From the IMG/VR virus record IMGVR_UViG_3300019776_000324, positions 62,001 to 126,000 of that record: 64,000 bases of DNA; one strand, 5' to 3'. This document shows positions 1 through 64,000 of the stretch, one piece after another. Numbering within the stretch: position 1 is the stretch's first letter; each line of letters opens with the position of its first letter. Position numbers and translations under genes: made by a program. The notes beneath the pieces were generated by a model. It was given only the letters and a program-made list of their open reading frames with translations, did no database searches and was not told the origin of the DNA.

Positions 1-3000
1 GTAGCGCCGTTTACAAATATTTGATTTGGTGCAGATCTAATTTCATACAAATCACCAAAACTCTTTTGTGGGTTTAAAGGAACCAATACTACAGAACTCA
101 CAACATCACCAATGTTTTGATGTATGTAAGCACTCAGTTCACTGAAATAGAATGTGTCGCCAAAGTTCCAAGAATCAAGATTAAAGAATGCATCCATATT
201 AGCCACAACTAAATTCTTAATTGCACTAACGCTAGCAGTACTTTGAGTAGACTGAATAACTTTAATAGTTGCTCGTAATGCAGGCTGTGCCTTTTGTCCA
301 AACAACGGTTGGAAGTCAACACTGTTAAGAATCATGTTATCTGAAATCATTTTATAATCTTGCAATCCTGCATAGGCTGTGTTTAGTTCGTCAATGGTTG
401 GCATCTCAGGCTTCTGTACGGTACCGGTGGTATCTTTCAACCAATTTTGATAGGCTGTATAATAGTCGTTGGTTACTAGGTAAACATCAATGATGTTTGT
501 TGATCCAGGATCAATACGACTAGTCAACGGACTGTTATGGCGATATTGGAAATACAAATTCTGGCGACCTGTTTGCGCAAGATATGAGCTGTCCACAGTT
601 AGTGTAGGGTTGCCTAGATTATCAACACCAAGAACATAAAATACTTGATTTTGGCCAACTGAGTTTGTTTCAGCATAAGCATAAAACACTTGCCCTAATG
701 AGTATTGTGTCTGAACTGCTTGTATCTCAGACAATGTTCCGTAGCTACTGTCAATGGTGCCTTTGGTTCCAGTGTTTGCAACTAGTAGATATCGTTGTAG
801 GTTATCAAAATCCACAGTTGACTGGAAGTACACATATTTGTCAGTGGAGTTAACAGATGGTGCTACGATATCGTCAAAGAAATCTGGATTAACAGGAGTT
901 AGTCCGTTGTTGGCTCTAGCAAAACTAACTTCAACTTGGAAGTCATCTACTAGTCCGTCACTTAAGATTGGCTGATCAATAATAGTTAAAACATTATCTG
1001 TACCCAATGTTACTGCACTGTCAGGGCGACTGTTAATTTTTAAAACATTTACATAGTCACGGATAACTGTGCCTGTTCTGCTATCGTAGATTGGATCGCT
1101 AGTGTAAAAGAAGAATCTTGTTTCTAACACGCTACCAAAATAATAGTTCAATGATCTTGAAACCACAGTATAACTGTATCCGTTGTAGGTGCACTGTATT
1201 AACCAACTAGCATCCTGATTGGTACCAGTAGTGCTTTGTGCATTTTCTAGACTGAATGTCGCATTCTCATCAAGATTGTTCGAAGTAATCACATACCATG
1301 TGCTAGTTAAATTATTGTAACCAATACCAAAATTTTGATTTAAGTAAATCTGATTTACAATAGTTTGTTGCACTGTAGTTGGAATATCTGTGGTAAACAC
1401 AGGAATAACTTGTACAGGAATAGCACCAGTTGGAACAAAAGTATTCAACACCACTGGACCAGATCCGTTAGGAAGATTACCAAGGCCGTCAGCTGTGCCT
1501 GCCAAATATACAGCAGTGGGGCTAGCCCAGATTACTGTTTTTTCGTCTGGTAATGTTGCTGTTCCTGCTACTAATTCGTTTTCTTTATTGAAGTAATACC
1601 CATCAGGCGGAACAAACTTTACTAAACTGCCTACTTGAATATACTTGGCGTTATTACTAGCATAGGTTCCAATCGAAACTGGCTCGCCAGCGGCATTCTG
1701 AAAGTATCCAGTTGTTTCATTTGTAATTACAGTGCTTTGATGCCATGTGTAATTTAATACTGCTAAATTTGGTCTTAAAAAATTAGCATAATAAAATTGT
1801 TGCATGCCAGACTTAAGAACCAATGGATCGATTTGATTTAGTACAGCATCACTGATGTCATTGGTTGTTAACCAGCTGAACTGAAATGCCGGCAAGGTAT
1901 CAACTTCATATAGTGCGCCATCGCTAGCAAAGATGTTTGTACTAGAATATTTGCCAGTACCGTCAACCAAGTCAAGGTATCGGCTAGTACCAATGCTTGC
2001 ACGATTTAGTGCAGTACTTTTAAGAATACTGTTGTATTGAGTGAATGGGAAGTTTGTGTAGTCTTCGCCGTTGACCATACGATTTTGTGTGTAGTACTGC
2101 GCTGGTGCTCGCTGTTTAATTTCGTTAATAGTTTCACGAGCTTGAGCGTTTGTTACTGGAGTTGTAATACCACAAGTAAATGTAATTGTTTCAATTTGTC
2201 CTGTGCGGCTTACATAGCTAATAGGTACCTGAACACTTTGCATCTCTTCAGGATTGATAATGTAAGTTAGACCATTGCTTGCACGAACATAGGTACGGAA
2301 TGTGCCTACTGGTATGGTACTAAAAATACCATCGCCAAAGTTTAATGTAATTTGATCGTTGGTTCTACTGCTGATACTGTAGATATCTCTTGTACCAGGA
2401 GTCAACTGTTCAGCAGCGGCTGTAAACACACTTTGAACTTTTTGCCAGTAGTTGGAAATATTTCCTACATCGTCTAGCTGATATAACCATACATCAGTAT
2501 TGTTAATGCCTTCGATGTTAATACCTACGGCGCGATTACTAATTCGCTCTGGCAAATTAAAATCTTGATTTTGTAATACACCTTGCTTGAACAAGAAGAA
2601 GAATCCTGTGTTAGCACTGGCATAACCTTGTTGATCGTTACGGAACAAAACATTAAATTGTCCATTAGGCAACGGTGCTGGTTCGTAAACATAATTTTGA
2701 CCTACTGAAGTCGCGTTGACAACTTCAAACGGCATGTTTACTGTGTCTACAGTAGCAGTGTAAGGAATAATTGGAAGGAAGCCTGGCACTAAGTTAATAG
2801 TATATTCCTGTGTGTCTACTCCAAGGATAACTTGATCATTTGCAGGTTGTCCAAATTTTTGTGTGTTAACTAAACTAGCATTGATAATGGTAGTGAACTG
2901 TTCTTGCCAATCAAGATTGGTTGGATCGGCCCAGTTAACTGTCAAGTTAGAAAGATTAATGCCGTTGTAGTCTACTAGATTTTCTGTAGTCGAAACAGAA

Positions 3001-3362
3001 AATACTTTAAGATAACCGCTGGATTCAGTGTTACGCTTGGGAGTGTAACTTACTAAATTAGCAAGTTTAACCACAGAATCACGGCGCTCTGCTGTGTCTA
3101 AATAATTTTCACGAGTGTTTAAATCTGTACGGAAGGCCAATGATTGGCCCATAAATGCCATGACATCTAGTAAAGCAATAAACTCACTAGATTCAATGTA
3201 ATCGTTAAATGTTTCTGGATAATACAAGCGTAAGTAGTCTACAAAACTCTTGCGCAAGGTTTCAAAATCATAGCTTTGAAAGTCTGCTTCGCGATAGGTT
3301 TGATAGATTCTTTTCCAATCTTCGACGCCAAATATCGCTGTTTGTCTTGTAGTTGTGGCCAT
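1..3362 (-). CDS. gp6: Baseplate wedge subunit (T4 gp6-like), runs off the window start
   Basis: Missing from the ORF track because it is truncated; N-terminus translated by hand from ATG at 3362: MATTTRQTAIFGVEDWKRIYQTYREADFQSYDFETLRKSFVDYLRLYYPETFNDYIESSEFIALLDVMAFMGQSLAFRTDLNTRENYLDTAERRDSVVKLANLVSYTPKR, the gp6 N-terminal signature. Adjacent to gp25; TAAATA upstream at 3387-3382. Confidence 0.9.
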   Translation of the reverse strand, partial: MATTTRQTAIFGVEDWKRIYQTYREADFQSYDFETLRKSFVDYLRLYYPETFNDYIESSEFIALLDVMAFMGQSLAFRTDLNTRENYLDTAERRDSVVKLANLVSYTPKRNTESSGYLKVFSVSTTENLVDYNGINLSNLTVNWADPTNLDWQEQFTTIINASLVNTQKFGQPANDQVILGVDTQEYTINLVPGFLPIIPYTATVDTVNMPFEVVNATSVGQNYVYEPAPLPNGQFNVLFRNDQQGYASANTGFFFLFKQGVLQNQDFNLPERISNRAVGINIEGINNTDVWLYQLDDVGNISNYWQKVQSVFTAAAEQLTPGTRDIYSISSRTNDQITLNFGDGIFSTIPVGTFRTYVRASNGLTYIINPEEMQSVQVPISYVSRTGQIETITFTCGITTPVTNAQARETINEIKQRAPAQYYTQNRMVNGEDYTNFPFTQYNSILKSTALNRASIGTSRYLDLVDGTGKYSSTNIFASDGALYEVDTLPAFQFSWLTTNDISDAVLNQIDPLVLKSGMQQFYYANFLRPNLAVLNYTWHQSTVITNETTGYFQNAAGEPVSIGTYASNNAKYIQVGSLVKFVPPDGYYFNKENELVAGTATLPDEKTVIWASPTAVYLAGTADGLGNLPNGSGPVVLNTFVPTGAIPVQVIPVFTTDIPTTVQQTIVNQIYLNQNFGIGYNNLTSTWYVITSNNLDENATFSLENAQSTTGTNQDASWLIQCTYNGYSYTVVSRSLNYYFGSVLETRFFFYTSDPIYDSRTGTVIRDYVNVLKINSRPDSAVTLGTDNVLTIIDQPILSDGLVDDFQVEVSFARANNGLTPVNPDFFDDIVAPSVNSTDKYVYFQSTVDFDNLQRYLLVANTGTKGTIDSSYGTLSEIQAVQTQYSLGQVFYAYAETNSVGQNQVFYVLGVDNLGNPTLTVDSSYLAQTGRQNLYFQYRHNSPLTSRIDPGSTNIIDVYLVTNDYYTAYQNWLKDTTGTVQKPEMPTIDELNTAYAGLQDYKMISDNMILNSVDFQPLFGQKAQPALRATIKVIQSTQSTASVSAIKNLVVANMDAFFNLDSWNFGDTFYFSELSAYIHQNIGDVVSSVVLVPLNPQKSFGDLYEIRSAPNQIFVNGA

Positions 3363-3408
3363 AGTTATTCCAATGTTAATGTATTTATTATGTTAATAAA
3401 CTGGGTAG

Positions 3409-3783
3409 TTAAACATAGGTAGCACGACGCTGTTGTTGGTCAAAAAAGATACTCAACAACTGTGCATTTGTGCTTGGAACTACAGCTACGCCTAGTTGAA
3501 TTAATAGGCCGTTTTCTTGAGGAAATAGTTGCATGCCGCTGATATACACTCTAGGATCACCGGCGCAAACTCTTTGTATTTCTTGAGTAATAAGTGCGTG
3601 AGTGTCAGCTGTCTGGTTTTCAAACAAGAAATTCCAGATAACTGTTCCATATCCAGGGCGGCCAACTAGCTCACCTTGGCGAATGTTAAATGCGTTTAGT
3701 AGGTCAATTTTAATTAAATCAAAGTCTACACTAGTAAACTTCTTATTTTGACCAATAGTGTTAAATCCAATGAATGTAGGCAT
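3409..3783 (-). CDS. gp25: Baseplate wedge / sheath initiator (gp25/GPW family)
   Basis: 124 aa with LLNAFNIRQGELVGRPGYGTVIWNFLFE...DPRV gp25 motif; lies between gp5 and gp6. Confidence 0.9.
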   Translation of the reverse strand: MPTFIGFNTIGQNKKFTSVDFDLIKIDLLNAFNIRQGELVGRPGYGTVIWNFLFENQTADTHALITQEIQRVCAGDPRVYISGMQLFPQENGLLIQLGVAVVPSTNAQLLSIFFDQQQRRATYV

Positions 3784-3814
3784 ACTGTATTTACTCTATA
3801 ATAAAAACTCAAGA

Positions 3815-5572
3815 TTATCCAAAAATATTTGCTGCACTGCCTAGTAGCTGACTGCCTTGTGTTCTTAATCCTTGTAAAAAGTTCTGTGCAGCAGTGATAT
3901 CGGCAGAGGCATTTAAAGATGCAGATCCAGGTGCAATATAATCAAATTGTGGCACTGGGATTTTAGAACTACCTAAAATTCGAGTAAATGCTGTGTTAAC
4001 AACTGAACGACTTACAGTATTTGTGAATCCGGCAGCGACTTTTGTAGCACTAACTAGACTGTCACCACCACCGCCAAATAATCCACCCAAACTACCAAGA
4101 CTACCAAGTCCGCCAAAATTTGCCAAACTTGAAAAATTACCTAGACTAGCCAAATTGCTCAAGCCTGGTATTGCAGAAGTTAAACTACTCAAACTGCCTA
4201 GGTTACTTAAATTACCTAGGTTACCTAGACTACTAAGTCCAGGAAGTCCGGCGGTTAAACTGCTCAAACTTGGCAAACTACTTAAATTAAAATTGCCAAG
4301 ATTTGATAAGCTAGTCAATGGATTAGAAAAAGTACTAGCAAATTGTGAAGCTTTACCTAGCACATCAAGATTTTGAATATTTGCAGCCAGGCCAGCCAAG
4401 TTTGGCGGAAGTAAACTGGTTAAGTTGCCGGGCAACGAACCCAAGTTTAAATTTGTTAATTTAGTTATGTCTCCCAAGCCAACTGACTTGGCCCAGCTGG
4501 TTGCAAGGTTAGTTCCAAATTTACTAGCATTAGCTACCAATGCGCCTATGTCGCCAGTGATTGTATTTTTCAACGCACTTGTTATGGCAGGACTAAGATT
4601 TGTTAAATTTGATGCGCCGGTTGCCAACGATCCAGGGTTAGTAAGCGGAGTTGATAATAAATTAGCCAACGGAGTGTTTGCTGCCGATAATCCAGAAGTT
4701 GTTGGAACTGAAATGGCTATTCCTGTGGCTGCACTCACAGCTGATATTGTTTGCAATCCGCTTTGTGTGTAAACATACCCTCGCATTGCGCTGGCTGGTT
4801 GAGTTGCTGGCGGAGTGATTACTCCAGTGGCTGTTAAACTTTCGTAACCATTTCGCATCAATGTTAATTGTGCAGAGTTTTGGTCAGACAATGAAATTAA
4901 AAATTCATCTAGACTATAAATTCCATTGAGCCCTGTCCAAATGCCAGGACTATTCATAGTGCTTACAAAGTCATTAGGATCTATAGCAATAAATCTAAGG
5001 TAAGTTCCGGGCTTAACATAACCAGCTTGTTCAAGTTGCTCGCAGAATAATCCGTAGATACCGATACCAGTTATTTGATTTACAATTGTCTGATTTGCTG
5101 TTGTTGTATTAATTGTAGGAGTAATAATTCCTTGATTTTGTCTTTGCTGACTAGTAAAGTTAGCAACCTGTGCCATGAGTCCTTGCACCTGACTAACATT
5201 GAGTGGCCCTATTTCAGTTGGCGCGAATGTGTTATCGGCATTAATATTAACAAAATCTGCCTGTGTAATTGGATTCTCTAACGGAACATTGATTAGATTT
5301 GGAATACTGCCGCTAATTGTTGGTATGCCGCTGGTAATCGATAATACTACTATATCGTCTACTCCAGCTGTTCCTCGCTCTAATCGACTAAGAGCAAACT
5401 TCACTGCTGCAGAGGGTGCTCCTCCTATACTTTGACCAGGAGCAAACCCTACTAGAGTTCCGCTGGCAACTTGACTATAAAAAATATAATCAGCTTCGGC
5501 CTGGGTAGTTCCTTCTGGAGCTTCTAGGGTAAAGGTTGCGCCCGACGGTAAGGTATATTTAAATTGACTCAT
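3815..5572 (-). CDS. Baseplate-associated protein with possible degenerate lysozyme-like segment and low-complexity L/G/S/N C-terminal half
   Basis: 585 aa, ATGA overlap with gp5; GIYGL..QLEQAGYVKPG..WTGLNGI..LDEFL segment; LGNLGNLSNLGSLSSL tract. Confidence 0.55.
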   Translation of the reverse strand: MSQFKYTLPSGATFTLEAPEGTTQAEADYIFYSQVASGTLVGFAPGQSIGGAPSAAVKFALSRLERGTAGVDDIVVLSITSGIPTISGSIPNLINVPLENPITQADFVNINADNTFAPTEIGPLNVSQVQGLMAQVANFTSQQRQNQGIITPTINTTTANQTIVNQITGIGIYGLFCEQLEQAGYVKPGTYLRFIAIDPNDFVSTMNSPGIWTGLNGIYSLDEFLISLSDQNSAQLTLMRNGYESLTATGVITPPATQPASAMRGYVYTQSGLQTISAVSAATGIAISVPTTSGLSAANTPLANLLSTPLTNPGSLATGASNLTNLSPAITSALKNTITGDIGALVANASKFGTNLATSWAKSVGLGDITKLTNLNLGSLPGNLTSLLPPNLAGLAANIQNLDVLGKASQFASTFSNPLTSLSNLGNFNLSSLPSLSSLTAGLPGLSSLGNLGNLSNLGSLSSLTSAIPGLSNLASLGNFSSLANFGGLGSLGSLGGLFGGGGDSLVSATKVAAGFTNTVSRSVVNTAFTRILGSSKIPVPQFDYIAPGSASLNASADITAAQNFLQGLRTQGSQLLGSAANIFG

Positions 5573-7092
5573 GATGTTTTAGTAATAGTTACCCCAGCTG
5601 GAATTGCTGGAGCATCTGGTGGTAAGCCACCAGCGCCATCTTCCAATGATACAACCGCTTCTACACCTTGATTATGGTACGGGTATGGTTCGTGTGTAGG
5701 CGCTCGTGTGCAAATACTTTCTGTGCCAGTAGGAGAAACAATCCAACCAGAACTAGCGTTAAATTCTGTATTGGGTTGCAGATACTTGGTTAATCCTTTT
5801 GGCGCCGACACCGGTGATCCGCCACCGCTATTAAGCAACAACACAGTACCGCTTAAACTAAGAGATGCCTTGGCGGCCCAACTGCCCATTTGACTATCTA
5901 ATGCTAAACTGCCTGTGGACTTAATGCCCATACTGCCTTGACTGAACAAAGTCATTTTTCCTTTGTTAGCAATATTTAAATCGCCTTCACTTTGTATAGC
6001 TGTAGATTTTTTACCTTTGAGATTTAACTCTCCTCCAGCATACATGTTGATATCTTTGTCAGCATGTAAATTAATAGTACCTTCGCTGCGCAAGTTTACG
6101 CTGTTAGTAGTATATACATCTAAGGTGCCTTCCTGGCCAAGTTCAATCCAGGCTTGCCCGTTTGCATGACAAATATAAAAACAATTACCATCATCACTCA
6201 TGGTAATTTGATGGCCTTTGCTAGTACGAATACGAATTAAATTATCATTGCCGTTAAGATCTCCATCATCCATAACAAAAGTATGCCCACCTCTGCGACC
6301 AATTACCTTTGCAGCAGCAGCTGGTTTATTTGCTAGATCGTTAGGATTGATACTGGCATCGCCAGCAGTTCCTCCGCCAATGCCGCCGGCATAAATTGCT
6401 CGACCCGGAGTGCTTATTCCATAACAACCACTAGGACTTTCTCGTTGACTGCTAGATGCAATAGTTCCGCGGATAGGATCGTTTAATAATCCTTGTTGAA
6501 ATAAAATGCCAGCCACATAACTATGCACTGGTTTTTTCTGATCAAAATATTTTGGATTATCTGCAATTGCATTGTTAGATGGATTGATTTCTGTTACAGG
6601 CAATCTTGTTGCGTTGTTAAAGTACGAAGCTTGATTGCTATTTTGTGTTTGTGCTTCAGATTTATCCACAGCTCCGATTGCTGGAATCATGTGTATGATT
6701 CCTTGATCCGGTATGCACCCAGTATAGTATCCTTGATTTGGATCTCCGCCTACAAAGAAACACAACACCTGTACACCAATATCTGGAGGGGTAAACCACA
6801 TGCCATAACTTTGAGGATTACCTTGTATAAATGATCCTGTTCCTGCACTGCCGCCAGTTGGCGTGCTGCCATAAAATGGTGGGCAATAGTTTACTGTGCG
6901 CCACAGAGTTTGATCGCTAGGATTTGTGCCTCCAAACAATTCAATGTACACTTGTAATCGTCCTGATCTTGTAGGATCAGTATTACTCATTACTCGACCA
7001 ATAAACGGGCCCATTTCCGTTGGCATTCCGCCACGGTCCATTTGGTAATTTTTTGGTTGCCCTTTATTACGATTTAGATTCTCACCTGCCAT
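5569..7092 (-). CDS. gp5: Baseplate central spike (gp5/VgrG-like: OB fold plus beta-helix)
   Basis: DPTRSGRLQVYI, YGMWFTPPDIGVQVLCFF OB-fold motifs; GHTFVMDDG..IRIRTSKGHQITMSD; C-terminal RAPTHEPYPYH spike motif. Confidence 0.88.
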   Translation of the reverse strand: MAGENLNRNKGQPKNYQMDRGGMPTEMGPFIGRVMSNTDPTRSGRLQVYIELFGGTNPSDQTLWRTVNYCPPFYGSTPTGGSAGTGSFIQGNPQSYGMWFTPPDIGVQVLCFFVGGDPNQGYYTGCIPDQGIIHMIPAIGAVDKSEAQTQNSNQASYFNNATRLPVTEINPSNNAIADNPKYFDQKKPVHSYVAGILFQQGLLNDPIRGTIASSSQRESPSGCYGISTPGRAIYAGGIGGGTAGDASINPNDLANKPAAAAKVIGRRGGHTFVMDDGDLNGNDNLIRIRTSKGHQITMSDDGNCFYICHANGQAWIELGQEGTLDVYTTNSVNLRSEGTINLHADKDINMYAGGELNLKGKKSTAIQSEGDLNIANKGKMTLFSQGSMGIKSTGSLALDSQMGSWAAKASLSLSGTVLLLNSGGGSPVSAPKGLTKYLQPNTEFNASSGWIVSPTGTESICTRAPTHEPYPYHNQGVEAVVSLEDGAGGLPPDAPAIPAGVTITKTS

Positions 7093-7094
7093 TA

Positions 7095-8699
7095 TTAATC
7101 ATCCCTTGCTATAATTTGTGGAGTTGACTGTTCGCCGTATATTACTTCCTCGCCTGCGGAAAGAGTAGAAAATACATCTATGTCGCCAGACGATGTAGGA
7201 TCTTCAGGCGGTGGTGATGATTGCGGATTTCCAGTTTCTGATATTATTTCTTCACCCGGTGATAATGTTGATTCAACATCAACTACTACTTCTTCTCCAG
7301 GTGACAATGTCGATTGTACATCTATGTCACTGCCCGATGTACCAGATATACGAGTATTGGTTGCAGTGTTTTGTGTTGGTTGTCTTCCGTTGCTGTTACT
7401 TGTTGGTGTAGTTGCAATGTCAGTTATTAATGATCCAACTAATTCCTGTGTAAATTTTCCTTTGCTGAACATATTCTTACAACTTTTTGCTCGGAAAGCA
7501 AAAGTTTCTTGCGGAGCTCCATTGGAGTTAACATTCATGATACCTGTATTAAAGTTGTAATCAGTTGGTCTGCTAAAGCTAACAGTGAATACTACTTCTT
7601 GACTGTCGTAGTTTATACCGCCATCTGAATTAAACGGTTTAAAATCAAATGTCTGTGCGTTTACTCCAAATGATGCTTCACCTTGTTGCATCCACGCTGG
7701 ATCTCCAACAATGTTCATTTTTACTTCAGTAAAGTCAGACACGCTGTATAAAAAACTTGTTGCACTGTCAGCTGGTTCATTTACATAGTTTGCTTGACCT
7801 TGTCCGCGCACTTCACTGGTAGCCATGTAAGTTTTTTTAAACTGATTAATGCCCTTGGGTGGCGCCACTGCTAACGAACTTGGGTTGCCTGTTAATGTTA
7901 CATAGTATGCATGATTATAATCTTGTTCATAGGACAAAATCTGTGTGTTTAGTCCAGTAAACCAATAGTTAAATGCCTTGTGTGCGCCACGATAGGTGCT
8001 GTCTGGAAAGTATGGGCTAGACATCTGATTGATTGCATATGGACTAATAGTAAAAATCATTCGATACGCATGATCTCTTCTAACCAGGTCATACTTTAAC
8101 TGTTGTGCTGATAGGTTAATCTTGTACCATGCAGCTACTCCGCTGGTGCCAGCAGTTTTATTTTTTGTTTGTTTGCCATCTTCGTCAAAATTAACTTTTT
8201 GTTGACTAGTAATATAGCTACTACTGCGCATGACTTGATCAATTAATTGAACAATCTGTGTTCCAGCTAATACCTGCCAGTTTTGACTTTTGGTGTTTAC
8301 TGAGTCTCGATTTGAGTCAACTACATCCTGAGCAGTTTTAATATTTTTACCAGCTGTGTTTCTGTAAACCAAATCTGGTTGAACCACAGACGAATCACCA
8401 ATGCTTGCAGGAGCAAAATTAATTACATATTCATCTGCTACATATCCTACAAATTGTTTTTCTAATTTTTTCTGATGTTGATTCAACGCTTCGCATAAAC
8501 CTGTGAATATGTTATTTGATCCAGTTGACGGTGCCGAAGTAGCAATAGGAGGCGGATTATTTGTTGTCGGCGGTGCCATTGGACTTTGTCTAACAGCCAA
8601 CGGTGGTGTAGTTTCGCCTGTAATTGGACTAGTTGATGCAACTCTATTTTGAGCATAAGGATCAAAATAAGTGCCGTCGGGTCTTCTAAGTAATGGCAT
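7095..8699 (-). CDS. Baseplate hub-like protein, second part (gp27/gpD-like)
   Basis: Probable start MPLLRR at 8699 via TAATG overlap with the upstream stop; KMNIVGDPAWMQQ and FSKGKFTQELVG motifs typical of hub proteins directly upstream of gp5. Confidence 0.6.
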   Translation of the reverse strand: MPLLRRPDGTYFDPYAQNRVASTSPITGETTPPLAVRQSPMAPPTTNNPPPIATSAPSTGSNNIFTGLCEALNQHQKKLEKQFVGYVADEYVINFAPASIGDSSVVQPDLVYRNTAGKNIKTAQDVVDSNRDSVNTKSQNWQVLAGTQIVQLIDQVMRSSSYITSQQKVNFDEDGKQTKNKTAGTSGVAAWYKINLSAQQLKYDLVRRDHAYRMIFTISPYAINQMSSPYFPDSTYRGAHKAFNYWFTGLNTQILSYEQDYNHAYYVTLTGNPSSLAVAPPKGINQFKKTYMATSEVRGQGQANYVNEPADSATSFLYSVSDFTEVKMNIVGDPAWMQQGEASFGVNAQTFDFKPFNSDGGINYDSQEVVFTVSFSRPTDYNFNTGIMNVNSNGAPQETFAFRAKSCKNMFSKGKFTQELVGSLITDIATTPTSNSNGRQPTQNTATNTRISGTSGSDIDVQSTLSPGEEVVVDVESTLSPGEEIISETGNPQSSPPPEDPTSSGDIDVFSTLSAGEEVIYGEQSTPQIIARDD

Positions 8700-9919
8700 T
8701 AAATGCTCCATCCTGAGTTAGGGTCGTAGCCTGGTGCAAATCCAGTGCCATCATTGAACAAGTCTGCTGTATCAGGTGAATCCGCTTGTATTGGCCACGG
8801 CGCATCTACTCTAGCACCAAAGTCAGTAATATTTGCGCCAACAGCAGCAGGAGTACTTCCTGTTTTAGGAATACCTTGTAAAATTTGTGAGACTGTTTGT
8901 CCCGACAATTGAAAGGCAAAAGGAATAGTTCCTCGAGACTGACTTCCGGCTGTTGAATATGGTATAGACGAAGCAACAACATTATATTCAATGGCATTTG
9001 CTACTGTACGAAAAGTTATGTTTTGTATAATAAATGGATAATATTTTTTAATCACAGCCTGCGGGTTTGTATTGCTTAGTTGTCCGTTGCTACTGTATTG
9101 CCCTGTAGCCGGTGCCACTAAAGTGCCATTGCTATCATATCCGTAAAATTCAATTGTCAGACAATACTGGGCAGCGCCATAGTTGGGTATTCCATTGGTT
9201 TGATTGGACGCAGGAGTACCGGCTGCTGCAAATTGTGAGGCTGATCCAGTAGCAGTTGCTACGCTAGCTGACGAAGAGTTTTTATATGCTGCAACTACAG
9301 CTTTATATAAGTTTTGAATTAGAGTAATACCATTAGGTTCAACTACTTTAAACTTTATTTCCATTCCGTTGGTACTCATGTTAGTACCTTTGCCCATTAA
9401 AAATGTTTCTATTTCAAGATCATCAAGATAGTAATCATCTGGGAAAAATTGATTTCTTTGAGCTGTAGGTGCTCCGCCGCTTTGCATGAGCAAACTCCAA
9501 CTACCGGCGTTAAAGTTTGGAGTCGATAACTGATTATATTGTTCTGGTGTTAGCAAGTACCAGCTGATACCATAGGTATAACTGGCATACTGATCCAGTA
9601 CATTAGGTTGCGAAACAATTTGTTGACCAGCAAAAGTCTGACTAAGTGTCTGTTGTGTTGAATTGCTGGATACTCCTGGGTTATCATCGGCTCCGCGAGT
9701 GTCGTAACCATTGCTACTAGTACCTGCTCCAACTCCAGCTGATGTGGGTGCCACACCGCTACCTTCTTGAATATCCTGTGTGACATATTGATCGTCGGAC
9801 GCTGGTGTAGATTGACTCTGGCTAACAGTTACAGTTGGAGAAGTATCTGCTCCATTTTCTGGAATTGGGTCGCCTGGCTGCCAATCCGGAGGCAGGAATA
9901 TGGTTTCTACGCCTGCCAT
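8699..9919 (-). CDS. Baseplate hub-like protein, first part
   Basis: 406 aa; NVLDQYASYTY, DYYLDDLEIET, IKFKVVEPNGITL, YCLTIEFYGYD motifs; between gp53-like gene and hub/gp5. Confidence 0.6.
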   Translation of the reverse strand: MAGVETIFLPPDWQPGDPIPENGADTSPTVTVSQSQSTPASDDQYVTQDIQEGSGVAPTSAGVGAGTSSNGYDTRGADDNPGVSSNSTQQTLSQTFAGQQIVSQPNVLDQYASYTYGISWYLLTPEQYNQLSTPNFNAGSWSLLMQSGGAPTAQRNQFFPDDYYLDDLEIETFLMGKGTNMSTNGMEIKFKVVEPNGITLIQNLYKAVVAAYKNSSSASVATATGSASQFAAAGTPASNQTNGIPNYGAAQYCLTIEFYGYDSNGTLVAPATGQYSSNGQLSNTNPQAVIKKYYPFIIQNITFRTVANAIEYNVVASSIPYSTAGSQSRGTIPFAFQLSGQTVSQILQGIPKTGSTPAAVGANITDFGARVDAPWPIQADSPDTADLFNDGTGFAPGYDPNSGWSI

Positions 9920-9920
9920 G

Positions 9921-10223
9921 TTAGAATCCTAGTACAGATTTTAGTGTATTGATTTTAGGCAAATATATTACAGTGCCGGCAGAAAAATCAGTTGGCGGAG
10001 CAGTTAATGTATTTGGATTGCGTTGGTAAAACACCCACCATAATCCAGCATCACCGTACAAGTCAAATGCTAGCAGGTCTGGGCGATATTGGAAAGTTGT
10101 ATTGATAGTAAACAAAATATCATCAGATGCTTTGGGTATAGGACGATTAACCATAGTATCTAAAAAGAATTGACTGTAGCCTGTTTGAAAGTATGGACTT
10201 GTTGCGCTGTATTGACCGGCCAT
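9921..10223 (-). CDS. gp53: Baseplate wedge protein (gp53/LysM-like)
   Basis: YRPDLLAFDLYGDAGLWWVF..N.....GTVIYLP gp53/LysM motif. Confidence 0.85.
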   Translation of the reverse strand: MAGQYSATSPYFQTGYSQFFLDTMVNRPIPKASDDILFTINTTFQYRPDLLAFDLYGDAGLWWVFYQRNPNTLTAPPTDFSAGTVIYLPKINTLKSVLGF

Positions 10224-11317
10224 TACCAGAACCCTCCTTTAAGTAAGTTACCGTTGCCAAAATTCTTCAGACTGAATTGTTTACTAATCTGACTGCGGCT
10301 TTGCACTGGCAACAATGTAATTACCATGTCCATCTTAGTAGGCACATAAGTTGGATTGCTTAATAAACTTTGCAGTGGAGCTGGTAAAGCATTTTGAGCT
10401 CCAGGTGGCAGGAACGCATTGGCCAATCTTGATACTGTTGGCGATATAGAATTCACTGTGGTAGAAAATAAATTTTGCAATGGTTGTAAATTTAATCCAA
10501 GATTGTTGGGAGTACCTGAGCTGATATAATCAACATCAGCTGGTAAAGTATAATTGAAACTAGTAACCAAGCATGGATGATTATTAAACTGATAGTCGCC
10601 TAATCCAGACAAATATGTTAAGGGTGGCGGACTGCCTCTCTGTGCATCTTGACCGTAAAACATTTTAGTTACACTACGGAAAAAATGTATAACTGCTAAA
10701 ACATAAGCAGCATCACTGGTGCTTTGTGCTGTAAATGTTGCAGTTAATGTAACTGCATCGGTATAACTGTTTTGATAAAAATATCCACGATAGTTACTGT
10801 GTGTTAAATCATAGTTACTATAGTTGGCTTTGTATGATGTACTAATTGCCGGAGTATATGGAAACACAACTCCGTTGGTAACCTTGAGTGGTTGTAGTAA
10901 TCCAGCGTCTGCTGCATTATACAAATAAGTTGCACCGGGTGCTAGTCTAAGAGTTACACGCCAATCACTGTTAGTTGGAAACTGTGCTAGATCACTTTTG
11001 GTTTGTTGAGTTTGTGCTTGTCCAACTAGTGCTCCAATCTGTCCAGCTGAAATTTGTGCGCGATTTTCATTTTCAAACAAGAATGCATCCGAAATTGTTC
11101 CGCCTTCGCCAGCATCAACTCCATTGGCTGCTGCTAATGCATCTAGTTCAGCAGCAGAATACTTGACATCCGATGCAGGAACCGCAGTATCCTCACCTGC
11201 GCTTACATCTGGATCTACTGCTGGATCTACATCCGCAGGTGCTGTATCGATTTCATTATCGGGTACCTGTGTGAATTCTTCAAATTCGTAACCAGCTGTA
11301 TCGTTAACATCTGCCAT
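10223..11317 (-). CDS. Baseplate tail-tube initiator/cap (gp48/gp54-like) with acidic N-terminal extension
   Basis: VFPYTPAI..Y.ANY..LTHSNY..YFYQNS, GSPPP..YLSGLG..F..HPCLVTSFNYTLP.DVDY motifs; baseplate context. Confidence 0.7.
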   Translation of the reverse strand: MADVNDTAGYEFEEFTQVPDNEIDTAPADVDPAVDPDVSAGEDTAVPASDVKYSAAELDALAAANGVDAGEGGTISDAFLFENENRAQISAGQIGALVGQAQTQQTKSDLAQFPTNSDWRVTLRLAPGATYLYNAADAGLLQPLKVTNGVVFPYTPAISTSYKANYSNYDLTHSNYRGYFYQNSYTDAVTLTATFTAQSTSDAAYVLAVIHFFRSVTKMFYGQDAQRGSPPPLTYLSGLGDYQFNNHPCLVTSFNYTLPADVDYISSGTPNNLGLNLQPLQNLFSTTVNSISPTVSRLANAFLPPGAQNALPAPLQSLLSNPTYVPTKMDMVITLLPVQSRSQISKQFSLKNFGNGNLLKGGFW

Positions 11318-11377
11318 GATTATTTTCCTATCAAGTATTTACCGCAAAAATAAACTACCCAGATTATCATGTAAAGG

Positions 11378-11405
11378 TTGACAACTGGTTGACCTGTGTT
11401 ATAAT
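11378..11405 (+). promoter_or_regulatory. sigma70-type (early/middle) promoter for the gp55-gp47-gp46 operon
   Basis: TTGACA (11378-11383), 16 nt, TATAAT (11400-11405) with extended TG; AGGAG RBS at 11418-11422. Confidence 0.85.
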
Positions 11406-11430
11406 AAGTACATTACTAGGAGATTTGCCA

Positions 11431-12342
11431 TTGGCCACAACATTTGCACCTAAAGTGGTAGTACCTAAAAACTACCTCAATAACAGAGATATCTTAAAAC
11501 AAATACATCTAAGCAAGAACACATATTGTACCTATTTAGATCCAGTTAACGATCACCAATACGATATTATTTTGCCTACTGTGGAGAAAATTAACCAGCG
11601 CACTATTGCTGAAGCTAGACGCAACAAAGCCGATAGACTCAAACGCGAAGGTGTTATTGTAGATCCTAAAAAGATTGCCAATACCGATTTAGTGTTTCGT
11701 ATTACTTGCTGGGAACACATACCAATGGCGCCTAAAAAAGTGCCAAAAACCACAGCTAAAAAGAAAAAAATTGAAGATATATTTGAGCTAGAACTTGAAG
11801 CAGAAGATCCACTAGCAGAGTTATTGGATATTCCTGTGTTGGATGAAAAGCATGTACGCTTGAACTTTCCTCCGTTTTATCACTATCGTTTAGACGAGAA
11901 TAAAGTGCCATTTTTAGTAGGCAAGAGTCACTGGAAAGGCGACTTAGAGCACGGTGAATTCAGCAAGGATCACGGTCAAACTACACGCACCTTAGCTACC
12001 ATGTACATGAAGCTGTGTGAACGCTATGCTACTCGCAGTAACTGGAGAGGATACACTTACAATGAAGAAATGCGTGGACAAGCTCTACTACAACTTAGCC
12101 AAATTGGTCTCCAGTTTGATGAATCAAAGTCTCAAAACCCATTTGCTTATTACACTGCCGCTATCACTAATAGTTTTACTCGTATTCTTAACTTAGAGAA
12201 AAAGAATCAAAACATTCGTGACGATATGCTAGAGCAAGCTGGATTGAATCCTTCATGGACTAGACAAAATGCCGGCAAGAAAGATCCTAATTTTGGATCT
12301 GTTGTTACTATCACAGCAGGCGAAGACTACGAAGCTCAATGA
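11431..12342 (+). CDS. gp55: Late-transcription sigma factor
   Basis: NYLNNRDIL N-terminus; NWRGYTYNEEM..ALLQL..FDESKSQNPFAYYTAAITNSF gp55 signature; TTG start 8 nt after AGGAG. Confidence 0.9.
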   Translation: MATTFAPKVVVPKNYLNNRDILKQIHLSKNTYCTYLDPVNDHQYDIILPTVEKINQRTIAEARRNKADRLKREGVIVDPKKIANTDLVFRITCWEHIPMAPKKVPKTTAKKKKIEDIFELELEAEDPLAELLDIPVLDEKHVRLNFPPFYHYRLDENKVPFLVGKSHWKGDLEHGEFSKDHGQTTRTLATMYMKLCERYATRSNWRGYTYNEEMRGQALLQLSQIGLQFDESKSQNPFAYYTAAITNSFTRILNLEKKNQNIRDDMLEQAGLNPSWTRQNAGKKDPNFGSVVTITAGEDYEAQ

Positions 12343-13484
12343 GTAAAACAGAAGTGTATTGCACTGCTCCTTGGAACGGATTAACCATCCGCGAAGATGG
12401 GCATGTGCGAACTTGCTGTGTAGGTTCAACCTCGTTGGGTAACTTAAACGAACAAACAATTGAATCTATTGAGTCTGGCCCAGTGCTAGCGGAACTACGG
12501 CAAGCAATGTTAAACTCTGAGCCGCATAGTACAAACTGCCAGGCCTGTATATCACACGAAGCTCATTCAGGGCTTGCATCGCTTCGGCAACACTATCTTC
12601 GTTATTATCCAAATACCGAACAATTAAAATTGCAATTTGTAGACATCAGATGGAATAATATTTGTAACCTGGGCTGTATGTATTGCGATTCAACTTTTAG
12701 TAGCACTTGGGCAACTCGAATGCCTGTTGCACAAAAAAATGTTCCAGTAAAGGTATATCAGGATGAATTGCTAGATTGGATACTTGATCGTTCTGCTGAT
12801 GTCAAGGAAATTATGTTAGTGGGTGGCGAACCCATGTTAATGAAACAAAATTATACTTTGTTGGCCAAATTGCCCTTGGATTCAAAAATTAGTATTATAA
12901 CCAACCTAAGCTACGATTTAGAAAATTTGCCTTGTTTGGATGATCTACTTAAACGGCCCAGAAACAATATCATTTGGAATATCAGTTTAGAAAACACTGA
13001 ACAACAATTTGAGTATGTTAGATCTGGTGCACAATGGTCGCAACTTGAAAAGAATTTAAAATATGTGTCTGACAGATGGCCGGTTACTATCAATGCTGTA
13101 TATTCGGTGTTTAGTGCGTTTACTCTAGTTGATACAGTTAAAGTTGCGCATCGTCTTGGTGTACAAAAGATGAATCTTGTACCTATTAATAAAAACACAT
13201 CTATGGACATGTACAACATGCCATTGGAAATAAAGAAAATAGCACTTGAACAACTGACCGAAGCGCAGGACTGGCATCAGAATCAGTTACACCCCGAGGA
13301 TCGATTTTTATATCCGCTTGTTGGGTTTGATGATTTGAAGAACATGTTGCAGGTTAGTCCAAAAAATCCTGTCACTTGGGCCAAATTCTATGACGGCGTT
13401 GAAAATTACGATAAATGGAGCCAAATTAAATTTCAAAATTTATGGCCAGAAGTATTTGAATTAATGAAAAAGTATTTGAAGTAA
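12339..13484 (+). CDS. Radical SAM enzyme with N-terminal SPASM/twitch-like domain
   Basis: CNLGCMYC (CxxxCxxC), GGEP motif; N-terminal CTAPW..TCC..CQAC. Confidence 0.88.
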   Translation: MSKTEVYCTAPWNGLTIREDGHVRTCCVGSTSLGNLNEQTIESIESGPVLAELRQAMLNSEPHSTNCQACISHEAHSGLASLRQHYLRYYPNTEQLKLQFVDIRWNNICNLGCMYCDSTFSSTWATRMPVAQKNVPVKVYQDELLDWILDRSADVKEIMLVGGEPMLMKQNYTLLAKLPLDSKISIITNLSYDLENLPCLDDLLKRPRNNIIWNISLENTEQQFEYVRSGAQWSQLEKNLKYVSDRWPVTINAVYSVFSAFTLVDTVKVAHRLGVQKMNLVPINKNTSMDMYNMPLEIKKIALEQLTEAQDWHQNQLHPEDRFLYPLVGFDDLKNMLQVSPKNPVTWAKFYDGVENYDKWSQIKFQNLWPEVFELMKKYLK

Positions 13485-13490
13485 CATCTC

Positions 13491-13519
13491 TTGCATTTGC
13501 GTTAACAATCGTTTACAAT
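13491..13519 (+). promoter_or_regulatory. sigma70-type promoter for gp47, probably near-leaderless
   Basis: TTGCAT, 17 nt, TACAAT; ATG 8 nt downstream with no SD. Confidence 0.6.
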
Positions 13520-13527
13520 ACACAATT

Positions 13528-14544
13528 ATGACAAATCTATTCCGCAAAACGGCCGTATGTACTGATATCCATTTTGGATTGAAATCAAACAGCCTAGTAC
13601 ACAATCAAGACTGTTCGGACTTTATCGACTGGTTTATTGCCACAGCCAAAGAACAAGGCTGTGAAACTGGCATGTTCCTAGGTGATTGGCATCACCATCG
13701 TGCCAGCATTAACTTGCAAACTCTGCACTTCAGTTTAAAAAGTTTACAGAAACTAAGTGCTGCATTTGATAATTTCTATTTTATTCCAGGAAATCATGAC
13801 TTGTACTACAGAGACAAGCGTGACATCCACGGTGCAGAATGGGCACAACACTTGCCTAATATACATGTCATCAATGATTGGTTCAGTGAAGGCGGAGTAA
13901 CTATTGCCCCATGGCTGGTAGGTGACGATCATAAAAAGATACAAAAACTAAACAGTCAGTATGTGTTTGGACACTTTGAACTGCCACACTTTAAAATGAA
14001 CGCCATGGTAGAGATGCCAGATCACGGTGAGATACATGTGGATCACTTTAGTGGTGTAGGCGAAGTATATTCTGGACACTTCCATTTACGACAAAACAAA
14101 CGCAACATCAACTATATTGGCAACTGCTTTCCGCATAACTTTGCTGACGCAGGTGACAGTAGTCGCGGCATGATGGTCCTAGAGTGGGGCAAGCCAGCAG
14201 AATATCACGCATGGCCAGGACAACCCTTGTATCGTGTGCTTAAACTGAGTCAGGTGATTGACAATGCTCCAAACATGTTGGCCAAGAATATGCATGTCAG
14301 AGTAGAACTAGACATTGATATCAGTTACGAAGAAGCTAACTTTATCAAAGAAACATTTGTTAAAGACTACAACTTAAGAGAAATGGCCTTGCTACCAGTT
14401 AAGAGCACCGCAGTCGATTTGGATCTCGCTCCGGGCGAAATCAAGTTTGAAAGCGTAGATCAAATTGTTACAGACCAAATTACTAATATCGAAAGTGAGT
14501 TTTACGATCCTAAGCTACTGTTAAAAATATATCAAAATCTATAA
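13528..14544 (+). CDS. gp47: Recombination endonuclease subunit (Mre11/SbcD-like)
   Basis: DIHFG, GDWHH, GNHD, GHFE, SGHFH metallophosphoesterase motifs. Confidence 0.95.
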   Translation: MTNLFRKTAVCTDIHFGLKSNSLVHNQDCSDFIDWFIATAKEQGCETGMFLGDWHHHRASINLQTLHFSLKSLQKLSAAFDNFYFIPGNHDLYYRDKRDIHGAEWAQHLPNIHVINDWFSEGGVTIAPWLVGDDHKKIQKLNSQYVFGHFELPHFKMNAMVEMPDHGEIHVDHFSGVGEVYSGHFHLRQNKRNINYIGNCFPHNFADAGDSSRGMMVLEWGKPAEYHAWPGQPLYRVLKLSQVIDNAPNMLAKNMHVRVELDIDISYEEANFIKETFVKDYNLREMALLPVKSTAVDLDLAPGEIKFESVDQIVTDQITNIESEFYDPKLLLKIYQNL

Positions 14545-16118
14545 TGATAGAAGATATCCTGTCAGACTTACAACAAAGATATGATTGCTCTAGTCCTATC
14601 TATTTGTCTGATTTTTTTCAGCCAGGCGGTGATCAACGACTTTACAATAAGTTAAAGGGATTGTATCAGCCGGCGTACGATAATCGATATCGAATAATAG
14701 TCGTACAAGATTGTGCTGACATACATGATTACAAGGATTTGCCTGGAAGAGCTATTGTTGCTCTTCAAAAATATGCCAGCCAAATTGATATTTCTAATTT
14801 TTTTATTTTGTTACTAACCAGTAACAATATGGAATCTGAATTGGAAACAGCCAGAACTCTGTATTCATCTGATGAGTGTGCTATACGCACAGAATTGATT
14901 GATAATTTACCCTTGGTGGAGTTGCCTACAGATGCACAAGATACATTCTGTGTGCTTCCGTGGATGCACTTGTATATTGGGCCCGATGGTAATATTTTAC
15001 CATGCTGTGTTGCTGATCAAAAATTTCCAATTGGCAACATAAAGGATCAGTCTATCACCGATATAGTGACTTCTGATAAATTTAATCGCATTAGATCTAA
15101 TATGATCCAGGGCTTGCGCAGTAAAGAATGCTCGTATTGTTATGACCAAGAAGATTCTAAAATAACAAGCCTGCGCTCACAGCATAATAAAAAATATCCT
15201 TCTATTTCTGCCAAGTCAGTCAAGCATGACGGAACCATTGATCAATTTGAGCCAATTGATCTTGACATACGATTGAACAACATTTGTAATCTTAAATGTC
15301 GCATGTGTAGTGGATATTTTAGTAGTGCTATTGCACAAGAAGAAGCAGAATTGTTCGGCAATACTGATTCTGTTAATGCTTCTTTACGATTACAACAAAG
15401 AAAATCCAAATTTTCTGAAATAGTAGAGTATCTGCCGTCTACTGAAAAAATTTACTTTGCCGGGGGCGAGCCCTTGCTAGCCAGTGAACACTACGAAATT
15501 CTAAAATATCTAATTGACTGCGGTAATACTGATTTGGAAATTGCTTACAATACCAATTTTACTACATTACAATATCGCGATATTAGTGTGCTAGATTTAT
15601 GGAAACACTTTTCCAATGTTACTGTTGGTGCTAGCCTTGATGCCTGTGGCCCGGTTGCTGAGTATGTACGACACGGTACTAATTGGGCAACTATAGAATC
15701 AAATTTAAAATTATTAAAAACTCAATGCCCAACTGTAAATTTTAGAGTAGCATCAACTATAGGATTATTAAATGTCCAAAGTCTGATTGAGTTACAACAA
15801 ACCTGGCACACTAATCAACTGCTTGATATTTCAAAATTTTCAATGACTACCATGATCGAACCTGCGCACTTGACAGTTCGAGTTTTACCCACGCATCATA
15901 AACAACGGCTGGAGGCACTAATTACTGCTCATATCAAATGGTGCCAGAGTAATTCTGCCATTAGTCTTGCAAATCAATGGCAAGACCTGTTAAACTACAT
16001 GTGGTCCGAAGATCACAGTCACTATTTAGATGACTTTAAACGATTGACCATATCACTAGATGCTCATAGAAAAGAGTCTCTGTTGATTGCAGTACCCGAA
16101 CTTAGCGACTTATTATGA
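14544..16118 (+). CDS. Radical SAM enzyme with twitch/SPASM domain and an extra ~130-aa N-terminal domain
   Basis: FCVLPW..PCC..CSYC, then CNLKCRMC, AGGEP, YNTN. Confidence 0.88.
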   Translation: MIEDILSDLQQRYDCSSPIYLSDFFQPGGDQRLYNKLKGLYQPAYDNRYRIIVVQDCADIHDYKDLPGRAIVALQKYASQIDISNFFILLLTSNNMESELETARTLYSSDECAIRTELIDNLPLVELPTDAQDTFCVLPWMHLYIGPDGNILPCCVADQKFPIGNIKDQSITDIVTSDKFNRIRSNMIQGLRSKECSYCYDQEDSKITSLRSQHNKKYPSISAKSVKHDGTIDQFEPIDLDIRLNNICNLKCRMCSGYFSSAIAQEEAELFGNTDSVNASLRLQQRKSKFSEIVEYLPSTEKIYFAGGEPLLASEHYEILKYLIDCGNTDLEIAYNTNFTTLQYRDISVLDLWKHFSNVTVGASLDACGPVAEYVRHGTNWATIESNLKLLKTQCPTVNFRVASTIGLLNVQSLIELQQTWHTNQLLDISKFSMTTMIEPAHLTVRVLPTHHKQRLEALITAHIKWCQSNSAISLANQWQDLLNYMWSEDHSHYLDDFKRLTISLDAHRKESLLIAVPELSDLL

Positions 16119-17878
16119 TACAAATTAAAAATTTAACTGTTCGTAACTTTATGAGTGTAGGTAACGCTACACAAGCTGTGGACTTTGATCGTAACGATCT
16201 TACACTGGTACTAGGCGAGAACTTGGACTTAGGCGGTGACGGAAGTCGTAACGGAACAGGTAAAACTACAATTATCAATGCTCTTAGTTACGCCTTGTAC
16301 GGACAAGCATTAAGTAATATTCGCAAAGACAATCTAGTTAACAAGACCAACGGCAAAGGCATGTTGGTAAGTTTGGATTTTGTTGTTGGCAATCAAGAAT
16401 ATAAGATTGAGCGTGGTCGCAAGCCCAATGTACTTAGGTTCTATGTCAACAACAAAGAACAAGAAATTACAGATGATGCACAAGGCGATTCAAGAGAAAC
16501 ACAAGAAGCTATTGAACATACCCTAGGGCTTAGTCATGACATGTTCAAGCATATCCTAGCACTCAATACTTACACAGAACCGTTTTTAAGTTTAAAAGCC
16601 AACGATCAGCGTACAATTATTGAGCAGTTGTTAGGTATTACCATGCTGTCAGAACGGGCAGACAAGATCAAAGAGCTTAATAAATCTACTAAAGATGGAA
16701 TAACACAAGAAGAGTTTCGTATTCGTGCTGTGCAAGAAGCTAACAAGCGCATTGAAGAACAAATTACGGCACTCAAGCGTAGACAAACAATGTGGACCGA
16801 CAAGCATGAGCAAGATATCAAGGAACTTGAGAAGGCCTTATCGTCGTTACAGAATATACAGATTGAAGACGAGATTAGAGCGCACAAAGATCATAAGGAA
16901 TGGGATCAAAAGCGCAAGGACATCAATGAACTTTCGTCGCAGATCAGCAGAACGAAACTGGACATCAGCCGGGAGGAAAAGCTGGTTGCCAAACTATCTA
17001 AAGAACTCGAGACGCTTTCAAAACACGAATGTCATACATGCGGTCAGTCCTTTCACGACAGTAAGCACCAACAAGTTTTGGAAGCGAAACAGAAGGATCT
17101 GGCAGTGGCAAGAGAAAACTGCCAAGCTCATAGCACCCTGTTATCAGAACTACAGGTTGCCCACGACTCCCTGGGCCCGTTAGGAAAACCTCCTACCATG
17201 TTCTACGACAAAGAAGAAGATGCAATACATCATCAGGCTACTTTAACCAACTTAGAAAAACAAATTGCTGAAAAATCCACAGAGGTAGACCCTTATGGAG
17301 AGCAAATTGAAGAAATGCAACAGCAAGCCCTACAGGAGGTAACATATGACACACTTAATGAACTTACTCGCTTACAAGAACATCAAGAGTTCTTGCTCAA
17401 ACTACTCACAAGCAAAGACTCGTTTATCCGTAAAAAAATTATTGAACAAAATCTTAGCTATCTAAATGCTAGACTAACACACTACTTAGATCGTGTGGGC
17501 TTGCCGCATACTGTGGTATTCCAAAACGATCTGACTGTCAGCATCGAAGAGCTAGGTCGTGAGCTGGACTTTGATAACTTATCTAGAGGTGAACGCAATC
17601 GTTTGATCTTGAGTATGAGCTGGGCATTCCGTGATGTGTTTGAAAGCCTGTATCAGCCTATTAACTTGTTGTTTATAGATGAAATGATTGACAACGGATT
17701 GGATACACAAGGTGTTGAAAGCAGTCTAGCATTACTAAAACAAATGAGCCGTGAACGACACAAGAGTATTTGGCTAGTAAGTCACAGAGATGAACTTGCT
17801 GGTCGTGTAGAGAACATACTCAAAGTTGTTAAGGAAAACGGCTTTACAAGTTACAACACGGATGTAGAAATAGCGTGA
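16115..17878 (+). CDS. gp46: Recombination ATPase subunit (Rad50/SbcC-like)
   Basis: Walker A NGTGKTT, CHTC zinc hook in coiled coil, LSRGE signature, FIDE Walker B, VSH. Confidence 0.95.
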   Translation: MIQIKNLTVRNFMSVGNATQAVDFDRNDLTLVLGENLDLGGDGSRNGTGKTTIINALSYALYGQALSNIRKDNLVNKTNGKGMLVSLDFVVGNQEYKIERGRKPNVLRFYVNNKEQEITDDAQGDSRETQEAIEHTLGLSHDMFKHILALNTYTEPFLSLKANDQRTIIEQLLGITMLSERADKIKELNKSTKDGITQEEFRIRAVQEANKRIEEQITALKRRQTMWTDKHEQDIKELEKALSSLQNIQIEDEIRAHKDHKEWDQKRKDINELSSQISRTKLDISREEKLVAKLSKELETLSKHECHTCGQSFHDSKHQQVLEAKQKDLAVARENCQAHSTLLSELQVAHDSLGPLGKPPTMFYDKEEDAIHHQATLTNLEKQIAEKSTEVDPYGEQIEEMQQQALQEVTYDTLNELTRLQEHQEFLLKLLTSKDSFIRKKIIEQNLSYLNARLTHYLDRVGLPHTVVFQNDLTVSIEELGRELDFDNLSRGERNRLILSMSWAFRDVFESLYQPINLLFIDEMIDNGLDTQGVESSLALLKQMSRERHKSIWLVSHRDELAGRVENILKVVKENGFTSYNTDVEIA

Positions 17879-18888
17879 CATTAGCAACCTGGCACTTCCA
17901 TATTGAGATATCAAGCAAGTGTACCTTGCGTTGTCCTCGGTGCGCACGACAAGAAGTGCCAGACAGTTTGATCAATACCGAATTAGATTTAGAGTTTTTC
18001 AAACGCAACTTTACTGAAAAATTTATTTTGGATAATGTTGAGAAGATCACATTCTGCGGCGATGACGGTGATCCTATCTATGCACACGATCTTATTCCTG
18101 TAATTGATTATATCAAACGCATTAAGCCTGTACAAATTGTTATTATTACCAACGGTTCACACAAAAAGCCAGAATGGTGGCGTGGACTTGGTAGTGTATT
18201 AACTTCTCAAGATACTGTACATTTTAGTATAGATGGCTGGGATAACGAATCCAACAATCTGTATAGGGTCAACAGTGATTTTAACAGCATACTCGAAGGT
18301 GTAGCCAATCTGCGTTCAACTAGTAGTTGCAGAACAGTTTGGGCTGCTATTGCATTCAAGTTTAACGAAGATCATATCACCAACATAGTATCTATGGCGC
18401 AAAGCTACGGGTTTGATGCTGTACAGTTTACAAAGAGTACTAAGTTTGGTAGTGTATATCCAAGTTATGGCAACGATGATCCGCTTGAACCTAGTAGAAA
18501 GTTTGTTAGCAGCTCGCATAGATTTGAAAGAGATGTTATACTGTTAAGCTCGCGTGGGTTACATCCATCTGTAGATGTAAAGAATATTGAACTGTATAAA
18601 TCAGTTAAAGAAGTAAATGGCGTTAAACCGCTATGTGAGATTGGAAACAAAGGACTGTATATTGATGCTCGCGGTAGATTGTTTCCGTGTTGCTGGGTAG
18701 CTAATCGTTACGCACACAATACAGAATGGCAACAGCTTGCTAATCAATTTGACCTCAATCAAAGAACATTAACAGATGTATTAGTAGATCCGTTTTGGAC
18801 AACAGAATTTAAAACATTTAAGTGGCAAGAGTGTCAAAACAAGTGTAATGCCAAGAAAGTGGACGAAAAATATGCAACTCAGTGGTGA
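17875..18888 (+). CDS. Radical SAM enzyme with C-terminal SPASM-like Cys cluster
   Basis: CTLRCPRC, GDDGDP, ITNG; C-terminal C..FPCCW..CQNKC. Confidence 0.88.
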   Translation: MTLATWHFHIEISSKCTLRCPRCARQEVPDSLINTELDLEFFKRNFTEKFILDNVEKITFCGDDGDPIYAHDLIPVIDYIKRIKPVQIVIITNGSHKKPEWWRGLGSVLTSQDTVHFSIDGWDNESNNLYRVNSDFNSILEGVANLRSTSSCRTVWAAIAFKFNEDHITNIVSMAQSYGFDAVQFTKSTKFGSVYPSYGNDDPLEPSRKFVSSSHRFERDVILLSSRGLHPSVDVKNIELYKSVKEVNGVKPLCEIGNKGLYIDARGRLFPCCWVANRYAHNTEWQQLANQFDLNQRTLTDVLVDPFWTTEFKTFKWQECQNKCNAKKVDEKYATQW

Positions 18889-18906
18889 GATGATAACTAT
18901 AAGTCC

Positions 18907-19335
18907 ATGGTATGGCTGTATGAAAACACTCAAATTGAAACTTTACCCGAAGATTGTGTCGGCTTTGTTTATTTGATCACAAATAACATCTCTGGCAGAA
19001 AGTATATTGGAAAGAAATTAGCAAAATTTAGTAAGACAACATACAAAGTAGTAAAATTAAAGAACGGCAACAAGAAGCGCAAGAAAATTAAAAGTAAAAT
19101 AGATTCAGACTGGCAGCTATACTATGGAAGCAACGATCAACTCAACAAAGACATTGCAGAGCTAGGCTCAGACAACTTCACAAGAGAAATATTATTTTAT
19201 TGTAAATCAAAAGCAGAATGCAGTTATGTAGAAGCTAGAGAACAATTTAATCATAGAGTATTAGAATCAGATGACTATTACAATGGGCAGATAGTTTGCC
19301 GCATACACGGTAGTCACATAAAAAACAAAATTTAG
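18907..19335 (+). CDS. Compact GIY-YIG (Seg-like) endonuclease
   Basis: GFVYLITN..GRKYIGKK, YYGS, FTREIL, EAREQ, YYNG; strongly basic insert KLKNGNKKRKKIKSK; 142 aa. Confidence 0.85.
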   Translation: MVWLYENTQIETLPEDCVGFVYLITNNISGRKYIGKKLAKFSKTTYKVVKLKNGNKKRKKIKSKIDSDWQLYYGSNDQLNKDIAELGSDNFTREILFYCKSKAECSYVEAREQFNHRVLESDDYYNGQIVCRIHGSHIKNKI

Positions 19336-19777
19336 ATAGGCAGCTTTACTGACTCTGTGGTAAGTGTATATGGCTTACCCCCATCGAAGAACGGTGTGAT
19401 ACCCGGTCTGGAAAACTTTGGGCGTCAAAGGCAATTGCTAACTTAAGGCAACAAATGGTTTGAGCTCTGTAGAAAAAGATACAACTCATGCTTATAGGAC
19501 TTGGATTTATTATCGGGTCACTAGGGTTCCGTTGATTTGTGAAGCTAGAGTAAGGGGTACCGGTCAACCGCCTCTGCGTAGGAAACTACAATCTCTTTAT
19601 AATAAATGACTGCTGTCACTCGGATAATGTGAAAAGAAGTCAATTCACCGTGGCACGGTGAATTGTGACCACATAATCTGGATAATGCTAAAGAAAAGCA
19701 ATTATGTTCTAATTAAAACATTATGTCTGAGCTTTAGCGAAAGACATAGATTAGCGTAGCTAATCTTTCAATGACAC
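19336..19777 (+). ncRNA. Putative large structured RNA (or structured ssDNA/origin element) directly after the GIY-YIG gene
   Basis: Longest non-coding gap in the window; more than 10 helices found by eye, including a GAAA-tetraloop hairpin (19578-19589), a perfect long-range 9-bp pair (19505-19513/19599-19607) and a 12-bp inverted repeat (19641-19665). Strand inferred from the GNRA loop and G-U pairs. Confidence 0.6.
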
Positions 19778-20113
19778 TCAGAATGTATCAGGCCAATCAC
19801 GAAACAGTGCATGTTGTATGTCTCCAGCAACAAACTGATTAAATGATTTATGTTTCACTTCGAGTTCTCCTTCTAATGGAGCAACACGACGGAAAGCACT
19901 ATCCATCTGTGCCATGTCTTTGAATTCCATAAGTATCATCCATTCAGGCATGTCAGCGATACTACGAAAACCCATCTTGCAACGAGTAATTCTGTATGAT
20001 TCCATTTTGCCTTCGCTGATCAAATGATCAAAGAAACTGCGCATGCCATTGGTCCATTCCAGATCAGAAATGTCGCCTTCTTTGTTTGCCCAGATTGTGT
20101 ATAAGTCTGCCAT
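19778..20113 (-). CDS. DUF6614-like protein
   Basis: MADLYTIWAN..SDLEW..FFDHL..GKMESYRITRCKMGF..PEWMILMEF..MAQMDSAF..V..H pattern recalled for DUF6614. Confidence 0.6.
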   Translation of the reverse strand: MADLYTIWANKEGDISDLEWTNGMRSFFDHLISEGKMESYRITRCKMGFRSIADMPEWMILMEFKDMAQMDSAFRRVAPLEGELEVKHKSFNQFVAGDIQHALFRDWPDTF

Positions 20114-20114
20114 G

Positions 20115-20546
20115 TTATATAGGTCCTAAGAGTTCAAAGCCCGTGATGCCTTGTTTGTATAAGTGTGCTTGATCTAAGTACAAATACTTAAATCCTCTTT
20201 CACGGTAGATAGCACATTCGGTTTTTAAACTTTCTATGCCCAGTCTCAGCTTGGGCTTTTTATAGTTCCAAGCAAACTGAGCACACAAAGCATTCTCATT
20301 GTCGTATCGTTTAATAAGACTAAACGCTACAAGTAAATCATTGTCGTAATAGCCAATTACATCAGTGTCAGGGTCTGTGTACTGACTGTCAAAGATTGGC
20401 ATAACACTGGCAAAGTGTTTGTAGATACAGTAGGTTCTGTAGATATCATTGAGTACAGCAATATCTGGATCTTTGATGTACGCCCAAGCTACACTGACTT
20501 GATCAGTATTCTTGGCAAGATCTATTCTGGCAAATTGATAAGTCAT
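20115..20546 (-). CDS. Aminoacyl-tRNA:protein transferase C-terminal-like (ATE_C/Bpt) GNAT-fold protein
   Basis: YYDNDLLVAFS..FAWNY..PKLRLG..SL..E....RERGFKYLYL....YK....FELL parallels the Bpt/ATE1 C-terminus (LVAV..YDPD..SLG..IE.AR..G..Y.YLG..YK..F...E.L). Confidence 0.65.
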   Translation of the reverse strand: MTYQFARIDLAKNTDQVSVAWAYIKDPDIAVLNDIYRTYCIYKHFASVMPIFDSQYTDPDTDVIGYYDNDLLVAFSLIKRYDNENALCAQFAWNYKKPKLRLGIESLKTECAIYRERGFKYLYLDQAHLYKQGITGFELLGPI

Positions 20547-21049
20547 TTGCGTGGATCCTGTCTGTGCTGAAATAGTGCCTCAAGATACTCTTCTGGCCAT
20601 GTATCGTAAAAGCCTTTGTCTGCCATGATCTTGGCCTTGGCATTCAAGTCACTAAGACTTTGTACCAGAGCCAATGCATAAGTGCCTTGATTCATTGAAA
20701 CACCGTTGACAATCTCAGGATCGCCGGGATGATCTTCTAAGGCTAATATATCATTGCGTAGTAACCACGATCCATTGGCTAACTTTAGTTTGTAGCTGAA
20801 TTCGTTATAATCAAACTCTTTAGGGTCGTAGGCTAAAACAACAACGCTTTTGCCACCCAGTCCGTGAACAGCAATATCTACCAAGTCGTAATATGGATCT
20901 CGGCCAATGCGAACTTCAAAATCTTTTTCTAGTCTAGCCTTGCGAGCATACGGACAAGGAGGCCAGCCACCTAGGGCAGGATTCTTGACTTCTACAAAGT
21001 CTACAATCCATTTTTCTATATCAGTTTGTACAGTTGCTAGGTCTAACAT
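20543..21049 (-). CDS. DUF1415-like protein
   Basis: W..DFV...N.....PCPYARKA and DHP motifs as recalled for DUF1415. Confidence 0.55.
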   Translation of the reverse strand: MLDLATVQTDIEKWIVDFVEVKNPALGGWPPCPYARKARLEKDFEVRIGRDPYYDLVDIAVHGLGGKSVVVLAYDPKEFDYNEFSYKLKLANGSWLLRNDILALEDHPGDPEIVNGVSMNQGTYALALVQSLSDLNAKAKIMADKGFYDTWPEEYLEALFQHRQDPRK

Positions 21050-21225
21050 TAGAAGAAGGGTAATCCGGTTTTCTTGGTTGTTTCTAAATTTTCTTTGATT
21101 AGTTCACTGATACCAGTGCGTTCGCTGACACTGAGTTGTAGTGCTTGGTCGTAGCTAACACCACCTCTCATGTACCACGCAATTTTAATAGCCTCTTGCC
21201 TTATACTAACAGTTTCCTCGTCCAT
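21049..21225 (-). CDS. gp51: Baseplate hub assembly / tail chaperone (gp51-like); probably also made as the -1 frameshift extension of gp26
   Basis: WYMRGGVSYDQALQLSVSER..I.ELI motif; the frame stays open upstream through the slippery site at 21285-21279. Confidence 0.75.
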   Translation of the reverse strand: MDEETVSIRQEAIKIAWYMRGGVSYDQALQLSVSERTGISELIKENLETTKKTGLPFF

Positions 21226-21263
21226 CTTGTCAACTATGTTAGCAATCTGGTCAGAGTCCAAGA

Positions 21264-22097
21264 CTAAGAGGCGGGTCCGAAAAAACTGGACATGTCCAAG
21301 GTAATGATCTGCTCGTATTCGTGCTGGCAAGCAGGACACTGAATCTTAAGCGGTTGCATTTCACTTTGTTCACGCAGTTTGATAACATGATCTCTAATTT
21401 GGTCAAACAGTTTGCGGTCGCAATTTTTTAAGAAGTCGTTAATATATTCAAATTCACTAACCAACGCCTGCGGAGTTTTGATAGCACTAATGCTTAATGC
21501 TAAGGATTGTACAGTAATATCGGTTAATTTTTTAAATGCCGCAGTTAACGCAGTCATTTTGTCAGCTTCGGAAACTGTAGCATCAGGAATAACTTGTAAC
21601 AGTTTTTGTTGCTCAAACTGTAGCTGATTGTTATCGTTCAAGTGTTTGTAGTTCAGTGGACGGAAATAAATTTCTAAATCACCATGACGAACACTGGCGC
21701 TATAATCAGCACCTCTTAGGGTGTCTAGCACTGATCTAAGATCTAACTTGCGCTCACTGGTATCGCTACATTTTGGACAATTACTCATAAACTCCATGTC
21801 ATGCCCGTAACTAGCAATTCTAATAGCTATTAAAATAGTATCTAAATCGATACTAGGAACTACCCAAGCATCTCTGATTGCAGGAACACAGCTTTGGATT
21901 ACATTAACTGTGGCTTGCCCATTAAACAGTGCGTCTGGAGTTCTATAAGTAATCTCATCAATTGCAGTCATTGGGTAAACTGGAAGTTCGCCGTTTGCAG
22001 GCATAGCTAATGTACCGTTAGGGTAATTTTGGCCCTGACTGGGTAATTTGATGTAGATGCTGGGTTGTCTAAAGTACTGACTTAAAGGATTGGTCAT
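21264..22097 (-). CDS. gp26: Baseplate hub assembly chaperone (gp26-like)
   Basis: NPL..YFRQP.IYIKLPS.G, PMTAIDEI, IAIRIASYG, CPKC and CPAC Zn motifs, C-terminal SSFF. Confidence 0.85.
   Translation of the reverse strand: MTNPLSQYFRQPSIYIKLPSQGQNYPNGTLAMPANGELPVYPMTAIDEITYRTPDALFNGQATVNVIQSCVPAIRDAWVVPSIDLDTILIAIRIASYGHDMEFMSNCPKCSDTSERKLDLRSVLDTLRGADYSASVRHGDLEIYFRPLNYKHLNDNNQLQFEQQKLLQVIPDATVSEADKMTALTAAFKKLTDITVQSLALSISAIKTPQALVSEFEYINDFLKNCDRKLFDQIRDHVIKLREQSEMQPLKIQCPACQHEYEQIITLDMSSFFGPAS
21279..21285 (-). other. -1 ribosomal frameshift slippery heptamer U UUU UUC
   Basis: Minus strand AGT TTT TTC GGA CCC GCC TCT TAG, in phase with gp26; the -1 frame reads FFRTRLLVLDSDQ... into the gp51-like ORF. 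Confidence 0.7.
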
Positions 22098-22107
22098 TTT
22101 TTCACCA

Positions 22108-22127
22108 TAAATATTGTTTACTACTTA
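22108..22127. promoter_or_regulatory. Face-to-face late promoters for the tape-measure-like gene (+) and the gp26 operon (-)
   Basis: TAAATA on + at 22108-22113; TAAGTA on - at 22127-22122; enclosed by a CCATAA/TTATGG inverted repeat. Confidence 0.55.
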
Positions 22128-22139
22128 TGGCGCATATAC

Positions 22140-24197
22140 ATGGATGAAAATGATTTAAAAGCTGTTTCGGAGGCAATGAACGAACTCAGAGAATCTGGGA
22201 CTCTCAGCGCCGATACTCTGAACAAATTAAGCGATTCGACAAAAAAATCATCTGAAGCACAGAAAAAATTTGCAAACGATCTAGCCCAATATGGTCGCCA
22301 AGTGTCGGGTGCCCTGTCTGGTCTAGCATCTGGTGGTGGATCATTTAAAAGTTTAGCTGGTGCCATTGATGTTACTGCTACTGCAATTTCTAAAGTAGCT
22401 GGTCAATTTGGAATAGTTGGCAAAATTCTTGGAGGTCTTGCTACCGGTCTTGGGGAAGCTGCTAAAGTTGCATTAAACACATTAGACGATGTTTCTAAGA
22501 ACTATGAAGCATTAGGTGATGCTAGTGCCGGAGCAGCAGACGGCATTGATGGATTGTACCGACAATTTAACCAGCTGGGCAATTACAGCTTACCTGCATT
22601 TACTAAAGCAGTTAAAGGAAATACACTAGGCCTGGCCGCACTTCAAGGAACAGCTGCACAAGGTGCAGAGGAATTAAGTAAAGTTTCTGGAGTTCTAACA
22701 ACAGGAAACATGGCTGGCAGATTCCTTAAGTTAGGAATAAGTTTAGATTCAGTCGGCGACGCTACAACTGAATACTTGGCAACTAGCGCACGATACGGAA
22801 TACTTCAAGGTGCAACCACAGAGGAATTAACTAAAAAAACTCAAAACTATATTGAAGAAGTAGATAAGATTGCTCGATTAACCGGCCAAACTCGTGAAGC
22901 ACAGGCCAAAGAAGCTCAAAAAAGTTTAGTTGATGCTCGTTTCCGTGCCAAGCTGGCAGACATGCAATCCAGTGGCCAAGGAGCAGCAGCCGAGGAATTA
23001 AGAAAATATGTTGAAGGCCTAGGTGGTGCCGCTGGAGACGCGGCTCGTGCATTGGTTACAGGCATTCCGTTAACTAAAGAAGCCGCGGCAGCTAACTTGT
23101 TTGCTAACGATGCTATTAGACAAAATACATTAGCTGTACAAGAAGGTAGAAAAGCAACAGAAGCAATTGTAAACACTCAGGATGCGTTAAGAGATGGTAC
23201 TGTTAGATTTGGTAAACAAATCATGTATGCTGGAGACCAGTTTGGTGGTATAGCTGTACAAGCATACGATACCAGAGCTATTCTTGAGTCTGAAGGAAAG
23301 ACTCGCGAAGAACGATTATCTGATGTAGAGCAAGCGCAAAATAAACAAGCAACGGCATCAGGAAAGTTAACAGAAAATATTACAGACGCTCAATTAGCTG
23401 CTGCTAACACCAGTAAAAATTTACAAAGTCTGTCATTTAGTTTTGCATCACTAGCAAGTGGCCCAATAAAATCATTTGCAGAGCAGTTAGAAAAAGCCAC
23501 CGGTGTTATAAACAAGATTGCTGGAGTAGGCGGTACTGCAACAACCCCGTCAGGAGTAAATCGTGGCCTGCCTGGTGGCGCTGCAATAAGTGGTAATAAA
23601 TCAGTTACCATTGGCGATCAAGTACGAAGCGGCGGTGACAGAAACTGGCGTAACAACAATCCTGGAAACATTGAATACGGACCATTTGCACAGAGTATGG
23701 GTGCCATTGGTAGCGATGGCAGATTTGCTATATTCCCTACTGAAGAAATGGGTCGCAAGGCCGCTGACACTTTACTAAAAGGCAAAGCCTACGCTAACTT
23801 ATCAGCAGCTCAAGCAATTAATAAATGGGCTCCATCTAACGAAAACGATCCAAAGGCCTACGCAGCAAGCATAGCCAAACAAACCGGCTTAGACATGAGC
23901 AAGCGTTATAGTGATATGTCGCCTGCAGAACAATCTAAATTCTTAGATGCAATGAACAAAGTTGAAGGCGGCCGTGCTGGTACAATTAGTGGACCAAATG
24001 GCGGATACAAGTCAGCTGACATTCCAACTGCATCATCAGCTGGAGCCGAAACAACAGCAAAGAGTAACTCAGCTGCACCTGCACAACAGGCCAGCGACGA
24101 GTTCAAAACTCAAACTCAATTGTTAAAAGAACAAAACGATCTGCTACGACAAAACAATGCGCAGAACGCTAAATTAATACAGCAAGGCAAGGCGTAA
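22140..24197 (+). CDS. Tape-measure / baseplate hub (gp29-like) protein with C-terminal lysozyme-like domain
   Basis: Ala/Gly/Leu/Gln-rich helical 685 aa; RNNNPGNI..F.T.E.G..A..I.KWAP..END..Y motif of virion muralytic domains; next to gp26/gp51. Confidence 0.7.
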   Translation: MDENDLKAVSEAMNELRESGTLSADTLNKLSDSTKKSSEAQKKFANDLAQYGRQVSGALSGLASGGGSFKSLAGAIDVTATAISKVAGQFGIVGKILGGLATGLGEAAKVALNTLDDVSKNYEALGDASAGAADGIDGLYRQFNQLGNYSLPAFTKAVKGNTLGLAALQGTAAQGAEELSKVSGVLTTGNMAGRFLKLGISLDSVGDATTEYLATSARYGILQGATTEELTKKTQNYIEEVDKIARLTGQTREAQAKEAQKSLVDARFRAKLADMQSSGQGAAAEELRKYVEGLGGAAGDAARALVTGIPLTKEAAAANLFANDAIRQNTLAVQEGRKATEAIVNTQDALRDGTVRFGKQIMYAGDQFGGIAVQAYDTRAILESEGKTREERLSDVEQAQNKQATASGKLTENITDAQLAAANTSKNLQSLSFSFASLASGPIKSFAEQLEKATGVINKIAGVGGTATTPSGVNRGLPGGAAISGNKSVTIGDQVRSGGDRNWRNNNPGNIEYGPFAQSMGAIGSDGRFAIFPTEEMGRKAADTLLKGKAYANLSAAQAINKWAPSNENDPKAYAASIAKQTGLDMSKRYSDMSPAEQSKFLDAMNKVEGGRAGTISGPNGGYKSADIPTASSAGAETTAKSNSAAPAQQASDEFKTQTQLLKEQNDLLRQNNAQNAKLIQQGKA

Positions 24198-24211
24198 CTA
24201 AATATACAACC

Positions 24212-26041
24212 ATGGCAGATAACGATAATAACCGTAAACGCGGTTGGAAAAAGTATTTTAAAGTCGCTAATACAGGCGGACAACTAAGTCCAATTAGTGG
24301 ACAAAATCAATTTGGCTTACCAAATTACGATCGCCAACAAGGCGGTGATTTTACAGGTGGCACGCCAAACGACTTTGCGTTCCGTAACTATGCTAGCCGT
24401 TTGCCAGAAGTTTATAGCGGACATCCTAATCGTATTGAGCGTTACAACCAATATGAAAACATGGACTGCGACTCAGAAGTTAATGCTTGCTTGGATATTA
24501 TCAGCGAGTTTAGTACACAAATCAACGATGATAATCTAACACCGTTTGATATTAACTTTACTGACAAACCCACAGACCACGAAACTGAAATTATCAAAAA
24601 GCAGTTACAGCAGTGGACCAAACTAAACAAATTAGATCAGCGTATTTTTAAATTATTCCGCAATGTAATCAAGTACGGCGATCAAGTATTCCTGCGTGAT
24701 CCAGAAACATTTGAAATGTACTGGGTTGACATGGTCAAAGTTGCCCGTGTTATTGTTAACGAATCAGAAGGCAAACGCCCTGAGCAATACATTATCCGCG
24801 ACATCAATCCTAACTTCCAAAACATGAGTGTGGCTAGTAAAACTACCCAGGACTATTATGTAAGCCGTGCTACTGGAAGCGTTGGACAGAACAACTACAC
24901 AGCACCTAACGGTGGTGGCTATGGTGGTGCAGGTGGCGGAACAGGCAACAGCCGTTTCACACAGGCCATGAACGAAAGCTGTATTGATGCTCGTCATATT
25001 GTGCATTTGACACTAAACGAAGGCTTGGATTACTTCTGGCCATTTGGACAAAGTATTCTAGAAAACATTTTCAAAGTTTACAAACAAAAAGAATTGTTAG
25101 AAGATTCTGTATTGATCTATCGTGTACAACGAGCTCCAGAGCGTCGTGTGTTTAAGATTGATGTGGGCAACATGCCAAGTCATATGGCCATGCAGTTTGT
25201 TGAGCGTGTCAAAAACGAAATGCACCAACGCCGTATTCCTACTACCACAGGCGGCGGTGCCAACATGATGGATAGCAGTTATAATCCATTAAGTATTAAC
25301 GAAGATTACTTCTTTCCACAAACAGCTGAAGGCCGCGGTAGTAGCGTTGATGTGCTTAGAGGCGGTGAAAACCTAGGCGAAATTGACGATTTAAAATACT
25401 TTAATAACAAAATGGCCCGCGGTTTGCGTGTGCCAAGTAGTTACTTGCCAACAGGTCCAGACGATAGCAACCTAGCTATGAACGACGGACGAGTAGGCAC
25501 AGCATTGATCCAAGAATACCGTTTTAACCAGTACTGCGAACGCTTACAAGCGTTGATTATGCAGAAGCTAGACGATGAATTTAAGATGTTTATGCGTTGG
25601 AGAGGCTTTAATATTGACTCAGGATTGTTCAATATTAGCTTGTGTGCTCCGCAAAACTTTGCCAGCTATCGTCAAGCAGAAATGGACAAAGACCGCATTG
25701 GGTCATACATGCAATTAGAACAGTTGCCTTATATGAGTAAGCGATTCATGATGAAGCGTTACTTGGGCTTAACTGAAGAAGAGATCCTTGAGAACGAAGT
25801 TGCCTGGCGTGAAGAGCGTGAGGAACCAGAACTTGAAACTACACAAGGACAAGATTTGCGTTCAATCGGTATTACACCTGCTGGTCTTGACAGCGATATT
25901 CAAACTGGAGAAGAGCTTGCATCTGCTGAAATTATGGGAGATCAAGCAGGCATTCCTCCAATTCCTAGCGTAGCAGCTCAAGGTGCTCCGCAAGGCCAAG
26001 GCGCTCCTAGTGCAGGTGCTCCTGGTGTGCCAGGTGTATAA
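24212..26041 (+). CDS. gp20: Portal vertex protein
   Basis: LLEDSVLIYRVQRAPERRVFKIDVGNMP, EDYFFP..EGRGS.V..L.GG.NLGEIDDLKYF..K..RGLRVP.S. Confidence 0.97.
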   Translation: MADNDNNRKRGWKKYFKVANTGGQLSPISGQNQFGLPNYDRQQGGDFTGGTPNDFAFRNYASRLPEVYSGHPNRIERYNQYENMDCDSEVNACLDIISEFSTQINDDNLTPFDINFTDKPTDHETEIIKKQLQQWTKLNKLDQRIFKLFRNVIKYGDQVFLRDPETFEMYWVDMVKVARVIVNESEGKRPEQYIIRDINPNFQNMSVASKTTQDYYVSRATGSVGQNNYTAPNGGGYGGAGGGTGNSRFTQAMNESCIDARHIVHLTLNEGLDYFWPFGQSILENIFKVYKQKELLEDSVLIYRVQRAPERRVFKIDVGNMPSHMAMQFVERVKNEMHQRRIPTTTGGGANMMDSSYNPLSINEDYFFPQTAEGRGSSVDVLRGGENLGEIDDLKYFNNKMARGLRVPSSYLPTGPDDSNLAMNDGRVGTALIQEYRFNQYCERLQALIMQKLDDEFKMFMRWRGFNIDSGLFNISLCAPQNFASYRQAEMDKDRIGSYMQLEQLPYMSKRFMMKRYLGLTEEEILENEVAWREEREEPELETTQGQDLRSIGITPAGLDSDIQTGEELASAEIMGDQAGIPPIPSVAAQGAPQGQGAPSAGAPGVPGV

Positions 26042-26049
26042 ATACTAGT

Positions 26050-26271
26050 ATGATCCTCAGCGAAATCTATAATCGTAGCCCTGAAGCTTATCAAGATGTA
26101 AGTCAAGATAACAGTCAGCCTACGCTTAATGACACAAGAAAAACTCGTTTAACTCTGCGTCAATTAAACAAATTGCGCCAGATGAACGATGTTCGTACCT
26201 ACGAATATAAAGAAAAACTTAAACTAGTTAAAAAGCAATACGCACCTCCTCCTGCTGCTCCAGCAATGTAA
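26050..26271 (+). CDS. Small head-module protein
   Basis: 73 aa between portal and prohead core; DTRKTRLTLRQLNKLR..QY; TAAATA 5 nt upstream. Confidence 0.7.
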   Translation: MILSEIYNRSPEAYQDVSQDNSQPTLNDTRKTRLTLRQLNKLRQMNDVRTYEYKEKLKLVKKQYAPPPAAPAM

Positions 26272-26385
26272 TATAGACCTTAGTCTATATTTTTCATTCA
26301 AAAACACCCAGTTTTCTGCCTCAAAAGTACCGAGTTTATAGATAATATGTAAATATATCTACGAGCCATACCTTAAGGAGAAATT

Positions 26386-27201
26386 ATGACATCGAAATTT
26401 GAACAGTTGATCGAATATGTGATCAATGATGAAGAAGCAAAAGCTCAAGAGCTTTTCCACGACATCGTGGTAGAAAAATCTCGTGAAATCTACGAGAATT
26501 TAATGAACGAAGAAGAAGCCGAAGAAGAGTTAGACGAAGCAGCCGAAGAAGAGTCTGAAGAAGAATTAGACGAAGACTTTGGTGGCGATGCTAGCGACGA
26601 CTTAATCGACGACGTTGAAGCTGAAGAACAAGGCATGCAAGAAGCTGAAGAAGCTGATGCAGAATTTGACGACGAAGCTGAAGAAGACGGTGAAGAATTA
26701 ACTCATGACATCGAAGCTGGTCACGACGAAGGCGATATCGAAGATCGCGTTGTTGACTTGGAAGACAAGTTAGACGAATTAATGGCCGAGTTTGAGTCAT
26801 TGATGGGTGCTGAACAAGCTGAACACGGTGACGAAGTTGCTGATATCGACGGCGGTGACGCTTTAGAAATGGACGACACAGATACCGAAGAGTTCATGCC
26901 AGAAATGATGGAAGAAGGCATTGAGTTAACTAAAGTTGCTGCTGTACAACACGGCGACAACGGTGCTAATGCAAAAAGCCCTGTAACATTTAACTCAGGC
27001 GCAACAGGCATGGCAGGCAGTCCAGTTAAAGCAACCGGTACAGAAGCTAAAGGCCGTCCAGCTCCAACAGCTGGTAATGTGTCTAGCGACAAGTTCCAAA
27101 ACACACCGGCAAGTGGAAGCAAGAAATTGTCTTCTGCACCAAAGCCAGTGACAGCCCAAGCAGCTGGTGTTAATACAAAAACACCATTTCCAAAAGGCTA
27201 A
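26386..27201 (+). CDS. Acidic prohead core protein
   Basis: Very D/E-rich; AAGGAG RBS; directly upstream of the prohead protease. Confidence 0.7.
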   Translation: MTSKFEQLIEYVINDEEAKAQELFHDIVVEKSREIYENLMNEEEAEEELDEAAEEESEEELDEDFGGDASDDLIDDVEAEEQGMQEAEEADAEFDDEAEEDGEELTHDIEAGHDEGDIEDRVVDLEDKLDELMAEFESLMGAEQAEHGDEVADIDGGDALEMDDTDTEEFMPEMMEEGIELTKVAAVQHGDNGANAKSPVTFNSGATGMAGSPVKATGTEAKGRPAPTAGNVSSDKFQNTPASGSKKLSSAPKPVTAQAAGVNTKTPFPKG

Positions 27202-27210
27202 TTTAGAGAT

Positions 27211-27861
27211 ATGGCTCGATATCTACAAGAACATCTAAGCTTCACTCAAGCACAGGCGCAAGTCTTGCTTGAGGAAGCCGCTGATGGCTCTGGTCAGAAA
27301 ACCATGAAGTTAAAAGGTATCTGCATCGAGGGCGGCGTTCGTAACGCCAATGAGCGAGTATATCCTGTTAGTGAAATTGCCAATGCAGTAGACACCATCA
27401 ATGAACAAATTAAAACTGGTCATTCAGTACTGGGCGAAGTTGATCACCCAGATGATTTAAAAATTAATTTGGATCGTGTAAGCCACATGATTGAAAAAAT
27501 GTGGATGGATGGCCCTGCTGGAATGGGCACATTAAAGATACTACCTACACCGATGGGCGAACTAGTGAAAACTATGTTGCAATCTGGTGTTAAATTAGGG
27601 GTTTCAAGTCGTGGATCAGGAAATGTCGACGATAGAACCGGACATGTCAGTGACTTTGAAATAGTTACTGTAGATGTGGTTGCTCAGCCAAGTGCTCCAA
27701 ATGCATATCCAACAGCAATTTATGAAGGTCTCTTAAATCATAGAGGCGGTCAAAAATTGTTAGATATGTTCAAAGACCCAGCGCAGAGCAGCAAAGCACA
27801 GAGATTTGTAAAAAGCGAAGTGATTCGTTTGATACAAGGTCTCAAGATTGAAGGGAAATAA
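27211..27861 (+). CDS. gp21: Prohead core protease
   Basis: NANERVYP, GEVDHP, INLDRVSH, GVSSRGSG, DVVAQPSAPNA. Confidence 0.96.
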   Translation: MARYLQEHLSFTQAQAQVLLEEAADGSGQKTMKLKGICIEGGVRNANERVYPVSEIANAVDTINEQIKTGHSVLGEVDHPDDLKINLDRVSHMIEKMWMDGPAGMGTLKILPTPMGELVKTMLQSGVKLGVSSRGSGNVDDRTGHVSDFEIVTVDVVAQPSAPNAYPTAIYEGLLNHRGGQKLLDMFKDPAQSSKAQRFVKSEVIRLIQGLKIEGK

Positions 27862-27862
27862 T

Positions 27863-28963
27863 ATGCTAGATGCTATTAAACCGTTACTAGATAGCGAACT
27901 TATTAACGAAGAAGCTCAACAGCAGATCTCCGAAGCATGGGAATCAAAGTTGAACGAAGCTCGTGAACAAGTCCGTGCAGAACTCCGCGAAGAGTTTGCA
28001 CAACGCTATGAGCATGATAAACAAGTGATGGTGGAAGCCCTAGATCGTATGGTAACAGATGGTCTTACCGCAGAGATCCAAGCAGTTGCAGCTGAAAAAG
28101 CTCAATTAGCTGAAGATCGTGTTAAGTTCCAAGGCAAGATGAAAGAGTCAGCTACAAAGTTCAACAACTTTATGGTTACTAAACTTGCTGAAGAAATTGG
28201 CGAATTGCGTAAAGATCGCAAAATGCACAGTGAAGGTATTTCAAAGCTAGAAGGCTTTGTAGTACATGCACTTGCTCGTGAGATTCAAGAATTTGCACAA
28301 GACAAACAAGATGTTGTTGAAACTAAAGTTCGTTTGGTGCGTGAAGCTCGCGCTCAGTTAGAAACACTCAAAGCTAAGTTCGTAACAGAATCTGCTAAGA
28401 AATTGTCTAACTCTGTTAGCACACATCTAAAGGGTGAACTAGGCCAGTTGAAAGAAGACATTAAAGTTGCTCGTGAGAACAATTTTGGTCGTCGTATTTT
28501 TGAAGCGTATGCAAGTGAATTTGGTGCAACTCATTTAAATGAGAAGCAAGAAGTTCGTAAGTTGCATGATACAATCGCTGCCAAAGATGCTAAACTGTCT
28601 GAAGCCATCAAATTCGCCGAGAAAGCAAAAGTTCTCGTAGAATCCAAAGAACGCGAAATGCGTATCCTTAAAGAATCTAATCAGCGTGAAGCTGCGTTAG
28701 AGGAATTGCTTGCTCCTTTAAACAAGGAAAAAGCAGAAGTGATGCGTAATTTGCTCGAAAGCGTACAGACAGCTCGTTTGTCTAATGCTTTTGAAAAGTA
28801 TCTACCAGCAGTTTTGGAAGATCGTTCTGCAAAAGCCCCAAAGGTGATTGTAGAATCATTATCCGAAGCAACTGGCGATAAATCTGCCCGCAGTCCAGAT
28901 GCAGATCAAATTGCTGAAAACCAAAGCAATGTGATCGATCTAAAGCGTTTGGCAGGGCTGTAA
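27863..28963 (+). CDS. gp22: Prohead scaffolding protein
   Basis: Coiled coil between gp21 and gp23; ARENNFGRRIFEAY; ends KRLAGL. Confidence 0.88.
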   Translation: MLDAIKPLLDSELINEEAQQQISEAWESKLNEAREQVRAELREEFAQRYEHDKQVMVEALDRMVTDGLTAEIQAVAAEKAQLAEDRVKFQGKMKESATKFNNFMVTKLAEEIGELRKDRKMHSEGISKLEGFVVHALAREIQEFAQDKQDVVETKVRLVREARAQLETLKAKFVTESAKKLSNSVSTHLKGELGQLKEDIKVARENNFGRRIFEAYASEFGATHLNEKQEVRKLHDTIAAKDAKLSEAIKFAEKAKVLVESKEREMRILKESNQREAALEELLAPLNKEKAEVMRNLLESVQTARLSNAFEKYLPAVLEDRSAKAPKVIVESLSEATGDKSARSPDADQIAENQSNVIDLKRLAGL

Positions 28964-28989
28964 AAAGATATAATTAAAAGGAGACTTAA

Positions 28990-30186
28990 ATGTCACAAGA
29001 ATTATTAGAAGGTCGTTGGACCGAAACTAAAGATGCATTGCTAGAAGGCCTACAAGGTTCAAAGCGTACATCGATGTCAGTAATCCTCGAAAACACAAAG
29101 AAGTATTTGAAAGAGAACGCAAGTTCTGGTTCAACTGCATCTGGTAACATCGCTACATTAAACCGTGTGATTCTTCCAGTTATCCGTCGTGTTATGCCAA
29201 CTGTTATTGCTAACGAGTTGGTTGGTGTTCAGCCTATGACTGGCCCAGTTGGTCAAATCCATACTTTGCGTGTTCGTTACGCACAGTCATTGAATGATCA
29301 ATCTGCTGCTGCAACTTCTGTTGCTGCTGGTTCAGAAGCATTGAGCCCATTCAATATTGCAACTGCATATTCCACAGTACCACAAAATACTACTACAGCT
29401 ACTGGCTATACTGGTAACAATACTGCTACTATGGAAGGTACAGGCGGTAAGCAAATTTCCGTACAGATCTTGAAACAAGCTGTTGAAGCTAAGACACGCA
29501 AGTTACAAGCTCGTTGGACATTTGAATCTGCTCAAGATGCACAAGCTATGCACGGTATCGATGTAGAAGCTGAAATCATGGCTGCTCTTGCACAAGAGAT
29601 CACAGCTGAGATCGATCAAGAGATCCTCTTGAGCTTGTCTACATTGGCTGCTACTGAGTACACATACAACCAAGCTACTGTATCTGGTACTGCTACATTC
29701 GTTGGTGACGAACACGCTGCTTTAGCTGTTCTTATCAACCGTGTTGCTAACTTGATCGCTCAGCGTACACGTCGTGGCGCTGGTAACTGGGCTGTTGTTT
29801 CTCCAGCTTCATTGACAGTATTGCAATCTGCAACAACTTCAGCTTTTGCTCGCACAACAGAAGGCACTTTCGAAGCACCTACAAACACTAAGTTTGTTGG
29901 TACATTGAACGGCGCAATGCGTGTGTTTGTAAACAGCTACGCTCAAGATACAGCGTCTGTATTGGTTGGTTACAAAGGTACATCAGAAGCTGATGCTCCT
30001 GCGTTCTATTGCCCATACATTCCTTTGATGAGCTCAGGCGTTGTATTAGATCCATCAACTTTCGAACCAGTAGTGTCATTCATGACACGCTACGGTTTCG
30101 TAGAGTTAACCAACACAGCATCAAGCTTCGGTAACGCAGCTGACTATGTTGGCGAGATCGCAGTACAAAACTTGTCATTCTCTTAA
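28990..30186 (+). CDS. gp23: Major capsid protein
   Basis: RRVMPTVIANELVGVQPMTGPVGQI, VEAKTRKLQARWT.E.AQD, FYCPYIPL, TFEP..SFMTRYG. Confidence 0.97.
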   Translation: MSQELLEGRWTETKDALLEGLQGSKRTSMSVILENTKKYLKENASSGSTASGNIATLNRVILPVIRRVMPTVIANELVGVQPMTGPVGQIHTLRVRYAQSLNDQSAAATSVAAGSEALSPFNIATAYSTVPQNTTTATGYTGNNTATMEGTGGKQISVQILKQAVEAKTRKLQARWTFESAQDAQAMHGIDVEAEIMAALAQEITAEIDQEILLSLSTLAATEYTYNQATVSGTATFVGDEHAALAVLINRVANLIAQRTRRGAGNWAVVSPASLTVLQSATTSAFARTTEGTFEAPTNTKFVGTLNGAMRVFVNSYAQDTASVLVGYKGTSEADAPAFYCPYIPLMSSGVVLDPSTFEPVVSFMTRYGFVELTNTASSFGNAADYVGEIAVQNLSFS

Positions 30187-30230
30187 TCCGAGAAGAAAAG
30201 AATCATCCTACCCTTTGGGATGGGAAGAGC

Positions 30231-30256
30231 AAAAAAGCACCGCAAGGTGCTTTTTT
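30231..30256. terminator. Bidirectional intrinsic terminator after gp23
   Basis: AAAAAAGCACC-GCAA-GGTGCTTTTTT between convergent genes. Confidence 0.9.
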
Positions 30257-30273
30257 GTTGACTACATTTTTGT

Positions 30274-31422
30274 TTAAATTTTATACCAGCTTAGATATTT
30301 GTGTACCTTTTCGGTTACACTTGCCCAATCGTCCATTTTGGGTTGGCGGAACAATCTAGCAGTAGTGTACCAAGGGCTTGAATCGCGATCAAGTAACCAG
30401 CGCCAATCTAATCCATATTGATTTAGCATGACCCAGACTGGACGACCTAATGCGCCAGCTAAGTGCGCTACAGCGGTATCTACACTTAAAACAACATCCA
30501 AGTGATGCAATAATCCAGCAGTGTCTGAAAAATCTTTTATACTGCCAGGATAGGCTTTTACACCTGCAGAAACTAAAGTAGCTTCCTCTTCTGCAGTACA
30601 ATCAGTTTGCAAATTAATCCACTCATAGTCAGGATTGCGTTTGATCAACTTTAACATGGTTTCAAATGGCATGGCCTTGTGCAAGTTAATCCAAGTATCT
30701 CTACGACCAGACCAACAAAATCCTACACGCAATCTTTTTTTAGGACCTAGTGTTTCTTGCCACCGTTTAATTTTTCCAGGATCGGCTTCAATGTAATATT
30801 GTACATGACTAAGGTTATCCAGTGTGCAACCAATGATTCCTGGAATACTCATAATTGGAGTCCAGTAATCAAAAGGTGGTATATTATTACCGTCAATTGA
30901 AATATGTGAAATAGCTTTCAATGATCTAAACAATGGTTCTAGACTAGGGTTAACATTTAAAACTACCCGAGCACCTCTAGAAGTAAGGTCTCCAATGAAT
31001 CGTACAAACTGTATGTTGTCGCCATGCCCTTGTTCAGCAATGACCAAGATAGTTTTATCCTTGAGATCCTCGCCGGACCAGCGCGGCTGTGAAAAATTAG
31101 GTAATGCTCCTGCTAAGTGTTCATAATTCCAGCGAGTTTCGTATTGCCGCCAGCCTAATTCATAATTTCCACTTAACAGATAAGCCACAGCAAGATTGAA
31201 GTTAGCAGTAGCATTGGTTGGGTCAAGTGTAAGAGCTCTTTGCAAAAACGGAATAGCACCTGCTGGCTCGCCGCACTCGCGCAGGACATTACCATAGTTG
31301 TTAAATGCGCCAGGATGCTGGCGGTCTTGAATCATTGCTTGTGCGTAGTAGGCTAGTGCGCCTTCGGGATTGCGATCGGCACGACATTGATTGCCGTGTG
31401 CTATTAATAATTCTGTATCCAT
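30274..31422 (-). CDS. TPR-repeat glycosyltransferase (GT9/heptosyltransferase-like C-terminal domain)
   Basis: N-terminal TPRs; EQGHGDNIQFVRF, DFSDTAGL..LDVVLSVDTAVAHLAGALG.P.W, WRW....SPWY; start at 31422 is 5 nt after TAAATA. Confidence 0.85.
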   Translation of the reverse strand: MDTELLIAHGNQCRADRNPEGALAYYAQAMIQDRQHPGAFNNYGNVLRECGEPAGAIPFLQRALTLDPTNATANFNLAVAYLLSGNYELGWRQYETRWNYEHLAGALPNFSQPRWSGEDLKDKTILVIAEQGHGDNIQFVRFIGDLTSRGARVVLNVNPSLEPLFRSLKAISHISIDGNNIPPFDYWTPIMSIPGIIGCTLDNLSHVQYYIEADPGKIKRWQETLGPKKRLRVGFCWSGRRDTWINLHKAMPFETMLKLIKRNPDYEWINLQTDCTAEEEATLVSAGVKAYPGSIKDFSDTAGLLHHLDVVLSVDTAVAHLAGALGRPVWVMLNQYGLDWRWLLDRDSSPWYTTARLFRQPKMDDWASVTEKVHKYLSWYKI

Positions 31423-31477
31423 GATCATATTTAATTACAAGCTAACCGCCCAAAATATTTGTGTAACCATAAATACT

Positions 31478-31560
31478 TGTCAACGCAATAAGGCGTTTTA
31501 TGCAGGTATTAAACCCCCTGCGTAGCGGCTAAAACCCGCATAGGACTTCTTTAAGGAGAA
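31478..31560 (+). promoter_or_regulatory. Structured late 5' leader with three hairpins
   Basis: After TAAATA (31470-31475): AACGC/GCGTT, TATGCAGG/CCTGCGTA and GCGG-CTAAAAC-CCGC stems, then AAGGAG RBS. Confidence 0.5.
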
Positions 31561-31566
31561 AACAAA

Positions 31567-32418
31567 ATGGGTCGTCCACTTAAAATTCAAAAATATTCTG
31601 CGATGTCTGGTATCTTTTATGATAACAACAATCAAGGAACAACAGCTCAAGCTGTAGCAATCGATCAGGGATATCCTCCGTTTGCAGCTCCAACTTCATT
31701 GGATACACCAACAGTAGTACTACCACAACCAGTAACAACTCCAGTTCCGTTTACTGGCGTAGTTGGCGGCCTTCGTGGCGGTGCTGTAAGCGCAACATAT
31801 CCAGTTGTTGAGTGCCAAGTTAATATCGCTAAACCAGATGGTACTGGCTTTGGTGTACACAACGGCGCAATCATCCGTCAAAAAGGTGCTCGCAAGTTTA
31901 TGGTAGTTGACTATACAAGTATTGCTGACGAAGCAATTATTCTTGGCGCAACTTACATGATTGCTAGTTTAGGTAGTACTAATTGGCAGTTATTTGGTGC
32001 TCCTGCTGGTGCAGCAGTTGGTACAATTTTTACTGCTACAGCCGCTGGCTCTAACTCAGGTAACGGAACTGCTTATGCAGTTGGTACTTGTGTATTAGTT
32101 AATGATGGCAGTCCAACAGTTGGTAATATGAGTGTCACTATGGCAGTTGGTGGTGATAGTACTGCTGTTTATATCAGTAAGTTAACTAACAAGTTCGTAC
32201 AAGACTTCAATGGTGGTGAAACAGGCGGCAACGCTAACACCGGTGATGTTTGGGCCGAGACTGATGTTATTGACAACATTGAGTATGCAGCTAACTTCTT
32301 TACAGACGAAAGCACATTTGCTAAATCAGGCGCTGAAGTTGACACATGGGTTGGCACACAACAACCTGGTAGCAACGGTACTCTTGAATTGGCACAAGTT
32401 GAGAAGTATACTTCTTAA
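31567..32418 (+). CDS. Probable abundant virion structural protein (decoration-type)
   Basis: MGRPLK start, IIRQKGARKFMV and ISKLTNK motifs; own late promoter, strong RBS and terminator. Confidence 0.6.
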   Translation: MGRPLKIQKYSAMSGIFYDNNNQGTTAQAVAIDQGYPPFAAPTSLDTPTVVLPQPVTTPVPFTGVVGGLRGGAVSATYPVVECQVNIAKPDGTGFGVHNGAIIRQKGARKFMVVDYTSIADEAIILGATYMIASLGSTNWQLFGAPAGAAVGTIFTATAAGSNSGNGTAYAVGTCVLVNDGSPTVGNMSVTMAVGGDSTAVYISKLTNKFVQDFNGGETGGNANTGDVWAETDVIDNIEYAANFFTDESTFAKSGAEVDTWVGTQQPGSNGTLELAQVEKYTS

Positions 32419-32436
32419 TCTTAGTTGCACTCAAAC

Positions 32437-32466
32437 AATCCCCACTAAGTACTGTGGGGATTTTTT
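32437..32466 (+). terminator. Intrinsic terminator whose loop contains TAAGTA
   Basis: AATCCCCAC-TAAGTACT-GTGGGGATT followed by a T run. Confidence 0.75.
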
Positions 32467-33054
32467 ATGACTAGAGCATTCGTAATAGGCAACGGAATCA
32501 GCAGACAGGAAGTTGATTTACATCAACTGCGACCGCTTGGCACTATCTACGGATGTAATGCACTTTACAGAGAATTTGTACCTGAGGTGTTAGTGGCCAC
32601 AGATAAACCTATTGCTGCACAAATACAGCACAGTGGTTACCCATTGACAAATAAGTTTTACACCAGAAGACCAGAATCAAATACAGGAGCACTACAACTT
32701 CCGCCTGAATACTTTGGATACAGTTCTGGACCAAATGCCTGCGGTCTAGCAGCCCAGACCGGTCATACACAAATCTATTTGCTAGGATTTGATATGGGAC
32801 CAACTGTAGATCAGCGATTTAACAACATTTATGCTGGAACAGAATTTTACAAAACACCAGATTCAAAACCCACTTACACTGGAAATTGGGTTAAACAAAT
32901 AACAAAAATTACAAAAGATTACCCTAATACAAATTTTATTCGAGTATGCGGACCCACAACTGCCAGGATAGCCGAGCTAGAATCGGTTAAAAACCTGGAA
33001 CATCAAGACTTATCAACCTTCTTAGACCGCATAAATAACAAAAAGGATCTATAG
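32467..33054 (+). CDS. Maf/DUF115-like (sialyltransferase-fold) protein
   Basis: AFVIGNGISR, YGCNALYR..P..LVATD, SSGPNA..LA...GH..IYLLGFD motif series. Confidence 0.6.
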   Translation: MTRAFVIGNGISRQEVDLHQLRPLGTIYGCNALYREFVPEVLVATDKPIAAQIQHSGYPLTNKFYTRRPESNTGALQLPPEYFGYSSGPNACGLAAQTGHTQIYLLGFDMGPTVDQRFNNIYAGTEFYKTPDSKPTYTGNWVKQITKITKDYPNTNFIRVCGPTTARIAELESVKNLEHQDLSTFLDRINNKKDL

Positions 33055-33675
33055 ATGTCTACATACAAGAATACCAGTGGCGATTTAACTCTAACCGGCG
33101 ACAGCGGAAATGCCACCCTTACGATTAACTATGCTAATACTGTGTTTAACGGTAGTTTTACCTATACAGGTAACTTGACCACAGTTGATGATTTTATTGT
33201 TGTGGCAGCTAACAATACTGGCACTGTACAAGACATGGGCTTGCTAGTGGGCATTAATGTTACAACTGATACCTATGCTGGATTTAGATTTGACACAGTA
33301 GCAAACACCTGGCAGGTTAGTTCTAGTGTATATGGCAACGGCGCACCACGAACAGCATACGCTAACATTGGTGGTATAGCACTTGGGTCAAACACACAGG
33401 TGCAATACAACAATAACGGTTCTCTTGCTGGCAGTTCAGGATTTACATTTAATCAAACTTCTAATGCAGTAGCAATAGGCGGAGCACTAACAGTTCGCGG
33501 AGTTGAGGTATTAAGTAATGTTGGGACCGCACCAGTTGCAGTAGCTAATTCAGTATCAATCTATAACAATGCACCTGGAACCGGACAGACAGGTTTGTAT
33601 GTAACTGGCAACACTATTGCCACCGACGAAGTCATTAGTGCGACCCGTGCAAAACTTTACAGTATTATATTTTAA
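33055..33675 (+). CDS. Virion structural protein (fibre/baseplate-associated)
   Basis: T/N/G-rich beta protein; GSNTQVQYNNNG module shared with the fibres. Confidence 0.65.
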   Translation: MSTYKNTSGDLTLTGDSGNATLTINYANTVFNGSFTYTGNLTTVDDFIVVAANNTGTVQDMGLLVGINVTTDTYAGFRFDTVANTWQVSSSVYGNGAPRTAYANIGGIALGSNTQVQYNNNGSLAGSSGFTFNQTSNAVAIGGALTVRGVEVLSNVGTAPVAVANSVSIYNNAPGTGQTGLYVTGNTIATDEVISATRAKLYSIIF

Positions 33676-33684
33676 GGAACAAAT

Positions 33685-33996
33685 ATGGCAATTTCAACAG
33701 TAAGCGTTACAACCGTAGGTAACACCGTTTATACTAGTACTGGCAATACAGCCATTACTTGGCTCAGTCTGAACAACTGGGGCCCATCAAATGTAACAGC
33801 AAATGTTTTTGCAGTGCCTAACGGCAATGCCGCAGGAACAACCAATCAGGTTGCGTATGCGTTGTTATTACAAAGTGGTGATACATATCAAATTTATGTT
33901 GGTAATGAAAAATTACTATTAAGCAACGGCGACTTCATTAAAGTTAACGCCACAGCAAACACTGTCAGCGCAGTGACTTCTTATACTTCGGTGTAA
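33685..33996 (+). CDS. Small virion structural protein
   Basis: 103 aa beta-sandwich-like, EKLLLSNGD motif; AAGGA RBS. Confidence 0.65.
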   Translation: MAISTVSVTTVGNTVYTSTGNTAITWLSLNNWGPSNVTANVFAVPNGNAAGTTNQVAYALLLQSGDTYQIYVGNEKLLLSNGDFIKVNATANTVSAVTSYTSV

Positions 33997-34394
33997 TGGG
34001 TTACTTCTTAAAAAATCGTCAGTTACAGTCTGGCAGTAGTGGTGTGGTCTTGCCCACAGGCGGATCGGCTACTCGACCAGACAATGCAGCCTTTGGTATG
34101 ATTCGATATAATACCGATACTGGTTTCTGTGAATTTTTTAATGGATCGTTGTGGCAAAACATGGGTGTTGGTGGCGCAGTTAATTATGTAGTCGATGACT
34201 TCACCGGAAACGGATCACAAACAGTATTCACAATGAGTATTGCCGAAAGCTCCGCCGAACAAATTATTGTATTTGTAGGATCGATATATCAAATTCCAGT
34301 AATCAATTACACAGTTGATGGCGGATACGATATTACCTTTATGAGCGCACCTCCGATTGGTGTTCCAATCAACGTTATACATACCAGTAACTAA
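33996..34394 (+). CDS. Virion structural protein (fibre adaptor modules)
   Basis: LPTG..A.RP....GMIRYNT and FTGNGSQTVF..V.V..IYQ.P..Y modules. Confidence 0.65.
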   Translation: MGYFLKNRQLQSGSSGVVLPTGGSATRPDNAAFGMIRYNTDTGFCEFFNGSLWQNMGVGGAVNYVVDDFTGNGSQTVFTMSIAESSAEQIIVFVGSIYQIPVINYTVDGGYDITFMSAPPIGVPINVIHTSN

Positions 34395-34416
34395 CCAAGG
34401 TATCTAGGAATAATTT

Positions 34417-35871
34417 ATGGCAATCAGTAAAATAGCAGGGCAAATGCTTCAAAGCACTCTTGCAAGAGATGGCAATAACCTCGCGTTCACTGATACTGCA
34501 AATACAACTCCAACTCTTTATTTAGATATTGCCAATACTCGTGTCGGCATCAACACAAACAATCCCAGTGTAGCATTAGAAGTTATTGGCAATATCAAAG
34601 CTAATAATCTTTTCAGCACAAACACAGCATCAATCACAGGCAATGTGATTGTTGGCAATTTGAGTACTGCTGGCAATGTTACGGCTGCTAACTTTTATGG
34701 CAACATCAGTAACACAGCCAATGTTGTAACTAGTGCTAAAATTTTATATGTGGCAACAAACGGCAATGATTCAAATACTGGATCAATTACTGCACCGTAC
34801 TTGACAATCAAGGCCGCAATGGCCGCTGCCACTGCAGGTACTTCTGTGCATGTTGCTCCCGGCACATATACCGAAGTATGCCCAATTACCATTCCTGCTA
34901 ATGTTTCGTTAATGGGCGACAATCTACGCAATGTTGTTATTCAGCCAACTGTGTCGACTGCAGATATGTTTTATGTCGGTGGCGGCAGCTATGTATGGGG
35001 TATAACAATCAAAGGTTACACTGGTAACGGATTCAGTTATGATCCTAGCACAGTAACTACTGCTTTTGTTAGCCCGTACATTCAAAATTTAACATCCAGC
35101 ACTACAACTGGTACTGCTGTTTATATTGACGGTGATAAGTGTACAGGAACCAAAGCTATGATTGTTGGTTTTTTTACAATCATTAACCAAGGCGGCAAGG
35201 GTATACATCTTTTAAATTCTGCATACAGTCAGTTGGTCAACATTTATACTATTGCTTGTGATATTGGTATTCAAGTTGAGTCCGGCGGATTCTGTACACT
35301 CAACGGTAGTGATTGCTCCATTGGCAATTATGGATTGGTTGCTGATGGCTATGGACCATTACAAACCTCCGGAAACATTATAAGTCAGTCGCAAGGAACA
35401 TTTGTAATTGGTACTTTGACAGGCGGACAACCACATGTTAATACTGTTATGGTTATTGCTGGAGATCCTTCATATTACACCATTGACACAATTTTGCCAA
35501 ATGTTCCAGCTGTTGGTAATAGCACAGTGGTAGTTCAAGAAATTTATACAGGCAACGCTGCACCCGGTACCGGCGTAAGTTTTTACACTCGTAGCAGTAT
35601 TATTGCCAGCGCCCATACATTTGAATATGTTGGAGCAGGAACTAATCCAGCTACAGCACTACCGCAATATGGCGGAATACCAATTGAAGCCAACGAAGTT
35701 GTAGCAACCAACGGTGGTGTCGTAACTTATACTGCTACTGATCAAAAAGGTAATTTTAAAGTGGGCGAACAATTTATTGTTAATCAAGCAACAGCAACCA
35801 TCACTGGTGATGCGTTTTATAAGAGTTTGTTTGCTCAAATGACGCCATACATTTTGGCCCTTAGCACATAA
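34417..35871 (+). CDS. Tail spike/fibre with pectate-lyase-like beta-helix
   Basis: LYVATNGNDSNTG....PYLTIKAA, VAPGTYTE..PITIP..VSLMGDNLR, SPYIQN. Confidence 0.7.
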   Translation: MAISKIAGQMLQSTLARDGNNLAFTDTANTTPTLYLDIANTRVGINTNNPSVALEVIGNIKANNLFSTNTASITGNVIVGNLSTAGNVTAANFYGNISNTANVVTSAKILYVATNGNDSNTGSITAPYLTIKAAMAAATAGTSVHVAPGTYTEVCPITIPANVSLMGDNLRNVVIQPTVSTADMFYVGGGSYVWGITIKGYTGNGFSYDPSTVTTAFVSPYIQNLTSSTTTGTAVYIDGDKCTGTKAMIVGFFTIINQGGKGIHLLNSAYSQLVNIYTIACDIGIQVESGGFCTLNGSDCSIGNYGLVADGYGPLQTSGNIISQSQGTFVIGTLTGGQPHVNTVMVIAGDPSYYTIDTILPNVPAVGNSTVVVQEIYTGNAAPGTGVSFYTRSSIIASAHTFEYVGAGTNPATALPQYGGIPIEANEVVATNGGVVTYTATDQKGNFKVGEQFIVNQATATITGDAFYKSLFAQMTPYILALST

Positions 35872-35898
35872 ACATAAGTAATACACAAGGAAAAAAAC

Positions 35899-36234
35899 AT
35901 GTCAGGCGCATTAAACGTATTTAAAACAGTAACAGCAAATGTAACCACTACTCCTACTAGTGTGTATAGTACTCCTATTGGGTATTCATCAGTTGTACTA
36001 ATGGCGCAGATCAGTAATATTGATGTGGCAAATACTATACAGGTAAGTGGTAGTTTGGTAAGATCCGGCAACACCACAGCATTTGTAAAAAATGCCAGTA
36101 TTCCAACCACTGATGCAATTAGCCTTATTACTGGACGACTGATCATGAACTACGGTGATAGTTTTCAAGTAAGCGCCAGTGCTAATGCCAGCGCACAGTT
36201 AACTTTGAGTTTGTTAGAAACATTGACAGGATAA
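35899..36234 (+). CDS. Small virion structural protein (resembles 33685-33996)
   Basis: LNVFKT.., GRLIMNYGD, LSLLET. Confidence 0.65.
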   Translation: MSGALNVFKTVTANVTTTPTSVYSTPIGYSSVVLMAQISNIDVANTIQVSGSLVRSGNTTAFVKNASIPTTDAISLITGRLIMNYGDSFQVSASANASAQLTLSLLETLTG

Positions 36235-36235
36235 C

Positions 36236-36976
36236 ATGGGCGTAAACACCACAAACCTTCTTAGTGGTCGTGCGCAGTTAGTTCCGTATGCTAATCTTAC
36301 TGCCGACAGATATCAGTTTTTAAATTTAAATCAAGCTGAGCCAAGTCTTGGCGCAGGTACTACGGGCAATATACTAACTCTAGGCACCAGTAATTCAAGA
36401 GTTTGGACAAATATTTTAAGTGTGGCATCTGTATCAGCCACGGGCAATGTCACTGGAAATTATATTCTAGGCAACGGTAGCTTCCTTACCGGAGTAGTTA
36501 CTAGTGTGGCCAACATTACTAATGGTACTAGTAATGTTAACATTGCCACAGCCAATGGCAACATTACCATGTCAGTTAATGGCACAAGCAACATAGTTAT
36601 AATCAGCAATATTGCACAATTTACAGGCAATGCAGGAGTTGTAATACCTTATGGAAATACAGCCCAGCGTCCTAGTCCAGCATTAACTGGCACTATACGA
36701 GTCAACACAGAGCTAGCCCAAATTGAGGGATACGACGGCACTGCTTGGGTAGCTGGCGCTACCCTGTCTATTACCAATCAAACATTGAACGGCGATGGAT
36801 CAAACACAACATTTACACTGGATAGATCAACTACTACTGCGGCTGCGCTAGTCATGTTAAACGGTGTTGTGCAGGTACCCGGAGTTGCATATAATGTGAG
36901 TCCTAACCCTAGTACTAATTTAGTGTTTACAGAAGCTCCTGCTGTGTCAGACAGAATAGACATTAGATTCCTATAA
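36236..36976 (+). CDS. Fibre-associated structural protein
   Basis: YILGNGSFLTG, PYGNTAQRP..G.IR.N and GDGSNTTF..NGVVQ.P modules shared with the long fibre. Confidence 0.65.
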   Translation: MGVNTTNLLSGRAQLVPYANLTADRYQFLNLNQAEPSLGAGTTGNILTLGTSNSRVWTNILSVASVSATGNVTGNYILGNGSFLTGVVTSVANITNGTSNVNIATANGNITMSVNGTSNIVIISNIAQFTGNAGVVIPYGNTAQRPSPALTGTIRVNTELAQIEGYDGTAWVAGATLSITNQTLNGDGSNTTFTLDRSTTTAAALVMLNGVVQVPGVAYNVSPNPSTNLVFTEAPAVSDRIDIRFL

Positions 36977-37069
36977 TATTACTTGCAGTTTAAGAAACTT
37001 TTGGGTTACGATAAATAAGTCATAGCCCTGGATTACCACGGCTTTAAGACCCATTAACCGGAGAATATA

Positions 37070-40000
37070 ATGGCCGTAACAAGAATTAATAATAACCAGA
37101 TAACTGATGCATCAGCAGGAAATGCCTATGTTGGTGTAAATGCTGCGGTAAAATTACAGAATTATACAATTACTTCTCAGAAAATTGCAAATAATTTAAA
37201 CTATGGGTCCGATTTAACAATTGCAGGAAATTTAACAGTTAACGGTACAACCACAACAGTTGATACAGTTAATGTGCTAGTTAAAGATCCATTAATTACA
37301 TTAGCTGATGGCCAAACATCTGGCACACCAACACTTGATATCGGTACTATCGGCCTCCGCGGTAGTCAACTATCAGCAGTTATGGCTTGGAAAGAAAGCC
37401 AATTAGAATTCGTTACAGCACTCAGTAACACAACTGTTTCAAACACAACATTTAATATTAGTAGCTACGCCAATCTCCATACTGGTAACTTTATTGTGCA
37501 AGGCACAACCAGTTTAGTTGGAAACATGATTGGAGCAGTTAATGCCACAGGAACAATCACAGGTGGAAACCTAGCTACCCCTGGTACAGTAAGTTCTGGT
37601 GGCAACATCACAGGCGGCAATTTATTAACAGGTGGACTAGTAAGTTCAACTGGTACAATCACTGGTGGCAATTTGGCCACAGGTGGCACTGTAAGTGCTA
37701 CAGGTAACATTACCACTGCTGGATTCTTTGTTGGAACTTTTGCTGGTAGTATCAGTGGCAACGTTACAGCAGCAGGTGCAAATACTCAAGTACAATACAA
37801 CAACAGCGGCAACTTGGCTGCTTCGTCTGCATTTACTTTCAATTCAGCAACCAATGTATTAAGTTTAACAGGCAATGTCCAAGGTGGAAACTTATTAACA
37901 GGTGGACTAGTAAGTTCAACTGGCACAATCACTGGTGGCAATTTGGCCACAGGTGGAACAGCAAGTGCAACAGGAACAATCACTGGTGGCAATTTGGCCA
38001 CAGGTGGAACAGCAAGTGCAACAGGAAATATCACCGGCGGCAACTTGTTAACAGGTGGATTAATATCAGCAACTAGCAATGTTACTTCGGCAGCAAATAT
38101 ATCAGGTGGAAACTTATTAACAGGTGGACTAGTAAGTTCAACTGGCACAATCACTGGTGGCAATTTGGCCACTGGCGGCACAATTAGTTCCACTGGTAAC
38201 ATTACAGGTGGTAACATTTCAGCAACAAACCACACAGGTACAGCAGTTAGCGTAACAGGTGGCGTAACAGCCGCAAGTGTTAGTGGTGGTGTTATTACTG
38301 GAACAAGTACAAGTGTCACTGGCACACAAACTGCCGCTTCAACAGTAGGTGGCGTAATTACTGGAACAAGTACAAGTGTCACTGGCACACAAACTGCCGC
38401 TTCAACAGTTGGTGGAGTAATTACCGGCTCAAGCACAAGTGTTAGTGGTACACAAACTGCTGCAAGTACAGTAGGTGGAGTAATTACTGGATCAAGTTCT
38501 AGTGTTACTGGAAATGTCACTGGTGGCAATGTTAATACAGCAGGCAACATTAGTGCTACAGCTAATATTACAGCTAGTTATTATTTTGGTAACGGTAGTC
38601 AATTAACTGGCGTTACAGCTAGTACTTCTGGTTTCCCGGTCACAGCTGGCACTTCAAATATTGCCGCTGCAACCAACGGCAGCATTGGTATTACTGTAGC
38701 TGGAACAAGTAATGTATTAACCGTTGCTAGTACAGGAACAGTTACAACTGGCACAGCAAGCGTCACTGGTAATATTACGGGTGGTAATATTTCAGCAACA
38801 AATCATACAGGTACCAATGTAAGTGTAACTGGTACACAGACTGCTGCAAGTACAGTAGGTGGTGTAATTACTGGTTCAAGTGTATCAGTAACAGGAAATA
38901 TCACCGGCGGCAACTTAAATTCTGCACAAGTGTACAATGCCACTGCAATGACTATTACTACTAGTGCTGGTAACATTAATCTTAGCCCAGCAGGTAATCT
39001 TGTACTAAACAGCGATTACATTAATAATGTGTTGGATCCAGTTCAACCACAAGATGTGGCAACCAAGGCCTATGTTGACAACTTTGCTACAACCGGCATC
39101 GCGTTCCACACACCAGTTGTTGCTGCTACAACAACCACATTGGCTTCGGCCACGGGTGGTACAATTACTTACACTCAACCCAACGGTGTAGCCAACGGTA
39201 TTGGTGCGTTGTTAACAACAACCGGATCATTTAACTTAATTGATACTGCCAATGTGCAAACAGTTGGCACTCGTATTCTTGTTAAGAACGAAGGCAATGC
39301 TGTGTTCAACGGTATATACACCTGGGCCAATGCTACAAACATTGTTCGTTCAACAGATGCTGACACCTATGGTCCAGACAGTACAACAGACTTGAGTGTA
39401 AACGATTACTTCTTTGTATCCAGCGGTAATGTCAACAGTGGTAGTGCGTATATTGTAAATGCTCCTACAGGCACAATCACATTTGGTACAAGCAACATTA
39501 CATTTGCTCAGTTTAGTCAAGCTCAAACTTACACAGCCAATACACAAGCTGGTTTAAGTTTAACAGGTACTGTATTCAGTGCCAAGATAGATAACAACAC
39601 TACAGCATTTGACGGTAACGGTAATATTATTGTTAAAGCTGGCGCAAATTTAACCACACCTAACATTGGTGCAGCCACTGGTACTAGTCTTAGTGTTACA
39701 GGTACAGTAACAGCTGCTAGTACAGTAGGTGGTGTAATTACAGGTTCAAGTTCTAGTGTTACTGGAAATATAACTGGTGGTAATATTGCTACTGGTGGAA
39801 CAATTAGCGCAACTGGCAACATCACTTCTTCTGGTAATGTTTCAGCTGCTACCCATATTGGTACCGCAGTTAGTGTCACTGGTGGTGTAACAGCCTCATC
39901 AGTTGCAGGCGGTGTTATTACAGGAACAAGTACAAGCGTTACCGGTTCACAAACAGCCGCTAGTACTGTGGGTGGTGTAATCACTGGTAGTTCTGTTTCA

Positions 40001-43000
40001 GTAAGCGGCGGCGTAACAGCCGCGTCGGTAGCTGGCGGAGTTATTACTGGTACAAGTACAAGTGTTACAGGTTCACAAACTGCTGCAAGTACAGTAGGTG
40101 GAGTTATCACTGGATCAAGTTCTAGTGTAACTGGTACACAAACTGCTGCAAGTACTGTAGGTGGAGTAATTACAGGTTCAAGTTCTAGCGTATCTGGTGC
40201 AGTAACAGGTGGCAGTATTGCTACAGGCGGAACAATTAGTGCTACTGGTAACATTACCGGTGGTAATGTATCAGCTACTACTTACACAGGTACCAATGTT
40301 TCGGTAACAGGTACTGTAACAGCTGCTTCAACAGTAGGTGGTGTAATTACTGGCACATCAGCATCAGTAAGTGGCGGAGTAACTGCTGCATCAGTAGCTG
40401 GTGGCGTAATCACAGGAACCAGTACAAGTGTATCTGGTACACAAACCGCAGCAAGTACTGTTGGTGGTGTAATTACAGGATCAAGCGTGTCGGTAAGTGG
40501 TGGCGTAACTGCTGCATCAGTTGCTGGCGGTGTTATTACCGGTACAAGTTCTAGTGTATCTGGTGCAGTCACTGGCGGCAGTTTAGCTACTGGTGGAACT
40601 ATTAGCGGCACCGGCAATATCACAGGCGGTAATATATTAACAGGCGGACTGATTTCAGCTGCTGGAAATATTATAGCTAACCCAAGTAGTTTCTTTATTG
40701 GTAATGGTAGTCAGTTAACAGGTGTTGCGGCATCCAGCGCAGGATTCCCAGTTTCAGCAGGCACAACAAACATTTCTGCTGCAACCAACGGTAATATTGG
40801 ATTTACAATTGGCGGTACAAGTAACGTAGTAACCATGGCAACAACTGGCGAATATGTAACTGGTGTGGTAAGTGCCAGCGGCAACATCACAGGTGGCAAT
40901 GTCTTAACAGGTGGATTAATATCAGCTACAGGCAATATCAACGGCGGTAATGTTCAAGGTGGCAACATTGTATTAACTGGCAACAGTATCAATGAAGCAG
41001 CCGCTGGCGGAACTATTACTATCAATGGTAATAATTCTAACACAAACTTTGCTGTCAACGGCGATGTTGGTTCTAATGTGTTCTTTGTAAATGCAACAAC
41101 AGAAACAGCTAGTTTTGGTAACGCTACTCAAACAACCAATGCCGTTGTTGCATTTAACGCAACCAACTCAATTAAACTACCGGTAGGTAACATTGGTCAA
41201 CGCCCTGCAACTGGCGTTACTGGTATGGTGCGTTTCAACACAACCAATAACAACTTAGAAGTATATGACAACAGTCAATGGTCAGCAGTTGGTGTTCCTA
41301 GCTTTACGATCATTGCTGATCAACAGTTTAACGGCGACGGAACCACAGTTGCATTTACATTAAATTCAACACAAACAACTAACAGTTGTATTGTAAGTAT
41401 CAACGGTATTGTTCAGATTCCAACTATTGCATATAGTGTAGCTGGTACAAATCCAACTTGTGTGCTTACATTTACAGAAGCTCCGTCTGCTGGTGATATC
41501 ATTGATGTTCGCGAACTTACAACTACTACCACAGTTACAAGTATTAGTAATGCTAGTGGTAACGCTGTAGTAGCAGTAAGTGATACAGCACCATTGGTCA
41601 ATGTCACAGGCGACCTAAGCGTTACTGGAACTATTTTAGGCGGCAACATTAACAGCACCGCTATCACTAACGGAACAAGTAATGTGTCAGTTGCTAGTTC
41701 TGGTGGCAATGTACGATTTAATATTGGTGGCACAAGTAATGTGATGGTTGTTGGCACAGGTAACTTAGTAACAATCAATGGCGATTTAACTGTAACCGGC
41801 AATGCTACATTGAGTGGAAACATTTTAGGTGATCGCATACAAAACGGTACAACAAGTTTTGATATTCAAACACCGAGCGGTAATGCCAATATTACGATTG
41901 GCGCCACAAGCAACACAGCGGTCTTCAGCACAACAGCATTGACTTTAGCAACTAACTTATTGCCAGCTGCTAATATTACCTATGATTTAGGTAGCACAAC
42001 ACAGCGTTGGAAAGATTTATGGTTAAGCAACAGCACTATCTACATGGGCAATGCTCAAATTAGTGCCAATGCAACATCGTTGATCTTTACAAACCCACAA
42101 GGTGGTCAAACTGTATTAGCAGGCGCTACTGCAAGTATAACTGGCGCATCAGTGAGTGTAACAGGAAATGTCACTGGTGGTAATGTCAACACAGGCGGTA
42201 TTGTTAGTTCCACTGGCAATATCTACATGGGATCTGCTGCCAATTTACAAATTGGTATGTTCAATTCCAACATACACTTCCAGCATAATACTGCGTCTGG
42301 TAACATTACCTTATTGACAAACTTTGGTGGTGCAGGTGTAGTTGAAGTATTCAAAGTACTTGGTCAAGGAACACAAGGTATATTTGCCAACGGTACTGCA
42401 AGTGTTAGTGGTAACATCACTGGTGGTAATGTCAACACAACTTCAGTAAGTGCAAGTGGCACAGTAACAGCTGCTTCAACTGTAGGCGGTGTAATTACTG
42501 GCTCAAGTGTAAGTGTATCTGGTGGTATAACTGGTTCTGGTATAACAGGTTCAAGTGTTGCAGGCGGAGTAATTACAGGTTCAAGCACAAGTGTTACTGG
42601 AACAACAACAGCCGCCAGTGTGGTAGGTGGTGTTATTACTGGTAGTTCTGTTTCAGTAAGTGGCGGTGTAACTGCTGTATCGGTAGTAGGTGGAGTTATT
42701 ACTGGATCAAGCACAAGTGTTAGTGGTACAACAACAGCAGCCAATTTTACTACTGCTGGCGTACTTACAGTAAACTCAGGTGCAGCTGCTACAGCAATTG
42801 TTAACGGTGCAACAACAGGTGTAGGTAATATTGGCTCAAGCACAACTACATTTAATACCGTGTTTGCTAAAGCAACTACAGCACAATACGCTGACTTGGC
42901 AGAGAAATACACAGCTGACGCAAGTTATGTTCCTGGAACTGTGTTGGTATTTGGTGGCAATCAAGAAGTTACTGTAAATGCTGTAGATTCAGATCACCGA

Positions 43001-43261
43001 GTAGCTGGTGTAGTTTCTACCAATCCTGGTTTTGTAATGAATGAAGGATTAGACAGTGAATTTGCTGTAGCTATTGCACTTACAGGTCGTGTACCATGTT
43101 TTGTTATTGGACCAGTACGCAAGGGTGACTTAATGGTTGCGGCAGGACTAGGTCGTGCTAGAGCAGAAGCTAATCCTAAGCCAGGTACAATAATTGGTAA
43201 AGCACTAGAAGATTTTGATGGTGCCGAAGGTACAATAGAAGTGGTAGTTGGACGCTTCTAA
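37070..43261 (+). CDS. Long tail fibre (2063 aa) with 17- and 21-aa repeats and C-terminal intramolecular chaperone (peptidase G2/S74-like)
   Basis: TGGNLATGGTASATGTI and TAASTVGGVITGTSTSVTGTQ repeats; AQYADLAEKY..GVVSTNP..ALTGRVPC..KGDL..IGKALE. Confidence 0.85.
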   Translation: MAVTRINNNQITDASAGNAYVGVNAAVKLQNYTITSQKIANNLNYGSDLTIAGNLTVNGTTTTVDTVNVLVKDPLITLADGQTSGTPTLDIGTIGLRGSQLSAVMAWKESQLEFVTALSNTTVSNTTFNISSYANLHTGNFIVQGTTSLVGNMIGAVNATGTITGGNLATPGTVSSGGNITGGNLLTGGLVSSTGTITGGNLATGGTVSATGNITTAGFFVGTFAGSISGNVTAAGANTQVQYNNSGNLAASSAFTFNSATNVLSLTGNVQGGNLLTGGLVSSTGTITGGNLATGGTASATGTITGGNLATGGTASATGNITGGNLLTGGLISATSNVTSAANISGGNLLTGGLVSSTGTITGGNLATGGTISSTGNITGGNISATNHTGTAVSVTGGVTAASVSGGVITGTSTSVTGTQTAASTVGGVITGTSTSVTGTQTAASTVGGVITGSSTSVSGTQTAASTVGGVITGSSSSVTGNVTGGNVNTAGNISATANITASYYFGNGSQLTGVTASTSGFPVTAGTSNIAAATNGSIGITVAGTSNVLTVASTGTVTTGTASVTGNITGGNISATNHTGTNVSVTGTQTAASTVGGVITGSSVSVTGNITGGNLNSAQVYNATAMTITTSAGNINLSPAGNLVLNSDYINNVLDPVQPQDVATKAYVDNFATTGIAFHTPVVAATTTTLASATGGTITYTQPNGVANGIGALLTTTGSFNLIDTANVQTVGTRILVKNEGNAVFNGIYTWANATNIVRSTDADTYGPDSTTDLSVNDYFFVSSGNVNSGSAYIVNAPTGTITFGTSNITFAQFSQAQTYTANTQAGLSLTGTVFSAKIDNNTTAFDGNGNIIVKAGANLTTPNIGAATGTSLSVTGTVTAASTVGGVITGSSSSVTGNITGGNIATGGTISATGNITSSGNVSAATHIGTAVSVTGGVTASSVAGGVITGTSTSVTGSQTAASTVGGVITGSSVSVSGGVTAASVAGGVITGTSTSVTGSQTAASTVGGVITGSSSSVTGTQTAASTVGGVITGSSSSVSGAVTGGSIATGGTISATGNITGGNVSATTYTGTNVSVTGTVTAASTVGGVITGTSASVSGGVTAASVAGGVITGTSTSVSGTQTAASTVGGVITGSSVSVSGGVTAASVAGGVITGTSSSVSGAVTGGSLATGGTISGTGNITGGNILTGGLISAAGNIIANPSSFFIGNGSQLTGVAASSAGFPVSAGTTNISAATNGNIGFTIGGTSNVVTMATTGEYVTGVVSASGNITGGNVLTGGLISATGNINGGNVQGGNIVLTGNSINEAAAGGTITINGNNSNTNFAVNGDVGSNVFFVNATTETASFGNATQTTNAVVAFNATNSIKLPVGNIGQRPATGVTGMVRFNTTNNNLEVYDNSQWSAVGVPSFTIIADQQFNGDGTTVAFTLNSTQTTNSCIVSINGIVQIPTIAYSVAGTNPTCVLTFTEAPSAGDIIDVRELTTTTTVTSISNASGNAVVAVSDTAPLVNVTGDLSVTGTILGGNINSTAITNGTSNVSVASSGGNVRFNIGGTSNVMVVGTGNLVTINGDLTVTGNATLSGNILGDRIQNGTTSFDIQTPSGNANITIGATSNTAVFSTTALTLATNLLPAANITYDLGSTTQRWKDLWLSNSTIYMGNAQISANATSLIFTNPQGGQTVLAGATASITGASVSVTGNVTGGNVNTGGIVSSTGNIYMGSAANLQIGMFNSNIHFQHNTASGNITLLTNFGGAGVVEVFKVLGQGTQGIFANGTASVSGNITGGNVNTTSVSASGTVTAASTVGGVITGSSVSVSGGITGSGITGSSVAGGVITGSSTSVTGTTTAASVVGGVITGSSVSVSGGVTAVSVVGGVITGSSTSVSGTTTAANFTTAGVLTVNSGAAATAIVNGATTGVGNIGSSTTTFNTVFAKATTAQYADLAEKYTADASYVPGTVLVFGGNQEVTVNAVDSDHRVAGVVSTNPGFVMNEGLDSEFAVAIALTGRVPCFVIGPVRKGDLMVAAGLGRARAEANPKPGTIIGKALEDFDGAEGTIEVVVGRF
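37530..40640 (+). repeat. 51-bp and 63-bp coding tandem repeat arrays in the long fibre (two blocks with a non-repetitive spacer)
   Basis: A 53-nt stretch at 38294-38346 repeats exactly 63 nt downstream; 51-nt units at about 37927 and 37978. Confidence 0.85.
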
Positions 43262-43274
43262 ACAGGAAACTGTT

Positions 43275-43306
43275 AAAATAGGACTCTTTATGGGTCCTAT
43301 TTTTTT
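43275..43306 (+). terminator. Intrinsic terminator after the long fibre gene
   Basis: AAAATAGGACTC-TTTAT-GGGTCCTATTTTTTT; new TAAATA at 43310. Confidence 0.85.
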
Positions 43307-43336
43307 GACTAAATATGTGATATTATTGGATAAACA

Positions 43337-46300
43337 ATGGCACTAACCAGACCTCGCGCTGCGCAAATTTACGATATAGATTACAAACAGGCTACGCGAG
43401 TAGTTACGATTTCCAACATCACTTTAGCAGGCAGTGCCCCTAGTAGTGTCGACGGGGTGAGTTTAAGTCTTAACGATCGTATTTTGGTAACAGGGCAAAG
43501 CACAGCCAGTCAAAACGGTATCTATTATGTGACCACAGTCGGAACAGGATCAAACGGAACCTGGGCTCGCAGTCAAGATACAAACTCCACAGGAGAATTG
43601 TTAGGCGGTACAATTGTCATGGTTACTGAGGGTACAGTGTATGCTGATACTCAATGGAAATTAACCACAAACGATCCAATTACAATTGGATCAACTGCAT
43701 TAACATTTGTACAAAACTATTCAGCAAATTCGATTAGTGCTGGCACAAGCAATGTTTCAGTAACATCAAATGCTAATGTAACAATCAGTTCGGCTGGCAC
43801 ACCAAATGTGTTAACTGTTAGTTCAACTGGCGTAGTGGTATCTGGAACTGCTAGTGCTACAGGTAACATTACTGGAAATTATTTCTTTGGAAATGGTAGT
43901 CAGTTAACTGGAATAGCACCAAGCTCAACCTACAGTAACTCAAATGTAAGTGCATTTTTAGCAACCTTTGGTAGCAACACAATATCTACCACTGGAACTG
44001 TAACCGCAGGCAATATAACTGGCGGCAATCTACTAACAAGTGGGTTGATTAGTGCCACGGGTAATATCAGCACAGCTGCTCAATTAGTATCAACTGTAGC
44101 CACAGGTACAGCACCCTTTGTTATCAGTTCGACTACTAAAGTTTCTGGATTAAATGTAGAACAGGTTGACGGATTTGATGCTAGCCAATCAGCAGTTGCC
44201 AACACCATAGTGGTACGAGATGCTGGTGGTAATATCAACACCGCTGTATTATCAGCAAGTGGTAATGTCACCGGCGGCAATATTGTAGCTACCACAGCAT
44301 TGACCAATGGCAACATTACAATTACAGGTGCTAACATTGTTAGTACAGGTACAACAATATACATTGATCCAAACGGTACAGGCGGCACAGATGGTAATGT
44401 AATTATTACAGGTAACCTAAGTGTCACCGGCAATGCAACCTATATCAACAGTAACAACATTACCACAAATGACTTGACCATTAACATGGCCAACAACGCG
44501 GCCACTGCCGCTGCTGCCAACGGTGGCGGTATTGAAGTTGGACCAGTGGGTGCACCATATGTTACTTTAACCTACAACAGCACATCTAATATTTGGGTAG
44601 CAAGCAACGGGTTGAATGTACAAGGAATTTTAAGTGCTAGTGGTAACATTACCGGTGGCAATATTTCGGCAACAAATCATACAGGCACCAATGTAAGTGT
44701 CACTGGTACAGTAACAGCTGCAAGTACAGTAGGTGGCGTAATTACTGGCTCAAGTTCTAGTGTTACTGGCACACAGACAGCTGCCTCAACTGTAGGTGGT
44801 GTAATTACTGGCACATCTACATCAGTAAGTGGCGCAGTAACGGCTGGCAGTATAGCCACAAGCGGAACAATTAGTACCACTGGTAATATATACACCGGTA
44901 ATATTTTAACTAACGGCTACTATTATGCCAATGGTGTAGCATTCACAGGCAGTGGTGGCGGCGGTGGCACCCCCGGTGGCGCAAATACCTACATTCAATT
45001 TAATGATGGCGGAGCATTTAACGGCACCGCCGGACTAACTTTTGACAAGACTACAAATGCCGTAGTAGCAACCGGTAATGTTACTGGCGGAAATATCATT
45101 GCTTCAAACGATGTATATGCTGGTCCTGGTGCAACTACAGCAGGATTTACTACAGCTCCGGTATTTGTAGGTCGAGACACTGCTGGAACTTATGTACAAT
45201 CTGCTCTTCAAAATGCGTCTGGTAACGGATCTGCAGACTTTACAGCCTATGCCAACAACGGTACAGAGGCAGCGGGATGGGTTGACATAGGATTTACTGG
45301 AAACACATTCAACGATGGCAACTATACAGTAACTGGTGCCAATGACGGATATTTAATTTCTCAAGGTAATGCCAGCTTTGGCGGTAACTTGGTTATTGCT
45401 ACAGGCGCTATTGGTACTACTAAAGATATTGTATTTGCTACTGGCGGATTCTTAACAGGAAATATCAAAGCCAGATTGTTCAATTCAACTGGTCAATTCA
45501 GTGTGACCGGTAACATCAATGGCGGCAACCTTACAACCACAGGAAAATTACTAGCGGGCACAGCAAATATTACCCCAGCCTCTCAAGGATTTGGTACAGG
45601 TCTTAATGTAACCAGTGGAGATATTACTGTTTTCCGTGGGGATGCCTCTGGCGCCATTTATGTTGGAAATTCTCAAGCTACTTACATATATTATGATGGC
45701 ACAAGTTGGAGTATAGCAGGCGGCACGGGTGTAGCTGTTAGCAATTTAACCACTACTGGAACTGTGAGTGCCACTGGTAACATCACTGGTGGTAACTTAA
45801 GAACCGCTGGACAAGTAAGTGCTACCGGTAACATTACTAGTGCTGCTAATATAGCAGGCGCCAATGCCAACATCACTACACAAATTAATACCACCAGCGT
45901 AAGCGCCAGTGGTAATATTAGAACTGCTGGAACTATTAGTGCTACTTCTTCAGTTACTGCTGCCTCAACAGTAGGTGGCGTAATTACCGGCTCAAGTGTA
46001 AGTGTCACTGGTGCACAGACAGCTGCTTCAACAGTTGGTGGAGTAATTACCGGCTCAAGTGTAAGTGTCACTGGTGCACAGACAGCTGCTTCAACAGTTG
46101 GTGGAGTAATTACTGGAACAAGTGTATCAGTTAGTGGGTCAGTTACTGGAGGAGCACACAACGGTACCAGTGTATCAGTAAGTGGTGGTGTAACTGCCGC
46201 TAGTGTTAGTGGTGGAGTAATTACCGGAACAAGTGTATCAGTCAGTGGTAACGTAACAGCTGGCGGGCATGTTGGAACTGTTTACACCAACAGTATTATT

Positions 46301-46771
46301 AACACTGGTGCCAACGCAACAGGTAATATTGGTAGCGCAACACTATATTTTAATACGGCATTTATCAAAGCAACATCAGCACAGTACGCTGACTTGGCCG
46401 AGATGTATACCGCTGATGATAACTATGTTCCGGGTACTGTAGTTGAGTTTGGTGGCGATCAAGAAGTTACAATTAGTAGTTCAAATCATTGCACACAAGT
46501 AGCTGGTATTATTTCAACTAATCCAAGTTACTTGATGAACAGCGCACAAGAAGGTGAACATGTGTTGCCAGTTGCGCTAACTGGTCGAGTTCCTTGTCAA
46601 GTAGTTGGAACTATACGCAAAGGTGATCGATTAGTGTCAAGCGATTTACCTGGTGTTGCTATGGCATTAGATATGAAACACTACGAGCCGGGCTGTATCA
46701 TTGGCAAAGCATTGGAAAATTACAATTCTATTGCCACTGGAGTAATTGAAGTAGCAGTCGGACGATTCTAA
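43337..46771 (+). CDS. Second tail fibre (1144 aa), same repeat family, with C-terminal chaperone
   Basis: DGVSLSLNDRILVTGQS.A.QNGIY head domain; 21-aa repeats; AQYADLAEMY..ALTGRVPC..KGD..IGKALE. Confidence 0.85.
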   Translation: MALTRPRAAQIYDIDYKQATRVVTISNITLAGSAPSSVDGVSLSLNDRILVTGQSTASQNGIYYVTTVGTGSNGTWARSQDTNSTGELLGGTIVMVTEGTVYADTQWKLTTNDPITIGSTALTFVQNYSANSISAGTSNVSVTSNANVTISSAGTPNVLTVSSTGVVVSGTASATGNITGNYFFGNGSQLTGIAPSSTYSNSNVSAFLATFGSNTISTTGTVTAGNITGGNLLTSGLISATGNISTAAQLVSTVATGTAPFVISSTTKVSGLNVEQVDGFDASQSAVANTIVVRDAGGNINTAVLSASGNVTGGNIVATTALTNGNITITGANIVSTGTTIYIDPNGTGGTDGNVIITGNLSVTGNATYINSNNITTNDLTINMANNAATAAAANGGGIEVGPVGAPYVTLTYNSTSNIWVASNGLNVQGILSASGNITGGNISATNHTGTNVSVTGTVTAASTVGGVITGSSSSVTGTQTAASTVGGVITGTSTSVSGAVTAGSIATSGTISTTGNIYTGNILTNGYYYANGVAFTGSGGGGGTPGGANTYIQFNDGGAFNGTAGLTFDKTTNAVVATGNVTGGNIIASNDVYAGPGATTAGFTTAPVFVGRDTAGTYVQSALQNASGNGSADFTAYANNGTEAAGWVDIGFTGNTFNDGNYTVTGANDGYLISQGNASFGGNLVIATGAIGTTKDIVFATGGFLTGNIKARLFNSTGQFSVTGNINGGNLTTTGKLLAGTANITPASQGFGTGLNVTSGDITVFRGDASGAIYVGNSQATYIYYDGTSWSIAGGTGVAVSNLTTTGTVSATGNITGGNLRTAGQVSATGNITSAANIAGANANITTQINTTSVSASGNIRTAGTISATSSVTAASTVGGVITGSSVSVTGAQTAASTVGGVITGSSVSVTGAQTAASTVGGVITGTSVSVSGSVTGGAHNGTSVSVSGGVTAASVSGGVITGTSVSVSGNVTAGGHVGTVYTNSIINTGANATGNIGSATLYFNTAFIKATSAQYADLAEMYTADDNYVPGTVVEFGGDQEVTISSSNHCTQVAGIISTNPSYLMNSAQEGEHVLPVALTGRVPCQVVGTIRKGDRLVSSDLPGVAMALDMKHYEPGCIIGKALENYNSIATGVIEVAVGRF

Positions 46772-47433
46772 TGCAAGCGAGGTATAGATCAGACTATCCA
46801 GGAGAATTTGTTGTACTCGAAAGTCGTTGGGCCGGCAACAAAAAAGAAGAAACCAGAGAATGGGTAGCCAATCCAATTGAGAATCAACATATCTCAGGCC
46901 GCGCTGCATGTATAGCCAGCAACAACAATCGAGAACGATTTGATTACACTATACTGCAAAGACATCGCGGCGGCCTACTTGGAAGTAAAAAATTACAAAC
47001 CTACGGAACAGGCACAATTGCAGGTGACATGCGTTTAGATTTTACTGTGGAAACTGATACTGCAAGACTAGCACAACTAAAAGAATCTAAATATTCTGAA
47101 AATAACATTGTATATACAACGCCAAGGAATTGTATTGCCAATCCAGGAGAATTTTATCTAATACCTCAAAATCCCAGAGTACTTGATGTTTCTCAAATTA
47201 TCTATTTGGCTGCATTTGATGGCCACCAAGAAATATTCATGCTAGGATACAACAACGAAACTCCAGTAGACCACCCAACTTGGCAAGATCAGATCAGGAT
47301 GATTATGGATGCATATCCAGGAGTATTATTTTATTTTGTAGGCGAACCAACAAATATGTTTGATGTTTGGTTAGACGCCGATAATGCTAGAACTTTGACC
47401 TATAGAGATTTTATAGGTTATTGTGATGTCTAA
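46771..47433 (+). CDS. Hypothetical protein, divergent Maf/DUF115-like
   Basis: YLAAFDGHQEIFMLGY parallels LAAQTGHTQIYLLGFD of 32467-33054; W..QI..I...YP...F..V also shared. Confidence 0.5.
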   Translation: MQARYRSDYPGEFVVLESRWAGNKKEETREWVANPIENQHISGRAACIASNNNRERFDYTILQRHRGGLLGSKKLQTYGTGTIAGDMRLDFTVETDTARLAQLKESKYSENNIVYTTPRNCIANPGEFYLIPQNPRVLDVSQIIYLAAFDGHQEIFMLGYNNETPVDHPTWQDQIRMIMDAYPGVLFYFVGEPTNMFDVWLDADNARTLTYRDFIGYCDV

Positions 47434-47868
47434 TTAGCCAGCAACTAACTTTTCAATAGTTTGAATTTTATCTCGAACAGCATCAAAATTTACAGTACTC
47501 CATAAACCCGGATGCATTGGCCTTGGCCAAACACCAGTATTGATCCATGCCCAACCGTTGTGTTCTTCATTTAATTTGGGAACGAACTCTGTAGCTACAC
47601 TGCAAAAGAATGTGTGATATTCAAACCCAGAGTCAGATGTGGTAAATTTTTCCAAGGGTACCAGTTTTAAATAATCGGGCATATATCCTAATTCTTCAGA
47701 ACACTCGCGTTGTATGCCGTCAATTAAGGTTTCGCCAGACTCAATTTTACCACCAGGCAATCCCCAGCAGTTTGGATTCTTTGGATCATTGCGCATGAGA
47801 TAAAGATATCGTTGCGTATCTATACTATAGAACCAAACACCAACAGCAGTTATAATACTAGACTCCAT
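47434..47868 (-). CDS. NUDIX hydrolase
   Basis: Nudix box GGKIESGETLIDGIQRECSEELG; LNEEH..WAW. Confidence 0.92.
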   Translation of the reverse strand: MESSIITAVGVWFYSIDTQRYLYLMRNDPKNPNCWGLPGGKIESGETLIDGIQRECSEELGYMPDYLKLVPLEKFTTSDSGFEYHTFFCSVATEFVPKLNEEHNGWAWINTGVWPRPMHPGLWSTVNFDAVRDKIQTIEKLVAG

Positions 47869-49265
47869 TGGCCTCCTGGATACAGTCCTTGATAACTCTT
47901 AACCCATGCACGACCGGTCCAACGATATTGCAATTCTGTTGTTAAGTTTGTTACATATTGCATGTTATCCGGACTGCTGGTACTGTCAAATGCTACAAAC
48001 CAATAAGATCCATTGTATTCTACGATATCATTGGCATTGGCTATCAACGGTTGAAGACCAGTACCTTCCCAGGCATCTGGATTGGTTGTGCCAGGGTTAG
48101 ACCAAGATCCAGTGGCCTGTGTAAGCAAATATCTTTGACCAGCTGCTGGCGCCGCTAGCCCATTGTTAGGACCGCTTACCAATGGATTAATAACCGCATT
48201 GATAGGAGACAGTGTATTTGGTGGCACAGTTCCAGCATTTATAGTAAACAATAAGAATCGATCGTCAGTTGGATCATAGGCTACTGTACCAGTAACATCA
48301 GTTCCGTCAGGTTGCTCAAGAGAAATATAACTGATTCCAGGTCTGAGTGTGCCATACATGTTGACAACATTATGCCATAACAAATTACTTGCAGGACTAT
48401 CTGCTGGAGTTAAACTAGTGTTGGGTTGATCAACTACCTGCTCTACCCTAAGAGCTTGTAACTTGTTGTCAATCAATAATACTTGGTAACCAAATGGTGT
48501 AAATTTTTGTCTAGTTCCTAACAATAAATCACTATCAGCTAATGCATTTACCAGATCGCCTTGTGCATCATATACACTGGCAATAATGCGCTCAATAACA
48601 CCCAGCTTCTTGACCTTGGCAGGAGGAGTAATCCACATAGGCAAAGTAAAAGTTAGTGTAGCAACATCAATTGGGTTTTCAGTACCGATTGGGATAACAC
48701 GACTTGTCCATTTAACATCTTTGAGATACAACACAGTTAAACTGGTCCAGTCAATATAGTTGTCAGTGCTTTGTATTTCTAGACTAGGATTGAATAGTGT
48801 AAGAATTTGTTCCAACAACTGCATCTTTTGATTGGTGTTGCTGGTCCAAATGTCTAAGTTAATAGTCATCTCATACGGAACAGGCATTAACCTCTCAATA
48901 GTAAATGCGTTACCTTGTGTAGTTTCGTAAGTGTCAGTGTCAGAATCGTAAGTGCGTTGTCGAACTTGAATGTTACTAATAAAGTTTGGTTCTTGAATTC
49001 TTGGTCTATCGTATTTTAAATCAGTGATATAAAAAGTCATCAATGGTGTACTAGGCATATTACTTGCCGAGTTATTTTGCAAGATAGTCTGCGCTTGTCG
49101 ACTTGAATCACCGTAACGAACAGGAACTCGAATCAAAGTATCTACAGTAGATCCCGGACCTTGCCCTGCTTCGTTAGTACCATACTCAACATCAAAGTTA
49201 CTAAAGATTCTAGCAAACTGTAGTAAGAATCGTCGAAGTTGTTCGTCATAAAAATATTGAGCCAT
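47850..49265 (-). CDS. gp15: Tail sheath stabiliser/terminator with C-terminal extension
   Basis: YFYDEQLRRFLLQF.RIFSNF, VPVRYG, PVPYEMT..LDIW....QKMQLLEQIL.LFNP, FTLP.WITPP. Confidence 0.88.
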   Translation of the reverse strand: MAQYFYDEQLRRFLLQFARIFSNFDVEYGTNEAGQGPGSTVDTLIRVPVRYGDSSRQAQTILQNNSASNMPSTPLMTFYITDLKYDRPRIQEPNFISNIQVRQRTYDSDTDTYETTQGNAFTIERLMPVPYEMTINLDIWTSNTNQKMQLLEQILTLFNPSLEIQSTDNYIDWTSLTVLYLKDVKWTSRVIPIGTENPIDVATLTFTLPMWITPPAKVKKLGVIERIIASVYDAQGDLVNALADSDLLLGTRQKFTPFGYQVLLIDNKLQALRVEQVVDQPNTSLTPADSPASNLLWHNVVNMYGTLRPGISYISLEQPDGTDVTGTVAYDPTDDRFLLFTINAGTVPPNTLSPINAVINPLVSGPNNGLAAPAAGQRYLLTQATGSWSNPGTTNPDAWEGTGLQPLIANANDIVEYNGSYWFVAFDSTSSPDNMQYVTNLTTELQYRWTGRAWVKSYQGLYPGGQWSLVL

Positions 49266-50614
49266 TATCGTCCTGGTGGTCTTGGATGAGGCGGAAGATT
49301 ACCACCTTGGTCACCGTTATCTGGTTTAATTTCTAAAATTTCACTGAGACTCTGACGACTTGGAATATTACCAACATCAGTAGTAGGCACAGTGTAAGTG
49401 TTATTTACAAAGCTGGCTCGCTGAGTCAACGCATCTGCTGCGTAGTCAAGATCAGTGCGAACATTATCGCTGATAGCTAGCCATGCTCTTCCGCTGTAAC
49501 GGAATAAACGATTAGGAAAATAGTCTAAACGCAAACAATAATCGCCTGCTACCGGAGTTGGAGGAAACTGTACACCTGGTGTAACAGGTAACCCATTGGG
49601 AGCAGTAGTTGATCCTGTTAAGTATCCGCGAACATAGCCAAATCCGTTTGGAGTAATACCTTCTCCAGTTTGGGTGCCGTCAACAGTAGGTGCCGTTTCG
49701 TCAGCAGTTAATCCAGCACCGCCTGGTTGCCCACTTGGTGTAGTTGGCAGTATGTAAAATTTAACATTATCGTAACCACTTACAGGAACATCTTGATAGG
49801 CTTGGGTTAAGATAGCATCATTAATTTGTAAGTCCTTGGGACGAGTACTTTGCTTGTCGCCAACTGTATCAGGATCTGTAATAACTTCCCAATAATCAGT
49901 ATTGGTAATTTCGGTACCAGGCGGCACAGGTTGCTTGGCTTGGTAATAAGTACCGCCGTTGTTTACAATTTCGTTAGTTGGGTAATAGTTACCCGGATCC
50001 CAGATATTTTCAGGCATGAATGGTTGATTAATAATCTGACTGTATTCCTGCGCATTAACCAAGGGCGTTGCTTTGATACGCCACAGGTGCGGCAACCAAG
50101 TAACACTGAATCCTTCTTGTGCAAAGTTAGCATCTTGAATAACATAGTAGCGTGGTAGTGCCTTGACAAGAGCAGTATCCAAGGGATTGTAATCTTTTAA
50201 GTTTGGTAGTTCAATAACATCACCGGTCATTAACTTACGACCAAAGGTGTCAATCATGTTGTTGTAGTGGAATGTAATAAACAGTGTATCGTTGTTTAAA
50301 AACAAACCAAATTGTGTTAGATCAAAGTCTACATCCTGCTGGCGATAAACACCACGCATGATAAAAATGTCTGGATCGTAAACACGATCGCGGTTTTCCA
50401 ACAATAGTAAATCTTCAATGAACAAGGGGTTGGTACTATCGTAATTAGGAATAGTAGCGTCATTGTTACCGTTGTCTGTACCTGCGCCTTGCGGACCCAA
50501 ATATTTGTGGACATAGATGTCAAGCCCGCCAACTGTGTACATTTCTGAAATTGTGCGGTCTAAAAATTGATAATCGTTGGTTCGATTTGGGCGGTATAGC
50601 GATAAGCGTGGCAT
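49265..50614 (-). CDS. gp14: Neck protein / head closure
   Basis: LLENRDRVY, FDLTQFGLF..D.LFITFH, GDVIELP; adjacent to gp15; probable start MPRLS 7 nt after TAAATA. Confidence 0.8.
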   Translation of the reverse strand: MPRLSLYRPNRTNDYQFLDRTISEMYTVGGLDIYVHKYLGPQGAGTDNGNNDATIPNYDSTNPLFIEDLLLLENRDRVYDPDIFIMRGVYRQQDVDFDLTQFGLFLNNDTLFITFHYNNMIDTFGRKLMTGDVIELPNLKDYNPLDTALVKALPRYYVIQDANFAQEGFSVTWLPHLWRIKATPLVNAQEYSQIINQPFMPENIWDPGNYYPTNEIVNNGGTYYQAKQPVPPGTEITNTDYWEVITDPDTVGDKQSTRPKDLQINDAILTQAYQDVPVSGYDNVKFYILPTTPSGQPGGAGLTADETAPTVDGTQTGEGITPNGFGYVRGYLTGSTTAPNGLPVTPGVQFPPTPVAGDYCLRLDYFPNRLFRYSGRAWLAISDNVRTDLDYAADALTQRASFVNNTYTVPTTDVGNIPSRQSLSEILEIKPDNGDQGGNLPPHPRPPGR

Positions 50615-50636
50615 AGTCATGTATTTAGCGGTTAGA

Positions 50637-50665
50637 TTGACTATAAAATCAAAAGCTGGTATAAT
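50637..50665 (+). promoter_or_regulatory. sigma70 promoter, leaderless
   Basis: TTGACT, 17 nt, TATAAT; ATG 6 nt later. Confidence 0.8.
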
Positions 50666-50671
50666 TACAAA

Positions 50672-50923
50672 ATGGACGAGTTATTTCAACGCTTAGATCG
50701 TGCAGAAAAAGCTATTGCTACTGTTAAACACAAAGTAGCTCGCAGAGATCTATTAAAAATGGTAAAAACCATTGATGTTGCCATTGTGGCTGCAGATATG
50801 GAAAGTGTAGAATGCCGTAGGGTGCATAAAGAAACACCCAAGTATAGAGAGTTAGTAAAAAAAACTGAAGATCTAATAACTAATTTGGAACAACATATTA
50901 CCTTTGCCAATCTACTAGGTTGA
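50672..50923 (+). CDS. Hypothetical early protein (helical)
   Basis: 83-aa ORF directly behind a near-consensus promoter. Confidence 0.7.
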   Translation: MDELFQRLDRAEKAIATVKHKVARRDLLKMVKTIDVAIVAADMESVECRRVHKETPKYRELVKKTEDLITNLEQHITFANLLG

Positions 50924-50947
50924 CATTACAAAAATTTAATATACAAT
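50920..50947 (+). promoter_or_regulatory. sigma70 promoter, leaderless
   Basis: TTGACA, 16 nt, TACAAT; ATG 6 nt later. Confidence 0.7.
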
Positions 50948-50953
50948 AAGACT

Positions 50954-52099
50954 ATGGCTAAATCAAACGAAATTAAAAGACTGAACCCTAAGGGTGCTGA
51001 AACCAAATATGTTGGCTTTGAACCTGAGTGGAAATTCCAACCCACAGAAGAAAATCGTGTTAGCAGTCTTGCTAATGCATTTCAATGGTACAACTATCAC
51101 TATGGCAAAAAAGATGCCAAAGAAATGTTGTGCCATTATCTAGAACACAATGGCCGTAAAGTGGATGCCAAGACCATGCGTGGTATTCCAGACAGTCAAA
51201 TTCGTGTGACGCCAGCTTGGGTTTGTCGTATGACATTGATTGGACTAGTGCTCAATGAACACGAGCAGAGCATCATTGACGAACAAATTAGTGCCATGCT
51301 TAAAGTCAAGCAAGAAAAGAAAAAAGAACAGTCCGAAGTTGATGCCGACAATGCTGTGGCAAAATTAACAATTCAAGATCACCTGCGTGAAAAGATCAGT
51401 GAATGTTGTGGCGAACTAGAAGGCATGTTTGATGATTTTGTTGTAGCTGGCGCTAAAATGTCAGCAGACTTTAAGCCTATTGCACTCATGCGCGGCATGA
51501 ATATCAGTCCCAACATGATTGGCACAGTATCTAAAGTTTGGGAATTGCGCCTGGAAGAATTCAATGAAGTATTAACTGGCGAAGATGATCAACTAGTAGA
51601 AGGGTATAGCCACCTCTCTAAGAATCAATTAAAGCAGTGCGTTAAGTTTTGCGAAACAGTAATTAACGATTGCAACAGCTATGTTCAGCTCAAGAAAGTA
51701 GAGCGCAAACCTCGTGCTAAGAAAGCAGTAAGCCCAGAAAAACTCACACGCAAATTCAAGTTCTTGAAAGAGTTTGATGAACTTAAACTTAAATCCGAAC
51801 CAGTTACCAAGCTAGTTAATGCATCAGAGGCTTGGCTTTATGACACAGCCAAGCGTAAACTAATACATGTCATGGCAGATAGTCATATTGGAACATTCAC
51901 AGTCAAGGGCAGTGCTATTGTAGGATTTGATGCACAAACAACAGTACAAAAAACCCTACGCAAGCCAGCAGAATCGATTAAAGCAGTTACAGGTGGAGGC
52001 AAGCCAGCGGCTCGTAAAGCATTTGCTGAAATCAAAGCTACGGAAACCAAGTACAACGGGCGAGGCAACGAAAACTTAATCATACTATGGGCTTGGTAA
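50954..52099 (+). CDS. T4-like phage hypothetical protein
   Basis: 381 aa; WYNY N-terminus; C-terminal LYDT.KRKL..Y/H.A....VKG....FD...QKTLRKP....NGR.N...IIL pattern recalled from T4-like phages. Confidence 0.7.
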   Translation: MAKSNEIKRLNPKGAETKYVGFEPEWKFQPTEENRVSSLANAFQWYNYHYGKKDAKEMLCHYLEHNGRKVDAKTMRGIPDSQIRVTPAWVCRMTLIGLVLNEHEQSIIDEQISAMLKVKQEKKKEQSEVDADNAVAKLTIQDHLREKISECCGELEGMFDDFVVAGAKMSADFKPIALMRGMNISPNMIGTVSKVWELRLEEFNEVLTGEDDQLVEGYSHLSKNQLKQCVKFCETVINDCNSYVQLKKVERKPRAKKAVSPEKLTRKFKFLKEFDELKLKSEPVTKLVNASEAWLYDTAKRKLIHVMADSHIGTFTVKGSAIVGFDAQTTVQKTLRKPAESIKAVTGGGKPAARKAFAEIKATETKYNGRGNENLIILWAW

Positions 52100-52110
52100 C
52101 TAAGTAGTTG

Positions 52111-52992
52111 ATGTACCAAATTCCTACCAAAGTAGATTTTTATATAACCAATGTTTGTAATCTAACCTGCCAAAATTGTAATAGATTTAATAATTTTAAT
52201 TTTAAAGGCTGGCAGGATTGGAAAGAATATGAGCCCATTTATGAACAATGGGGACAACTAGTTGGGCTCCGTGCTATTACAATCATGGGCGGAGAGCCGT
52301 TTCTTAACCCTACTCTCAAAGAATGGATCTCTGGGTTAAATCGTATATTTGGCATAGAAGTACAAGTGCTAACCAACGGCACTAGATTCCTACAAACTCC
52401 TGGAGTGTACGATAGTATGCTTTGGAAAAACCCTACCAATCAAATGCAAAATCACATAGGAGTTAGTTTACATACTCCAGAGGATTTTGAACAAATTAGA
52501 TCAGACATACACGAGTTCCTTCAAGGTACTGTAACAGAATACAGCAAGGATGAAAATCCCTGGGGAGCTGATTGGCAATTTCAAGATAGCAATGGTGTAA
52601 TGATCAATGTTTATACTGTGGATGAATTTTTTGATTCAGCAGTAACATCCAACAACGGTGTATATACCCTACACAATAACGATCCAGAACAAGCTCACAA
52701 TAATTGCGCTTTTGTAAAATGGAAAAGTTATCATTTTATTCGTGGAAAATTTTACAAGTGCGGCCCTAGTGCGTTACTACCGGAGTTTGACACCCAATAT
52801 CAACTAGATATTTCAGACGAAGATCGAAAGATACTGCACTCGTACCAGCCATTATCTGTGGACAATTTTAGCGAATACCACGAAGAATTTTTTGCTAATC
52901 TGGATAATCCTATTGCACAATGTAAGTTTTGTTCAGTAAACACAAGCAAAGCAAAAATCTATCCTATCAGGAAAGGTTCTAAATCTAACTAA
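52111..52992 (+). CDS. Radical SAM enzyme (fourth in the window)
   Basis: CNLTCQNC, GGEPFLNP, LTNG, C-terminal C..YKC..CKFC; ATG 4 nt after TAAGTA. Confidence 0.85.
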   Translation: MYQIPTKVDFYITNVCNLTCQNCNRFNNFNFKGWQDWKEYEPIYEQWGQLVGLRAITIMGGEPFLNPTLKEWISGLNRIFGIEVQVLTNGTRFLQTPGVYDSMLWKNPTNQMQNHIGVSLHTPEDFEQIRSDIHEFLQGTVTEYSKDENPWGADWQFQDSNGVMINVYTVDEFFDSAVTSNNGVYTLHNNDPEQAHNNCAFVKWKSYHFIRGKFYKCGPSALLPEFDTQYQLDISDEDRKILHSYQPLSVDNFSEYHEEFFANLDNPIAQCKFCSVNTSKAKIYPIRKGSKSN

Positions 52993-53016
52993 ATATTAGA
53001 TCGCAAGGAACACTAT

Positions 53017-53787
53017 ATGGGCATTGAACAACAAAACAGCTTAGACTCACTAAAACAGAATTTATTTGAATATGTTCGCTATCAACTAGGCGATCAAATC
53101 ATTGATCTTGAATTAGATGCTGAACACTTTGAAACTGCTTACCGCGGTACAATTGGGACCTATCGTCAGCGAGCACAAAACGCTTACGAAGAAAGTTATA
53201 CTTTCATGGAGTTGGTTACCAATGTTAACATCTATGAATTACCTCAAGAAGTTCAATCAGTGCGTCAAATTTTCCGTAGAACTTTTGGCGATAGCACAGG
53301 TCCATTTGCTAGTAACTTTGACCCATTCAGTCAAGCAAGTTTAAATGTCTACTTGATGAACTTTAATGTGGCAGGTGGTCTTGCTACTTACGATTTCTAT
53401 TCACAATATGTAGAGCTCGCAGGCCGTATGTTTGGCGCCTACATGAACTACACATTCAATCCTGTAACTAAAAAGCTACAACTAATCCGTGACCCAAAAG
53501 GCACTGGCGAAAATGTCCTGCTTTGGACCTACAACTTTAAACCAGAATTCAACATGCTGAGCGATCCATTGATTGCACAGTGGATTCGTAATTATATGGT
53601 TGGCAACTGCAAACTTATAATCGGTGAAGCCCGTGAAAAGTTTGGTACAATTGCTGGCCCACAAGGTGGCGGCACTCTAAACGGCACAGCAATGAAGTCT
53701 GAAGGCATGGCAATCATGCAACAGGGCATTGAAGATCTTAAGAACTATGTAGATGGTTCACAGCCGTTGACCTGGGTAATTGGTTAA
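53017..53787 (+). CDS. gp13: Neck protein
   Basis: LG..IIDLELD..H, WIRNY....K..IGEAREKF..I.GP.GG.TLNG..M. Confidence 0.9.
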   Translation: MGIEQQNSLDSLKQNLFEYVRYQLGDQIIDLELDAEHFETAYRGTIGTYRQRAQNAYEESYTFMELVTNVNIYELPQEVQSVRQIFRRTFGDSTGPFASNFDPFSQASLNVYLMNFNVAGGLATYDFYSQYVELAGRMFGAYMNYTFNPVTKKLQLIRDPKGTGENVLLWTYNFKPEFNMLSDPLIAQWIRNYMVGNCKLIIGEAREKFGTIAGPQGGGTLNGTAMKSEGMAIMQQGIEDLKNYVDGSQPLTWVIG

Positions 53788-53794
53788 CGCACAC

Positions 53795-53823
53795 TAGACT
53801 TTTATCTTTTTCCATGCTATACT
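53795..53823 (+). promoter_or_regulatory. sigma70 promoter with extended -10, leaderless
   Basis: TAGACT, 17 nt, TATACT preceded by TG; ATG 6 nt later. Confidence 0.7.
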
Positions 53824-53829
53824 TACAGC

Positions 53830-54351
53830 ATGGACTTAATGATCGATCTTGAAGGTTTGGGCACTGGCCCTGATACAACTATTCTAACCATTGCCGCACA
53901 GGCATTTGATCCATTTGGTGAACTAGATTTCAAGCAACAGTATTATGCTAGAGTCACTTTAGAAAGCCAAGAAAATCGTAGTATTCAACAAGGCACCATT
54001 GACTGGTGGGCTACTCAACCTGCTGCTGCTAGAGACGAAGCATTTAACGAAGAAGGCCGCATACCGTTGGATCAAGCCCTAGACGAACTAGGCAAGTTGA
54101 TCTGGCACAGCAAACGCATCTGGGCACAAGGTCCGACCTACGACATGAACATATTAGAGCATGCATATAAGAGTTACGGAAAACCTATTCCTTGGCAATT
54201 TTATGCTGTTCGTGATAGTCGTACCGTGTTTAGCTTGTGGCCCGGCTTGCCAAAACCCCCTACAAGTCACCATGCGTTAGAAGACTGTCGTAGACAGATT
54301 GGCCTGTTGCAAACAACTTTAAAACATTTCAACATCAGGGAATTAGGGTGA
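53830..54351 (+). CDS. DEDDh 3'-5' exonuclease (DexA/Rv2179c-like)
   Basis: MIDLE, TIDWW..Q, WAQG..YD..ILE.A, PW.F..VRDSRT, HHALEDC..Q. Confidence 0.88.
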   Translation: MDLMIDLEGLGTGPDTTILTIAAQAFDPFGELDFKQQYYARVTLESQENRSIQQGTIDWWATQPAAARDEAFNEEGRIPLDQALDELGKLIWHSKRIWAQGPTYDMNILEHAYKSYGKPIPWQFYAVRDSRTVFSLWPGLPKPPTSHHALEDCRRQIGLLQTTLKHFNIRELG

Positions 54352-55094
54352 TTGTTTACAGCAACTCCTGTAGCTTTGGTGCGACTACGACTTATCCAGT
54401 GTATTCAGAATGGGTCGCTAAACATTTTGATTGCGAGTTAGTAAACAAAGGCAAGCCAAGCGCATGTAATCGCCGCATCATACGAACTAGCGTACGAGAT
54501 CTACTAGAACTAAAAAAACAGCATAGTGACATTGTTTGTCTGATTGGGTTGACTTTTATTACTCGTACCGAATTATGGCAACCAAACATTCCAGCCGATT
54601 CCAATGATGGAAATTTTCACAGCATTACTGTTGATTTTAAAAAATTAAACTGGGCCCAGGGTATAGCCAACGCGGTAGTTCCAAACATACATCAGTATGC
54701 TAACGATGATGTGCAAGAATACTACAAACAGTGGCTATTGCACATGAACAAAGAAGCAATCCTAACAGACTTGATTGCAGACATTATTATGTTTTTGAAT
54801 TTTTGTCAAGCTCAAAACATCAAACTATTGTTATGGAGTAACACACAGACTTGGCCAGCCAGCCCTGAAATAGCAGTTGATGATGTATTTTTTCAAACAT
54901 TTTATCAAACACTTATAAGCAGTTCGATGGTTATCAATCCTTGGCAATTCTCCTTTAGAGATTATGCATTACAACAAGGTTGCAGACCAATCGATGAAGA
55001 GCAGTACGGACTTGACGGACATCCTGGCGGTCAGGCTCATGAATTTTTTGCACAACATCTATTAAAATATATAAAAGAAAAGGAACTAGCATGA
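54348..55094 (+). CDS. SGNH/GDSL-hydrolase-like protein
   Basis: NSCSF block I, N.G....CN.RI.R block II, terminal GHP...AH. Confidence 0.65.
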   Translation: MIVYSNSCSFGATTTYPVYSEWVAKHFDCELVNKGKPSACNRRIIRTSVRDLLELKKQHSDIVCLIGLTFITRTELWQPNIPADSNDGNFHSITVDFKKLNWAQGIANAVVPNIHQYANDDVQEYYKQWLLHMNKEAILTDLIADIIMFLNFCQAQNIKLLLWSNTQTWPASPEIAVDDVFFQTFYQTLISSSMVINPWQFSFRDYALQQGCRPIDEEQYGLDGHPGGQAHEFFAQHLLKYIKEKELA

Positions 55095-55756
55095 TCATTG
55101 GAATTTGTGGATTAATCGGCAGCGGCAAAGACACTATAGCAGATTACTTACAAAATATTCACCAATTTCGAAGAGAAAGTTTTGCGCATACTCTTAAAGA
55201 TGCAGTAGCTCACATATTTGGTTGGGACCGCGAACTGATAGAAGGCCGCACTAGAGAAAGCAGAGAGTGGCGAGAACAAGTTGATCCATGGTGGGCAGAA
55301 CGCTTGGGCATGCCCGATTTAACTCCCAGATATGTGTTACAAGTATGGGGCACAGAAGTTGCTCGCCGAAGTTTTCACGATGATATTTGGATTGCCAGTT
55401 TAGAAAACAAACTGCGCAAAACTACAGATGATGTTGTTATTAGCGATTGTCGTTTTCCTAACGAAATCCGTGCTATTAAACAAGCCGGCGGCATTGTTAT
55501 CCGTGTTGTGCGTGGCCCAGAGCCTGTGTGGTATGAGCTTGCTGAAACTGTAAACCGTGGCCCTGGAAAAAATATTGAATGGCGCTTGAGTAAAAATCAG
55601 CTAGAAACATATGGTATTCATGCTAGCGAAACTGGCTGGATTGGCACTGAGTTTGATGCAGTTATTGACAACAATGCTGATGGATTAGATAACCTGTACC
55701 GCCAAGTTAAAGATCTGGTTCAAGGTCTCCAGGACGCCAAAGCTGATCACTCTTAG
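55091..55756 (+). CDS. gp1: Deoxynucleoside monophosphate kinase
   Basis: GLIGSGKDT P-loop, SFA..LKD, TPR.VLQ.WGTE, ISDCRFPNE, HASE. Confidence 0.93.
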   Translation: MIIGICGLIGSGKDTIADYLQNIHQFRRESFAHTLKDAVAHIFGWDRELIEGRTRESREWREQVDPWWAERLGMPDLTPRYVLQVWGTEVARRSFHDDIWIASLENKLRKTTDDVVISDCRFPNEIRAIKQAGGIVIRVVRGPEPVWYELAETVNRGPGKNIEWRLSKNQLETYGIHASETGWIGTEFDAVIDNNADGLDNLYRQVKDLVQGLQDAKADHS

Positions 55757-56051
55757 CAATTTCCACTACACAGTTTTGACAAACTGTTTTTAAGTTTCTA
55801 AGCCCAGTGTTGTGTAAATTACCATCAACATGATACACTAGTAATTGTGCTGAAAATTTAGCTCTAAACCCACATCGATCACATGTGGGTTTTTTCTTAT
55901 ATCCAGAGGTTTTCCATCTAGGCTCAGCTGGCTTGATACGGCGCCCACGACGAATACAATATTCACACAATCTGCGATATTGAATTGAGTCTTCTCGGTG
56001 GTATGCTACTGCTCTTGGCCGTTGATTACAGGCTAAACATATAGGTCTCAT
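55707..56051 (-). CDS. Zn-finger / HNH-like protein
   Basis: CxxC pairs, CDRCGF, HVDGNLHN....NLKTVCQNC; TAAATA 5 nt upstream. Confidence 0.75.
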   Translation of the reverse strand: MRPICLACNQRPRAVAYHREDSIQYRRLCEYCIRRGRRIKPAEPRWKTSGYKKKPTCDRCGFRAKFSAQLLVYHVDGNLHNTGLRNLKTVCQNCVVEIAKSDQLWRPGDLEPDL

Positions 56052-56148
56052 GCAAATATTTAGTAAAAAACCTACTAAGTAGGGGTGCGATCTACCGTTC
56101 TTTTTATCATAACCGATAAATATCTTTATTAATAAAAAGGAATTTGTT

Positions 56149-59100
56149 ATGGCCTTACTATCCCCAGGTGTACAAGTCAGTGTAATTGACCAAAGTAATT
56201 ATACTCCAGCTCCAGCGAGCTCGGTACCATTTATTTTATTGGCTACAGCCTCTAATAAAGTTTCTGGCGCAGGTACTGGAATTGCTCCAGGCACGCTAGA
56301 TGCTAATGCTAATAAAGTATTTTTAATGACAAGCCAAAGAGATTTACTCTCTACATATGGCGTGCCATTCTTTTACAATACTACAGCTGGTACTCCGATC
56401 AACGGATACGAACTTAACGAATACGGTTTATTAGCCGCTTATTCAGCACTTGGTGTAAGTAACCAGTGTTATGTACAGCGAGTTGATATCGATTTGGCTG
56501 CACTTACAGCTAGTTTAACTCGCCCAACTGGTAACCCTGCTAACGGTACTTACTGGTTAGATACAACAAGTACAACATGGGGTGTTAATCAGTGGAATCA
56601 AACAACTGGTGCCTTTACAAACCAAACACCATTGGTAATTAACACCACAGCAGATTTAGAACCTAGTTCAACAGTACCATTGCAAACCATTGGTAGTATT
56701 GGCAATTATGCTGTAGTAACAACAGATACACACTTGCCAATGTACTACAAGCGTGGCGGTCCTACTGACTCTCAAGCTCCAAACTGGGATCAAGACAGCT
56801 TCACAGCTAGCGATCTTTACAATACTTGGGTATTAGTTGGCAGCAACGAATGGAAAACTTCATGGCCTACAATTCAAGGCACAAGCGCACCTACTAGTTT
56901 AGTAGCTGGCAACACCATTGACATTAACGGAACTACCATTACAGTTCCTAACAGTCCAAATAACACAGTTACAGGATTAGTAGGGTTAATTAACTCAACT
57001 GGTATCAATGGTGTATATGCCGCTAATATCAGCGGAAAATTATTCTTGTATGCCGATAAGACTGCTACCAATGACGGAAGCACTGAAGGCACAGGCGTTA
57101 TTGCAATTAATAACTTGTCTGGTACAGCATTGTCTGTATTGGGTATAACATCTGGCAACTATGCTGCTCCAGCTTACACAGTAGGAACTAACTATCAAGC
57201 ACCAAGATGGCGCACTACTGATACACAACCAGAACCAACTGGCAGTGTATTCCAGCAAACTAATGCAGTTAATCAAGGTACGAATATTGTTATTAAAAAA
57301 TACAATTCTACTCTTGGAACATTTGTTGCACAAAATTGCCCGGTATTTGTTAGCGATACTCAAGCTGATTACGATTTGGATCCAACAGGCGGCGGCCAAA
57401 ATATTCCAGCTGGAACTACCTATGCCCGTAGTGAACCAACAAATAATGGTCAAGCAGGATATGAAATTTTCCAACGATATGCAACTGGCCCAACTGTAGT
57501 TACTGGTAGTTATACAGATCCATCATTTACTGCCAATGACACCTTTACTATTCAGGCCACAGCTCCTGGATCTCCAATTGCGTTAGTATATACAGCTACC
57601 ATGCTTGGAACAACCGCAGCAGACTATGTTGCAGCAGTTTCAGCTGCAAATGTACCGTATGTTTCGGCTAGTATTAACAGCTCTGGCGCTATTGTTTACA
57701 CACATTCAGCAGGTGGTGATATCTACTTAACTGATACTAGCGGTACACCAACCGGTGATGCTGGCTTTACAGACGAAACTTTATTCTGCCGTCCAAGATA
57801 TCAAAATGGCGTAGTTACTGGACTAATTTTAGCTAACTGGGTTGATGCTCCGTTGTTTACATACACACCAAGCGACACAGCACCAGACCAAGATCCAGCA
57901 AGCGGAACATACTGGTACTATAGTGACGCTACTGTAGCTGACATCATGATTCAGAATAATGGCGTATGGTTTGGTTATCAACAAGTTACTAACGATGTTC
58001 GTGGTTACAACTTGAGTCAAACAAATGCTACTGGCCCTATTTTTAGTGCAACAGCACCAACAACACAAACCAACACAGCACAAAGCCCGTTAGTTTACGG
58101 CGATTTATGGATTGACACTAGTGATCTAGAAAATTATCCACAGTTGTATCGTTGGGAAAATGTCAGCGGACAAAATCAATGGGTAGCTATCAACAATACC
58201 GATCATACTACAAGTAATGGTATTATATTTGAAGATGCTCGTTGGGCACCAAACGGTACTACTAACCCAGTAAGTGGTGCATTGCCAACAATTACTAGTT
58301 TACTAACAAGCAACTATGTAGATTTAGATGCACCAAACCCACAACTATATCCACAAGGAACATTGTTATGGAACACTCGCCGCAGCGGCTTTAATGTTAA
58401 GCAATTTGAATTTAACTATTTTAATGCTACTAACTTCCCTGATTCAGAGTTACCAGAACAGACAAGTACTTGGGTAACTGCTAGTGCTAATCGTGTTGAC
58501 GGTAGTCCTAACATGGGTCGCCAAGCACAACGATCTATTATTGTAGCGGCTCTAAGAGCTGGTATTGATAGTAACACACAGATTCGTGAAAATCAAGCAC
58601 AGTTCAACTTGTTGGCTTGCCCACAATATCCAGAGCTAGCACCTAACATGATTGTGCTTAACAACGATCGTGGAGACACAGGATTTAGCGTGGTTGATAC
58701 ACCGTTGCGTTTATCACCTGATGAGATTGTTACTTGGGCTACTAATAATAATGGACTAGGACTTCCTTCAGGGGACGGCAATCTTGCCAGCGGTGATGCA
58801 TATTCTGCTGCATTCTACCCAAGCTGTACTACTACAGATTTAAGTGGTAATGTTGTTGTGACTGCACCAAGTCACATGATGATTCGTACAATTATTCGTA
58901 GCGACTCAGTAAGTTATCCATGGTTTGCTCCAGCTGGCTTACGCCGCGGTGTTGTGGATAATGCTACACAAATTGGTTATGTTAACGCTGTTAACGGAAC
59001 ATTTGTACCACTAGGTGTAAATCAAGGCTTGCGTGATACATTGTACAGCAATGATGTAAACCCAATTACATTTATTCCAGGTACAGGTATTACTAACTTT

Positions 59101-59463
59101 GGTAACCACACACTACAAGGTGCAAGTACAGCACTAGATCGTATTAATGTGGCTCGTTTGGTAGCATACTTGCGTGGTCGTTTAGAAATCATTGGTAATC
59201 AGTACTTGTTTGAACCAAATGATTCAATTACTCGTCAGTCTATTGTTAATCAGATCACAAGTTTAATGACTGATTTAGTAGCCAAGCGCGGTATCTATGA
59301 CTACTTGGTTGTTTGTGATCTTACAAATAATACACCAGCTACTATCGATGCTAACGAATTATTTGTTGATATTGCAATTGAGCCAGTTAAAGCAATTGAG
59401 TTCATCTACATACCAATGCGTATACAGAACACAGGAACTATTGCATCACAGCAAGCAGCGTAA
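56149..59463 (+). CDS. gp18: Contractile tail sheath protein with large insertion domains
   Basis: LSPGVQVSVID start; PWFAPAGLRRG, RDTLY...VNPI, SALDRINVARL, FEPND..TR, IEPVKAIEFIYI. Confidence 0.96.
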   Translation: MALLSPGVQVSVIDQSNYTPAPASSVPFILLATASNKVSGAGTGIAPGTLDANANKVFLMTSQRDLLSTYGVPFFYNTTAGTPINGYELNEYGLLAAYSALGVSNQCYVQRVDIDLAALTASLTRPTGNPANGTYWLDTTSTTWGVNQWNQTTGAFTNQTPLVINTTADLEPSSTVPLQTIGSIGNYAVVTTDTHLPMYYKRGGPTDSQAPNWDQDSFTASDLYNTWVLVGSNEWKTSWPTIQGTSAPTSLVAGNTIDINGTTITVPNSPNNTVTGLVGLINSTGINGVYAANISGKLFLYADKTATNDGSTEGTGVIAINNLSGTALSVLGITSGNYAAPAYTVGTNYQAPRWRTTDTQPEPTGSVFQQTNAVNQGTNIVIKKYNSTLGTFVAQNCPVFVSDTQADYDLDPTGGGQNIPAGTTYARSEPTNNGQAGYEIFQRYATGPTVVTGSYTDPSFTANDTFTIQATAPGSPIALVYTATMLGTTAADYVAAVSAANVPYVSASINSSGAIVYTHSAGGDIYLTDTSGTPTGDAGFTDETLFCRPRYQNGVVTGLILANWVDAPLFTYTPSDTAPDQDPASGTYWYYSDATVADIMIQNNGVWFGYQQVTNDVRGYNLSQTNATGPIFSATAPTTQTNTAQSPLVYGDLWIDTSDLENYPQLYRWENVSGQNQWVAINNTDHTTSNGIIFEDARWAPNGTTNPVSGALPTITSLLTSNYVDLDAPNPQLYPQGTLLWNTRRSGFNVKQFEFNYFNATNFPDSELPEQTSTWVTASANRVDGSPNMGRQAQRSIIVAALRAGIDSNTQIRENQAQFNLLACPQYPELAPNMIVLNNDRGDTGFSVVDTPLRLSPDEIVTWATNNNGLGLPSGDGNLASGDAYSAAFYPSCTTTDLSGNVVVTAPSHMMIRTIIRSDSVSYPWFAPAGLRRGVVDNATQIGYVNAVNGTFVPLGVNQGLRDTLYSNDVNPITFIPGTGITNFGNHTLQGASTALDRINVARLVAYLRGRLEIIGNQYLFEPNDSITRQSIVNQITSLMTDLVAKRGIYDYLVVCDLTNNTPATIDANELFVDIAIEPVKAIEFIYIPMRIQNTGTIASQQAA

Positions 59464-59469
59464 TTGACA

Positions 59470-59496
59470 GCCGAGCAGACCAAAAATTTGCTCGGC
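59470..59496 (+). other. Strong hairpin between sheath and tube genes (processing, stability or attenuation)
   Basis: GCCGAGCAGA-CCAAAAA-TTTGCTCGGC with no U tract; TAAATA follows at 59507. Confidence 0.5.
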
Positions 59497-59535
59497 ACAA
59501 ATACCATAAATAAAGTATATTAGGAGATTAAACAA

Positions 59536-60159
59536 ATGGCAACAGCCTCATTAACAAAACTGACCGTACCGTTGGCTAACGATCAAAGCAACCCAACACA
59601 GGGTCTGCTGATGCCAAAGTTACAGTACCGCTTTCGCGTTACTTTTTTAGGTTTGGGTATTTCTCAACCTACAACAGAATTAACCAAGCAAGTAATGGAC
59701 TTTAACCGTCCACAGGTTACTTTTGAAAATATTGATCTTCCTATCTACAACAGTACAATTCGTTTAGCTGGTAAACACAGCTGGCAAGATATTAGCTGTA
59801 AAGTTCGTGATGATGCTGGCGGCAATGTAAGTCGTTTAGTTGGCGAACAATTACAGAAACAATTAGACTTTATGGAACAGTCAAGTGCTGCTTCTGGTAT
59901 TGACTATAAATTTACCACAGTGTTTGAAGTTCTTGACGGTGGTAACGGTGCCAATGCTCCTGTTGCATTAGAAACTTGGACAATTTATGGTTGCTATTTG
60001 CGTGATGTAAACTACGATGCTGCTAGTTATGCAAGTAACGAAGTAATGACAGTTACAATGAGTATTCGTTACGATAACGCACTACAAACAACTGACGGAG
60101 CCGATGTTGGTGTTGGCGCTACAATTCCATTAACAGTTAATAATGTAGCTACAGGCTAA
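59536..60159 (+). CDS. gp19: Tail tube protein
   Basis: PKLQYRFRV, LAGKHSW..I...RDD, ETW.IYGC....VNY, YDNA; follows the sheath gene. Confidence 0.92.
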   Translation: MATASLTKLTVPLANDQSNPTQGLLMPKLQYRFRVTFLGLGISQPTTELTKQVMDFNRPQVTFENIDLPIYNSTIRLAGKHSWQDISCKVRDDAGGNVSRLVGEQLQKQLDFMEQSSAASGIDYKFTTVFEVLDGGNGANAPVALETWTIYGCYLRDVNYDAASYASNEVMTVTMSIRYDNALQTTDGADVGVGATIPLTVNNVATG

Positions 60160-60167
60160 TACAGCCT

Positions 60168-61379
60168 ATGACACTGCAAGCCTTTCCTCCCGGCGAAGGA
60201 TTACGAGATTATACACACGCTTCTAAGACCTTTAGAAGCAACAACTATAATCTCGCCCCGCGAAATAAATTTTTATTTTATGTTTATTTTAATGTAAACT
60301 TAAACATACCGGCTCTGGCAAACTTATTTTCTGGTGGTAAATTATCTACTCTAGGACTGCTGGTTAAAACAGCACAACTACCTAGCTACGAAATTGATAC
60401 TACAACAATGAATCAATACAATCGTAAGCGATTGGTTCAAACCAAGATTAATTATAATCCAGCACAAATTGTATTCAATGACGATACCAGCGACCTAGTT
60501 CGTAACATGTGGTATCAATACTACCAATACTATTACAGCGATCCTACTTACAAATATGGTAATGTGCCTAATCAAAATGGCGCACTTGGGGTACTGAGTA
60601 GCCCGGTACCAATTATTGGAACAGGATACAATACCAACGATGTGTACAGTCCTAACCGTCAATGGGAACATTGGGGTCTTAGTGGCCAAGGATATAACAA
60701 TCCAACGCTTAACAGTTTATCAAGTTCTTTGCTAACTGGTCCTGCTAGCGGACAATTGCCATTCTTCAATGACATTACTATCTACGGCATGAGTCAAAAA
60801 ACTTTTGCTCAGTATACTATGATCAATCCGTTGATCACCAGCTGGCAACACGACACTTATGATTACAGCCAAGGTAATCAAGTTATGACAAATGTCATGA
60901 CTATCAAATATGAAGCAGTAAAATACTACTCTGGCAACATTGGCGGAGACACTCCAAGCGAAGCAGTACCAGGATTTGCAGATCCATCACATTACGACAC
61001 TACAAAGAGTCCAATTGCAGCTCCTGGCAGTACTTACATACCTCAAACAAATGTGCAAGACTTACAAGCATTAAACACTGGACAAAATACACTGCAAAAT
61101 GTTTTAGGAGCAGTAGGACAAGGTTTAGTTCCAACTGCTGCAGGATTCCTAGGATCAGCATTGGCTGGCCCAGCCGACAGCTTATCACAGAGAATGTTAT
61201 CTGCCTTTGCTCCTAACCTAGCTGGCGGAACACCCGAGGCATCTGGCCAGGCAGCTACATCCAGTGCTCCAACATCGCGAGGTGGATTCTTTTTCCCAAC
61301 ACCACCAGTTATTACAGCTAGCTATAATCCAGATGGCACAGTTAATGCCAATGATGCTAATTCGTATGGAGAAGGATAA
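60168..61379 (+). CDS. Tail-tube-like baseplate protein (gp19/gp54 paralogue)
   Basis: LVKTAQLPSY, NQYNRKR..QTKINY.P..I.F.DD, NP.ITSW.HD..DY. Confidence 0.7.
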   Translation: MTLQAFPPGEGLRDYTHASKTFRSNNYNLAPRNKFLFYVYFNVNLNIPALANLFSGGKLSTLGLLVKTAQLPSYEIDTTTMNQYNRKRLVQTKINYNPAQIVFNDDTSDLVRNMWYQYYQYYYSDPTYKYGNVPNQNGALGVLSSPVPIIGTGYNTNDVYSPNRQWEHWGLSGQGYNNPTLNSLSSSLLTGPASGQLPFFNDITIYGMSQKTFAQYTMINPLITSWQHDTYDYSQGNQVMTNVMTIKYEAVKYYSGNIGGDTPSEAVPGFADPSHYDTTKSPIAAPGSTYIPQTNVQDLQALNTGQNTLQNVLGAVGQGLVPTAAGFLGSALAGPADSLSQRMLSAFAPNLAGGTPEASGQAATSSAPTSRGGFFFPTPPVITASYNPDGTVNANDANSYGEG

Positions 61380-61738
61380 TGAGTTCAGTTAATGTAGCAA
61401 ATCCAAGCACGGATCTAACAGTTAGAATTTTTGATCAATTTTACAAGTATCAACAAAATGTTGATGCAGTTGAATATGATGCGGTGCTTAGTTATTTTAA
61501 ATCTATTTTTAAAAACAAGTCAGCAGCTGAAAATTTTACAGTATCAGTTTTCAGAATAGCTTTCCTATCAAAGATTCCGGTCATGGATCTGTTGCAACAG
61601 TTTCAAGGTCAAAGTGCTCCACAAATTACAGCCACTCTGGCATACTATTTAAATGGTATTCGTAGTCCGAGTACTTTGCTAGGATTAAATGTTCCAACAC
61701 AACCTAACTACTATGTAGCTAGGAACATCAAGGCCTAA
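61379..61738 (+). CDS. Hypothetical virion-module protein
   Basis: 119 aa, TAATG-coupled; YYLN..R..STLLG motif. Confidence 0.65.
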   Translation: MSSVNVANPSTDLTVRIFDQFYKYQQNVDAVEYDAVLSYFKSIFKNKSAAENFTVSVFRIAFLSKIPVMDLLQQFQGQSAPQITATLAYYLNGIRSPSTLLGLNVPTQPNYYVARNIKA

Positions 61739-61740
61739 TC

Positions 61741-62178
61741 GTGGCTAAATTTGCACAAGGCGCTTACACAGTAAAAAATGCAGCCAAATATGTAGGTCGT
61801 GGCGCTCCCCGTTATCGCAGTAGTTGGGAGTGGGCTTTTATGAATTTCTGTGACACCAACGAAAACATTGTGCAGTGGGCTAGCGAACCTGTGCGTATTC
61901 CTTATCGTCACCCTCTTACTGGCAAACACACTACCTATGTTCCTGATTTTATTGTAACTTATCGCGGACCCAACAATACAACTCGTGCAGAATTAATCGA
62001 AATCAAACCCAAAAGTCAAAGCATTATTGAAGATAAAATGAAGTCTAGAGATCGTGCTATTGTAGCAATTAACTACGCCAAGTGGGATGCTGCTCAAAAA
62101 TGGGCCAAAGCAAACGGGCTACACTTTAGAATTATCACCGAAGATCAAATCTTCCATCAAGGCGGCAAGAAAAAGTAG
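61741..62178 (+). CDS. gp4: Head completion nuclease (TnsA-like)
   Basis: YRSSWE..FM.FCD....I.QWASE...IPY, YVPDF, IEIKP, N.AKW.AA, F.IITE. Confidence 0.92.
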   Translation: MAKFAQGAYTVKNAAKYVGRGAPRYRSSWEWAFMNFCDTNENIVQWASEPVRIPYRHPLTGKHTTYVPDFIVTYRGPNNTTRAELIEIKPKSQSIIEDKMKSRDRAIVAINYAKWDAAQKWAKANGLHFRIITEDQIFHQGGKKK

Positions 62179-62204
62179 TCAATCCAAATGCCGCTAAATA
62201 TGGT

Positions 62205-62708
62205 ATGACAAAAAAATTAGAAGAAATTTTTGGTTTTAACGAGTTAGAAACAGAAGACACTGTGTCCGATGATGCTCCTAAAACCACGGAAGAAACTAAA
62301 ACAGCCATAGTAGAAATTGATGCTACTATTGATAAAATTGATGCAGCTCTACCAGCTATCCGTGACTTAGATGCTAGTGATAACGAGCTAGACGAAATAG
62401 CCGAAATGGCCAAAGAAAGCTACCAAAATTTATCAGATCTAGGATTCAATGTTGATAGTCGTTATGCTAGCGAGTTATTTGCTGTAGCAAGCACCATGCT
62501 TGGACATGCACTAACAGCCAAGACTACTAAACTAAACAAAAAATTAAAAATGCTTGATCTACAAATGAAAAAACTTAAATTGGATCAAGATGCGGCAAAA
62601 AATGCTCCAGAAGAGCCTCCTGTAGGCGAAGGACGAGTATTAAACACTATGAATCGCAATGAATTACTAGAACGCTTAATTGGGTCAAGAGACCAAAAAA
62701 ACAATTAA
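62205..62708 (+). CDS. gp16: Probable terminase small subunit
   Basis: MTKKLEE.F, helical core with F.VA..ML..A..AK, C-terminal RNELL; follows gp4. Confidence 0.65.
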   Translation: MTKKLEEIFGFNELETEDTVSDDAPKTTEETKTAIVEIDATIDKIDAALPAIRDLDASDNELDEIAEMAKESYQNLSDLGFNVDSRYASELFAVASTMLGHALTAKTTKLNKKLKMLDLQMKKLKLDQDAAKNAPEEPPVGEGRVLNTMNRNELLERLIGSRDQKNN

Positions 62709-62734
62709 GCATAAATATGATATAGGGAATTAAC

Positions 62735-63343
62735 ATGAAAAATTTTAAAGACTACCTCACCGAATCCGAGCGCACTTACAACTACAGAATTAAACTTGTA
62801 GGTGACATACCTTCTACTCTTATTAAAGATTTAGAAGGTAAACTAAAGCAATTTGACATTGTCAAGATTTCTGCTCCAAAGACTACACCAGTTCAAACTA
62901 ATCCTGCAGATTTTCCTGCATTTTCAAATGAGCGTGTAACACATGTGGATGTAGAATTCCGCTATCCAGCAATTGAACCACAAATTCAACAAATTGTACA
63001 ATTGTTAGGAGTTGATCCTAATTGTGTGCGTATGTTGACAACACCATACGAAGAAGGTATGAATGTTGAGCGTGACAAGATTGAAGATCAAAACAAAGAT
63101 TTGTTAGCTGATACAGATTACCCTGCACCAGATGCAGAACAAAAAGCTCTCAGCAAAGACTACTCAGCTGATCCATATCAGCATGCTGTATTGAAAAATG
63201 CTTACAAGAGTGACTTTACTGTAGCTGGTGGAAAGACACCTGCTGCACAAACAACAAACGATTTGCCAATGGGTAATACTAGTCCAATGACAAAGATGAC
63301 CCGCAAACCAAAACCAGCTACTGGTGCAAACCCAAAAGGATAA
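62735..63343 (+). CDS. Probable prohead/internal head protein
   Basis: MKNFKDYLTES start resembles the T4-type capsid-targeting / gp21 cleavage leader. Confidence 0.6.
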   Translation: MKNFKDYLTESERTYNYRIKLVGDIPSTLIKDLEGKLKQFDIVKISAPKTTPVQTNPADFPAFSNERVTHVDVEFRYPAIEPQIQQIVQLLGVDPNCVRMLTTPYEEGMNVERDKIEDQNKDLLADTDYPAPDAEQKALSKDYSADPYQHAVLKNAYKSDFTVAGGKTPAAQTTNDLPMGNTSPMTKMTRKPKPATGANPKG

Positions 63344-63347
63344 CAAA

Positions 63348-64000
63348 ATGAGTTTTTTTTACGACCTAAACAAAAGATTAGCCGCATTGGCTAGCAAGCA
63401 AGATCAGCAACTTACTGAAAGTAAGGCCGCTGTTGAAGAAAGCAAGTTCAGTAAACTTGCTAAAGAGATTGGTAAAAATCCAAAGGTTAAAAATCCTGCA
63501 GCAGTTGCAGCCACAATTGGTCGTGAAAAGGATGGTCAAAAGGCCATGACTGCCAAGGCAGTTGCTGGTAAGAAAAAAGCCAATGAAGAAGAATTAGATG
63601 AAGCTGGTTACTCTGCTAAAGCTGGCCGTGCTGGTAAAGACTTAGGCAAGCCAGGCAAGAACTTTGCTAAGATTGCCAAAGGTGCTGCTGAGCGTTATGG
63701 CTCTAAAGAAGCTGGCGAGCGAGTTGCAGGCGCAGTACTAAATAAACTCCGTCATCCAAAAGAAGACATTGCCGATGAAGGCAACGCATTCACAGGCCAA
63801 TTAGCTAAGACACCAAAAGGTGGCAAGTTCAAAGTAGGCAACAAAGAATTTACAGATACAAGTAGTATTGAAGAAAGTGCATGCCCAACATGCGACTGTG
63901 CTCCATGCAAGTGCAACGAAGGTAATGCATTTACCGGCGCATTGGCCAAGACACCAAAGGGTGGCAAGTTCAAAGTAGGCAACAAAGAATTTACAGACAA
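63348..64000 (+). CDS. Modular internal head protein, truncated at the window end
   Basis: Missing from the ORF track; hand translation MSFFYDLNKRLAALASKQDQQLTESKAAVEESKF...EELDEAGYSAKAGRAGKDLGKPGKNFAKIAK...EGNAFTGQLAKTPKGGKFKVGNKEFTD; AAGGA RBS. Confidence 0.75.
   Translation, partial: MSFFYDLNKRLAALASKQDQQLTESKAAVEESKFSKLAKEIGKNPKVKNPAAVAATIGREKDGQKAMTAKAVAGKKKANEEELDEAGYSAKAGRAGKDLGKPGKNFAKIAKGAAERYGSKEAGERVAGAVLNKLRHPKEDIADEGNAFTGQLAKTPKGGKFKVGNKEFTDTSSIEESACPTCDCAPCKCNEGNAFTGALAKTPKGGKFKVGNKEFTD
63777..63997 (+). repeat. ~80-bp direct repeat encoding EGNAFTG(Q/A)LAKTPKGGKFKVGNKEFTD twice
   Basis: Copies at about 63777-63856 and 63918-63997; 3' halves identical (ggtggcaagttcaaagtaggcaacaaagaatttacaga). 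Confidence 0.85.

What the first reader, a model, noticed from the sequence alone, without database searches (positions are those of the whole stretch)
11431..18888. Three different radical SAM/SPASM genes alternate with gp55, gp47 and gp46; a fourth precedes gp13
Seen: the order is gp55-rSAM-gp47-rSAM-gp46-rSAM, mostly joined by ATGA/TAATG/GTGA overlaps, and another rSAM sits at 52111-52992. All have CxxxCxxC plus auxiliary Cys clusters, but the architectures differ: two have the twitch/SPASM domain N-terminal (permuted) and two have the Cys cluster C-terminal. No precursor peptide or cofactor pathway is adjacent. Known: gp47 and gp46 are normally close neighbours, and SPASM/twitch enzymes usually modify peptides or proteins. 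Inference: an expanded, dispersed phage rSAM family that inserts between core genes much as homing endonucleases do, possibly a modification toolkit for virion proteins, glycans or nucleotides.
Basis: partly seen in the sequence, partly recalled or inferred. Interest (0 to 1): 0.65.

Follow-up and report, generated by a model that had tools for sequence, protein, structure and literature searches.

The report
Swappable radical-SAM gene cassettes in jumbo phage
A 344-kb freshwater jumbo phage carries 15 radical-SAM enzyme genes, four of them wedged between core genes at junctions that hold different cargo in nearly every related phage; they most likely tailor unusual sugars, and no member of the main family has been tested in a laboratory.

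Summary
The order is gp55-rSAM1-gp47-rSAM2-gp46-rSAM3, followed by a GIY-YIG nuclease. The genes are joined by ATGA, TAATG, ATGA and GTGA overlaps. rSAM4 sits in front of gp13.

rSAM1 and rSAM2 belong to NCBIfam NF033640, which has the auxiliary-cluster (twitch) domain at the N-terminus. rSAM3 and rSAM4 have it at the C-terminus. None reaches the QueE, NrdG, MoaA or viperin cut-offs, and the genome has no NrdD or TGT.

The genome holds 15 such genes, 12 with the N-terminal twitch architecture, plus IscU and two A-type Fe-S carriers. Five relatives hold 12-16 each.

In 83 relatives the three junctions carry 166 cargo ORFs in 91 families. 36% have the CxxxCxxC motif. The closest relative has all three junctions empty. 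Cargo content shows almost no signal on the tree of the flanking genes. The "inserts like homing endonucleases" pattern is therefore supported, but the rSAM genes encode no nuclease.

On function, the phage's main rSAM array lies among an NDP-sugar dehydratase, a DegT aminotransferase, an amidinotransferase, a carbamoyltransferase and GT-like genes, next to fibre-like genes. Cultured pelagiphages and cyanophages have similar modules. I infer radical tailoring of sugars. The substrate and the target are not shown.

The parts
11378..11405 (+). sigma-70-like promoter (TTGACA-16-TATAAT, TG-extended) in front of the gp55-to-SegE gene string
   Evidence: 12 of 12 matches. No terminator-like site on the + strand until after 19335, so the seven genes probably form one operon (inference).
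11431..12342 (+). gp55-like late sigma factor (core gene, left anchor of slot 1)
   Evidence: phrog_12791 E 7e-72. 68-92% identical in relatives.
12339..13484 (+). rSAM1: N-terminal-twitch radical SAM enzyme, cargo of the gp55|gp47 slot
   Evidence: SPASM domain at residues 8-70, Radical_SAM at 107-254, NF033640 220 bits (cut-off 170). The slot is empty in 58 of 73 relatives, and none of them has an orthologue here.
13528..14544 (+). gp47 (SbcD/Mre11-like nuclease subunit), core anchor
   Evidence: Metallophos, phrog_100 E 2e-55. At least 599 relatives in IMG/VR.
14544..16118 (+). rSAM2: N-terminal-twitch radical SAM enzyme with an extra 130-residue alpha/beta N-terminal domain, cargo of the gp47|gp46 slot
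   Evidence: NF033640 381 bits. More than 100 orthologues at 56-69% identity. AF2 model pLDDT 91.6. The slot is empty in 22 of 67 relatives.
16115..17878 (+). gp46 (SbcC/Rad50-like ATPase subunit), core anchor
   Evidence: phrog_77 E 2e-102. 54% identical to the Pseudomonas phage PA5oct homologue.
17875..18888 (+). rSAM3: radical SAM enzyme with a C-terminal twitch domain, cargo of the gp46|SegE slot
   Evidence: Radical_SAM at residues 10-149, SPASM at 254-324 (E 0.002). No NCBIfam family above its cut-off. Orthologues up to 85% identical. The slot is empty in 22 of 59 relatives.
18907..19335 (+). SegE-type GIY-YIG nuclease domain protein (142 aa), present at this position in 59 of the 67 relatives with both gp47 and gp46
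   Evidence: PF19835 E 9e-33. Present at 38-95% identity, mostly 70-95%.
50954..52099 (+). 381-aa conserved phage protein, left anchor of the rSAM4 slot
   Evidence: phrog_11903 E 1.5e-66.
52111..52992 (+). rSAM4: short radical SAM enzyme with C-terminal twitch-like cysteines, cargo of the slot before gp13
   Evidence: Radical_SAM at residues 12-130. No family above its cut-off. Orthologues up to 89% identical. The slot is empty in 48 of 64 relatives and holds rSAM4 homologues in 13.
53017..53787 (+). gp13-like head-tail adaptor, right anchor of the rSAM4 slot
   Evidence: phrog_211 E 4.5e-23.

Best explanation
The four genes are cargo cassettes. They belong to a clade-wide pool of radical-SAM tailoring enzymes carried by uncultured freshwater jumbo phages of about 340 kb.

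Chemistry (by family analogy, not measured). Each enzyme binds SAM at a CxxxCxxC [4Fe-4S] cluster, makes a 5'-deoxyadenosyl radical and abstracts a hydrogen atom from its substrate. A second cluster, ligated by four cysteines in the twitch domain, would take or give the electron.

Substrate (inference from gene context). I infer sugars: NDP-aminosugars, or sugar residues of a glycan. The phage would build the basic sugar with its own 4,6-dehydratase, DegT aminotransferase and glycosyltransferase-like proteins. It would then decorate the sugar with amidino and carbamoyl groups and with radical chemistry such as oxidation, epimerisation, deoxygenation or C-C/C-methyl chemistry.

Destination (weakest step). 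The glycan would most likely end up on virion fibres or on the host envelope.

Genome dynamics (shown). The cassettes sit exactly between core genes, with start and stop codons overlapping, so they ride on the core genes' transcription. Related phages carry different cargo at the same junctions, and each cargo family stays at its own junction. They are therefore most likely exchanged by recombination in the conserved flanks (inferred). This makes enzyme content, and presumably glycan structure, differ from strain to strain.

Support functions. The phage's own IscU and two A-type carriers would supply the Fe-S clusters.
For: Enzyme identity:
- Pfam and NCBIfam assignments.
- Invariant cluster cysteines and GGE motif across 54 homologues.
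- A confident AF2 model whose only PDB matches are radical-SAM cores, with BlsE (a sugar-nucleoside decarboxylase) first.
- The twitch domain matches BtrN, a sugar dehydrogenase.

Sugar context in this genome. Within 22-44 kb lie:
- an NDP-sugar epimerase/dehydratase (146 bits) and a DegT aminotransferase (198 bits);
- an amidinotransferase (PDB AGAT/StrB1, E 1e-11);
- a carbamoyltransferase (162 and 111 bits);
- five N_Twi rSAMs;
- proteins whose confident half matches GT-B glycosyltransferases at Z 8.5-9.9, with an Atlas lead to GT10;
- a fibre-like gene and a 4718-aa ORF next door.

The same association elsewhere:
- pelagiphage Mosig: three rSAMs, DegT, carbamoyltransferase, methyltransferase and epimerase;
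- marine virus AG-345-D19: amidinotransferase, carbamoyltransferase and rSAM within 8 kb;
- cyanophage S-SCSM2R: amidinotransferase beside KdsA/KdsB, a GT and a sulfotransferase;
- cellular genomes: arrays of 2-8 paralogues with carbamoyltransferase, B12-rSAM, GT2 and an ABC ATPase, and an NDP-hexose 2,3-dehydratase in Poseidonocella.

Cassette behaviour.

Clade-wide load of 12-16 rSAMs per genome.

Fe-S supply: IscU 177 bits, two Fe-S_biosyn proteins at 75 and 69 bits.

Precedent in print: PMC5332604 and PMC7029224.
Against: - No substrate, product or expression was observed.
- The four window genes are not next to sugar genes. Their link to the sugar cluster is paralogy at 20-37% identity, so different paralogues may act on different substrates.
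- One cellular locus (L018) pairs the family with PhyH, WelO5-like and methyltransferase genes. That looks like small-molecule tailoring rather than glycan synthesis.
- The GT assignment rests on a poor model (pLDDT 55) and middling Z-scores.
- The sulfotransferase and 2OG-oxygenase readings of two cluster genes are my own motif readings. Pfam and PHROGs did not confirm them.
- Several 'MAG' loci turned out to be phage contigs, so some of the 'cellular' context may be viral.
- The destination of the glycan is a guess from proximity to fibre-like genes.
Confidence: 0.45

Rival explanations
1. DNA or nucleotide hypermodification toolkit. The rSAMs, glycosyltransferase-like proteins, amidinotransferase and carbamoyltransferase decorate phage DNA bases, or sugars attached to them, to escape restriction. 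Cassette turnover would diversify the modification.
For: - The cargo slots lie inside the replication and recombination module. Besides gp55/47/46, rSAMs abut primase-helicase, the clamp loader and DNA polymerase.
- T4 alpha- and beta-glucosyltransferases are among the fold matches of the GT-like protein, both at Z 8.6.
- A small GIY-YIG nuclease is conserved next door.
- Radical SAM enzymes are known in thymidine hypermodification (PMC5889632, PMC8989533).
- From my own knowledge, T4 carries its DNA alpha-glucosyltransferase between genes 47 and 55.
Against: - No ThyA-fold hydroxymethylase and no TGT/DpdA are present in the genome.
- The pathway genes (4,6-dehydratase, DegT, carbamoyl- and amidinotransferases) are typical of glycan aminosugars, and they lie beside fibre-like genes.
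- Known DNA pathways use one rSAM, not 12-16.
Confidence: 0.2
2. Peptide or protein maturases (RiPP-like). The twitch rSAMs cross-link, epimerise or oxidise residues of phage structural proteins or of small secreted peptides.
For: - Most characterised SPASM/twitch enzymes act on peptides.
- The fold and profile matches include SkfB, CteB, SuiB and anSME.
- rSAM4 sits in the structural module before gp13.
- The phage encodes ClpP directly upstream of one paralogue.
Against: - Pfam and NCBIfam found no peptide-recognition (RRE/PqqD-like) domain.
- I saw no small precursor-like ORF conserved beside the cassettes, but I did not search for one systematically.
- The recurrent neighbours are sugar enzymes.
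Confidence: 0.15
3. A diffusible small molecule. The cluster and its satellites would make an aminoglycoside-like or nucleoside-like metabolite, used against competitors or to manipulate the host.
For: - The enzyme set has parallels in aminoglycoside and nucleoside antibiotic pathways. BtrN-like twitch domain, StrB1-like amidinotransferase and BlsE as best fold match were found here. The parallel between this carbamoyltransferase family and TobZ is from my own knowledge, as is the role of B12-rSAMs in such pathways; B12-rSAMs do occupy the same slots.
- One cellular locus has PhyH, WelO5-like and methyltransferase tailoring genes and an ABC ATPase.
- PMC12801897 makes this suggestion for a cyanophage.
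Against: - No scaffold-forming enzyme (cyclitol synthase, PKS or NRPS) was seen among the roughly 90 proteins scanned.
- Multiple glycosyltransferase-like genes and the position next to fibre-like genes fit a polymeric or protein-bound glycan better.
Confidence: 0.1

Closest known systems
NCBIfam NF033640 (N_Twi_rSAM, twitch domain-containing radical SAM protein)
   Same: rSAM1 (220 bits) and rSAM2 (381 bits) pass the curated cut-off of 170. So do eight other genes of this genome. They share the same domain order and conserved cysteines.
   Different: My literature searches found no characterised member. rSAM2 adds a 130-residue N-terminal domain. rSAM3 and rSAM4 are not members. They carry the twitch domain C-terminally.
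BtrN and other sugar-acting twitch/SPASM radical SAM enzymes (BlsE)
   Same: A radical SAM core plus one auxiliary cluster. The rSAM2 twitch region matches the BtrN twitch domain (E 1e-5). BlsE is the best fold match. The gene context is sugar-related.
   Different: The domain order is permuted, with the twitch domain before the core. Similarity is weak (TM 0.28/0.43, 18% identity), and no activity is known.
Radical SAM cassettes and Fe-S genes in marine T4-like phages (Nishimura 2017, PMC5332604; Zaragoza-Solas 2020, PMC7029224)
   Same: One T4-like environmental genome has 12 rSAM genes plus an A-type carrier. Two near-identical pelagimyophages differ by rSAM gene cassettes in a glycosyltransferase-rich hypervariable region.
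   Different: Those were gene-content remarks only. Here the phages are freshwater jumbo phages of about 340 kb, the cassettes sit at defined junctions between replication and recombination core genes, the family is identified, and the turnover is quantified.
Hyperplastic regions and free-standing homing endonuclease genes of T4-type phages
   Same: Gene-sized insertions between conserved core genes. Presence or absence varies among close relatives. Each insert is faithful to its site.
   Different: The rSAM cargo has no nuclease. The neighbouring GIY-YIG gene was present in 59 of the 67 relatives with both gp47 and gp46, not sporadic. No repeated boundary element was looked for beyond the start/stop overlaps.
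QueE, NrdG, MoaA and viperin (housekeeping or antiviral radical SAM families)
   Same: The common radical SAM core gives partial matches to these families.
   Different: The scores of 15-37 bits are far below the curated cut-offs of 131-325. The partner genes NrdD and TGT are absent.

Membership tests
Radical SAM superfamily (PF04055) | CxxxCxxC cluster motif and a Pfam score above the gathering threshold (29.5 bits) | tested here: met
   37.9, 40.9, 37.7 and 41.7 bits for rSAM1-4. The motifs lie at residues 109, 248, 16 and 17. The GGE(P) SAM-binding motif is invariant in the N-twitch alignment.
NF033640 N_Twi_rSAM | Whole-protein score above the curated cut-off of 170 bits | tested here: met
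   Met for rSAM1 (220.3) and rSAM2 (381.3). Not met for rSAM3 (no hit) or rSAM4 (19.2 bits). Genome-wide, 10 genes are above the cut-off and 2 more give long matches below it.
NF033640 N_Twi_rSAM | Twitch (single auxiliary cluster) domain N-terminal to the radical SAM core | tested here: met
   SPASM Pfam domain at residues 8-70 (rSAM1) and 136-199 (rSAM2), before the core. The pattern C-x17-CC-x40-CxxC is conserved.
SPASM domain proteins (two auxiliary clusters) | Seven-cysteine motif binding two extra [4Fe-4S] clusters | tested here: not met
   Only 4-5 cysteines lie in the auxiliary domain of each of the four proteins. This fits twitch, not full SPASM.
QueE / NrdG / MoaA | Score above the NCBIfam equivalog cut-off, and a pathway partner in the genome | tested here: not met
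   best scores are 35.7 (QueE, cut-off 260), 23.8 (NrdG2, cut-off 131) and 32.7 (MoaA, cut-off 284). No NrdD and no TGT in the genome.
Viperin-like antiviral rSAM (NF038283) | Score above 180 bits | tested here: not met
   26.7-37.2 bits.
RiPP maturases of the SPASM/twitch group | Peptide-recognition domain and an adjacent precursor peptide gene | tested here: inconclusive
   Pfam and NCBIfam found no RRE/PqqD-like domain, and I saw no conserved small ORF beside the cassettes. The absence of a Pfam hit does not exclude a divergent recognition domain.
Homing-endonuclease-type mobile genes | Presence/absence polymorphism at a fixed site between conserved genes | tested here: met
   the slots are empty in 22-58 relatives. 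Each slot holds 22-25 different contents, with at least 34-37 changes on the flank tree.
Homing-endonuclease-type mobile genes | The mobile gene itself encodes a site-specific nuclease | tested here: not met
   the rSAM proteins contain only radical SAM and twitch domains. The GIY-YIG gene is separate and was present in 59 of the 67 relatives with both gp47 and gp46.

The most novel reading that the evidence does not exclude
The N-terminal-twitch radical SAM family is a new class of oxygen-independent sugar-editing enzymes. This clade of jumbo phages would use a recombining pool of such cassettes, together with amidino-, carbamoyl- and glycosyltransferases and its own Fe-S assembly proteins. 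The result would be strain-specific glycans on virion fibres, or on the host surface or phage DNA. That would be a hypervariable viral 'glyco-code' comparable to the clade-specific fibril glycosylation of giant viruses.
Probability: 0.3. Interest if true: 0.8.

Novelty: new variant of a known kind. Interest (0 to 1): 0.62.

Why it matters
Radical SAM enzymes are costly and oxygen-sensitive. A virus that keeps 12-16 of them, plus its own Fe-S assembly proteins, must gain something important from them.

The main family has a curated model, but I found no tested member. At least 599 related phage contigs carry the same gene block.

The junctions give a natural experiment. Near-identical core genes flank dozens of alternative enzymes. 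This points to an arms-race function, namely surface or DNA chemistry seen by hosts, competitors or grazers.

It also offers a large catalogue of candidate enzymes for new sugar chemistry.

Finally, it shows that cargo exchange in jumbo phages can be precise to the codon and faithful to its site without a transposase or a homing nuclease in the cargo.

Tried and rejected
- **False lead.** I first concluded that rSAM2 is fixed between gp47 and gp46, because loci fetched through rSAM2 orthologues all had it. That was ascertainment bias. Loci fetched through gp47 show the slot empty in 22 of 67.
- **Mis-binned contigs.** I took loci L017 and L020 ('Haliscomenobacter' MAG) as evidence of transfer from a host, because their clusters are 45-82% identical to the phage's. 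Both contigs carry gp46 at 70-76% identity, so they are phage contigs binned into the MAG. L013 and L050 are probably phage contigs too.
- **Searches that gave nothing.**
  - Megablast of the region against cultured phages found no match.
  - PHROGs gave nothing useful for the cluster proteins.
  - A PDB profile search for the GT-like family gave only chance hits.
  - No flavodoxin, SAM synthetase, ThyA-fold enzyme, NrdD or TGT is present.
  - The PhyH search is uninformative because its control rang nowhere.
  - The search for related loci with the 12-paralogue alignment failed for lack of a conserved stretch.
- **Weak results.**
  - The AF2 model of the GT-like protein is poor (pLDDT 55). 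Only its C-terminal half was usable.
  - hhalign of the rSAM3 C-terminus against the N-twitch profile gives only 54% probability over 30 columns. It supports the permutation but does not prove it.
- **Reads.** Only short contigs from one freshwater study matched, and there was no RNA run. Expression is untested, and the sample may be the source of the window.
- **Unconfirmed motif readings.** I read genome 40680-41327 as a sulfotransferase and 29719-30264 as a 2OG oxygenase. No tool confirmed either.
Full report
**1. What is in the window**

The window is bases 62001-126000 of a 344,244-bp IMG/VR virus record with direct terminal repeats.

On the + strand the ORFs run as follows:
- gp55-like sigma factor, 11431-12342
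- rSAM1, 12339-13484
- gp47, 13528-14544
- rSAM2, 14544-16118
- gp46, 16115-17878
- rSAM3, 17875-18888
- a 142-aa SegE-type GIY-YIG protein, 18907-19335

rSAM4 (52111-52992) lies between a conserved 381-aa protein and the gp13-like adaptor. Pfam and PHROGs confirm every assignment.

A perfect sigma-70-like promoter lies at 11378-11405. No terminator-like site follows on this strand until after the nuclease gene, so the seven genes look like one operon. That is an inference.

By gp46, the closest cultured relatives are Pseudomonas phage PA5oct (54%), Sinorhizobium phage Phosso, Agrobacterium phage Atu_ph07 and the GAP32 group. There is no nucleotide-level match to any cultured phage.

**2. What the four proteins are**

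rSAM1 and rSAM2 pass the curated cut-off of NCBIfam NF033640, 'twitch domain-containing radical SAM protein', at 220 and 381 bits against a cut-off of 170. In both, the SPASM/twitch Pfam domain lies in front of the radical SAM core.

rSAM3 and rSAM4 have the core first and a cysteine pattern of the same type (C-x17-C(C)-x45-53-Cx2-3C) at the C-terminus. A profile comparison aligns the rSAM3 C-terminal hairpin with the N-terminal twitch hairpin of rSAM2, at E 1e-4 and 54% probability.

With 4-5 cysteines, the auxiliary domain fits a one-cluster twitch domain rather than a full SPASM domain.

No protein comes near the cut-offs for QueE, NrdG, MoaA or viperin.

An AlphaFold2 model of rSAM2 is confident (pLDDT 91.6). 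Its PDB matches are only generic radical SAM cores: BlsE first, then SkfB, GDGT-MAS, anSME and MoaA, with TM of at most 0.32 by query. No solved structure has this architecture. In the ESM Atlas the nearest clusters are viral 'twitch domain-containing radical SAM' families.

**3. The four are part of a much larger set**

The genome has 13 Radical_SAM Pfam hits and 15 ORFs with CxxxCxxC.
- Twelve share the N-twitch architecture. Ten are above the NF033640 cut-off and two below it.
- Three have the C-terminal arrangement.
- Paralogues are only 19-37% identical, but the cluster cysteines, the GGE motif and a few other residues are invariant.
- None of 14 reference cellular genomes has a member above the cut-off.

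Five related phage records carry 12-16 Radical_SAM hits each. This includes the closest relative, whose three junctions are empty.

The phage also encodes IscU (177 bits) with an adjacent A-type carrier, and a second A-type carrier elsewhere. This matches an earlier remark about a marine T4-like genome with 12 rSAM genes and Fe-S assembly genes (PMC5332604).

**4. The junctions are swappable slots**

I fetched 80 IMG/VR loci through gp47 (74-96% identical; at least 599 exist). With three loci fetched earlier, I tabulated what lies between the anchors.

| Slot | Loci with both anchors | Empty | With at least one rSAM | Other content |
|---|---|---|---|---|
| gp55\|gp47 | 73 | 58 | 4 (none orthologous to rSAM1) | unknown ORFs |
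| gp47\|gp46 | 67 | 22 | 15 | amidinotransferase-like, GT-like, AMP-ligase plus TctC, unknown ORFs |
| gp46\|SegE | 59 | 22 | 26 (37 rSAM ORFs, including B12-binding rSAMs) | unknown ORFs |
| 381-aa protein\|gp13 | 64 | 48 | 13 (rSAM4 homologues) | 3 with other ORFs |

The closest relative (gp47 96% identical, gp46 88%) is empty at all three junctions of the gp55-gp46 block. The alignment breaks exactly at the start/stop overlaps.

On a gp47+gp46 tree of 67 phages, the gp47|gp46 slot has 25 different contents and needs at least 37 changes. Presence of an rSAM (16 phages) needs 15 changes, the same as shuffled labels (mean 14.6). The gp46|SegE slot has 22 contents and at least 34 changes.

The 166 cargo ORFs fall into 91 families at 45% identity. 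Of these ORFs, 59 (36%) carry CxxxCxxC, against 15 of 445 ORFs genome-wide. Every family is confined to one slot, except one 59%-identical pair.

Elsewhere in the genome, other paralogues also abut core genes: primase-helicase, ClpP, the clamp loader and DNA polymerase.

My reading is as follows. These are cargo slots whose content is exchanged between co-infecting relatives by recombination in the conserved flanks. Selection keeps the translational coupling intact. The pattern resembles homing, but the cargo has no nuclease. The neighbouring GIY-YIG gene was present in 59 of the 67 relatives with both gp47 and gp46. Whether it promotes the exchange is open.

An early impression that rSAM2 is fixed was an artefact of choosing loci by rSAM2.

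**5. What they probably do**

The window gives no clue to function, but the rest of the genome does. Five N-twitch paralogues form an array at genome 32.9-40.7 kb. The surrounding genes are:
- an NDP-sugar epimerase/4,6-dehydratase and a DegT/StrS-type sugar aminotransferase;
- an amidinotransferase, matching AGAT and the streptomycin inosamine-phosphate amidinotransferase at E 1e-11 to 1e-10;
- a NodU/TobZ-type carbamoyltransferase;
- four paralogues of a protein whose confidently modelled half matches GT-B glycosyltransferases (EXT1/2, OGT, FUT11, FUT9 and the T4 glucosyltransferases at Z 8.5-9.9; Atlas lead to GT10);
- three proteins with DxD-like motifs (one weak GT2 hit);
- next to these, a fibre-like gene and a 4718-aa ORF.

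Members of these families also appear as cargo at the gp47|gp46 slot in relatives.

The same association recurs in other phages:
- Pelagibacter phage Mosig has three rSAMs beside a sugar aminotransferase, a carbamoyltransferase, a methyltransferase and an epimerase. One of these rSAMs is 28% identical to rSAM3, with the twitch part as a separate ORF. Another has the layout of rSAM4.
- A marine single-virus contig has amidinotransferase, carbamoyltransferase and an N-twitch rSAM within 8 kb.
- Cyanophage S-SCSM2R has the amidinotransferase beside KdsA/KdsB, a glycosyltransferase, 2OG oxygenases and a sulfotransferase (PMC12801897).
- Pelagimyophages are reported to differ by rSAM cassettes inside a glycosyltransferase-rich host-recognition region (PMC7029224).

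In cellular genomes the family also forms arrays of 2-8 paralogues. The neighbours include carbamoyltransferase, B12-rSAM, GT2 and an ABC ATPase, and in Poseidonocella an NDP-hexose 2,3-dehydratase. One Saprospiraceae locus looks more like small-molecule tailoring, with PhyH, WelO5-like and methyltransferase genes.

I therefore take radical tailoring of aminosugars or glycans as the most likely function (confidence 0.45). The steps stand as follows:
- The radical chemistry is inferred from the family.
- The sugar substrate is inferred from gene context.
- The glycan's destination (virion fibres or host envelope) is the weakest step.

The rivals are DNA hypermodification (0.2), peptide or protein maturation (0.15) and a diffusible metabolite (0.1).

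**6. Habitat and expression**

Short contigs 95-99% identical to pieces of rSAM1, gp47, rSAM2 and gp46 occur in four runs of one freshwater metagenome study. Some pieces bridge rSAM1|gp47 and rSAM2|gp46. The study may be the source of the window, so this is not independent support. No RNA run held the stretch, so expression is untested.

**7. Novelty and verdict**

The family has a curated model, and rSAM cassettes and rSAM-rich T4-like genomes have been mentioned in print.

What is new here:
- the identification of the cargo as mainly the uncharacterised N-twitch family;
- the scale of 12-16 genes per genome across a large freshwater jumbo-phage clade;
- the codon-precise, slot-faithful and phylogenetically scrambled cassette behaviour at junctions between replication and recombination core genes;
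- the recurrent link to an aminosugar, amidino- and carbamoyl-transfer pathway.

I rate it a new variant of a known kind, with interest 0.62.

Noticed in passing
genome G000:C1:163553-164222 and 248639-248941 (outside the window): The phage encodes an IscU-type Fe-S scaffold with an adjacent A-type carrier, and a second A-type carrier 3.3 kb downstream of another rSAM gene.
   Followed up: partly
L017 and L020 (NZ_JBBAKG010000001.1 and NZ_JBBAKG010000003.1, 'Haliscomenobacter sp.' MAG in RefSeq): Both contigs (183 kb and 148 kb) carry gp46 at 70-76% identity and the whole rSAM/carbamoyltransferase cluster. They are jumbo-phage contigs binned into a bacterial MAG. This is at most a weak host hint.
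   Followed up: partly
window 18907-19335: The SegE-type GIY-YIG protein is only 142 aa. It was present at the same position in 59 of the 67 relatives with both gp47 and gp46 (mostly 70-95% identity), so it behaves as a core gene rather than a sporadic homing endonuclease. Its role is open: host DNA degradation, or promoting exchange at the neighbouring slot.
   Followed up: partly
window 14544-14940 (rSAM2 residues 1-130): rSAM2 and its orthologues carry an extra alpha/beta N-terminal domain. It is confidently modelled (block pLDDT 84-94) and has no Pfam match. It was not searched on its own.
   Followed up: no
genome 35392-36852 (C-terminal 45 residues) and 243955-245337 (N-terminal 60 residues): Two paralogues carry a similar short extension with a motif like DP-x-WP...F..LP..I..E, at opposite ends of the protein (alignment). 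Its meaning is unknown.
   Followed up: no
genome 47769-61925, minus strand (ends just before the window): A single 4718-aa ORF lies next to a fibre-like gene and the sugar cluster. This recalls the giant VrlC-type proteins that border host-recognition regions of cyanomyophages and pelagimyophages (PMC7029224). It was not analysed.
   Followed up: no
L137, L143, L151 (gp55 of 626-640 aa) and L001 (gp46 of 693 aa): Some relatives have a double-length gp55 ORF, or a gp46 that is 100 residues longer. These may be fusions or insertions within core genes.
   Followed up: no
genome 42574-42843, minus strand: An 89-aa, very basic, Cys-rich ORF (CSVFSCGNPNCIFC) lies inside the sugar/rSAM cluster. It was not tested as a possible peptide substrate or zinc-ribbon protein.
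   Followed up: no
L078, L082, L095, L104, L113, L116, L144 (slots gp47|gp46 and gp46|SegE): A recurrent three-gene cassette of about 150, 190 and 290 aa with no Pfam match occupies either slot in several relatives.
   Followed up: partly

What the first reader, a model, noticed from the sequence alone, without database searches (positions are those of the whole stretch)
18894..19777. Compact GIY-YIG nuclease followed by a ~440-nt densely structured, probably pseudoknotted element: candidate nuclease-RNA system
Seen: in a genome packed with overlapping genes, the only large gap starts at the stop codon of a 142-aa GIY-YIG protein that has a very basic insert and no obvious separate DNA-recognition domain. 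The gap is almost fully helical. Local stems: GGTAAGT/GCTTACC (19359-19379), CATCG/CGGTG (19382-19396), CTTTGG/TCAAAG (19416-19430), TTGCT/GGCAA (19435-19451), GTAG-GAAA-CTAC (19578-19589), and a long compound hairpin (19621-19680). Long-range pairs: GTGAtaCCCGG(19396-19406)/TCGGGTCAC(19513-19521), ATTTATTAT(19505-19513)/ATAATAAAT(19599-19607) and GTTGATT(19531-19537)/GGTCAAC(19562-19568); the first two cross, implying a pseudoknot or a switch. G-U pairs and the GNRA loop favour a + strand RNA. A late-promoter-like TAACTA lies 7 nt before the nuclease ATG, so gene and RNA could be one transcript. I found no group I/II intron, RNase P, tmRNA or tRNA core. Known: compact nucleases with adjacent large RNAs (IscB/HEARO, TnpB) turned out to be RNPs. 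Inference: an undescribed GIY-YIG ribonucleoprotein, a new large phage ncRNA or ribozyme, or an origin activated by this nuclease.
Basis: partly seen in the sequence, partly recalled or inferred. Interest (0 to 1): 0.85.

Follow-up and report, generated by a model that had tools for sequence, protein, structure and literature searches.

The report
Modular pseudoknotted phage RNA, nuclease-independent
The 440-base gap encodes a conserved, doubly pseudoknotted non-coding RNA of abundant uncultured freshwater phages; it is probably not a partner of the neighbouring nuclease, and it carries two short direct repeats that always change together for reasons nobody can yet explain.

Summary
The gap 19336-19777 is real, non-coding and holds a + strand structured RNA of about 430 nt. 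In 99 distinct homologues, 76 proposed base pairs are 95% canonical and 53 show compensatory double changes. G-U outnumbers A-C 880 to 97, which sets the strand.

Four do not.

The RNA is modular:
- a variable 5' domain, replaced in sister phages by the known orphan Rfam motif Polynucleobacter-1
- an invariant double-pseudoknot core
- a "twin-site" module
- two terminal hairpins at the point where transcription converges

The 142-aa GIY-YIG protein is a full-length member of a large stand-alone family found in 287 cultured phages, none of which has this RNA. Three observations argue against a nuclease-RNA particle:
- unrelated genes separate gene and RNA in about a fifth of loci
- a PD-(D/E)XK nuclease replaces the GIY-YIG in some loci
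- one bacterial-type locus has the RNA with no nuclease nearby

So the ribonucleoprotein idea is poorly supported, while "new large phage ncRNA" is well supported.

The strangest feature is unexplained. Two direct 7-9-nt repeats, 50-65 nt apart, always carry the same sequence, although that sequence differs between phages. No complementary partner was found.

The parts
18907..19335 (+). 142-aa stand-alone GIY-YIG nuclease gene. This is context, not shown to be part of the RNA system.
   Evidence: PF19835 E=9e-33 over residues 3-129. phrog_447 E=1.5e-37. In 49 diverse homologues Y22, Y33, G35, E109 and N126 are invariant and R93 nearly so.
19338..19344 (+). Leader motif AGGCAGC (consensus AGGCA[A/G]C). 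Probable 5' end or processing site of the RNA.
   Evidence: Kept about 10 nt before helix H0 in most loci, whichever gene lies upstream; absent in a few, e.g. L027 and L061. That it marks the 5' end is inference.
19351..19426 (+). 5' domain. H0 (19351-53/19424-26) closes hairpin H1 (19359-79) and H2 (19380-83/19419-22), which encloses hairpin H3 (19388-94/19403-09).
   Evidence: Compensatory changes in H0, H2 and H3. H1 changes visible in the alignment. Replaced by Rfam Polynucleobacter-1 in subtype B relatives.
19436..19450 (+). Hairpin H4 (UGCU/GGCA).
   Evidence: 96% canonical, 3 pairs with double changes, 103 G-U cells.
19461..19488 (+). Hairpin H5 (19461-64/19485-88) with inner H5b.
   Evidence: H5 is 99.5% canonical with 72 compensatory cells. 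H5b is weaker at 73%.
19498..19519 (+). Hairpin H6 (GACUUGG/UCGGGUC). Its loop 19505-12 forms pseudoknot PK1.
   Evidence: 97% canonical, 314 G-U cells against 1 A-C.
19520..19575 (+). Near-invariant core. It holds the PK2 5' strand 19531-36, which pairs with 19563-68 in the loop of H8; the 5' strand of helix P (19547-50); and H8 (19553-57/19571-75).
   Evidence: Invariant columns. PK2 pair 19535:19564 is A-U 116, U-A 24, G-C 1, with 1 exception. H8 is 99.8% canonical.
19578..19589 (+). Hairpin H9 with a GAAA loop. Absent in subtype B.
   Evidence: 4 pairs, all with double changes. Its absence in subtype B is seen.
19593..19607 (+). 3' strand of helix P (19593-96) and 3' strand of PK1 (19600-07).
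   Evidence: P pair 19547:19596 is U-A 47, A-U 46. PK1 has 7 of 8 pairs with double changes. In divergent relatives PK1 is replaced by CUGAU/AUCAG or UUAGCG/CGCUAA.
19606..19630 (+). Twin-site unit 1: AUGAC, then about 9 nt, then CUC, then rep1 (GGAUAAUGU, 19622-30).
   Evidence: Varies in parallel with unit 2.
19641..19665 (+). Hairpin H10, a 12-bp perfect inverted repeat in the window.
   Evidence: 98.7% canonical, 3 pairs with double changes. Different stems in subtypes B and C.
19664..19688 (+). Twin-site unit 2: GUGAC, then 6 nt, then AUCU, then rep2 (GGAUAAUGC, 19680-88).
   Evidence: The first 7 nt are the same as in rep1 in essentially all loci parsed. H10-to-rep2 spacing is 14 nt in 98 of 108 modules.
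19689..19722 (+). A-rich linker, variable in length and sequence.
   Evidence: Alignment.
19723..19747 (+). Hairpin T1 with the conserved internal motif GAGC-NNNN-GCGAA.
   Evidence: All 8 pairs have double changes, 176 compensatory cells. Its G-U/A-C ratio is strand-neutral. It travels with the RNA when genes are inserted downstream.
19748..19766 (+). Hairpin T2, terminator-like. Probably bidirectional, at the convergence point.
   Evidence: 6 pairs with double changes. Flagged as a terminator on the - strand; only UCUUU follows it on the + strand.
19778..20113 (-). Convergent DUF6614 gene (context).
   Evidence: PF20319 E=4.5e-21.

Best explanation
The tract is the gene for an autonomous, modular, structured non-coding RNA of about 430 nt on the + strand.

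**How it is probably made (inferred).** It appears to be the last element of the rightward transcription unit (gp46-like SbcC, radical SAM, small nuclease). It is probably cut out of, or stabilised at, the 3' end of that transcript. It ends in two conserved hairpins (T1, T2) exactly where the leftward genes converge.

**Modules (shown by covariation):**
1. An exchangeable 5' domain. The window has its own form. Sister phages carry the orphan Rfam motif Polynucleobacter-1, and a third form exists.
2. A near-invariant core locked by two pseudoknots (PK1, PK2).
3. A twin-site module: two bipartite units on either side of hairpin H10, each presenting the same 7-9-nt sequence.
4. The terminal hairpins T1 and T2.

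**How it probably works (inferred, not shown).** I think it acts in trans as a stable scaffold RNA. The invariant pseudoknot core would hold a conserved cellular or phage factor. The twin sites would serve a step that needs two identical single-stranded sites.

The GIY-YIG protein next door is a conserved stand-alone phage nuclease. Its adjacency reflects gene order, not an obligate partnership.
For: **Conservation.** The gap is 75-90% identical across about 40 of the first 80 loci, similar to the flanking genes.

**Structure.** 76 pairs, 94.9% canonical, 53 with compensatory changes; slid controls reach 37-46% canonical. The top mutual-information pairs are canonical helix pairs. PK1 and PK2 are supported by compensatory changes across subtypes.

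**Strand.** G-U 880 against A-C 97.

**Non-coding.** No conserved ORF.

**Autonomy.**
- Genes are inserted on either side while the RNA with T1/T2 stays intact and always sits at the convergence point.
- The upstream nuclease can be GIY-YIG or PF24608 PD-(D/E)XK.
- The RNA occurs without either nuclease in L204.
- The leader motif is kept in most loci, whatever gene lies upstream.

**Modularity.** The 5' half equals RF01718 at 46-110 bits in L034, L046, L049, L053 and L204. There is no hit in the window. Subtype C (L037) keeps only the twin-site module and T1/T2.

**GIY-YIG without the RNA.** 287 phage records carry the protein. The RNA finds nothing in 50,697 phage genomes.
Against: - No expression data were available. 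Transcription, RNA ends and processing are inferred only from covariation and strand asymmetry.
- No promoter was found. The sigma-70 scan is at chance level.
- T1 and T2 are strand-neutral, so they could serve the leftward transcripts instead.
- In the phage loci that could be checked, a small nuclease gene lies within about 2 kb upstream. Two unrelated nuclease families alternate there, which could also be read as a functional link.
- The trans-acting scaffold mechanism has no direct support. The role of the twin sites is unknown.
Confidence: 0.6

Rival explanations
1. Nuclease-RNA system. The RNA binds the upstream small nuclease (GIY-YIG, or PD-(D/E)XK in other phages). It guides, activates or restrains that nuclease, with the twin sites acting as guide or target mimics.
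For: - The RNA directly follows the GIY-YIG stop codon in most loci.
- Where GIY-YIG is missing, a different small nuclease occupies the position.
- The protein has no separate DNA-binding domain.
- The twin sites are variable, guide-like segments beside a conserved scaffold.
Against: - 0.8-1.9 kb of unrelated genes separate gene and RNA in about 20% of loci.
- L204 has the RNA with no nuclease nearby.
- The GIY-YIG family is widespread without the RNA.
- One RNA serving two unrelated nuclease folds is unlikely.
- No complement of the twin sites was found in 64 kb of the window beyond chance.
Confidence: 0.12
2. Cis-acting 3'-end element. The structure only stabilises the 3' end of the rightward mRNA and insulates or terminates the two convergent transcription units.
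For: - It always lies exactly at the convergence point, whatever genes flank it.
- T1 and T2 are strand-neutral, and T2 scores as a terminator on the - strand.
Against: - About 330 nt of double-pseudoknot structure, with a 55-nt invariant core and matched twin sites, is far more than termination needs.
- The helices upstream of the twin-site module are strongly + strand specific.
- The same RNA appears in the unrelated gene context of L204.
Confidence: 0.12
3. Template or processing RNA. The twin sites are matched donor and acceptor sites for a polymerase template switch, giving tandem-repeat synthesis of the 50-65-nt unit as with telomerase or DRT2/DRT10 ncRNAs. Alternatively they are two equivalent cleavage or ligation sites that release or circularise the H10 unit.
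For: - The two direct sites are identical, their sequence is free, and no complementary partner exists.
- H10-to-rep2 spacing is fixed at 14 nt.
- A hairpin lies between the sites.

That these processes select for identity as such rests on my general knowledge. Of the cited literature I saw only the abstract of one preprint, listed.
Against: - No reverse transcriptase turned up among the neighbouring genes that were annotated, and the rest of the window was not scanned for one.
- No locus has extra in-register copies of the unit. Third copies of the 7-mer seen in 12 loci lie elsewhere in the RNA and do not co-vary.
- Tight linkage (about 55 nt) plus recombination could inflate the number of apparently independent concerted changes.
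Confidence: 0.1
4. DNA-level element. An origin or recombination hot spot in which the H10 palindrome and the flanking direct repeats are read as DNA, possibly cut by the adjacent structure-specific nuclease.
For: - Perfect 12-bp palindrome flanked by direct repeats.
- Accessory genes turn over on both sides of the element.
- Strand-neutral T1, T2 and H10.
Against: - Most of the element shows strong G-U against A-C asymmetry and two pseudoknots. These make sense only for single-stranded + strand RNA.
Confidence: 0.05

Closest known systems
Polynucleobacter-1 RNA motif (Rfam RF01718; Weinberg et al. 2010, PMC2864571)
   Same: In sister loci it occupies the position of the window's 5' domain: directly after the same GIY-YIG gene and directly before the same core, twin-site module and T1/T2. 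It comes from fresh water and its function is unknown.
   Different: The window's own 5' domain does not match RF01718 even at E<=10. The Rfam model (141 nt) ends before the core and twin-site module, and no Rfam 15 family reached threshold on those parts.
cow-rumen-2 RNA motif (Rfam RF02947)
   Same: Same order of elements as the core: a hairpin, then CCGCC, then a hairpin with loop ACMGGAYRACC, then GUAA. Its CAUC/GAUG sits where this RNA has GUUG/CAAC of PK2.
   Different: It scores only 20 bits against a gathering score of 66, with E=0.28 on 621 nt. This is a lead, not a match, and its function is also unknown.
Nuclease-associated guide RNAs (HEARO/IscB omega-RNA, TnpB reRNA)
   Same: A large structured RNA next to a compact nuclease gene, with a conserved scaffold beside a variable segment.
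   Different: - The adjacency can be broken, and the nuclease family can be swapped or absent.
- The nuclease family is widespread without the RNA.
- No Rfam match.
- The variable segment occurs as two identical copies, not one guide.
Template RNAs with matched repeats (telomerase RNA, DRT2/DRT10 ncRNAs) and the T4 gene 60 bypass signal
   Same: Two identical direct sites with free sequence flank a hairpin. In 95% of 167 loci the site reads a sense codon followed by UAA or UGA, 50-65 nt apart. T4 gene 60 has GGA-UAG ... GGA across a 50-nt gap (from my own knowledge).
   Different: No reverse transcriptase gene was seen nearby. No ORF enters the site, and spacing shows no mod-3 constraint. The resemblance is from memory and was not tested.
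Large ornate phage-associated RNAs (GOLLD, ROOL)
   Same: Large, multi-pseudoknot, phage-borne and of unknown function.
   Different: No match to their Rfam models. This RNA is much smaller, and there is no evidence of multimerisation.

Membership tests
Rfam RF01718 Polynucleobacter-1 | Covariance-model score at or above the gathering score of 37 bits | tested here: not met
   No match in window 18800-19900 at E<=10, nor at gathering threshold. Relatives L034, L046, L049, L053 and L204 score 46-110 bits.
Any Rfam 15 family (group I/II intron, RNase P, tmRNA, T-box, HEARO, GOLLD, ROOL and others) | Covariance-model match in the gap | tested here: not met
   0 matches at E<=10. No tRNA or tmRNA by ARAGORN.
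Structured non-coding RNA (generic) | Compensatory base-pair changes above controls, strand-specific G-U pairs, and no conserved ORF | tested here: met
GIY-YIG nuclease, SegE-type domain (PF19835) | Profile match above cut-off and conserved Tyr, Tyr-x-Gly, Arg, Glu and Asn | tested here: met
   113.5 bits against a cut-off of 25. Y22, Y33, G35, E109 and N126 are invariant and R93 nearly so.
Seg-type homing endonuclease | GIY-YIG domain plus a C-terminal DNA-binding region (NUMOD/HTH), with sporadic distribution | tested here: not met
   142 aa with no second domain. Length is conserved across thousands of homologues. It is present in 287 phage records. By contrast, a true Seg-like gene with NUMOD3 is inserted in L009.
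RNA-guided nuclease system (IscB/TnpB-like) | Obligate co-occurrence of nuclease gene and RNA | tested here: not met
RNA-guided nuclease system (IscB/TnpB-like) | Physical and functional dependence of the nuclease on the RNA | not testable with these tools
   Needs biochemistry.
Intrinsic terminator | G+C-rich hairpin followed by a U tract on the transcribed strand | tested here: inconclusive
   T2 is a conserved hairpin. On the + strand only UCUUU follows it, and the scan flags it on the - strand.

The most novel reading that the evidence does not exclude
The twin sites are matched donor and acceptor sites of a copying or hopping process. A polymerase, or another translocating machine, leaves one site and re-pairs at the other. 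This would make the RNA a template or track for repeat synthesis, or for a programmed jump, in a lytic T4-like phage with no dedicated reverse transcriptase next to it. That would explain why identity of the two sites is conserved while their sequence is free.
Probability: 0.1. Interest if true: 0.9.

Novelty: new variant of a known kind. Interest (0 to 1): 0.68.

Why it matters
- **It gives context to an orphan motif.** Polynucleobacter-1, orphan since 2010, turns out to be one interchangeable 5' module of a larger RNA whose most conserved parts (double-pseudoknot core, twin-site module) have not been described.
- **The carriers are abundant.** The adjacent protein alone has at least 8000 near-identical metagenomic homologues, so this is likely one of the commoner large phage ncRNAs in lakes.
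- **The twin sites are unusual.** Parallel co-variation of two direct repeats with no complementary partner is not what RNA covariation normally shows. It points to a mechanism that requires identity, such as template switching, matched processing or hopping.
- **It is a caution.** A compact nuclease next to a big RNA is not enough to infer an RNA-guided enzyme.

Tried and rejected
- **Truncated homing endonuclease with a decayed C-terminal domain in the gap.** Rejected. The protein is full length for its family, and the pieces read past the stop have no Pfam match.
- **Known RNA family.** Rfam at gathering and E<=10 thresholds, and ARAGORN, found nothing in the window.
- **Cultured relatives.** blastn of the region and of the 3' module against 50,697 phage genomes gave nothing real.
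- **Hidden small gene.** The window's ORFs are not conserved.
- **T4 EndoII or another solved nuclease as a model.** phmmer against the PDB gives only a weak 3r3p hit. A confident AlphaFold model (pLDDT 95.9) finds no Foldseek neighbour in the PDB (best E=0.16). This was uninformative.
- **A partner strand for the twin sites.**
  - No positionally conserved complement within -900 to +600 nt.
  - No third co-varying column.
  - No excess of the motif or its complement in the 64-kb window.
  - Third copies in 12 loci do not co-vary.
- **Pairing of rep1 with the AUCU before rep2, or the AUCU|RGAU palindrome.** Possible in common variants but lost in ACAU/GCAU variants (my reading).
- **Translational bypass.** No ORF enters the site.
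- **RNAalifold on the mixed-subtype MAFFT alignment A1.** It recovered only H8 and H10 because the subtypes are misaligned.
- **L202.** A chance match inside coding sequence.
- **Sigma-70 promoter scan.** At chance level.
Full report
**What is at the coordinates.** The window comes from an uncultured myovirus of the T4 superfamily. Its gp46/SbcC-like protein is at best 54% identical to that of any cultured phage. The ORF 18907-19335 (+) encodes a 142-aa protein, followed by 442 nt without a credible ORF up to a convergent DUF6614 gene at 19778-20113. All + frames of the gap are full of stops. The small ORFs in the window's gap are kept open in only 3-7 of 99 homologues. Apart from a 344-nt stretch at 26042-26385, it is the only sizeable non-coding tract in the 64 kb.

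**The protein.** It matches Pfam PF19835 (SegE-type GIY-YIG domain) end to end (E=9e-33) and PHROG 447, a 148-position stand-alone family misnamed 'NAD synthetase'.
- At least 8000 near-identical metagenomic proteins exist, nearly all 142 aa.
- A full HMMER scan finds 2152 clusters at 50% identity, mostly 130-165 aa.
- 287 cultured phage genomes encode a homologue, mainly cyanophages but also Melnitz, Sinorhizobium and Stenotrophomonas phages.
- The catalytic Tyr, Tyr-x-Gly, Arg, Glu and Asn are conserved.

It is therefore neither truncated nor odd, and the basic hairpin lies within the region the family profile covers. A confident AlphaFold model (pLDDT 95.9) found no PDB neighbour. Sequence search of the PDB gave only a weak hit.

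**The gap is a conserved structured RNA.** Eighty loci fetched through the protein and 120 fetched through the invariant core motif gave 99 distinct copies of the tract, 57-89% identical to the window.
- Mutual information picks out canonical helices.
- A structure of 76 pairs is 94.9% canonical. 53 pairs show changes on both sides, in 832 compensatory cells. With the 3' partners slid by 1-3 columns the figures are 37-46% canonical and 45-98 cells.
- G-U pairs outnumber A-C 880 to 97, so the RNA is read from the + strand. Only the last two hairpins are strand-neutral.
- Folding energy of the single sequence is not decisive: z = -1.9 on the + strand and -2.9 on the - strand.

**Anatomy (window coordinates).**
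- Leader motif AGGCAGC, 19338-44. It is conserved in most loci, whatever gene lies upstream.
- H0 (19351-53/19424-26), closing H1 (19359-79) and H2 (19380-83/19419-22). H2 encloses H3.
- H4 (19436-50) and H5 (19461-88).
- H6 (19498-519). Its loop pairs with 19600-07 to form PK1.
- A near-invariant core, 19520-75. Here 19531-36 pairs with the H8 loop 19563-68 to form PK2.
- Helix P (19547-50/19593-96), enclosing H8 and the GAAA hairpin H9.
- The twin-site module, 19606-88, around hairpin H10.
- An A-rich linker.
- Hairpin T1 (19723-47), with a conserved GAGC...GCGAA internal motif.
- The terminator-like T2 (19748-66).

PK1 is rebuilt with entirely different sequences in divergent relatives (AUUUAUUAU/AUAAUAAAU, CUGAU/AUCAG, UUAGCG/CGCUAA). 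The PK2 pair 19535:19564 is A-U in 116 copies, U-A in 24 and G-C in 1, with one exception.

**Modularity and a link to a known motif.** nhmmer shows that more distant GIY-YIG loci carry a diverged version that shares only the 3' half. In these 'subtype B' loci the 5' half is the Rfam family Polynucleobacter-1 (RF01718), matched over its full 141 positions:
- 105-110 bits in L034, L046 and L049
- 91 bits in L053
- 46 bits in L204

That motif was reported in 2010 from Burkholderiales and freshwater metagenomes, with no function assigned. The window's own 5' half has no Rfam match.

A third form (L037) shares neither 5' domain nor the core motif, but keeps the twin-site module, T1 and T2. The shared core gives only a sub-threshold resemblance to cow-rumen-2 (20 bits against 66), with the same order of elements.

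No copy exists in 50,697 deposited phage genomes. In 185,579 reference genomes only eight MAG contigs match, and one of these (L202) is a chance hit.

**Relation to the nuclease.** The RNA starts within a few bases of the GIY-YIG stop in most loci. In about a fifth of them, 0.8-1.9 kb of other genes lie between. The inserted genes include:
- a 340-360-aa family without Pfam hits
- a 260-275-aa family whose N-terminus looks SGNH-like by eye (no Pfam hit)

The same gene families, and true Seg-type homing endonucleases with NUMOD3, are found on the other side of the RNA in the opposite orientation. The RNA with T1/T2 therefore always marks the convergence point.

In L096, L117, L132, L176 and L147 (and L110, at 1.1 kb) the upstream gene is not GIY-YIG. 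It is a 168-aa PF24608 PD-(D/E)XK phage endonuclease. In L204, a Pseudomonadota MAG contig, the complete RNA lies between DUF6641/DUF6876 genes and a Fic/Doc-Phd pair, with no nuclease nearby.

Together with the wide occurrence of the protein family without the RNA, this argues against an obligate ribonucleoprotein. The alternation of two unrelated small nucleases next to the gp46-like recombination nuclease gene suggests a shared DNA-structure-specific role. That is inference only.

**The unexplained feature.** Two bipartite units (RUGAC, then about 9 nt, then YYY, then a 7-9-mer) flank H10. The two 7-mers are identical within each genome but differ between genomes. At least 12 variants occur: GGAUAAU, AGAUAAU, AGAUGAU, AGAUGAA, GGAUGAU, GGAUGAA, GGAUGAG, ACAUGAA, ACAUAAA, AGACGAA, AGAUCAA and GCAUAAU.
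- At each variable position 98 of 99 sequences agree between the two copies; the best of 10,000 shuffles gave 68.
- On a tree built without these columns, position 1 changes at least 17 times, always in both copies. Tight linkage plus recombination may inflate that number, but at least seven distinct substitutions are mirrored.
- The relation is parallel, not antiparallel.
- The repeat columns co-vary with nothing else in the RNA.
- No complement is positionally conserved within -900 to +600 nt.
- The window holds no excess of the motif or its complement.
- H10-to-rep2 spacing is fixed at 14 nt in 98 of 108 modules, while rep1-to-H10 varies from 8 to 20 nt. The unit is 50-65 nt with no frame constraint.
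- In 95% of 167 loci the 7-mer reads NNA-URA.

From general knowledge, the processes that select for identity of two direct sites with free sequence are polymerase template switching or realignment, the overlap regions of site-specific recombination sites, and ribosomal take-off and landing. None could be tested here. No ORF enters the site.

**Verdict.** It is a new, modular, doubly pseudoknotted phage ncRNA. Its sister forms contain the orphan Polynucleobacter-1 motif, and its most conserved parts are undescribed. The proposed GIY-YIG ribonucleoprotein is not supported by distribution and synteny, though biochemistry has not excluded it. Function remains inferred. I favour a stable trans-acting scaffold RNA made from the 3' end of the rightward operon (confidence about 0.6 for identity and autonomy, much lower for mechanism).

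Noticed in passing
window 31481-31569 (+): Full-length match to the Rfam motif freshwater-2 RNA (RF02980): 67 bits against a gathering score of 50. This is a second orphan freshwater RNA motif in the same phage genome.
   Followed up: no
window 26042-26385: The only other ORF-poor stretch (344 nt, 36% G+C) in the window. It was not examined for conservation or structure.
   Followed up: no
L096, L117, L132, L176, L147, L110 (gene just upstream of the RNA): A 168-aa PF24608 PD-(D/E)XK phage endonuclease replaces the GIY-YIG gene at the same position next to gp46. This is a non-orthologous swap of two small nucleases.
   Followed up: partly
L004, L008, L009, L015, L018, L021, L027, L035, L055, L073, L188, L193 (both flanks of the RNA): The RNA sits in a hot spot of gene turnover. 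The same accessory gene families occur on either side of it, always oriented towards it. They include a 340-360-aa family with no Pfam hit, a 260-275-aa family that looks SGNH-like by eye (no Pfam hit), Seg-like GIY-YIG+NUMOD3 homing endonucleases, and a 687-aa protein.
   Followed up: partly
L204 2990-4830 (Pseudomonadota MAG contig JBDLTP010000023.1): A complete RNA (Polynucleobacter-1 domain, core, twin sites, T2) lies in a context unlike the phage loci: between DUF6876/DUF6641 genes and a Fic/Doc toxin with a MazE/Phd-like antitoxin.
   Followed up: partly
window 18907-19335 (protein model m9b9be4b48b9f): The AlphaFold model is very confident (pLDDT 95.9, pTM 0.86). It has a long beta-hairpin at residues 40-66 but no Foldseek neighbour in the PDB (best E=0.16), although the sequence is clearly GIY-YIG.
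   Followed up: partly
L030 about 3760-3845 and L067 (between H8 and the 3' strand of helix P): An insertion made of ATTATAG-like tandem repeats replaces hairpin H9 in these two relatives.
   Followed up: no
window 19338-44, 19429-34, 19446-51: Three copies of AGGCA(A/G), any of which could pair with UUGCU at 19435-39. This hints at alternative pairings in the 5' domain.
   Followed up: no
window 17875-18888 (+): A 337-aa radical SAM/SPASM-type gene overlaps the gp46-like gene's stop and ends 18 nt before the GIY-YIG start. It is present in only some relatives.
   Followed up: no

Follow-up and report, generated by a model that had tools for sequence, protein, structure and literature searches.

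Genomic organization of the locus

The window, i.e., the whole analysed stretch of 64,000 nucleotides (64 kb) from IMG/VR record IMGVR_UViG_3300019776_000324, belongs to an uncultivated 344-kb phage. Three tightly coupled genes, A, B and C, were found on its minus strand at the end of a baseplate operon (Table 1). The stop of a 96-aa ORF and the start of A share one base, the stop of A and the start of B overlap, and one base separates the stop of B from the start of C. Upstream on the same strand, the 277-aa protein was predicted as a baseplate hub (Pfam T4_baseplate, E 1.5e-16; phrog_150), and its homologs are annotated as baseplate hub in Rak2-, GAP32- and Atu_ph07-type jumbo phages. Homologs of the 96-aa ORF follow the hub gene in Atu_ph07, Phosso and Xoo-sp13. 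In the nearest cultured relative, Sinorhizobium phage Phosso, the operon ends after the small protein, i.e., the trio is an addition to the hub operon. The order hub-96aa-A-B-C was kept in all 80 close IMG/VR relatives wherever the contig reaches far enough.

Table 1. Coordinates of the genes, motifs and signals at the locus (positions in the window).
Feature	Position	Strand	Length	Description
Baseplate-hub gene	21264..22097	-	277 aa	First gene of the operon to which the trio is appended
Small conserved ORF	21049..21339	-	96 aa as listed	Partner of the hub gene; the true start is probably later
Junction of 96-aa ORF and A	21051-21047	-		TAATG
Gene A	20543..21049	-	168 aa	Distant homolog of thiolate-haem "sandwich-fold" oxygenases (cytochrome P422/DUF6875, DUF1415 fold, AglA-like)
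PPCPYA motif of A	20945..20962	-		Residues 30-35; Cys32 at 20954-20956
DHP motif of A	20726..20734	-		Residues 106-108
Junction of A and B	20546-20543	-		ATGA
Gene B	20115..20546	-	143 aa	Minimal single GNAT domain, assigned at profile level to the ATE_C (Bpt/ATE1) lineage
Ser106...Glu110 of B	20217..20231	-		Aligned with klAte1 Ser273 and Glu277
Tyr130-Lys131 of B	20154..20159	-		Aligned with Bpt Y215-K216
Gene C	19778..20113	-	111 aa	DUF6614; predicted alpha+beta barrel
Terminator-like hairpins	19641..19766	-		19766-19748 and 19665-19641; likely the end of the operon (consensus scan only)

The T4 late promoter TATAAATA occurred once in the window and not near this operon, and the sigma-70 scan was at background level. 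Metatranscriptomes gave only 80-90% identical fragments from relatives, which is no proof of transcription or timing. The late expression suggested by an earlier note on the sequence was therefore not verified. No Rfam families or tRNAs were found in or near the trio. The convergent rSAM genes beside the module here and in one other locus (L082) are not orthologous (BLASTP E 0.02), and because the phage has 13 rSAM matches, this adjacency is expected by chance. PADLOC defence models gave no hit.

Gene A

Gene A was assigned as a distant homolog of the thiolate-haem sandwich-fold oxygenases. The earlier note had called it DUF1415-like, but no Pfam DUF1415 hit was obtained at E<=1 for A or its 21 relatives, and the resemblance is only at fold and language-model level. 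In hhalign against 12 cyanobacterial DUF6875 proteins, 89.7% probability was obtained (E 1.8e-6), and the homology covers the N-terminal two thirds with a shared W..F...P.P.LG...CP[FY] segment. The Pfam DUF6875 model (PF21780) gave no hit for A itself. Ten of 22 family members matched it weakly (best E 7e-4), and the Oscillatoria homolog scored 21.1 bits against a cut-off of 24.5.

The AF2 model of A (pLDDT 95) has the fold of this group, i.e., a four-stranded sheet sandwiched by helices, with the Cys after the first helix. Foldseek against AFDB returned DUF6875/DUF1415 clusters at TM 0.5-0.76. The only PDB match that stands out is AglA (9ub3), Z 7.3 over 150 residues, against 4.0 for the next match. 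Both characterised branches of this fold are Cys-ligated haem oxygenases acting on amino acids, and P422 Cys58 and AglA Cys44 are axial haem ligands.

In the alignment of the family, Cys32-Pro33 is invariant or nearly so, and Cys32 aligns on the haem-ligating Cys of the P422 motif RxGxVCP. However, A keeps only the Cys-Pro of this motif. The Arg, which binds the haem propionates, and the Gly and Val are replaced (GGWPPCP). The Trp-binding motifs SBR1 Rx(M/L)x3Dx2F, SBR2 Dx2(Q/H)x3K and SBR3 MxGxF are present in the 12 cyanobacterial P422 proteins but absent in A, where SBR3 is replaced by ALEDHP. The DHP of A is invariant and aligns with the invariant (E)FH of P422. A different substrate is therefore expected, and haem binding by A is an inference. 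No Fer2 ferredoxin is encoded by the phage.

Gene B

Gene B was predicted as a single GNAT domain of the aminoacyl-tRNA-transferase branch without ATE_N, as the earlier note had proposed. On its own, B matches Pfam ATE_C only weakly (E 0.011, 16.8 bits against a cut-off of 25), but transitive phmmer links lead to relatives that pass the cut-off (27-49 bits). In profile search against PDB, the best hit was ATE1 (E 0.0077), and hhalign against Bpt gave 79.9% probability (E 1.4e-5). The sequence-level signals all point to ATE_C, Acetyltransf_6 or FemAB-type families. The AF2 model (pLDDT 94) superposes, in VIA, on the second GNAT lobe of MprF, FemX, Sba18, VipF and NMT with Z 13-15. Foldseek also matched it to Fem/MprF/Sba18-type enzymes. 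However, fold search alone cannot separate aa-tRNA donors from acyl-CoA donors, since VipF and NMT score as high as MprF and FemX.

The residue equivalences rest on remote alignments, not on a structural superposition. Tyr130 (95/95 members) and Lys131 (86/95) align with Bpt Y215-K216, which corresponds to klAte1 Tyr303-Lys304 and FemX Phe304-Lys305, i.e., the catalytic lysine and the aromatic residue before it (PMC9351520). W93 aligns with Trp260. Ser106 (74/95) and Glu110 (81/95) align with Ser273 and Glu277 of the ATE1 arginine side-chain pocket, where Bpt has Ala and Gln. This was read with SEQRES numbering = native + 4, checked against Leu291/Tyr293. The other two pocket positions differ (C/A88, L122).

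B begins at the strand equivalent to Bpt VRIPV and has no ATE_N, the acceptor pocket, and no CxxC. It also lacks the basic alpha3 helix, which binds tRNA, is essential for klAte1 activity and is conserved in known aa-tRNA transferases. The equivalent segment of Bpt (PxRSQRRxWxRN) is deleted in short B, although it is present in the 230-260 aa phage relatives. The B family is acidic (pI about 5-6; B itself about 5.6), whereas Bpt is about 8-9.5. The tRNA dependence of B is therefore an inference.

Gene C

Gene C is a member of DUF6614 (PF20319; E 4.5e-21, 75.5 bits against a cut-off of 25, covering 106 of 116 positions), and this was confirmed in the genome search. From Atlas structural neighbors, a Dabb/ABM/HapK-like barrel was predicted. 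A literature hit linking DUF6614 to anti-Druantia (Druad1) is a 44-aa protein with only a top HHpred label and was rejected as irrelevant.

Gene linkage in other phages

Of 52 diverse short-B loci with enough flank in IMG/VR, 44 have A within 1.5 kb. A is upstream and adjacent in 28, downstream in 11 and convergent in 5. The pair also occurs as a convergent overlapping pair. Five loci have another partner, phrog_3577 (gene X), for which no Pfam or PDB match was found. C was found next to B in 22 of 52 loci, 16 of them directly downstream. The conserved unit is thus the A-B pair, and not the trio described in the earlier note. In other phage lineages, the A-B module follows nrdA-nrdB or thyX. 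Among 360 collected proteins, none carries two of the A, B, C or X domains, apart from one 61-aa fragment.

By blastn of the locus and tblastn of B and C, no hits were found in 50,697 cultured-phage records. Only A-like and X-like proteins occur in cultured cyano-, roseo- and Puniceispirillum phages, and there without B. A-like genes without B were also found in bacteria. A literature search on phage ATE_C returned nothing relevant. In metagenomes, both families are abundant, i.e., 2,775 B clusters and 2,976 A clusters at 90% identity, almost all unnamed, and they occur almost only in viral contigs.

Predicted function of the cassette

The trio is best explained as a mobile accessory enzyme cassette with A and B as its core and C as an optional helper, a reading to which a probability of roughly 0.45 was given. 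In this reading, B is a stripped-down catalytic domain of the aminoacyl-tRNA transferase type, which probably transfers a basic amino acid, most likely arginine, from charged tRNA onto an amine of an acceptor. A would be a small thiolate-haem oxygenase of the P422/AglA fold, which probably hydroxylates either the acceptor or the aminoacylated product. The target is more likely a small amino-acid-derived molecule or short peptide than a virion protein. An arginine theme agrees with this. In several relatives, an amidinotransferase-family gene (best PDB hits HsvA, AGAT, SxtG and StrB1, E down to 7e-14) is inserted inside the cassette. The phage carries 28 tRNA genes, including two tRNA-Arg. Such a chemistry has not yet been described for phages.

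The earlier note proposed that A and B perhaps form a split ATE/Bpt-type protein transferase, in which A supplies the missing metal-binding half, acting on virion or host proteins, e.g., on termini created by gp21 cleavage of core proteins. This is unlikely, but some observations are in its favor. Because B lacks ATE_N, something else must provide acceptor recognition, and A or phrog_3577 accompanies B in 49 of 52 loci. The genes are translationally coupled, and ATE1 itself is haem-sensitive. The trio is downstream of baseplate-hub genes here, and A-like or X-like genes sit next to gp25 in cyanophages. However, no sequence or fold similarity of A to ATE_N or to any ATE1 chain was found, and A is homologous to stand-alone oxygenases. 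A-like genes also occur without B. The link to gp21-cleaved core proteins or to the virion had no support, since the module sits with nucleotide-metabolism genes in other lineages. A physical complex could not be shown: prediction of A with haem, C and B scored 0.00, which is no answer and is not evidence either way.

It is less likely still that B is an ordinary acyl-CoA-dependent N-acyltransferase and A a non-haem protein, without any involvement of tRNA. The high VIA score of the acetyl-CoA enzyme VipF (Z 15.2), the match to N-myristoyltransferase, the acidity of B, the missing basic helix and the low direct ATE_C score agree with this view. However, the CoA pyrophosphate-binding motif Q/R-x-x-G-x-G/A between beta4 and alpha3 is absent. 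G103 is invariant, but position G+2 is Gly or Ala in only 13 of 95 members (Ala in 13/95, never Gly among the common residues), and G-3 is mostly Leu, with no conserved basic residue. The Tyr-Lys of the tRNA-dependent enzymes is also invariant or nearly so.

That the three genes are unrelated passengers of a hypervariable island is very improbable and is largely refuted for A-B, because, although homing-endonuclease and amidinotransferase genes are inserted at different junctions in relatives and C is dispensable, A-B adjacency survives down to about 30-40% identity in different genomic contexts and with changed orientation.

A more speculative and improbable possibility, which is not excluded, is that the two enzymes make an N-hydroxy-arginyl (hydroxyguanidine-type) conjugate during infection. 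The product could be an antimetabolite or a radical- or NO-releasing compound used for host takeover, and the repeated position right after nrdA-nrdB would fit a hydroxyurea-like effect on ribonucleotide reductase. Alternatively, the pair could form an oxidation-coupled arginylation branch analogous to the eukaryotic Cys-oxidation/ATE1 N-degron pathway. Either would be the first tRNA-dependent non-ribosomal aminoacylation system and the first non-P450 thiolate-haem oxygenase assigned a role in a phage.

If the main reading is right, phages would deploy aminoacyl-tRNA outside translation, and the newly recognised non-P450 thiolate-haem oxygenases would extend into viruses. The smallest functional core of an ATE-type transferase would also be defined, which is useful for understanding how ATE1 and Bpt work. 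The module is widespread in freshwater and marine phages.

Comparison with known systems

The closest precedent is the argolaphos pathway of Streptomyces monomycini. There, the Arg-tRNA-dependent amide-forming ligase AglC makes an arginyl conjugate, and AglA, a small Cys-ligated haem hydroxylase of the sandwich fold, N-hydroxylates it. The argolaphos cluster also holds GNAT-type aa-tRNA ligases and an ATP-grasp ligase. However, no sequence-level match between A and YqcI/YcgG, the family of AglA, was detected. The phage genes are much smaller, lie in a phage structural operon, and have no phosphonate genes nearby.

Of the cytochrome P422 tryptophan hydroxylases, A shares the alpha/beta sandwich fold, but it is shorter, i.e., 168 aa against 180-300. 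With the Bpt/ATE1 aminoacyl-tRNA-protein transferases (ATE_N + ATE_C), the GNAT core of B shares the LG, YLG and YK...E motifs. However, B has no Cys4 cluster, is 143 aa against about 240 (Bpt) or about 500 (ATE1), and is paired with a separate gene. The Fem/MprF/Sba18-type aa-tRNA-dependent transferases have two GNAT lobes in one chain, whereas B is a single lobe, which resembles their second, catalytic one.

Organization of the three-gene locus

The genes A, B, and C were found on the minus strand in a 344,244-bp IMG/VR virus record with direct terminal repeats. The stop codon of the upstream 96-aa ORF shares a base with the start of A (TAATG), A and B overlap by ATGA, and one base separates B from C. 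The earlier note, which had described three tightly coupled genes with these junctions, was therefore accurate, except that it did not state that the genes are on the minus strand. Upstream on the same strand, a 277-aa baseplate-hub protein was identified (Pfam T4_baseplate, E 1.5e-16; phrog_150), and its homologs are annotated as hub subunits in the Rak2/GAP32/Atu_ph07-type jumbo myoviruses. As listed, the 96-aa ORF (GTG start) overlaps the end of the hub gene by 76 nt. However, its homolog in Sinorhizobium phage Phosso is 76 aa and starts 4 nt before the hub stop, so the true start here is probably near 21267. Two terminator-like hairpins follow C, and a direct repeat, GGATAATG..AAAGAA, read by eye, occurs twice in the non-coding stretch downstream of C, flanking the stronger hairpin.

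All 80 close relatives fetched from IMG/VR keep the order hub, small ORF, A, B, C wherever the contig reaches that far. A diverges faster (44-74% identity) than B (71-85%) or C (70-95%). In Phosso, the nearest cultured relative, the hub gene and the small ORF are followed at once by convergent genes. The trio is thus an addition to a two-gene operon.

The junctions of the cassette are plastic. GIY-YIG/NUMOD3 endonuclease genes are inserted between the small ORF and A in two relatives (loci L015 and L069), and a SegE-type GIY-YIG homing endonuclease lies just beyond the cassette (Pfam E 9e-33), which marks the locus as a hot spot for mobile genes. A 380-415-aa gene of the amidinotransferase family, with a C-terminal GGIHC, is inserted between A and B in four loci (L013, L049, L052, and L067) or between B and C in three loci (L070, L074, and L076). 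The phage carries 13 radical SAM matches, 11 of them above the Pfam cut-off and four inside the window, which is an unusually large complement for one phage. The one beside the trio also has a SPASM domain.

Coordinates of the features in the window, in the whole record (G000), and in other IMG/VR loci (L)
Sequence	Coordinates	Strand	Feature	Size
Window	21049..20543	-	Gene A	168 aa
Window	20546..20115	-	Gene B	143 aa
Window	20113..19778	-	Gene C	111 aa
Window	21264-21339		Overlap of the 96-aa ORF, as listed, with the end of the hub gene	76 nt
Window	19623-19642 and 19681-19700		Direct repeat downstream of C
Window	18907-19335	+	SegE-type GIY-YIG homing endonuclease
Window	12339-13484		Radical SAM ORF
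Window	14544-16118		Radical SAM ORF
Window	17875-18888		Radical SAM ORF with SPASM domain, beside the trio
Window	52108-52992		Radical SAM ORF
G000:C1	28715-29719		Paralog of the inserted amidinotransferase-family gene
G000:C1	323249-341019		tRNA island (330-341 kb) and tmRNA-like gene (323 kb)
G000:C1	521-612		tRNA-Pro
L013	4865-6001		Amidinotransferase-family gene between A and B
L015	4888-5502		GIY-YIG/NUMOD3 endonuclease gene between the small ORF and A
L084	4348-5040		Protein X (phrog_3577)
L085	3039-3674		Protein X (phrog_3577)
L099	7028-7711		Protein X (phrog_3577)

Gene B

On its own, B matched Pfam ATE_C only weakly (E 0.011, 16.8 bits, cut-off 25) and NCBIfam arginyltransferase at E 0.045. 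A full HMMER scan of 1.84 billion representatives found 120 relatives, of which the 225-260-aa ones pass the ATE_C cut-off, and none has an ATE_N hit. A 24-sequence profile found yeast ATE1 as its best solved relative (E 0.0077), and it was aligned to ten gammaproteobacterial Bpt proteins with an hhalign probability of 79.9% and E 1.4e-5. The AlphaFold model (pLDDT 94) is one complete GNAT domain. Foldseek ranked MprF, ATE1, alanyl- and lysyl-PG synthases, and the aa-tRNA-dependent peptide synthases Sba18/Sbb17 at the top, mixed with tandem-GNAT acetyltransferases. VIA-align gave Z 13-15 to the second lobe of MprF, FemX, and Sba18, but equally to VipF and N-myristoyltransferase. Therefore, fold alone does not identify the donor.

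B was compared with known transferases at the residue level, using a joint alignment of Bpt, the long phage forms, and short B together with the published klAte1 analysis (PMC9351520). Short B starts at the strand equivalent to Bpt 'VRIPV' and has lost the whole ATE_N, the Cys cluster, and the basic helix (Bpt 'PxRSQRRxWxRN') that is essential in klAte1, whereas the LG, YLG, and YK...E motifs are retained. The HMMER alignment to klAte1 was read with SEQRES numbering = native + 4, an offset verified by Leu291/Tyr293 and by all four pocket residues. W93 of B corresponds to Trp260, S106 to Ser273, E110 to Glu277, and Y130-K131 to Tyr303-Lys304, in which Lys304 is the FemX-Lys305-type catalytic lysine. 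Of 95 distinct family members, Y130 was conserved in 95, K131 in 86, W93 in 94, E110 in 81, and S106 in 74. Glu277 is the charge that binds the arginine side chain in ATE1, whereas Bpt, which transfers leucine, has Gln there. The acetyl-CoA pyrophosphate motif is absent. However, the missing basic helix and the acidic character of the family, i.e., pI about 5-6 against about 8-9.5 for Bpt, speak against tRNA use.

Gene A

A of the window showed no Pfam hit to DUF1415 or to anything credible. Its profile found nothing credible in the PDB (best E 0.42), and Foldseek found no credible PDB match to its model (best E 8e-3). Weak signals were nevertheless obtained. Language-model and structure neighbors in the ESM Atlas are viral clusters in which some members carry DUF6875 or DUF1415, and ten of 22 family members match PF21780 weakly. 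AFDB fold clusters named DUF6875 and DUF1415 match the model (pLDDT 95) at TM 0.5-0.6, and unnamed clusters match at 0.72-0.76.

DUF6875 was recently characterized as 'cytochrome P422', i.e., Cys-ligated b-haem monooxygenases of tryptophan with the haem motif RxGxVCP (bioRxiv 10.64898/2025.12.11.692455). Twelve genuine cyanobacterial members were collected, and hhalign of the A profile against them gave 89.7% probability and E 1.8e-6 over 96 columns. Cys32 of A lies on the haem Cys, and the invariant DHP of A lies on the invariant (E)FH of P422. A Foldseek-independent search of 48,161 solved chains gave a single match that stands out, AglA (9ub3), with Z 7.3 over 150 residues against 4.0 for the next. 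AglA is a Cys44-ligated haem 'sandwich-fold' enzyme that N-hydroxylates the guanidine of an arginyl conjugate (PMC12866846). A does not keep the P422 Trp-binding motifs or the propionate-binding Arg. Haem binding by A is thus likely, although it has not been shown, and the substrate must differ from that of P422.

Gene C

C is a firm DUF6614 member (E 4.5e-21). Its predicted-structure neighbors are the Dabb, ABM, HapK, and DUF1330 alpha+beta barrels.

Co-occurrence of the genes

In distant relatives of B (30-45% identity), B is preceded by an A homolog in quite different contexts, i.e., after nrdA-nrdB (L084 and L099), after thyX (L085), abutting a convergent radical SAM gene (L082), and as a convergent, overlapping pair with a long B form (L090-92). 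For a larger sample, a pattern scan for the QFAWDY..P motif gave 120 IMG/VR loci with B-like genes. Of these, 52 loci had a short-type B with at least 1.5 kb on both sides. A was found within 1.5 kb in 44 of the 52 loci, being upstream and adjacent in 28, downstream in 11, and convergent in five. C was found within 2.5 kb in 22 loci. In five loci, a different conserved partner, X (phrog_3577), was found instead of A, and three loci had neither A nor X. X is a conserved protein of about 210-230 aa with no Pfam or PDB match, which follows B, or replaces A as its neighbor, in other phage lineages (L084, L085, L099, and ten further IMG/VR loci). Its homologs in Synechococcus phages S-T4 and ACG-2014f sit just upstream of gp25, and it is absent from the whole record studied here.

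The 230-260-aa B-like forms, which keep an ATE_N-like but Cys-less N-terminus and a basic segment, mostly stand alone (2 of 17 have A). A-like genes occur without B in cultured cyano-, roseo-, and Puniceispirillum phages, in Bdellovibrionia and other MAGs, and in the Oscillatoria sp. PCC 10802 chromosome (NZ_KB235948.1, about 3.247 Mb). In the latter, a lone A homolog (60% identity) lies between panB and a two-partner-secretion gene, with a 59-aa remnant of B beside it on the opposite strand, and it looks like a decayed phage-derived copy in a cyanobacterial genome. This suggests that B depends on a partner, while A does not depend on B. The conserved unit is A+B, not the trio.

Expression

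The late expression claimed in the earlier note rests only on position, and the T4 late promoter consensus is absent at this locus. Lake and freshwater metatranscriptome assemblies contain only 80-90% identical fragments of B and C from relatives, which does not prove transcription. One lake metatranscriptome contig (80-90% identical) joins window positions 19692 and 21049, skipping exactly the trio, as if a relative lacked the cassette, but the support is weak because only 48 letters lie on the shorter side.

Alternative explanations

The earlier note had proposed that A and B perhaps form a split transferase, with A supplying the metal-binding part, acting on virion or host proteins or making a small molecule, and had mentioned gp21 cleavage of core proteins. 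This model correctly senses that B needs a partner, but A is not ATE_N-like, and the virion and gp21 link is unsupported, because the module sits with nucleotide-metabolism genes elsewhere. This model seems unlikely. That B is an ordinary acyl-CoA GNAT is not excluded by fold, but it is doubtful, being disfavored by the missing CoA motif and the conserved catalytic Tyr-Lys. Chance adjacency was largely refuted for A-B by the co-occurrence in the 52 loci.

Proposed function and comparison with known systems

Each of the proteins belongs to a known superfamily. As far as two literature searches could show, the stand-alone 143-aa ATE_C core, its pairing with a P422/AglA-like protein, and its wide spread in phages are undescribed.

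Three independent but individually weak hints point to arginine in the phage module. The first is the Ser/Glu pocket of B, and the second is AglA as the nearest solved fold of A. The third is the facultative insertion, inside the cassette, of the gene whose profile matches amidinotransferases (HsvA, E 7e-14; AGAT, SxtG, and StrB1), of which the whole record keeps a 40%-identical copy about 50 kb away. We therefore propose, tentatively, that B aminoacylates an amine acceptor from (arginyl-)tRNA and that A oxidizes the acceptor or the product, with C as an accessory barrel protein. Every step after the fold and family assignments is inference. The phage was counted as encoding 28 tRNAs, including two tRNA-Arg, and no plant-type ferredoxin, so electrons for A would have to come from host partners. 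ARAGORN called 29 tRNA genes in the whole record. Of these, 28, covering nearly all amino acids, form an island with a tmRNA-like gene nearby, and the 29th is the separate tRNA-Pro, whereas no tRNA lies in the window.

The best precedent found is argolaphos biosynthesis. In this pathway, AMPn-Arg is made from arginine, ATP, tRNA, ArgRS, and AglC, which is therefore an Arg-tRNA-dependent ligase, and AglA then hydroxylates the arginyl guanidine. The argolaphos cluster also contains GNAT-type aa-tRNA ligases and an ATP-grasp ligase.
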